Source: a virus. From it: 10,744 nt of DNA. The DNA lies in the UHGV virus genome UHGV-1278612; one strand, 5' to 3'. The notes beneath the pieces are model-generated. The model saw nothing but the letters and a program-made list of their open reading frames with translations. It searched no databases and was not told the origin of the DNA. This document shows, piece after piece, positions 1 to 10,744 of this stretch. A program made the position numbers and the translations under genes. Within the stretch, counting starts at the first letter, position 1, and the number at the start of each line of letters is the position of its first letter.

Positions 1-40
1 GAGCGCCACGGACAGTATGTCGCAGGTTAAAAGTGCAGCC
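1..40 (+). repeat. Left arm of 40-bp exact inverted repeat (reverse complement of 205-244); carries a sense-strand copy of an H segment
   Basis: Window 1-40 is the exact reverse complement of 205-244, checked base by base. Positions 41-44 continue the match with one mismatch. Frame 2 of the plus strand (2-40) reads SATDSMSQVKSAA, the same peptide encoded on the minus strand at 206-244. Confidence 0.9.
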
Positions 41-2169
41 CCGCCAATGGCGCTGCCGATACTCCCGACAATCCCCACCATTGCCTGCTTAAGCAGAATT
101 TCTGTCATCATGGACAGCACGGATCGGGTGAAGCTGCGCCAGTTTTGTTCACTGCCGGTCAGCATCGCCGCCATATTCTGTGCAATACCATCAAAGGTCT
201 GCGTGGCTGCACTTTTAACCTGCGACATACTGTCCGTGGCGCTCTCTTCCCACTCACTCCAGCCTGACTTGAGGCCTGCCATCCAGCTCCCGCGAAGCTG
301 GTCTTCAGCTGCCCAGGTCTTTTTCTGCTCTGACATGACGTTATTCAGCGCCAGCGGATTATCGCCATACTGTTCCTTCAGACGCTGTTCCGTGGCGTCC
401 CGCGCTGCCTGCCGGTCAGTCAGCCCCCGGTTTTTCGCATCAATGGCTGCCCGTTTTGCCCGTTGTTGCTGTGCGAATTTATCCGCCTGCTGCGCCAGCG
501 CATTCAGGTGCTCCTGATACGTGACCTTATCGCCAAGTGCAGCCAGCTGGCGTTTGTACTCCAGCGTCTCGTCTTTATGCGCCAGCAGGGATTTCTCCTG
601 TGCGGACAGCTGGCGACGTTGTGCCGCCTCCTCCAGTACCGCGAACTGACTTTCTGCCTTCCACAAATCCCGGCGCTGCTGGCTGATTTTCTCATTCGCT
701 CCGGCATGCTTCTCCAGTGTCCGGAGTTCTGCCTGAAGCGTCAGCAGGGCAGCATGAGCACTGTCTTCCTGACGATCGCCCGCAGACACCTTCACGCCGG
801 ACTGTTTCGGCTTTTTCAGCGTCGCTTCATAATCCTTTTTCGCCGCCGCCATCAGCGTGTTGTAATCTGCCTGCAGGATTTTCCCGTCTTTCAGTGCCTT
901 GTTCAGTTCTTCCTGACGGGCGGTATATTTCTCCAGCGGCGTCTGCAGCCGTTCGTAAGCCTTCTGCGCCTCTTCGGTATATTTCAGCCGTGACGCTTCG
1001 GTATCGCTCTGCTGCTGCGCATTTTTGTCCTGTTGACTCTGCTGTTCAGCCTTCTTTCGGGCGGCTTCAAGCGCAAGACGGGCCTTTTCACGATCATCCC
1101 AGTAACGCGCCCGCGCTTCATCGTTAACAAAATAATCATCCTTGCGCAGATTCCAGATGTCGTCCGCTTTCTTAAACGCAGCCTCTGCCTTAATCAGCAT
1201 CTCCTGAGCGGTATCAGGACGACCAATATCCAGCACCGCATCCCACATGGATTTGAATGCCCGTGCTGTCCTGTCTGCCCAGGTTTCCAGCGTGCCCATG
1301 TTCTCTTTCAGGCGTCGGGTCTGGTCATCAAACCCTTTCGTTGCGGCCTCGTTCGCCGCCTGCAATGCCCCGGCTTCATCGCCGGAACGCTGCAACTGAG
1401 CAACATACGCAATCTGCTCCGCCGTCACGTTATGGAACTGGCGCGCCATCGCCGTCAGCCCCGACGTCGGGTCAGTGGTCAGCTTCCCGAAGGCTTCAGC
1501 GACCTTGTCCACCTCCACACCGGATGCAGAGGAGAAACGCGCCACACTCTGGCTGATGGACGCAATCTGAGCCTCACCGCTTACCCCCGCCTTAACCAGT
1601 GCACTGAGTGACTCGCTGGTCTGGTTAAACGTCAGCCCTGCAGCCTGCCCGGCTCTGGACAGGACCAGCATACGATCTGCCGTCAGTCCCGCCTGATTAC
1701 CGGAAAGGACCAGCGTTTTGTTGAAATCGGACAGGGTTGAGTTACCCTGATACCAGGCATACGCCAGCGCACCGGTCGCCACCGCCAGCGAGGTGGCCCC
1801 GACCATCGGCAGGGTGATCGCACCGGCAAGCCCCCGGAACATGGGGATCATCCCGCCGAAGGAGTCCTTAACCTGACCACCCTGTTGCAGCAGGATCAGC
1901 CACGGGCTTTGCCCGCCTGCAAGCTGCGTGGCCACGTCGGTGAACTGTGCAGGCAGCATACGCATGGCGGCTTTATACTGCCCGACGGAAATCCCCGCTT
2001 TCTGTGCAGCCAGCGCCTGTCGGCTCAGCGACTGTTCAACGACTGCCGCTGTTTTTTTCGCATCACTTTCCGTACCGGAAAAATGACGCCTGACTCTGGC
2101 CATCTGCTCGTCAAATCTGGCCGCATCCAGACTTAAATCAACGACCAGATCGCCTACCGGTTCAGCCAT
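41..2169 (-). CDS. H: Tail tape measure protein gpH, first ~709 codons; 3' end disrupted at the 40/41 junction
   Basis: ATG at 2169-2167 overlaps the T stop (2164-2162). The translation begins MAEPVGDLVVDLSLDAARFDEQMA, as in lambda H. No complete minus-strand ORF is listed in this frame, so the frame stays open to the window edge. Beyond position 41 it reads into the inverted-repeat copy, not the expected H continuation. Confidence 0.85.
205..244 (-). repeat. Right arm of 40-bp inverted repeat, lying inside the minus-strand H coding sequence
   Basis: Reverse complement of 1-40. The arms are separated by a 164-bp spacer (41-204). Confidence 0.9.
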
Positions 2170-2596
2170 ACCGGACTCCTCCTGCGATCCCTTCTGATAC
2201 TGTCATCAGCATTACGTCATCCTCCGTCATGCCCGCCATATCCGGGGAAGCGGGGATAACTTCATTTCCGTCCGGGTCAAAGCGGACGCCTCCGGTAAGC
2301 CCTGCCGCTTTCTGCATCAGCACATCATCTTCAGGCTCTTCGTCATCCTCACGCCGGTTCAGCAAACTGAAATCCAGCGGATGCATATCCGGATCGCTGA
2401 AAAACAGGCTGAGCACAGTGTACGTCAGCCCGGAAAAGTGCATATCCAGCAGAACATCATGAAAATAATGGGTACTGTAAAAGCGGTGCCAGTCGGCATA
2501 CTCCGTGGATGACATCCCGGCAAGCATGGCGCGCCAGTCAGGTCGCCCCATCTCTCGCGCCAGTTTCAGGGCAAAACTCAGCTCACCGTCGAACAC
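2162..2596 (-). CDS. T: T segment of the tail assembly chaperone, expressed only as the G-T fusion via -1 frameshift
   Basis: ORF 2162-2596 (translation VFDGELSFALKLAREMGRPDW...) sits in the -1 frame relative to G and overlaps the G 3' end. It has no independent ATG or RBS and begins at the slippery heptamer. Confidence 0.85.
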   Translation of the reverse strand: MFDGELSFALKLAREMGRPDWRAMLAGMSSTEYADWHRFYSTHYFHDVLLDMHFSGLTYTVLSLFFSDPDMHPLDFSLLNRREDDEEPEDDVLMQKAAGLTGGVRFDPDGNEVIPASPDMAGMTEDDVMLMTVSEGIAGGVRYG

Positions 2597-3000
2597 TTTC
2601 CCGCAGAAACAGGCTCTGCAGGCCCGGCGTCCTCTGTCTGGTCAGGGGCATCATTCACCACAAACTCATACATTCCGGACAGCCGGTACACCACGTTTTC
2701 AGCATGAGAAATTGCCTCTGTAGGCCAGGTGGTAAGCACTTCCTGCTCAATCTGTTTAACGGCTTCATTCATGGACGGCATCTGCGTCTTCTTCGGATGG
2801 TTATGCCACAGGGACATCGCCACCACAAAAGCGCCGGTTCTGATGGCGTCTTCCACAGTAAACTTCCGGTTGCTGTCTGACTCCGCCTGTTCTGCCTGCC
2901 GTTTCATCAGGGCGAGATGCTCAATACGCTGTAGGGCTGACAGTTCAGAAAGCGTGACGGTCACGCCGTTATGTTCAAATGATTCGGTTTTCAGGAACAT
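2578..3000 (-). CDS. G: Tail assembly chaperone gpG
   Basis: 140-aa ORF MFLKTESFEHNGVTVTLSELSALQRIEHLALMKRQAEQAE...AGKCSTVS, ATG at 3000-2998. Matches lambda gpG in length and sequence; position between V and T. Confidence 0.92.
   Translation of the reverse strand: MFLKTESFEHNGVTVTLSELSALQRIEHLALMKRQAEQAESDSNRKFTVEDAIRTGAFVVAMSLWHNHPKKTQMPSMNEAVKQIEQEVLTTWPTEAISHAENVVYRLSGMYEFVVNDAPDQTEDAGPAEPVSAGKCSTVS
2596..2602 (-). other. Programmed -1 ribosomal frameshift slippery heptamer GGGAAAG (G to G-T)
   Basis: Plus-strand ctttccc at 2596-2602 is GGGAAAG on the coding strand. In the G frame it reads GCG GGA AAG (A G K), 8 codons before the G stop, and the T frame opens there. Confidence 0.85.
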
Positions 3001-3015
3001 CGCTGACTCTCCGGA

Positions 3016-3756
3016 TTAACTGGCGGTGACGGTGATTTCTGCAACCGCAGCAAACTCACCATTACCGGATACGACCGGAATGTTGACCTTGCCTGCAGCA
3101 ACGCCGTTCACGGTGATGGTCATACCACTGACCGACACGGTGGCTTTTGTTTTATCCGCAGACACCGCACGGAAGCTCTTGTCGGTTGCGCCTTCCGGCT
3201 GGAATGCCACGGTCAGCGTGGTGCTCTGCCCTTTCACTACGGAAGCACTGGCTGGCGTTACCGTCATGCCGGTGGCCGCCGTCACCGTGCTGCGATCTTC
3301 TGCCATCGACGGGCGTCCCACATTGGTGACCTTCACCGTGCGGGTAATCACTTCCTTCGCCGTCACCGCCTTACCGATACTGCTGACCCAGCCACGGAAC
3401 ACATCGACCGTGCCGTTCGGGAAGCGGATTTTATAGGCACGGGTATCACCTTCATTAAACCACGCCAGCAGCGCCTGCTGCCCCTGCTCTCCGGGCATCC
3501 ACGCCAGCGTGAAGCTGGTATCTCCGGCTGACTTCTGCCCCTGTCCGGTCGCGGTCCAGTCCGCATCTTCATCATCGAGATAACTGTCGTCATAGGACTC
3601 AGCGGTCAGCTCGCCGGGCGTCAGGTCTTTAACTTTAGCCAGACGCGACCAGTCAACGTCTGAAAGCGGGTTCGCATAAGGGTCACCGTTCCCCTTATAA
3701 ACCCACAGTGTGGTCCCGGCACCTTTCACCGGCATTGTTGGATTTGGTACAGGCAT
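3016..3756 (-). CDS. V: Major tail tube protein gpV
   Basis: ORF 3016-3786 trimmed to the internal ATG at 3756-3754, giving [22 protein letters not shown]... (246 aa). This start lies 7 nt after the U stop and matches the lambda gpV N-terminus. Confidence 0.9.
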
Positions 3757-3763
3757 AGCGTCC

Positions 3764-4159
3764 TCACATTTCATAGGTAATGACATAAGTCAGATCGGCT
3801 GAACTCCACAGGCCCGCATCATCGTCGCGCCGGTAGTCATAGCCACTGGCCACCATACTGGTGATCAAATCTGACAGTGCCGGGATATCGCTCATCACCG
3901 GATAAATCCGGGACTCCATCCACGAATCCAGCTCTGAATCCGGCACCTGAGCAGGCAGGAAAACTTCAATATGCAGCTCCGCCTGCCAGGTATCGCTGTC
4001 CAGCTCTTCGCCCGTGTATTCAGCGCCGGTGAGATAAACGGCAATTGCCGGAAAATCCGCCTCATCAAAAACAGCGGGGCGACCATCAAAAAGCGTCGCC
4101 CCGGTGTCATGCTTCTCCAGTGCATCCAGTACGGCTGCACGGAGTTCAGTATGTTTCAT
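3764..4159 (-). CDS. U: Tail tube terminator protein gpU
   Basis: 131-aa [31 protein letters not shown]... Its ATG at 4159-4157 overlaps the Z stop TGA (4158-4156) in an ATGA arrangement. Confidence 0.92.
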
Positions 4160-4734
4160 CGCTTTATTACCATTCTCAGTTGATGCTGCAGCGCATAGCC
4201 CAGCTCTTTCGGAAGACGTTCACGCCGTATCCGTTCAATATTCTGTTTAAACGCCGTGGTAAGCGGCACCGCCATCGGGATTTTCACCACATCAATGGGG
4301 TAACGGTTTTTCCCGGCCACACGCTGCATGACATGCCACCGCCCATTTTTCAGTTGCTGAATAAACGCGCCGGGAATACGACGGTTACCCACCACAAGCA
4401 CGCTGCCGCCACCTTTCAGGGATGAACGCTGCCCCTTTTTACGACGCCTGCGGCGGGACAGGACAACCCGCGCATTACCCAGCTTGATTACGGGCAAATC
4501 CCCCCGGTTAACTTTGATTCTGGCCTGCGGATTTTTGACCGTGGCCCTTTTCAGCCTGGCCCTTTCCTTTACCAGTTTCCGGCGTACCTTTGTCTCACGG
4601 GCAACCTGTGACGCAGACTGCGATATCACGGATGAAGCAACGCGGTTAATGGCCATTGCGGCGGCACCAGGCACCGCCGTTTTGCTGATACGGCTGAGGT
4701 TTTCAACGGCCTGCTCAAGACCTTTTATGGCCAT
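4156..4734 (-). CDS. Z: Tail completion protein gpZ
   Basis: 192-aa ORF MAIKGLEQAVENLSRISKTAVPGAAAMAINRVASS..., ATG at 4734-4732. Same length as lambda gpZ. Confidence 0.92.
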   Translation of the reverse strand: MAIKGLEQAVENLSRISKTAVPGAAAMAINRVASSVISQSASQVARETKVRRKLVKERARLKRATVKNPQARIKVNRGDLPVIKLGNARVVLSRRRRRKKGQRSSLKGGGSVLVVGNRRIPGAFIQQLKNGRWHVMQRVAGKNRYPIDVVKIPMAVPLTTAFKQNIERIRRERLPKELGYALQHQLRMVIKR

Positions 4735-4745
4735 ACATCCCCCTT

Positions 4746-5099
4746 TCAGCGGCGACGGTTAACGGCAGGCGGTACGCCCCGCCCAAGCCAGAGATGACAG
4801 CTTCCACCATCATCCGGCGAAACCCGGTCTATCCAGAAGTTTTCCTCACCGATGGTCAGCGTGTCTCCACGCCGCAGCTGCCGCACATCATCAGTCCGGA
4901 CAAACAGGGACGGGCTGGAGCCTTCAACGCGCACGCCCTGTCCGGCATAGCTGATATTTTCAGGGTCATCAAAAACACCACGTATTACTGCGCCGGACTG
5001 CTCACCGGATGTCATGGTGGCTGACGTTCCCATGTACCCGCGTATCGTTTCATCGGCGCGGACAATGGCAGCATCGAACAGGTTATCGAAATCAGCCAC
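4746..5099 (-). CDS. FII: Head-tail joining protein gpFII
   Basis: 117-aa ORF MADFDNLFDAAIVRADETIRGYMGTSATMTSGEQ...VPPAVNRRR. The start codon is GTG (reverse complement of 5097-5099), 11 nt after the FI stop. Confidence 0.9.
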   Translation of the reverse strand: MADFDNLFDAAIVRADETIRGYMGTSATMTSGEQSGAVIRGVFDDPENISYAGQGVRVEGSSPSLFVRTDDVRQLRRGDTLTIGEENFWIDRVSPDDGGSCHLWLGRGVPPAVNRRR

Positions 5100-5110
5100 A
5101 GCGCCTCCCG

Positions 5111-5506
5111 TTATTGCATTCTGGCCAGGCCGCGCTCTGTCATTTCGGCTGCCACACCGGCAGAGACACGAAACGCCGTTCCCGGCAGCACAAATGCCAC
5201 AGGTTCATCCCGCGTGGCGTGAAGTGCATCGGTATGCAGCGTCACCAGTGCCACAACCGTGACCAGAACAGCCGTATCAGTCACGGTATCCGTCTGTGCT
5301 GATACCACCTCATTTTCATGTCCGGTCAGCGCATTTTCCGGGCTGACAGACGTGTCCTGACCGGCTCCGTCATCCTTGTCATCAAGCTCCTCTTCCAGCT
5401 CTGCCACACGGAGCGCCAGTTCTTCTTTCGTCCCCGTCAGGCTGACATCACGGTTCAGTTGCTCACCCAGCGACCGGAGACGGGCAATCAGTTCATCTTT
5501 CGTCAT
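5111..5506 (-). CDS. FI: DNA packaging / head completion protein gpFI
   Basis: ORF 5111-5545 trimmed to the ATG at 5506-5504, which is preceded by GGAGGAG (reverse complement of 5511-5517). Product MTKDELIARLRSLGEQLNRDVSLTGTKEEL...AAEMTERGLARMQ, 131 aa. Confidence 0.88.
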   Translation of the reverse strand: MTKDELIARLRSLGEQLNRDVSLTGTKEELALRVAELEEELDDKDDGAGQDTSVSPENALTGHENEVVSAQTDTVTDTAVLVTVVALVTLHTDALHATRDEPVAFVLPGTAFRVSAGVAAEMTERGLARMQ

Positions 5507-5527
5507 GGACTCCTCCACAGAGAGAAA

Positions 5528-5545
5528 ATGGCCCCGAAGGGCCAT
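5528..5545 (-). terminator. Intercistronic stem-loop between E and FI: 7-bp perfect stem with UUCG tetraloop, then a U/C-rich tract (possible attenuator or RNA-stability element)
   Basis: Coding strand reads TAA-tc-AUGGCCC-UUCG-GGGCCAU-uuucucucu-guggaggagucc-AUG. The perfect palindrome starts 2 nt after the E stop; the SD and FI start follow. Confidence 0.4.
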
Positions 5546-5547
5546 GA

Positions 5548-6573
5548 TTACGCCAGTTGAACGGACACGAACTCATCAGGATCAGCCAGCAGCATCAGCG
5601 GTGCTGACTGAATCATGGTGAACTCACGCGCCGGATCGCCGCTGGTCACCCAGTTTTTCGGGTAGCGGGCAGAAGCGTTAATACCTTCGCGCTGTGCGTC
5701 CGCATCCTGAATGCAGCCATAGGTGCGCAGACCGCGAGCCTGAGTGTTCCCCAGCACCATCGTGTTGTCCGGCAGAAAGTTCTTTTTGACGCCGTTTTCC
5801 ACGTACTGTCCGGAATACACGACGATGGCCACATCGCCATACATCCCCTTATAGGACACCGCTTTGCCCAGGTCTTTCACCGCTGTCTCCAGCTCGGAAT
5901 GAGAGCCGCGACGGGTATCCAGCTTCTCCCTGACGGCTTTGAAGGAACGGAACAGCGCCCAGCCTTTCGGATCAAAAACGATAATATTCACCACACCGCT
6001 GGCGTTCAGCGCGTAGGCTTCGATATCGTCGGTCGGGTCATACGTGGACTTGTCGCGCTTGCTCCACTCCGTGCTGCCGGACTGCGTGATGTTATTCGCT
6101 TCACTGCGACCCATATCCACCTCAACCGGATCGAAGGCTTCACCGGTCATGGTGTATTTGCCCTTAAGCACGGCAGAAACGGCCTGCATCTCTTCGACCT
6201 GAGCAATGGCCAGCTCTTCGTCTCGCATGTTCTGCATGATGATGCGACGGCGGCGGTAAGCCGGGTCCGCCAGATTCTTCGGATCTTCATCCGGCAGGCG
6301 ACGCAGGGTCATCTGCGGATTCACCTCATGCTTGGGCTTGACATATCCCGGTGTAAATTCAGAGGTGGAGCCGCCACGGGAGCGGATAACCTCACCGGAA
6401 ACAATCGGCGAAACGTACAGCGCCATGTTTACCAGTCCCGGAATTTGTGAGAGATAGACTTTCTCCGTGGTGAAGGGATAGCTCTCACGGAAAAAGAGAC
6501 GCAGAAACAGCGGATCAAACTTAAATTTCTGCTCATTTGCCGCCAGCAGTTGGGCGGTTGTGTACATCGACAT
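5548..6573 (-). CDS. E: Major capsid protein gpE
   Basis: 341-aa ORF MSMYTTAQLLAANEQKFKFDPLFLRLFFRESYPFTTEKVYLSQIPGLVNMALYVSP...DPDEFVSVQLA. Matches lambda gpE in length and sequence; ATG at 6573-6571. Confidence 0.95.
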   Translation of the reverse strand: MSMYTTAQLLAANEQKFKFDPLFLRLFFRESYPFTTEKVYLSQIPGLVNMALYVSPIVSGEVIRSRGGSTSEFTPGYVKPKHEVNPQMTLRRLPDEDPKNLADPAYRRRRIIMQNMRDEELAIAQVEEMQAVSAVLKGKYTMTGEAFDPVEVDMGRSEANNITQSGSTEWSKRDKSTYDPTDDIEAYALNASGVVNIIVFDPKGWALFRSFKAVREKLDTRRGSHSELETAVKDLGKAVSYKGMYGDVAIVVYSGQYVENGVKKNFLPDNTMVLGNTQARGLRTYGCIQDADAQREGINASARYPKNWVTSGDPAREFTMIQSAPLMLLADPDEFVSVQLA

Positions 6574-6583
6574 AAAAAATCCC

Positions 6584-6607
6584 GTAAAAAAAGCCGCACA
6601 TGCGGCC
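6584..6607 (-). terminator. Intercistronic hairpin plus U7 tract between D and E (terminator-like; possible partial attenuator or processing/stability element)
   Basis: Coding strand reads ...AAAG-GCCGC-AUGU-GCGGC-UUUUUUU-acgggauuuuuu-AUG(E). A GC-rich 5-6 bp stem is followed directly by seven U (plus-strand A-run 6586-6592). Confidence 0.4.
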
Positions 6608-6627
6608 TTTAGTGATGAAGGGTCAGG

Positions 6628-6960
6628 TTAAACGATGCTGATTGCCGTTCCGGCAAACGCGGTCCGTTTTTTCGTCTCGTCGCTGGCAGCCTCCGGCCAG
6701 AGCACATCCTCATAACGGAACGTGCCGGACTTGTAGAACGTCAGCGTGTTGCTGGTCTGGTCAGCAGCAACCGCAAGAATGCCAACGGCAGCACCGTCGG
6801 TGGTGCCATCCCACGCAACCAGCTTACGGGTGGAGGTGTCCAGCATCAGCGGGGTCATTGCAGGCGCTTTCGCACTCAATCCGCCGGGCGCGGTTGCGGT
6901 ATGAGCCGGGTCACTGTTGCCCAGCGGCTGGTAATGGGTAAAGGTTTCTTTGCTCGTCAT
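6628..6960 (-). CDS. D: Head decoration protein gpD
   Basis: ORF 6628-6966 trimmed to the ATG at 6960-6958, which is preceded by GGGA. Product [43 protein letters not shown]...FAGTAISIV, 110 aa. Confidence 0.93.
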
Positions 6961-6969
6961 AAACATCCC

Positions 6970-7575
6970 TTACACTGGTGTGTTCAGCAAATCGTTAACG
7001 GCATCAGATGCCGGGTTACCTGCAGCCAGCGGTGCCGGTGCCCCCTGCATCAGACGATCCAGCGCAGTGTCACTGCGCGCCTGTGCACTCTGTGGTGCTG
7101 CGGCCAGAATGCGGCGGGCCGTTTCCACGGTCATACCGGGGGTTTCGGCCAGCACGCGGGCCTGTTCTTCGCGTCCGTGAGCCTCCTCACAGTTGAGGAT
7201 CCCCATAATGCGGCTGTTTTCTGCCGCAACCGCAGCGGTGATCTGCGCGTTCACGTCCGGCTGCGCCGCGCTGGCGTTTTCGCCCTCCGTCGCTGGCACC
7301 ACGTCAGTAACGTCAGCCTGCGAAGCAGTGGCTGAAACAGTTGTTGATTGAGTCTCTTTGGTCATTCGCCCTCCTGAGAGACGGGATTTACGTGCATCCA
7401 GTGCATCACGCATAACGGTGATCGCATCGGTGCTGTTGACAAGTTCATCAGCCAGTCCGGCATCAATGGCCTCCTGACCGCTGTACACTGCAGCCTCGGT
7501 ATCCAGCACAGCCTGCACGGACAGGCCGATATATGCCGACACCTTCTGCGCAAACATCTGGCGGGTTGCATCCAT
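6970..7575 (-). CDS. Nu3: Scaffolding protein gpNu3, nested in frame within the 3' part of C
   Basis: In-frame ATG at 7575-7573 with GGGAGA about 14 nt upstream on the coding strand. Product MDATRQMFAQKVSAYIGLSVQ..., sharing the C stop. Confidence 0.75.
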   Translation of the reverse strand: MDATRQMFAQKVSAYIGLSVQAVLDTEAAVYSGQEAIDAGLADELVNSTDAITVMRDALDARKSRLSGGRMTKETQSTTVSATASQADVTDVVPATEGENASAAQPDVNAQITAAVAAENSRIMGILNCEEAHGREEQARVLAETPGMTVETARRILAAAPQSAQARSDTALDRLMQGAPAPLAAGNPASDAVNDLLNTPV

Positions 7576-8289
7576 CCGGGACTGCAGTGTCTCCCGGACG
7601 TCATCCGGAAGATGGCTGTAGGGGTTGCCATCCACCTTATGGCTGCCGCTGTAAATCAGCGTGATTTCCACGCCCTGTTTCTCCAGCGCAGCACCGTAAT
7701 TACTGTGAGCCATCATGACGCCGATGGAGCCTGTCCGGGCGGTCTGCGTGACCAGACGCCGGGAGGCGGCGCTGGCAAGCAGCTGCCCTGCACTGCAGTT
7801 CATGTCATTGGCCAGCGCCCATACCGGCTTTATGTCACGCACACGGGCGATGATGTCAGCGCAGTCAAATGCCCCTGCCACCATCCCGCCTGGCGTATCC
7901 ATATCGAGCAGAATGCCGTCCACCATCGGGTCGCTGGCAGCCTGTTGCAGACGGGCGATAATGCCGTTGTAACCGGTCATCCCCGAATACGGCTGCAGCG
8001 CTCGCGTCCGGCTGACCAGCGTACCGGACACCGGCAGCACGGCGATGCCGTTCATGACCTGATAATTGCGGGCCTGTCGTGGTCCGTCATCATCACCGGA
8101 TAACGCCAGCGCCGCGGGTGCCTCTCCGGCAGTCAGGCTGTCGCCGGACACCGCATCCGTCAGGCGACTGATCCCAAGCTGGCCTGCAAGCGCACAAAAG
8201 AAAACCCGCGCATAGGCGGGTTCAAGCATCAGCGGCTCATTAAAAGCCATGCTGGCAATATGCGGGAGATTACGCAGCTCTGCTGTCAC
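6970..8289 (-). CDS. C: Head maturation protease / scaffold gpC (ClpP/SppA-like serine protease)
   Basis: ORF 6970-8424 trimmed to the GTG at 8289-8287, giving VTAELRNLPHIASMAFNEPLMLEPAYARVFF...AVNDLLNTPV (439 codons). The start lies inside the 3' end of B, a 20-nt overlap. Confidence 0.88.
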   Translation of the reverse strand: MTAELRNLPHIASMAFNEPLMLEPAYARVFFCALAGQLGISRLTDAVSGDSLTAGEAPAALALSGDDDGPRQARNYQVMNGIAVLPVSGTLVSRTRALQPYSGMTGYNGIIARLQQAASDPMVDGILLDMDTPGGMVAGAFDCADIIARVRDIKPVWALANDMNCSAGQLLASAASRRLVTQTARTGSIGVMMAHSNYGAALEKQGVEITLIYSGSHKVDGNPYSHLPDDVRETLQSRMDATRQMFAQKVSAYIGLSVQAVLDTEAAVYSGQEAIDAGLADELVNSTDAITVMRDALDARKSRLSGGRMTKETQSTTVSATASQADVTDVVPATEGENASAAQPDVNAQITAAVAAENSRIMGILNCEEAHGREEQARVLAETPGMTVETARRILAAAPQSAQARSDTALDRLMQGAPAPLAAGNPASDAVNDLLNTPV

Positions 8290-9034
8290 TCTTCTCCTCC
8301 TCTGTTGATTGTCGCAGCCCGGATTCAAATGCCGCAGCCGCCCAGGCGGGCGGTTTAAGACCGGCTGCACGGCGCTCCATCGTTTCACGGACCTGCTGGG
8401 CAAAAATTTCCTGATAGTCGTCACCGCGTTTTGCGCACTCTTTCTCGTAGGTACTCAGTCCGGCTTCTATCAGCATCACCGCTTCCTGTACTTCTTTCAG
8501 ACCATCGATGGCCATACGACCGGAGCCTATCCAGTCGCAGTTCCCCCAGGCACTGCGGGCTTCCTGAAAACTGAAGCGCGCTTTTGAAGGTAACGTCACC
8601 ACGCGGCGGGCGATGGCCTCTTCCAGCCAGCACAGAAACATCTGGCTCGCCTGACGGGATGCGACGAATTTTCGCCGCCCCATAAAGTACGCCCACGACT
8701 CGTTCGCACTGGCCCGTGCCGTGGAGTAGCTCATCTGGGCGTAATTCCGGGAAAGCTGCTCATACGAGACACCCAGCCCGGCAGCGATATACCGCAGCAG
8801 TGACTGCTCAAACACGGAGTAGCCGTTATCCGTGTCCTGAGCCGTCTGCAGGTTCAGTGAGTCCCCCGGCATCAGGTGCGGCACTTTTGCGCCTCCCAGA
8901 CGGACCGGTGCTGCGGCGTAATACGCGGCAATTTCACCAATCCAGCCGGTCAGCTTGTCCCGCTGCTCCTGACTGTTCGCGCCCAGAATAAAATCCATCG
9001 CTGACTGCGTATCCAGCTCACTCTCAATGGTGGC
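8270..9034 (-). pseudogene. B: Portal protein gpB, 3' fragment (about codons 280-533); no native start, fused to antisense A sequence
   Basis: ORF 8270-9058 reads MFRLRGMLA followed by TIESELDTQSAMDFILGANSQEQRDKLTGWIGEIAAYYAAAPVRLGG...EEEKSDSRAA. The first 9 residues are antisense of the A fragment; the rest is the B C-terminus. The B N-terminal half is absent from this strand. Confidence 0.85.
8915..9034 (-). repeat. 120-bp inverted duplicate of 10498-10617 (B codons ~280-319)
   Basis: Reverse complement of 8915-9034 equals plus-strand 10498-10617; both ends checked base by base. Both copies encode TIESELDTQSAMDFILGANSQEQRDKLTGWIGEIAAYYA. Confidence 0.88.
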
Positions 9035-9664
<630 letters not shown>

Positions 9665-10135
9665 AAACGCCCACCATTCCCACCCTTCTGGGGCCGGACG
9701 GCATGACATCGCTGCGCGAATATGCCGGTTATCACGGCGGTGGCAGCGGATTTGGAGGGCAGTTGCGGTCGTGGAACCCACCGGGTGAAAGTGTGGATGC
9801 AGCCCTGTTGCCCAACTTTACCCGTGGCAATGCCCGCGCAGACGATCTGGTACGCAATAACGGCTATGCCGCCAACGCCATCCAGCTGCATCAGGATCAT
9901 ATCGTCGGGTCTTTTTTCCGGCTCAGTCATCGCCCAAGCTGGCGCTATCTGGGCATCGGGGAGGAAGAAGCCCGTGCCTTTTCCCGCGAGGTTGAAGCGG
10001 CATGGAAAGAGTTTGCCGAGGATGACTGCTGCTGCATTGACGTTGAGCGAAAACGCACGTTTACCATGATGATTCGGGAAGGTGTGGCCATGCACGCCTT
10101 TAACGGTGAACTGTTCGTTCAGGCCACCTGGGATA

Positions 10136-10262
10136 CCAGTCCGTCGCGGCTTTTCCGGACACAGTTCCGGATGGTCAGCCCGAAGCGCATCAGCAACCCG
10201 AACAATACCGGTGACAGCCGGAACTGCCGTGCCGGTGTGCAGATTAATGACAGCGGTGCGGC
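10136..10262 (+). repeat. Direct repeat copy 1 (source copy within B, codons ~159-201)
   Basis: 10136-10262 is identical to 10618-10744 at a 482-bp offset, checked at both ends. Confidence 0.88.
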
Positions 10263-10497
10263 GCTGGGATATTACGTCAGCGAGGACGGGTATCCTGGCT
10301 GGATGCCGCAGAAATGGACATGGATACCCCGTGAATTACCCGGCGGGCGCGCCTCGTTCATTCACGTTTTTGAACCCGTGGAGGACGGGCAGACCCGCGG
10401 TGCAAATGTGTTTTACAGCGTGATGGAGCAGATGAAGATGCTCGACACGCTGCAGAACACGCAGCTGCAGAGCGCCATTGTGAAGGCAATGTATGCC

Positions 10498-10617
10498 GCC
10501 ACCATTGAGAGTGAGCTGGATACGCAGTCAGCGATGGATTTTATTCTGGGCGCGAACAGTCAGGAGCAGCGGGACAAGCTGACCGGCTGGATTGGTGAAA
10601 TTGCCGCGTATTACGCC
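10498..10617 (+). repeat. 120-bp segment of B duplicated in inverted orientation at 8915-9034
   Basis: See feature 8915-9034. The plus-strand copy is flanked by correct B sequence on its 5' side only. Confidence 0.88.
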
Positions 10618-10744
10618 CCAGTCCGTCGCGGCTTTTCCGGACACAGTTCCGGATGGTCAGCCCGAAGCGCATCAGCAACCCGAACAATACCGGTGACAGC
10701 CGGAACTGCCGTGCCGGTGTGCAGATTAATGACAGCGGTGCGGC
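10618..10744 (+). repeat. Direct repeat copy 2, at least 127 bp, running off the window end
   Basis: ccagtccgtcgcggcttttccggacacag...gacagcggtgcggc repeats 10136-10262 exactly and begins right after tattacgcc (B codon 319). Confidence 0.88.

Follow-up and report, generated by a model that had tools for sequence, protein, structure and literature searches.

A fold-back junction in the tape measure gene of a lambda-like phage contig most likely represents a chimeric tip at a contig end

The window analysed here, the whole 10,744-nt stretch of virus genome UHGV-1278612, begins with a fold-back junction (J1) in tape measure gene H. At the level of sequence, the inverted repeat at J1 is real and far from random. 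Biologically, it is most likely no feature of the phage and represents a chimeric fold-back tip at the end of a short-read contig. J1 and two further unnatural junctions in the 10.7-kb window (J2 and J3) probably derive from in vitro chimeric reads, formed by multiple displacement amplification (MDA) or library snap-back and retained at contig ends; both their in vitro formation and their low read support are inferred from the sequence. The window is most likely made up for the greater part of an ordinary lambda-like Escherichia coli prophage or induced phage, spanning from around codon 500 of terminase A to codon 711 of H. The evidence as a whole suggests that the prophage is intact and of a very common lambda-like type, and that chimeric reads extended and joined its contig.

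The left arm of J1 (positions 1–40), which carries H codons 643–655 in sense on the plus strand, was the exact reverse complement of positions 205–244, the minus-strand source arm (natural H codons 642–655) that appears to have served as the template for 1–40. The 164-nt spacer, or loop, between the exact 40-nt arms (positions 41–204, minus strand) is ordinary H, codons about 656–710, and was colinear with H of phages 21, 434, and HK630 and of E. coli prophages. When one mismatch was allowed, the inverted match grew to 44 nt (1–44 versus 201–244). By simple arithmetic, about (10744^2/2)/4^40, or ~5e-17, exact inverted repeats of 40 nt are expected by chance in 10.7 kb. Folding of positions 1–244 as single-stranded DNA gave a 40-bp stem with an energy of −76.4 kcal/mol as compared to −36.2 ± 3.8 kcal/mol for shuffled sequences (z = −10.5). 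The plus-strand translation of positions 2–40 was SATDSMSQVKSAA, corresponding to H residues 643–655. An earlier note on this DNA had described an exact 40-bp inverted repeat with a 164-bp spacer, a fold-back junction inside a lambda-type tape measure gene, and a plus-strand sense copy in 1–40 of the H codons 642–655 found at 205–244. The repeat was recovered exactly, the gene was correctly named, and the codon arithmetic holds.

The same note had also placed the exit from the natural H frame at 40/41. H does run into an inverted copy of codons 642–655, but natural homology extends further, down to position 36 (codon 711). When aligned with phage 21 and E. coli MRSN346647, the window reads ...AAAAGTGCAGCCCCGCC where natural H goes on as ...CCACCAACAGCCCCGCC. 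The motif CAGCC (36–40) is common to natural H and the inverted copy, and over positions 36–44 the two sources concur at 8 of 9 positions; this region of microhomology was delimited by alignment and by BLAST start points at 33–37. Position 40 is A in the prophage of E. coli GmF052 and C in 96 of 124 natural copies on IMG/VR contigs. Since position 40 varies, the microhomology at J1 is 5 nt long; with A in the parent, it would be 4 nt and one mismatch. The C at position 40, a mismatch to GmF052 exactly at the junction, was also considered as proof that this base came from the arm; the matter is not decidable, C being the commoner natural allele. The fold-back arm is the only non-natural sequence at the left end.

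H occupies the minus strand, with its natural codons 1–711 of 853 at positions 36–2169, colinear with H of the lambda group. The ORF starts at 2169, has no stop down to position 1, and runs off the window. Both Pfam domains of the window H were intact, namely TMP_2 (54–256) and Tape_meas_lam_C (627–701). The last 142 natural codons (712–853) were absent, and 12 codons of antisense fold-back sequence stood in their place; the window H thus falls short of the full length of 853 aa, its natural sequence ending at codon 711. In the nearest prophage (GmF052, 99.98% identical), the full H is intact with 853 aa, and the sequence past the J1 point is normal H. The truncation of H in the window is most likely attributable to the contig end and not to the phage.

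Apart from the junctions, the window closely resembled natural prophages. Positions 36–9034 and 9029–10617 matched an intact prophage in E. coli GmF052 at 99.9–100% identity, with 2 mismatches over 8,999 bp and another 2 over 1,593 bp; in either case, one of the two fell on a junction base. In the stretch 9029–10621, the mismatches were at 9250 and at 10618, the first base past J3, and a single base difference was found in the stretch 2162–9034. The best-matching genomes covered 36–9034 in one piece with 99.98–100% identity and then ended. Each E. coli genome carries several lambdoid prophages (median 2–3 matching places). Positions 2162–9034 carry ordinary lambda-type morphogenesis genes on the minus strand (T, G, V, U, Z, FII, FI, E, D, and C, as well as portal B at 8270–9034, of which the 254 C-terminal codons are present). 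The C-terminus of terminase A (9035–9461), W (9458–9664), and portal B codons 1–319 (from 9661 to 10617) follow on the plus strand, in the orientation opposite to the H-through-B block. A 140-aa variant ORF in this region is the natural A C-terminus, which is present in hundreds of genomes. Qin-like remnants carry a natural inversion of the A-W-B block and begin with the same A C-terminal ORF. We considered position 9035 as a natural repeat boundary of the kind seen in these remnants and rejected it, A being continuous through that point in GmF052 and other intact prophages.

When positions were converted to natural coordinates (n = 0 at window position 9035), the window read from left to right ascends from n = 10253 to 10292 and reaches J1, falls from n = 10456 to 1463 and reaches J2, then rises from n = 0 to 1582, jumps at J3, and ends with n = 1101 to 1227. 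All natural DNA of the window falls into one 10.46-kb interval (n = 0 to 10461), the two extremes of which are the two fold-backs. This arrangement fits priming from free 3' ends.

J2 (9034|9035) is the second fold-back and joins portal B on the minus strand to the C-terminus of terminase A on the plus strand, connecting segments 1,463 bp apart at a perfect 6-nt microhomology, GGTGGC (9029–9034). It creates a 120-nt exact inverted repeat comprising a left copy at 8915–9034 (minus strand, portal codons about 279–318) and its reverse complement at 10498–10617 (plus strand). At J3 (10617|10618), which shows no microhomology, the sequence jumps back by 482 bp in direct orientation. The plus strand then continues as an exact 127-nt direct copy (10618–10744) of positions 10136–10262, so that the contig ends in a closed loop of 482 bp; the two halves of J3 are 486 bp apart in real genomes. 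Inspection by eye for restriction sites at both natural ends showed that TGGCCA overlaps J2 and that nothing matching is present at J1. The overlap at J2 was treated as a coincidence. In simulated random fold-back joints in this prophage, microhomologies of at least 5 nt and at least 6 nt occurred in only 0.6% and 0.2% of joints, respectively. Since such microhomology is rare in random joints, J1 and J2 appear to have been made by annealing and priming and not by blunt pasting.

A genuine inverted duplication would be expected to be heritable and hence to recur among relatives, and collections of related sequences were searched for the junctions. Megablast of window positions 1–2600 against 50,697 phage records returned 147 matching records, and the best 20 of these (phage 21, 434, HK630, DE3, and others) all began at query positions 34–36. 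Among 5,426 complete E. coli genomes (3,736 matching records), the matches listed began at 33–37. A 130-nt query across J1 found the junction spanned in none of 3,699 matching records from the same 5,426 genomes, and an exact 46-mer over J1 had zero matches in the genome, viral, and metagenome contig collections. As a positive control, the adjacent natural 45-mer was found in at least 120 viral contigs, with natural H upstream in all 124 occurrences. J2 was likewise spanned by none of 3,257 matching records from the 5,426 genomes, exact J2 k-mers had zero matches in the genome, metagenome, and viral contig collections, and the exact J3 k-mer had zero matches in viral contigs. Exact look-up of five proteins encoded by the window, namely the chimeric A C-terminal ORF (144 aa), the chimeric B C-terminal ORF in two start variants (262 and 256 aa), the cut H (723 aa), and the cut B fusion (361 aa), found none of them on record. 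Overall, none of J1, J2, and J3 was found in the 5,426 complete E. coli genomes, the 50,697 phage records, and the three contig collections, and the expectation of heritability was not borne out by any related genome, phage record, or contig collection. The earlier proposal that a real phage carries an altered, defective tape measure is not supported by these results, given the intact H of the nearest prophage and the absence of J1–J3 elsewhere.

The repeat content of the window bears the signature of an assembler. SPAdes uses k-mers from 21 at the smallest to 127 at the largest. In a k-mer count over the window, the terminal 127-mer was the only canonical 127-mer to occur more than once, and no 128-mer did so; the remaining repeats of the window (120 and 40 nt) were all shorter than 127 nt. 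The window is thus most likely a single path of a k = 127 de Bruijn graph of the SPAdes type, which closes onto a vertex already visited. The right edge of the window is a contig end because of the exact 127-nt k-mer closure, and this closure together with the odd length of 10,744 nt indicates that the window is most likely a whole contig. The left window edge may likewise be a contig boundary, as judged by the odd window length and the 40-nt tip. Because the closure is of lollipop form, onto an internal position, it gives no sign of a circular genome.

The length of the left arm is also informative. A well-covered fold-back in a k = 127 graph would be extended until a 127-mer merges with the reverse strand, giving an arm of 127 nt. 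Since a supported arm should reach 127 nt, the 40-nt arm would be a dead-end tip at which the reads stop. The earlier note had envisaged a larger inverted duplication extending to the left of the window; with an arm of 40 nt as opposed to the at least 127 nt expected in a k = 127 contig, this extension is not supported, and the short arm argues against a large mirror-image duplication on the left. The window also held no natural 127-mer bridging portal across 8910–9034 and 10498–10617. These bridging 127-mers being missing, the natural path must be absent or weaker than the chimeric paths in this data set. Such a missing natural path needs low coverage or skewed amplification, and it fits a clonal real rearrangement equally well.

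Based on these results, J1 may have been formed in vitro as described below. The H-sense 3' end (...GGCTG-3') at n = 10461 would anneal to CAGCC at n = 10288–10292 on a strand of the same polarity, either a displaced sister strand or that of the molecule itself after snap-back (164-nt loop). Extension of the 3' end, copying H backwards, would then yield exactly positions 1–35. The inverted chimera may have arisen during MDA or during the fragmentation and end repair of library preparation. The 1–40 arm would be a short overhang left by a single chimeric read or a few of them, and the assembler would have retained this chimeric tip as a contig end where no natural path competed in the graph. 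The same process could have led to the J2 fold-back, which has the same geometry (GGTGGC, 1,463-nt gap), and to the direct jump at J3. The lack of microhomology at J3 counts against a chimeric-read origin. Microhomology-mediated fold-backs also form in vivo, and this counts against an in vitro origin.

The alternative that survives best, although an unlikely one, is a genuine in vivo fold-back in H, produced by a microhomology-mediated template switch or by hairpin priming from a broken end, as part of a clonal three-junction rearrangement in a prophage or replicating phage. Known routes to fold-backs in vivo are quasipalindrome template switching at the replication fork and the repair of hairpin-capped breaks. 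Microhomologies of 5 and 6 nt at both fold-backs would be expected from such events, and fold-backs at both ends of the 10.46-kb segment are what a linear fragment processed at both ends would show. The missing natural bridging 127-mers also imply that the junction molecules were no small minority of the assembled data. However, J1 is absent from all of the complete genomes, phage records, and contig collections searched, and its arm stops at 40 nt, short of the at least 127 nt expected. In addition, the right end is a 482-bp dead-end loop without an exit, which is impossible for a replicon, and three independent joints would have to have accumulated in 10.7 kb of sequence that is otherwise conserved at 99.9–100%. 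A specific form of this alternative, which we regard as quite improbable, takes J1–J3 as real and clonal: a 10.46-kb linear prophage piece, released for example by nuclease or defence-system cleavage of induced phage DNA, would have had both 3' ends snapped back on 5–6 nt and extended in the cell, giving a hairpin-ended, partly palindromic molecule.

It is very improbable that separate contigs were pasted without spacers into a pseudomolecule or scaffold, in which case 1–40 would be the tail of an adjoining contig that carries a different copy of H. The presence of several lambdoid prophages per genome does fragment assemblies in these genes, and 36–9034 and 9035–10617 overlap by 120 nt in the orientation expected for graph neighbours. 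Under blunt pasting, however, the joint probability of two of the three joints falling on 5–6-nt microhomologies is about 1e-5. The repeat content is moreover bounded exactly by k = 127, as expected of one path through a graph, and all segments come from one prophage at 99.9–100% identity.

A purely algorithmic de Bruijn artefact formed without chimeric reads, an unsafe unitig that crosses a repeat onto the reverse strand at a coverage gap, is scarcely probable: such unitigs have been proven for error-free low-coverage reads and seen in real assemblers, but they need a shared repeat at least as long as the k-mer (bioRxiv 10.1101/2022.01.20.477068), and the joints here share 5–6 nt or none. Homologous recombination between two oppositely oriented lambdoid prophages in one chromosome, in favour of which are the multiple H copies per genome and the natural A-W-B inversion of Qin-like remnants, is hardly credible, since it leaves no novel junction and is contradicted by the anatomy of J1, which changes abruptly at a 5-nt match, doubles back on the same gene 164 bp away, and is missing from all 3,699 E. 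coli records with a match.

Chimeric reads at contig ends thus remain the preferred reading of J1–J3, and its value lies mainly in the quality control of contig ends. Annotated at face value, the window would pass for a prophage in which the tape measure is truncated and non-functional, the terminase-portal block inverted, and the portal duplicated. In large scans, such ends could be flagged automatically by comparing the repeat length with the assembler k and by asking whether any relative shares the junction. If J1–J3 were real, they would document in vivo fold-back synthesis, primed by microhomology, at either end of a fragment of phage DNA, which would be of moderate interest for the biology of phage DNA damage and defence.

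Fold-back and quasipalindrome events in vivo resemble J1 in that adjacent sequence is inverted at a short microhomology, with spacers of tens to thousands of bp. They differ in being heritable, replicable, and fully supported by reads, whereas the window has a 40-nt dead end and a closed loop and no counterpart in another genome. Terminal overlaps of 127 bp are a documented artefact of SPAdes contigs (PMC5923482; PMC8104045). The last 127 nt of the window likewise repeat an earlier 127-mer exactly, with no repeated 128-mer, but the repeat closes onto an internal site 482 bp upstream and not onto the opposite contig end.

In MDA, inversion with an intervening deletion accounts for 85% of the chimeras, and the segments joined mostly lie within 10 kb of each other; complementarity of at least 2 bp accompanies 93.5% of the proximal inverted chimeras, its range over all junctions is 2–21 nt, and direct joins are rarer (Lasken & Stockwell 2007, PMC1855051). 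J1 and J2 are both inverted and each joins sequences of the same locus, over gaps of 164 bp and 1,463 bp that are both below 10 kb. The complementarity of 5 nt at J1 (CAGCC) and 6 nt at J2 (GGTGGC) lies within the range of 2–21 nt; J3 has none and would correspond to an occasional direct join. J1 is, in addition, not common to independent genomes of the same element. Unlike the published MDA chimeras, the junctions here are known from an assembled contig and not from single reads, and an MDA history of the sample is not indicated.

Chimeric reads with cis inverted repeats are also documented from library preparation, where the PDSM model puts such artefact reads down to the pairing of partially single-stranded fragments followed by fill-in (Chen et al. 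2024, PMC10908179). Those reads came from human capture libraries and were nucleated by natural inverted repeats, whereas only a 5-nt match (8/9) is available at J1. As in the left end of the window, a PDSM read opens as the reverse complement of nearby sequence and then proceeds in the normal orientation (PMC10908179). Finally, the window H differs from lambda-type gpH in the loss of the natural C-terminal 142 codons, its ORF running off the window edge, but codons 1–711 are colinear with H of phages 21, 434, and HK630 and of E. coli prophages at 97–100% DNA identity.

The last 127 nt of the window (10618-10744) proved to be an exact direct copy of 10136-10262, which lies 482 bp upstream. It was the only repeated 127-mer in the window, and no 128-mer was repeated. 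A terminal copy of 127 nt together with the absence of any repeated 128-mer is the characteristic mark of a contig from a k=127 de Bruijn graph that ends by closing a loop.

A second fold-back junction was located at 9034|9035, where the portal gene B on the minus strand is joined to the C-terminus of the terminase gene A on the plus strand, with a 6-nt microhomology (GGTGGC, within 9029-9035) at the junction. This fold-back creates an exact 120-nt inverted repeat (8915-9034 versus 10498-10617) with a spacer of 1,463 bp. The 9034|9035 junction was found in none of the complete E. coli genomes searched.

When the window was compared with its nearest relative, the prophage of E. coli GmF052, only four mismatches were observed, at positions 40, 3610, 9250, and 10618. 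Two of the four, 40 and 10618, fall exactly on junction bases, and 3610 and 9250 are simple SNPs. Natural copies vary at position 40: among the matches listed, 124 IMG/VR copies, 96 have C there and 27 have A.

An ORF of 166 amino acids (17-517, plus strand) starts within the fold-back arm at window 1-40 and runs antisense to the tape measure gene H. This ORF arises only because the arm joins an antisense frame that happens to be open, and a real gene here is very improbable.

Split gene calls in the lambdoid head-tail region were seen in many public E. coli assemblies. In the comparison loci L003, L005, and L008-L011, the called genes for A, portal, capsid, and tape measure were broken into several pieces, which indicates decayed prophages or error-rich assemblies. 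Because head-tail genes are split in so many E. coli assemblies, hundreds of blocks in the collection list the natural 140-aa C-terminal ORF of A as a protein in its own right.

In the prophage of E. coli MRSN346647 (L002, 16516-18656), a 1,143-bp gene for a TIR domain-containing protein adjoins a truncated major capsid gene, and it is flanked by FI and a second capsid/decoration/SSB/primase module. Such an arrangement points to an inserted segment or to a mosaic of prophage and satellite, with a possible defence gene.

Qin-like cryptic prophages in several E. coli assemblies carried, on one strand, a block consisting of the A C-terminus (140 aa), W, portal, and a 115-aa C fragment. In L004 and L006 (about 9400-14540) the A N-terminus (494 aa) and Nu1 come after the block, on the opposite strand; in L012 the block is present only in part. 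Neighbours of the block include ydfZ, ydfI/ydfJ-type genes, and a pin-type resolvase. The arrangement resembles a natural inversion that is widespread and affects the head genes of a remnant prophage.

Follow-up and report, generated by a model that had tools for sequence, protein, structure and literature searches.

The gap between the major capsid gene E and gene FI of a lambda-type late operon contained a short GC-rich hairpin, and strong comparative evidence marks this hairpin as an RNA-level element under purifying selection, placed directly 3' of the capsid gene. It is tentatively proposed, at somewhat less than an even chance, that the hairpin protects the capsid message from 3'-to-5' decay and would be at most a weak terminator.

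The window (the whole 10,744-nt stretch of DNA that was analysed) carried a lambda-type late operon. Positions 36..9034 were the reverse complement of lambda 3673..12675, from the portal gene B to the tape-measure gene H, at ~97% identity, and the genes are therefore read from the minus strand. The gene names E and FI, given in an earlier note made from the letters alone, were borne out by matches to lambda E (5548..6573, minus; stop UAA at 5548..5550 in both the sequence and the ORF list) and lambda FI (5111..5506, minus). The ends of the window, 1-244 and 8911-10744, were rearranged. Positions 9029-10744 matched lambda-type A/W/B (about 2014-3619) in the orientation opposite to the remaining window; inverted repeats were found at 8911-9034 / 10498-10621 and at 1-44 / 201-244, and 10136-10262 was an exact direct repeat of 10618-10744. 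These ends are suggestive of a fold-back chimera or of an artefact of assembly.

On the minus strand, the E stop was followed by UC (5547..5546), the hairpin (5545..5528), the tail UUUCUCUCU (5527..5519), then GUGGAGGAGUCC, and the FI AUG (5506..5504). The perfect 7-bp stem that had been reported 2 nt past the E stop was recovered, with a 5' arm AUGGCCC (5545..5539), a UUCG loop (5538..5535) and a 3' arm GGGCCAU (5534..5528), all seven pairs being Watson-Crick. The tail was pyrimidine-rich with a weak, interrupted U-tract and, as described earlier, led to the FI translation start region (5505..5518) with its Shine-Dalgarno sequence GGAGGAG (5516..5510). The 18-nt hairpin was identical to lambda 7166..7183, and the difference between the window and lambda in the hairpin region was confined to the tail (UUUCUCUCU vs UGUUUCUCU).

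RNA folding, proposed in the earlier note as a check, returned the 7-bp hairpin in both the minimum free energy (MFE) and the centroid structures of the 71-nt E-FI region. Folded alone the hairpin had an energy of -12.3 kcal/mol, and in a 401-nt context its inner six pairs formed with probabilities of 0.85-0.98. The stability of the 71-nt region itself was ordinary (z = -0.51; 55 of 200 shuffles folded as well). A perfect 7-bp stem with a 4-nt loop was expected 0.74 times per dinucleotide-shuffled 10.7-kb window, at least one occurring in 51% of shuffles, while ~0.01 such hairpins were expected within one given 41-nt gap; when the 41-nt gap was shuffled, seven of 100 versions yielded a hairpin at least as good. 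A simple terminator scan picked up the E-FI hairpin, and terminator-like matches were mildly enriched in the window (16 vs 9.8 +/- 3.2 expected). Rfam covariance models gave no match at 5500-5560 even at E <= 1, and their three hits elsewhere in the window were weak, chance miRNA/snoRNA matches. By itself the hairpin is thus within chance; its position and conservation lift it above chance.

For the comparative analysis, 80 loci were gathered around the capsid genes of each of three types, lambda, N15 (E 86-89% identical) and PhiR12_1 (61%), and the sequence behind each E stop was read. With the window's E protein as query, every locus found was at least 98% identical, and the informative diversity came from the N15 and PhiR12_1 E queries. 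The hairpin region occurred in 34 distinct forms in the lambda and N15 groups. Among these 34 variants, nine of the ten positions of the core GGCCC/GGGCC were invariant, and the tenth had a single C-to-U change that retained a G-U pair. In the same 34 lineages just 3.3% of the 123 four-fold degenerate sites in E were invariant, as were 8.8% of third codon positions and 86% of second codon positions. The constraint on the near-invariant stem is therefore far stronger than that on neutral sequence, and it exceeds even that on the second codon positions of E.

The conservation and compensatory changes that the earlier note had asked about were also present at the level of pairing. Cells forming pairs made up 95.4%, against 33-56% when the partner column was slid. 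The outer pairs covaried: the outermost pair was G-C in 14 variants, G-U in 11 and A-U in eight, and the second-outermost was U-A in 23, C-G in one and unpaired in 10. Both flanks were variable, and the distance from stop to hairpin ranged from 2 to 13 nt in the lambda and N15 groups. The weight that had been placed on the UUCG tetraloop was overstated. UUCG was found in 12 of the 34 variants, next to UGCG (6), UGUC (5), UGUU (5), AUUC (2) and UCCG, UUCU, UUUC and UGAU (1 each); a UNCG-type loop was present in 19. The UUCG loop was rejected as the selected feature.

Outside these two groups, the position was kept and the sequence was not. In the PhiR12_1/1W clade (E 61% identical) the same place was occupied by a different hairpin, GCGGGGGC-GAAAU-GCCCCCGU followed by GUCUUUUUUC, in which the sole stem changes kept wobble pairing. 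Seven of eight distant E-family phages (25-35% identity; named hosts Stenotrophomonas, Vibrio, Aeromonas, Pseudomonas, Salmonella, Rhodobacter and Rhizobium) carried a GC hairpin of 6-10 bp, unrelated in sequence, in the post-capsid gap, and the eighth had no gap after its capsid gene. For 10 independent representatives, only 0-7 of 100 gap shuffles matched the best hairpin. In HK97 the sequence GGGGGCGGG-GAAA-CCCGCCC, with a GNRA loop, lay directly after the capsid gene (5192..5213, annotated 'terminator, putative'), and in P22 the corresponding stem-loop (6102..6119) was GGGGC-UGCG-GCCCC-UUUCUUUAUGGAG, with a UNCG loop. Both share the post-capsid position of the E-FI hairpin and are unrelated to it in sequence, and the capsid protein genes of these two phages were absent among the E relatives found. 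In SPP1 a predicted terminator starts at the capsid gene stop (PMC6316719). The window, lambda, N15, HK97 and P22 had a design in common: a GC stem, a stable tetraloop, a U/C tail and then a Shine-Dalgarno sequence. Post-capsid hairpins thus recur independently in unrelated lineages.

Gene E was bracketed by two hairpins, as the D-E gap contained another, AAAGGCCGC-AUGU-GCGGCUUU plus a U-run (6610..6586, minus), 12 nt upstream of the E AUG (6573). Across 53 lambda/N15-type variants it followed the pattern AAAGGCCGC-N4-GCGGC then U7-8, in which the stem and the U7-8 were invariant and the loop was hypervariable. Such a pattern is characteristic of canonical intrinsic terminators, and the hairpin carries a terminator annotation in N15 and mEp237; the simple scan for terminators overlooked it. 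Between Nu1 and H of lambda, the sole gaps longer than 15 nt follow D and E, which encode the two most abundant proteins of the lambda head, and each of these gaps held a hairpin.

GC hairpins with U-runs were also found in the lambda I-J, J-lom and lom-orf401 gaps (L257 15445-15504, 18904-18964 and 19586-19649). The I-J gap, with a UGCG loop, UUUU and GGAG, had the same layout as the E-FI gap. Since I is not abundant and its gap nevertheless has a hairpin, the link between hairpins and high expression is imperfect. Annotated putative terminators flanked the major tail subunit gene of HK97 (L255; 3193-3220 and 3944-3963), and a 15-nt gap without a hairpin lay behind the lambda major tail gene V. 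The D-E, I-J and lom-orf401 elements resembled the E-FI hairpin in their GC stem, short loop and pyrimidine tail; they differed in having at least four uninterrupted U directly after the stem, whereas the E-FI tail is interrupted and not conserved.

The E-FI hairpin was already known, being unchanged in the lambda reference and flagged in public phage annotations. The N15 stem_loop at 7053..7073 is homologous, shares the GGCCC/GGGCC core and is annotated 'putative rho-indep. transcription terminator'. The P22 record describes its own stem-loop as 'similar in location to stem-loops in phage HK97 and phage lambda'. C(UUCG)G hairpins located between phage genes have been recognised as a class ever since Tuerk et al. 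1988, according to the summary in PMC8948821. As that summary gives the class, with complementary arms in the form (X)2-8 CUUCGG (Y)2-8 and a phage intergenic position, the E-FI hairpin belongs to it (AUGGCC-CUUCGG-GGCCAU). The loops of relatives included UGCG, UCCG, UGUC, UGUU and AUUC, and the class thus describes the window copy rather than the conserved element. Reading the hairpin as a barrier to decay refines what annotators had already noticed and is not a discovery.

Two roles had been put forward for the hairpin in the earlier note, partial termination or attenuation and 3' stabilisation of the E message, each as a possible help in setting the excess of E over FI. The proposed link to the E:FI ratio found no support in the sequences. 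A selected RNA element stood up to the comparison, and of the two roles stabilisation would fit the comparative pattern better than termination, the U-run of a terminator not being conserved. The contrast is clearest beside the D-E hairpin, which retains an invariant U7-8 where the E-FI tail does not. Because the hairpin was conserved and the U-tract was not, the selected property is taken to be the RNA structure rather than termination. Two of the features expected of a decay barrier were seen, in a stable stem-loop directly 3' of E that formed in the 401-nt fold of a longer mRNA, and in the keeping of structure rather than sequence at this site across lineages.

In the proposed mechanism, Q-modified RNA polymerase would transcribe through the hairpin, which would then fold in the finished polycistronic late mRNA right after the E cistron. 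Once the message had been cut further downstream, PNPase, RNase II and RNase R would degrade it from the new 3' end as far as the GC-rich stem and stall there, and the segment encoding D and E would hence outlive the segment for FI and the tail genes. Termination at the hairpin would be minor and would mainly affect polymerase unmodified by Q. We infer decay protection as the selected function, with a raised output of E relative to the downstream genes.

A demonstrated parallel is found in the gal operon of E. coli, in which a hairpin with an 8-bp stem and a 4-nt loop blocks exoribonucleases and gives a stable galE mRNA, and does so without a U-tract (PMC11925234). Like the E-FI hairpin, it is a short GC hairpin in an operon transcript just beyond a cistron needed in larger amounts. 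The gal 3' ends and exonuclease block were measured, whereas the E-FI hairpin is known here from sequence alone; the gal hairpin lies ~120 nt into the next gene, and the E-FI hairpin in an intergenic gap. Within gene C of the window, ~50 nt past the B stop, a strong terminator-like hairpin was observed (8202-8223, minus; GAACCCGC-CUAUGC-GCGGGUUU, then UCUUUUG), and it recalls the gal hairpin in that both lie inside the coding sequence of the next gene. Other intercistronic hairpins that block decay include the REP stabilisers in malEFG, the puf operon decay terminator and papBA. With its 7 bp, the E-FI stem falls among the shortest reported to stall exonucleases. The relative yields of the lambda late proteins were reportedly attributed by Sampson and co-workers in 1988 mainly to translation initiation. 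Searches of the open literature turned up neither a paper giving 3' ends or half-lives of lambda late transcripts, or transcript release at this site, nor a remark in print on the E-FI hairpin.

The hairpin might instead be a weak intrinsic (Rho-independent) terminator or attenuator that stops a fraction of polymerases after E, either lowering lytic transcription of FI and the tail genes or serving as a fail-safe against transcription that is not Q-antiterminated, for example in a lysogen. This is possible but doubtful. The stem is of the kind found in intrinsic terminators (GC-rich, ~5-14 bp, with a loop of 3-8 nt), having 7 bp, five of them G-C, and a 4-nt loop before a U/C-rich tail. The scan listed it, although such matches are common by chance, and curators annotated the homologous N15 stem-loop and that of HK97 as putative terminators. 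A hairpin plus U-run was found in every lambda late gap of at least 41 nt that folds simply, and the D-E companion has a textbook terminator shape. Against this reading, the E-FI hairpin lacks an uninterrupted, conserved U-tract. Among close relatives the tail varied between UUUCUCUCU in the window and UGUUUCUCU, UGUUUUUCU and UGUCUCUCU; the tract was interrupted in the window, weaker in lambda (UGUUUCUCU) and N15 types (CUUUCUGG or AUUUCUGG), and a U-run was absent from all seven distant E-family relatives with a hairpin. A minority of relatives did have good U-runs behind the hairpin (UUUUUUAU, UUUUAUUU, UUUCUUUUAU and GUCUUUUUUC). Late transcription is antiterminated by Q, which lets RNA polymerase pass terminators throughout the late operon. 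The stem is also only 2 nt past a heavily used stop, where a terminating ribosome would cover its 5' arm. Finally, a hairpin of canonical terminator shape immediately precedes E, whose product is needed most, and termination during the lytic cycle is therefore unlikely as the purpose of these elements.

That the hairpin is a functionless chance palindrome is scarcely credible. The shuffling expectation for perfect stems and the ordinary stability of the 71-nt region would allow it; the invariance of the core while ~97% of neutral sites varied, and the independent recurrence of unrelated hairpins at the same position in many lineages, speak against it, and the conservation evidence effectively refutes it. 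A site for RNase III was rejected because the stem is too short: such a site needs ~20 bp of double-stranded RNA, and neither the 71-nt nor the 401-nt fold contained a helix longer than the 7-bp stem. A role as a translational insulator or coupling device between E termination and FI initiation 41 nt downstream is unlikely. The hairpin would then block re-initiation or scanning, or would clamp a longer helix, in which the FI ribosome-binding site would stay masked until the helix was opened by a terminating ribosome. In N15-type loci (L082, L083, L087-L166) the post-stop sequence ACUUC or AUUCUG can pair with the FI-like Shine-Dalgarno sequence GGAGU or CGGAGU, enclosing the hairpin, and such an outer helix could couple translation of the capsid and FI-like genes. 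These helices were short (3-6 bp), and no outer helix hiding the Shine-Dalgarno sequence was found in the window or lambda. The stem, 2 nt past the stop, would fall within the footprint of the terminating ribosome, yet the stop-to-hairpin distance ranged from 2 to 21 nt across relatives, and post-capsid hairpins recurred regardless of which gene followed. The window's Shine-Dalgarno sequence does sit in a small local hairpin, the weak GUGGA-GGAG-UCCAU (5518..5505, minus), which holds its GGAG in the loop of the centroid structure. This mini-hairpin pairs the first two bases of the FI AUG; its variants in close relatives were mostly in the loop or wobble-preserving, and L078 breaks one pair. 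A fuller form of the coupling idea, which we regard as quite improbable, makes the hairpin the clamp of a ribosome-operated switch: the terminating E ribosome would melt the clamp together with the N15-type pairing that hides the Shine-Dalgarno sequence, so that capsid translation would meter synthesis of the FI-type chaperone. If true, the hairpin would be a conserved translational-coupling device, neither terminator nor stabiliser.

Almost no probability is given to the 5'-arm AUG (5545..5543) being the true start of FI, which would extend the protein by 13 residues (MALRGHFLSVEES) and make the hairpin coding. This AUG shares the frame of the FI AUG with no intervening stop, and ORF finders therefore call a 144-aa FI (5111..5545); the GenBank record of phage 1W starts FI at an upstream in-frame codon, and A-to-G variants retain a possible GUG start. 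With the E stop 2 nt away, however, the AUG has no upstream Shine-Dalgarno sequence, and a strong one precedes the annotated FI AUG. Among loci that kept the hairpin, L144, L131, L142, L122, L153, L156, L159, L166 and L135 had the start out of frame (35 or 40 nt) or lacked it, a 1-nt indel broke the frame in PhiR5_1, and the amino-acid changes were non-conservative (HFLS / HCFS / HCLS). The extended frame was rejected, as it was broken or had no start in many relatives with the hairpin, and the 5'-arm AUG is likely a source of mis-annotated FI starts. Translational bypass of the kind known from T4 gene 60, where a stop is likewise combined with a tetraloop, or an E-FI fusion, was also rejected on inspection: E and FI do not share a frame, the first base of the E stop lying 44 nt ahead of the FI AUG, and GCG, the last codon of E, has no matching codon behind the hairpin.

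If the E-FI hairpin is indeed a barrier to mRNA decay, a tiny hairpin would help the phage make the hundreds of capsid subunits needed per particle from one long transcript whose remaining genes are required at much lower levels. The trick would then recur after the capsid genes of many unrelated phages, and it would be useful to phage engineering and to operon design.

Follow-up and report, generated by a model that had tools for sequence, protein, structure and literature searches.

The portal gene at the right end of the viral genome UHGV-1278612 is interrupted by an exact direct repeat of 127 nt, which most probably marks the point at which a de Bruijn assembler working with a word length of k = 127 came to a stop. 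The stretch of DNA that we analysed (10,744 nt in full, hereafter referred to as the window) would accordingly represent an ordinary lambda-like prophage that was scrambled via chimeric DNA formed in vitro, and we assign a probability of roughly 0.6 to this combined reading. It is based on the composition of the window, which can be traced to one prophage type, the behaviour of the terminal repeat at different word lengths, the properties of the three joins at which the order of the prophage is broken, and the absence of these joins from the collections searched.

Composition of the window

Mapping of the sequence assigned the content of the window to the late region, with the head and tail genes, of a lambda-like prophage of E. 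coli. As reference locus we used the intact and collinear prophage of E. coli AR_0017 (NZ_CP024886, 897913-923505; hereafter L001), since all four pieces into which the window falls map to this single collinear prophage with 99.85-100% identity. L001 is a far closer match to the window than phage lambda (J02459 12675-3673, which aligns to window positions 36-9034 on the minus strand with 97.3% identity) or phage PhiR63_1 (98.1% identity over the same positions 36-9034). The pieces, their genes and the three non-native joins, termed J1, J2 and J3, are listed below with window positions first.

1-40, plus strand: piece 1, a short stretch of the tape-measure gene that forms the left arm of J1 (L001 22198-22237)
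40/41: J1, inverted fold-back from L001 22237 (+) to 22401 (-), with a 164-nt spacer, within the tape-measure gene
41-9034, minus strand: piece 2 (L001 22401-13470, 99.96% identity apart from a 60-nt indel), with the genes for tape-measure H (5' part), T/G, V, U, Z, FII, FI, E, D, C and the 3' part of portal B
5548-6573, minus strand: gene E of the lambda-type late region
6628-6966, minus strand: gene D of the lambda-type late region
8270-9034, minus strand: 3' part of portal gene B of the lambda-type late region, from about codon 280
9029-9034: J2, inverted fold-back from L001 13470 (-) to 12001/12007 (+), with a 1469-nt spacer
9029/9035-10617, plus strand: piece 3 (L001 12001/12007-13589)
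up to 9461, plus strand: 3' end of terminase gene A, from about codon 498 onward, within piece 3
9458-9664, plus strand: gene W, within piece 3
9661-10617, plus strand: portal gene B, codons 1-319, within piece 3
10617/10618: J3, direct back-jump from L001 13589 (+) to 13108 (+), blunt, with 0 nt of microhomology
10618-10744, plus strand: piece 4 (L001 13108-13234, 100% identity)

The other genes of the window are intact and near-identical to those of a functional-looking prophage. The 60-nt indel within piece 2 corresponds to positions 701-760, a part of the tape-measure gene that is present in the window and in lambda-type phages and is missing from the prophages of AR_0017 and CP165483 (L008), which are otherwise 99.96% identical. 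We considered a fourth junction at this position and rejected it, because the lambda-type phages have the 60 nt and AR_0017 carries a deletion. The tape-measure gene of AR_0017 is annotated as frameshifted.

The terminal repeat and the portal reading frame

A previous sequence-only reading of this DNA had described the end of the window as a direct repeat of 10136-10262, and positions 10618-10744 are indeed an exact copy of this segment in the same orientation (127 of 127 nt identical), with a distance of 482 nt from start to start. Chance cannot account for an exact repeat of this length within 10.7 kb. With the start of the portal gene, which is homologous to lambda B, at 9661, codon 319 extends to 10617, and position 10136 falls on the second base of codon 159; the back-jump of 482 bp from the end of codon 319 to base 2 of codon 159, as it had been described before, is therefore confirmed by the coordinates. 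The second copy, which covers portal codons 159-201 out of phase, extends to the final base of the window, and the B frame reads PVRRGFSGHSSGW... from J3 through to the window end, in agreement with the frame shift that had been noted. The remarks that the junction at 10617/10618 has no flanking microhomology and that it is the third one in 10.7 kb proved accurate as well, as the join is blunt and J1 and J2 precede it.

Two earlier statements held only in part. The proposal of a complex rearrangement or a mis-assembled repeat was right in that the window is rearranged with respect to the normal prophage, but the mis-assembled repeat is the wrong mechanism, since a single portal gene is present in the normal prophage, which lacks a repeat here, and the sequences that meet at J3 have nothing in common. 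Likewise, the repeat of at least 127 bp is exact, but this figure does not indicate the size of a duplication, because 127 is the maximum k of SPAdes.

Close to J3 we observed a near-match between positions 10618-10627 (CCAGTCCGTC) and L001 13596-13605 (CCGGTCCGTC), i.e. native sequence located 7-16 nt past the donor break, in which 9 of 10 nucleotides agree at an offset of 6 nt. A near-match of this kind occurred in 0.46% of random junction pairs, a value that comes from a post hoc test. A homology-primed switch at CCGGTCCGTC / CCAGTCCGTC was considered and found insufficient, as it would keep a GCAGCA that is missing from the window, and no simple model of template switching accounts for the match. 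The match could possibly be the trace of a more complex switch, or it could be due to chance.

Word length at the end of the window

We counted the canonical k-mers that recur in the window at many values of k. At k = 127, a single canonical word recurs, which is the terminal 127-mer (10618-10744), and no word recurs at k of 128 or above. At k = 121-126, the terminal repeat recurs, but a contig would extend past the word that it revisits first; at k of 120 or below, the path along the forward piece would run back into the minus-strand piece, read as its reverse complement, at 10498. Hence, 127 is the sole value that makes the window a simple de Bruijn path ending at the first revisited node. 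The window has the features of a contig end at k = 127, in that the repeat is as long as k, no other k-mer is repeated on either strand, and the end of the window is taken as the contig end.

The maximum k of SPAdes is 127, and SPAdes contigs are known to have overlapping sequence at their ends (PMC5481147; PMC4699355). The same value is the last in the k series 33, 55, 77, 99 and 127 of the JGI metagenome workflow (bioRxiv 10.1101/2020.09.30.320929). The window resembles the k-length end overlap of de Bruijn contigs from SPAdes or metaSPAdes in that its repeat is 127 nt long, extends to the last position of the sequence, begins where two incoming paths converge and represents the sole 127-mer that occurs more than once. 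It differs from the textbook case, in which the start of a circular replicon overlaps with its end, since here the end overlaps with an internal node, which gives a 'rho'-shaped path with a cycle of 482 nt. A further difference is that the assembler and its k are deduced for the window, from the sequence alone, and not documented. We estimate that a random cut within the first repeat period would leave exactly 127 nt in about 1 of 480 cases. As the 127 nt follow from a convention of contig output, they carry no information on the size of the duplication, and there may be no sequence beyond position 10744 to be found.

The inverted junctions

The two remaining joins are of the inverted type. 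The arm of J1 (1-40) is an exact inverted copy of 205-244, and the join itself is blunt and lies inside an imperfect inverted repeat of 9 nt, in which 7 of the 9 positions match (CAGCCACGC / CAGCACCGC). J2 connects the portal gene at about codon 280 (minus strand) to terminase gene A at about codon 498 (plus strand) and has a microhomology of 6 nt, GGTGGC, which is common to both sides. Among simulated random joins in the prophage, a microhomology of at least 6 nt was found in 0.2% (P = 0.002 for random inverted joins), and 56% had 0 nt. Downstream of J2, positions 10498-10617 repeat 8915-9034 exactly in inverted orientation, an overlap of 120 nt (L001 13470-13589), which is shorter than 127. 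The order of strands is thus plus (1-40), minus (41-9034) and plus (9035-10617), with a central inverted copy between two inversion junctions of opposite sense.

A probable assembler stop on chimeric DNA

We propose that the window is a contig, or ends at the end of a contig, produced by a de Bruijn assembler with a final k of 127, e.g. SPAdes or metaSPAdes, and that this contig would contain the late region of one lambda-like prophage, read as four pieces with three non-native joins. Some reads would link the portal positions L001 13589 and 13108 on the same strand and thereby create a cycle of 482 nt in the assembly graph, and the node 10136-10262 would be reached both by the native path and via the J3 edge. 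The contig path would enter the cycle, complete one round, cross the J3 edge and halt at the first node that it had already visited, so that 10136-10744 would consist of the 482-nt cycle once plus the closing node. Because the output of an edge includes the terminal node, precisely k = 127 bases are repeated at the end of such a contig. The 'portal' with its shifted frame would consequently be a by-product of the cycle stop and not a variant of the gene.

The shared sequence amounts to 0 nt at J3 and 6 nt at J2. Since a graph needs about k shared nucleotides to create a join without reads, the words across J2 and J3 must have come from reads or from lower-k contigs that were built from reads. 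It follows from the logic of graph assemblers that the junctions must have been physical adjacencies in the sequenced DNA. This DNA would have been chimeric in vitro, probably due to template switching during whole-genome amplification of the phi29/MDA type; fold-back and ligation chimeras that are formed during library preparation represent another potential route. We further presume that the chimeric DNA was locally dominant or provided the sole extension open to the assembler.

An in vitro origin is favoured by three non-native joins in 10.7 kb of otherwise undisturbed sequence with an identity of 99.96% to an intact prophage, by the 100% identity of the duplicated parts, and by the fact that two of the three joins are short-range fold-backs, one of which, J2, has a clear priming microhomology. 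In addition, the left arm of J1 measures 40 nt instead of 127, which points to a dead-end tip with few reads rather than to a well-covered clonal junction. However, several observations are not easily reconciled with this explanation. The contig runs through J2 and J3 unbroken, which suggests that the native adjacencies are rare or absent and would also fit a real rearrangement that dominates the sample. J1 has no perfect microhomology, and J3, as a direct join of less than 10 kb without microhomology, belongs to the rarest class of MDA chimeras (11 of 475; PMC1855051). Moreover, if the window was cut from a longer contig, the length of 127 would be a coincidence.

A survey of chimeras after MDA of a single E. 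coli cell provides a basis for comparison (Lasken & Stockwell 2007, PMC1855051). In that study, inverted chimeras accounted for 85% of the 475 cases, and 337 of these 406 joined segments located less than 10 kb apart; 93.5% of the latter had complementary bases at the junction, and junctions occurred at a rate of about one per 10-22 kb (PMC1855051). Both J1 (164 nt) and J2 (1469 nt) are inverted joins between segments less than 10 kb apart on one molecule, and J3 is a direct join over 481 nt; with at least 2 nt required for complementary bases at the priming site, J2 has 6 nt, and J1 and J3 have 0 each. The window resembles MDA chimeras (PMC1855051) with respect to the inverted orientation of J1 and J2, the 6-nt complementarity at J2 and a similar density of junctions. 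It differs from them in that J3 is direct and without complementarity and J1 is without perfect complementarity, and amplification of the sample is only supposed.

Search for the junctions in other genomes

As queries across the junctions we used asymmetric sequences with 100 nt from one side and 24 nt from the other, which were compared with complete E. coli genomes. The region A-W-B is present in about 3,100 of the 5,426 complete genomes and is collinear every time, and none of the records among these 5,426 genomes crosses J1, J2 or J3. An apparent coverage of J3 in portal genes of the CFSAN018748 type (117 of 124 nt, 94%) turned out to be a gapped chance extension. The highest coverage of the window among 50,697 phage records was 84%, and none of these records bears the junctions. 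Exact 30-mers across J3 and J2 had no match in collections of viral, metagenome and genome contigs, and the exact 30-mer across J1 had none in the viral contig collection. In an exact look-up, the products of the ORFs that span a junction, with lengths of 144 aa (9027-9461), 262 aa (8270-9058) and 256 aa (8270-9040), were not on record.

Alternative explanations

The alternative that survives best, albeit an unlikely one, is a recent in vivo rearrangement in an E. coli prophage or in replicating phage DNA, whose assembly also stopped at the k = 127 node. This rearrangement would be an inverted triplication or tandem inversion duplication (forward, inverted over 8.9 kb, forward), or a hairpin-capped or inverted-dimer intermediate, in each case together with a tandem duplication of 482 bp in the portal gene. 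J1 and J2 fold back in opposite senses at the two ends of one inverted segment (L001 13470-22237), J1 with a spacer of 164 nt and J2 with one of 1469 nt, a geometry that matches the inverted triplications, TIDs and 'dog-bone' intermediates which are formed at short interrupted inverted repeats (PMC4689423). The location of J1 inside a 7/9 inverted repeat and the 6-nt microhomology at J2 are also consistent with such an origin, and a contig that traverses J2 and J3 is what would be expected if the sample was without native adjacencies. On the other hand, the structure is absent from the 5,426 complete E. coli genomes and the other collections searched, and duplicates that are 100% identical, within a sequence 99.96% identical to the intact prophage, would require a very recent event. 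There is no apparent selection for an amplification of phage head and tail genes, and E. coli does not maintain large inverted repeats stably, which also counts against a rearrangement in vivo. Furthermore, a clonal junction at normal depth should leave a J1 left arm of 127 nt, whereas an arm of 40 nt is seen.

The window is comparable to inverted triplications, TIDs and ODIRA 'dog-bone' structures (PMC4689423) in its forward-inverted-forward order, in the location of its junctions at short interrupted inverted repeats or close to them, and in the presence of a spacer at each junction. These structures differ from it in that they are normally found under gene-dosage selection, which is not evident for phage structural genes, and a threefold copy number of the shared segment, with both flanking forward copies running on into native sequence, would be presumed for the window, whose left forward copy is 40 nt long. 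In our comparison, the geometry of the junctions resembles chimeras of the MDA type and TID/ODIRA structures equally. If the contig recorded a real molecule, the late region of a lambdoid prophage could be present in it as an inverted-dimer, hairpin-capped 'dog-bone' or TID-type by-product of phage or prophage replication that is abundant enough to dominate the reads, with a stem corresponding to L001 13470-22237, loops of 164 and 1469 nt and the 482-bp portal duplication, formed by template switching in vivo at short inverted repeats; we consider this specific proposal rather doubtful.

It is improbable that the portal gene of a decaying prophage carries a simple tandem duplication here and that the window was cut 127 nt into the second copy by chance. 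Such an event would account for J3, which is of the tandem type with both copies on the same strand and 482 nt apart from start to start, and E. coli often harbours natural lambdoid remnants whose A and B genes are broken; however, both the length of 127 and the unique recurrence at k = 127 would then be coincidental, two further non-native joins are located in the same 10.7 kb, and the remaining genes are intact and near-identical to those of a functional-looking prophage. Within the 5,426 complete E. coli genomes and the contig collections, J3 was found neither in related genomes nor in independent assemblies, in which a simple tandem duplication should be present.

A mis-assembly of a pre-existing repeat without chimeric DNA, i.e. 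between two related prophages or between strains of a metagenome, is very improbable, since, although many E. coli genomes do carry several lambdoid prophages (median of 2 places per genome, up to 11), switching between copies needs shared words of about k in length, so that the lack of shared sequence at the joins (0 nt at J3, 6 nt at J2) essentially excludes it, and both sides of every junction match one prophage type with at least 99.9% identity as compared to about 98.4% for Qin-type remnants.

Implications

The interrupted portal gene should be treated as an artefact of assembly or library preparation pending read support, and the window contains no new kind of biological element. With the assembler stop on chimeric DNA as the preferred explanation, neither J1, J2 and J3 nor the frame-shifted portal gene are to be taken as prophage biology, gene decay or structural variation without reads. 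The main use of the finding lies in quality control. As a quick general test, one may ask whether a terminal repeat has the length of a standard k and is the sole recurring k-mer of that length; other windows affected by this artefact can be recognised in the same way. Should the junctions be real, a lambdoid prophage would offer natural fold-back or inverted-duplication intermediates; this would be moderately interesting, although the mechanism has already been described.

Rearranged remnants in other prophages

Defective prophages of the Qin type also contain truncated and inverted segments of the terminase and portal genes, in which they resemble the window. Three of them (L003, L005 and L011) carry an inverted A'-W-B-C' block adjoining pin-tfa-stf, with breakpoints at about 9975-10001, and a fourth locus (L006) carries a Nu1-A' fusion with a breakpoint at about 9960-9975. 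They differ from the window in their breakpoints, their partners and their identity of about 98.4%. A remnant of this type was rejected as the source of the forward piece, given an identity of 98.4% in contrast to 99.94% for the intact prophage. The terminase A breakpoints of all four loci lie 11-32 nt upstream of the A-side breakpoint of J2 and have other partners. A breakpoint hot spot near J2 was considered and rejected, because the breakpoints of the remnants differ by these 11-32 nt on alignment; their closeness to J2 is a selection effect, since the loci were fetched with the 140-aa A' ORF, whose start is the first ATG that follows the break. In a further locus (L012, NZ_CP028192.1, E. 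coli CFSAN018748), we observed a 5'-truncated portal gene that is joined to AT-rich non-phage sequence at about 650-680, and the start of this portal gene is located about 15-20 nt from the position of the B-side breakpoint of J2.
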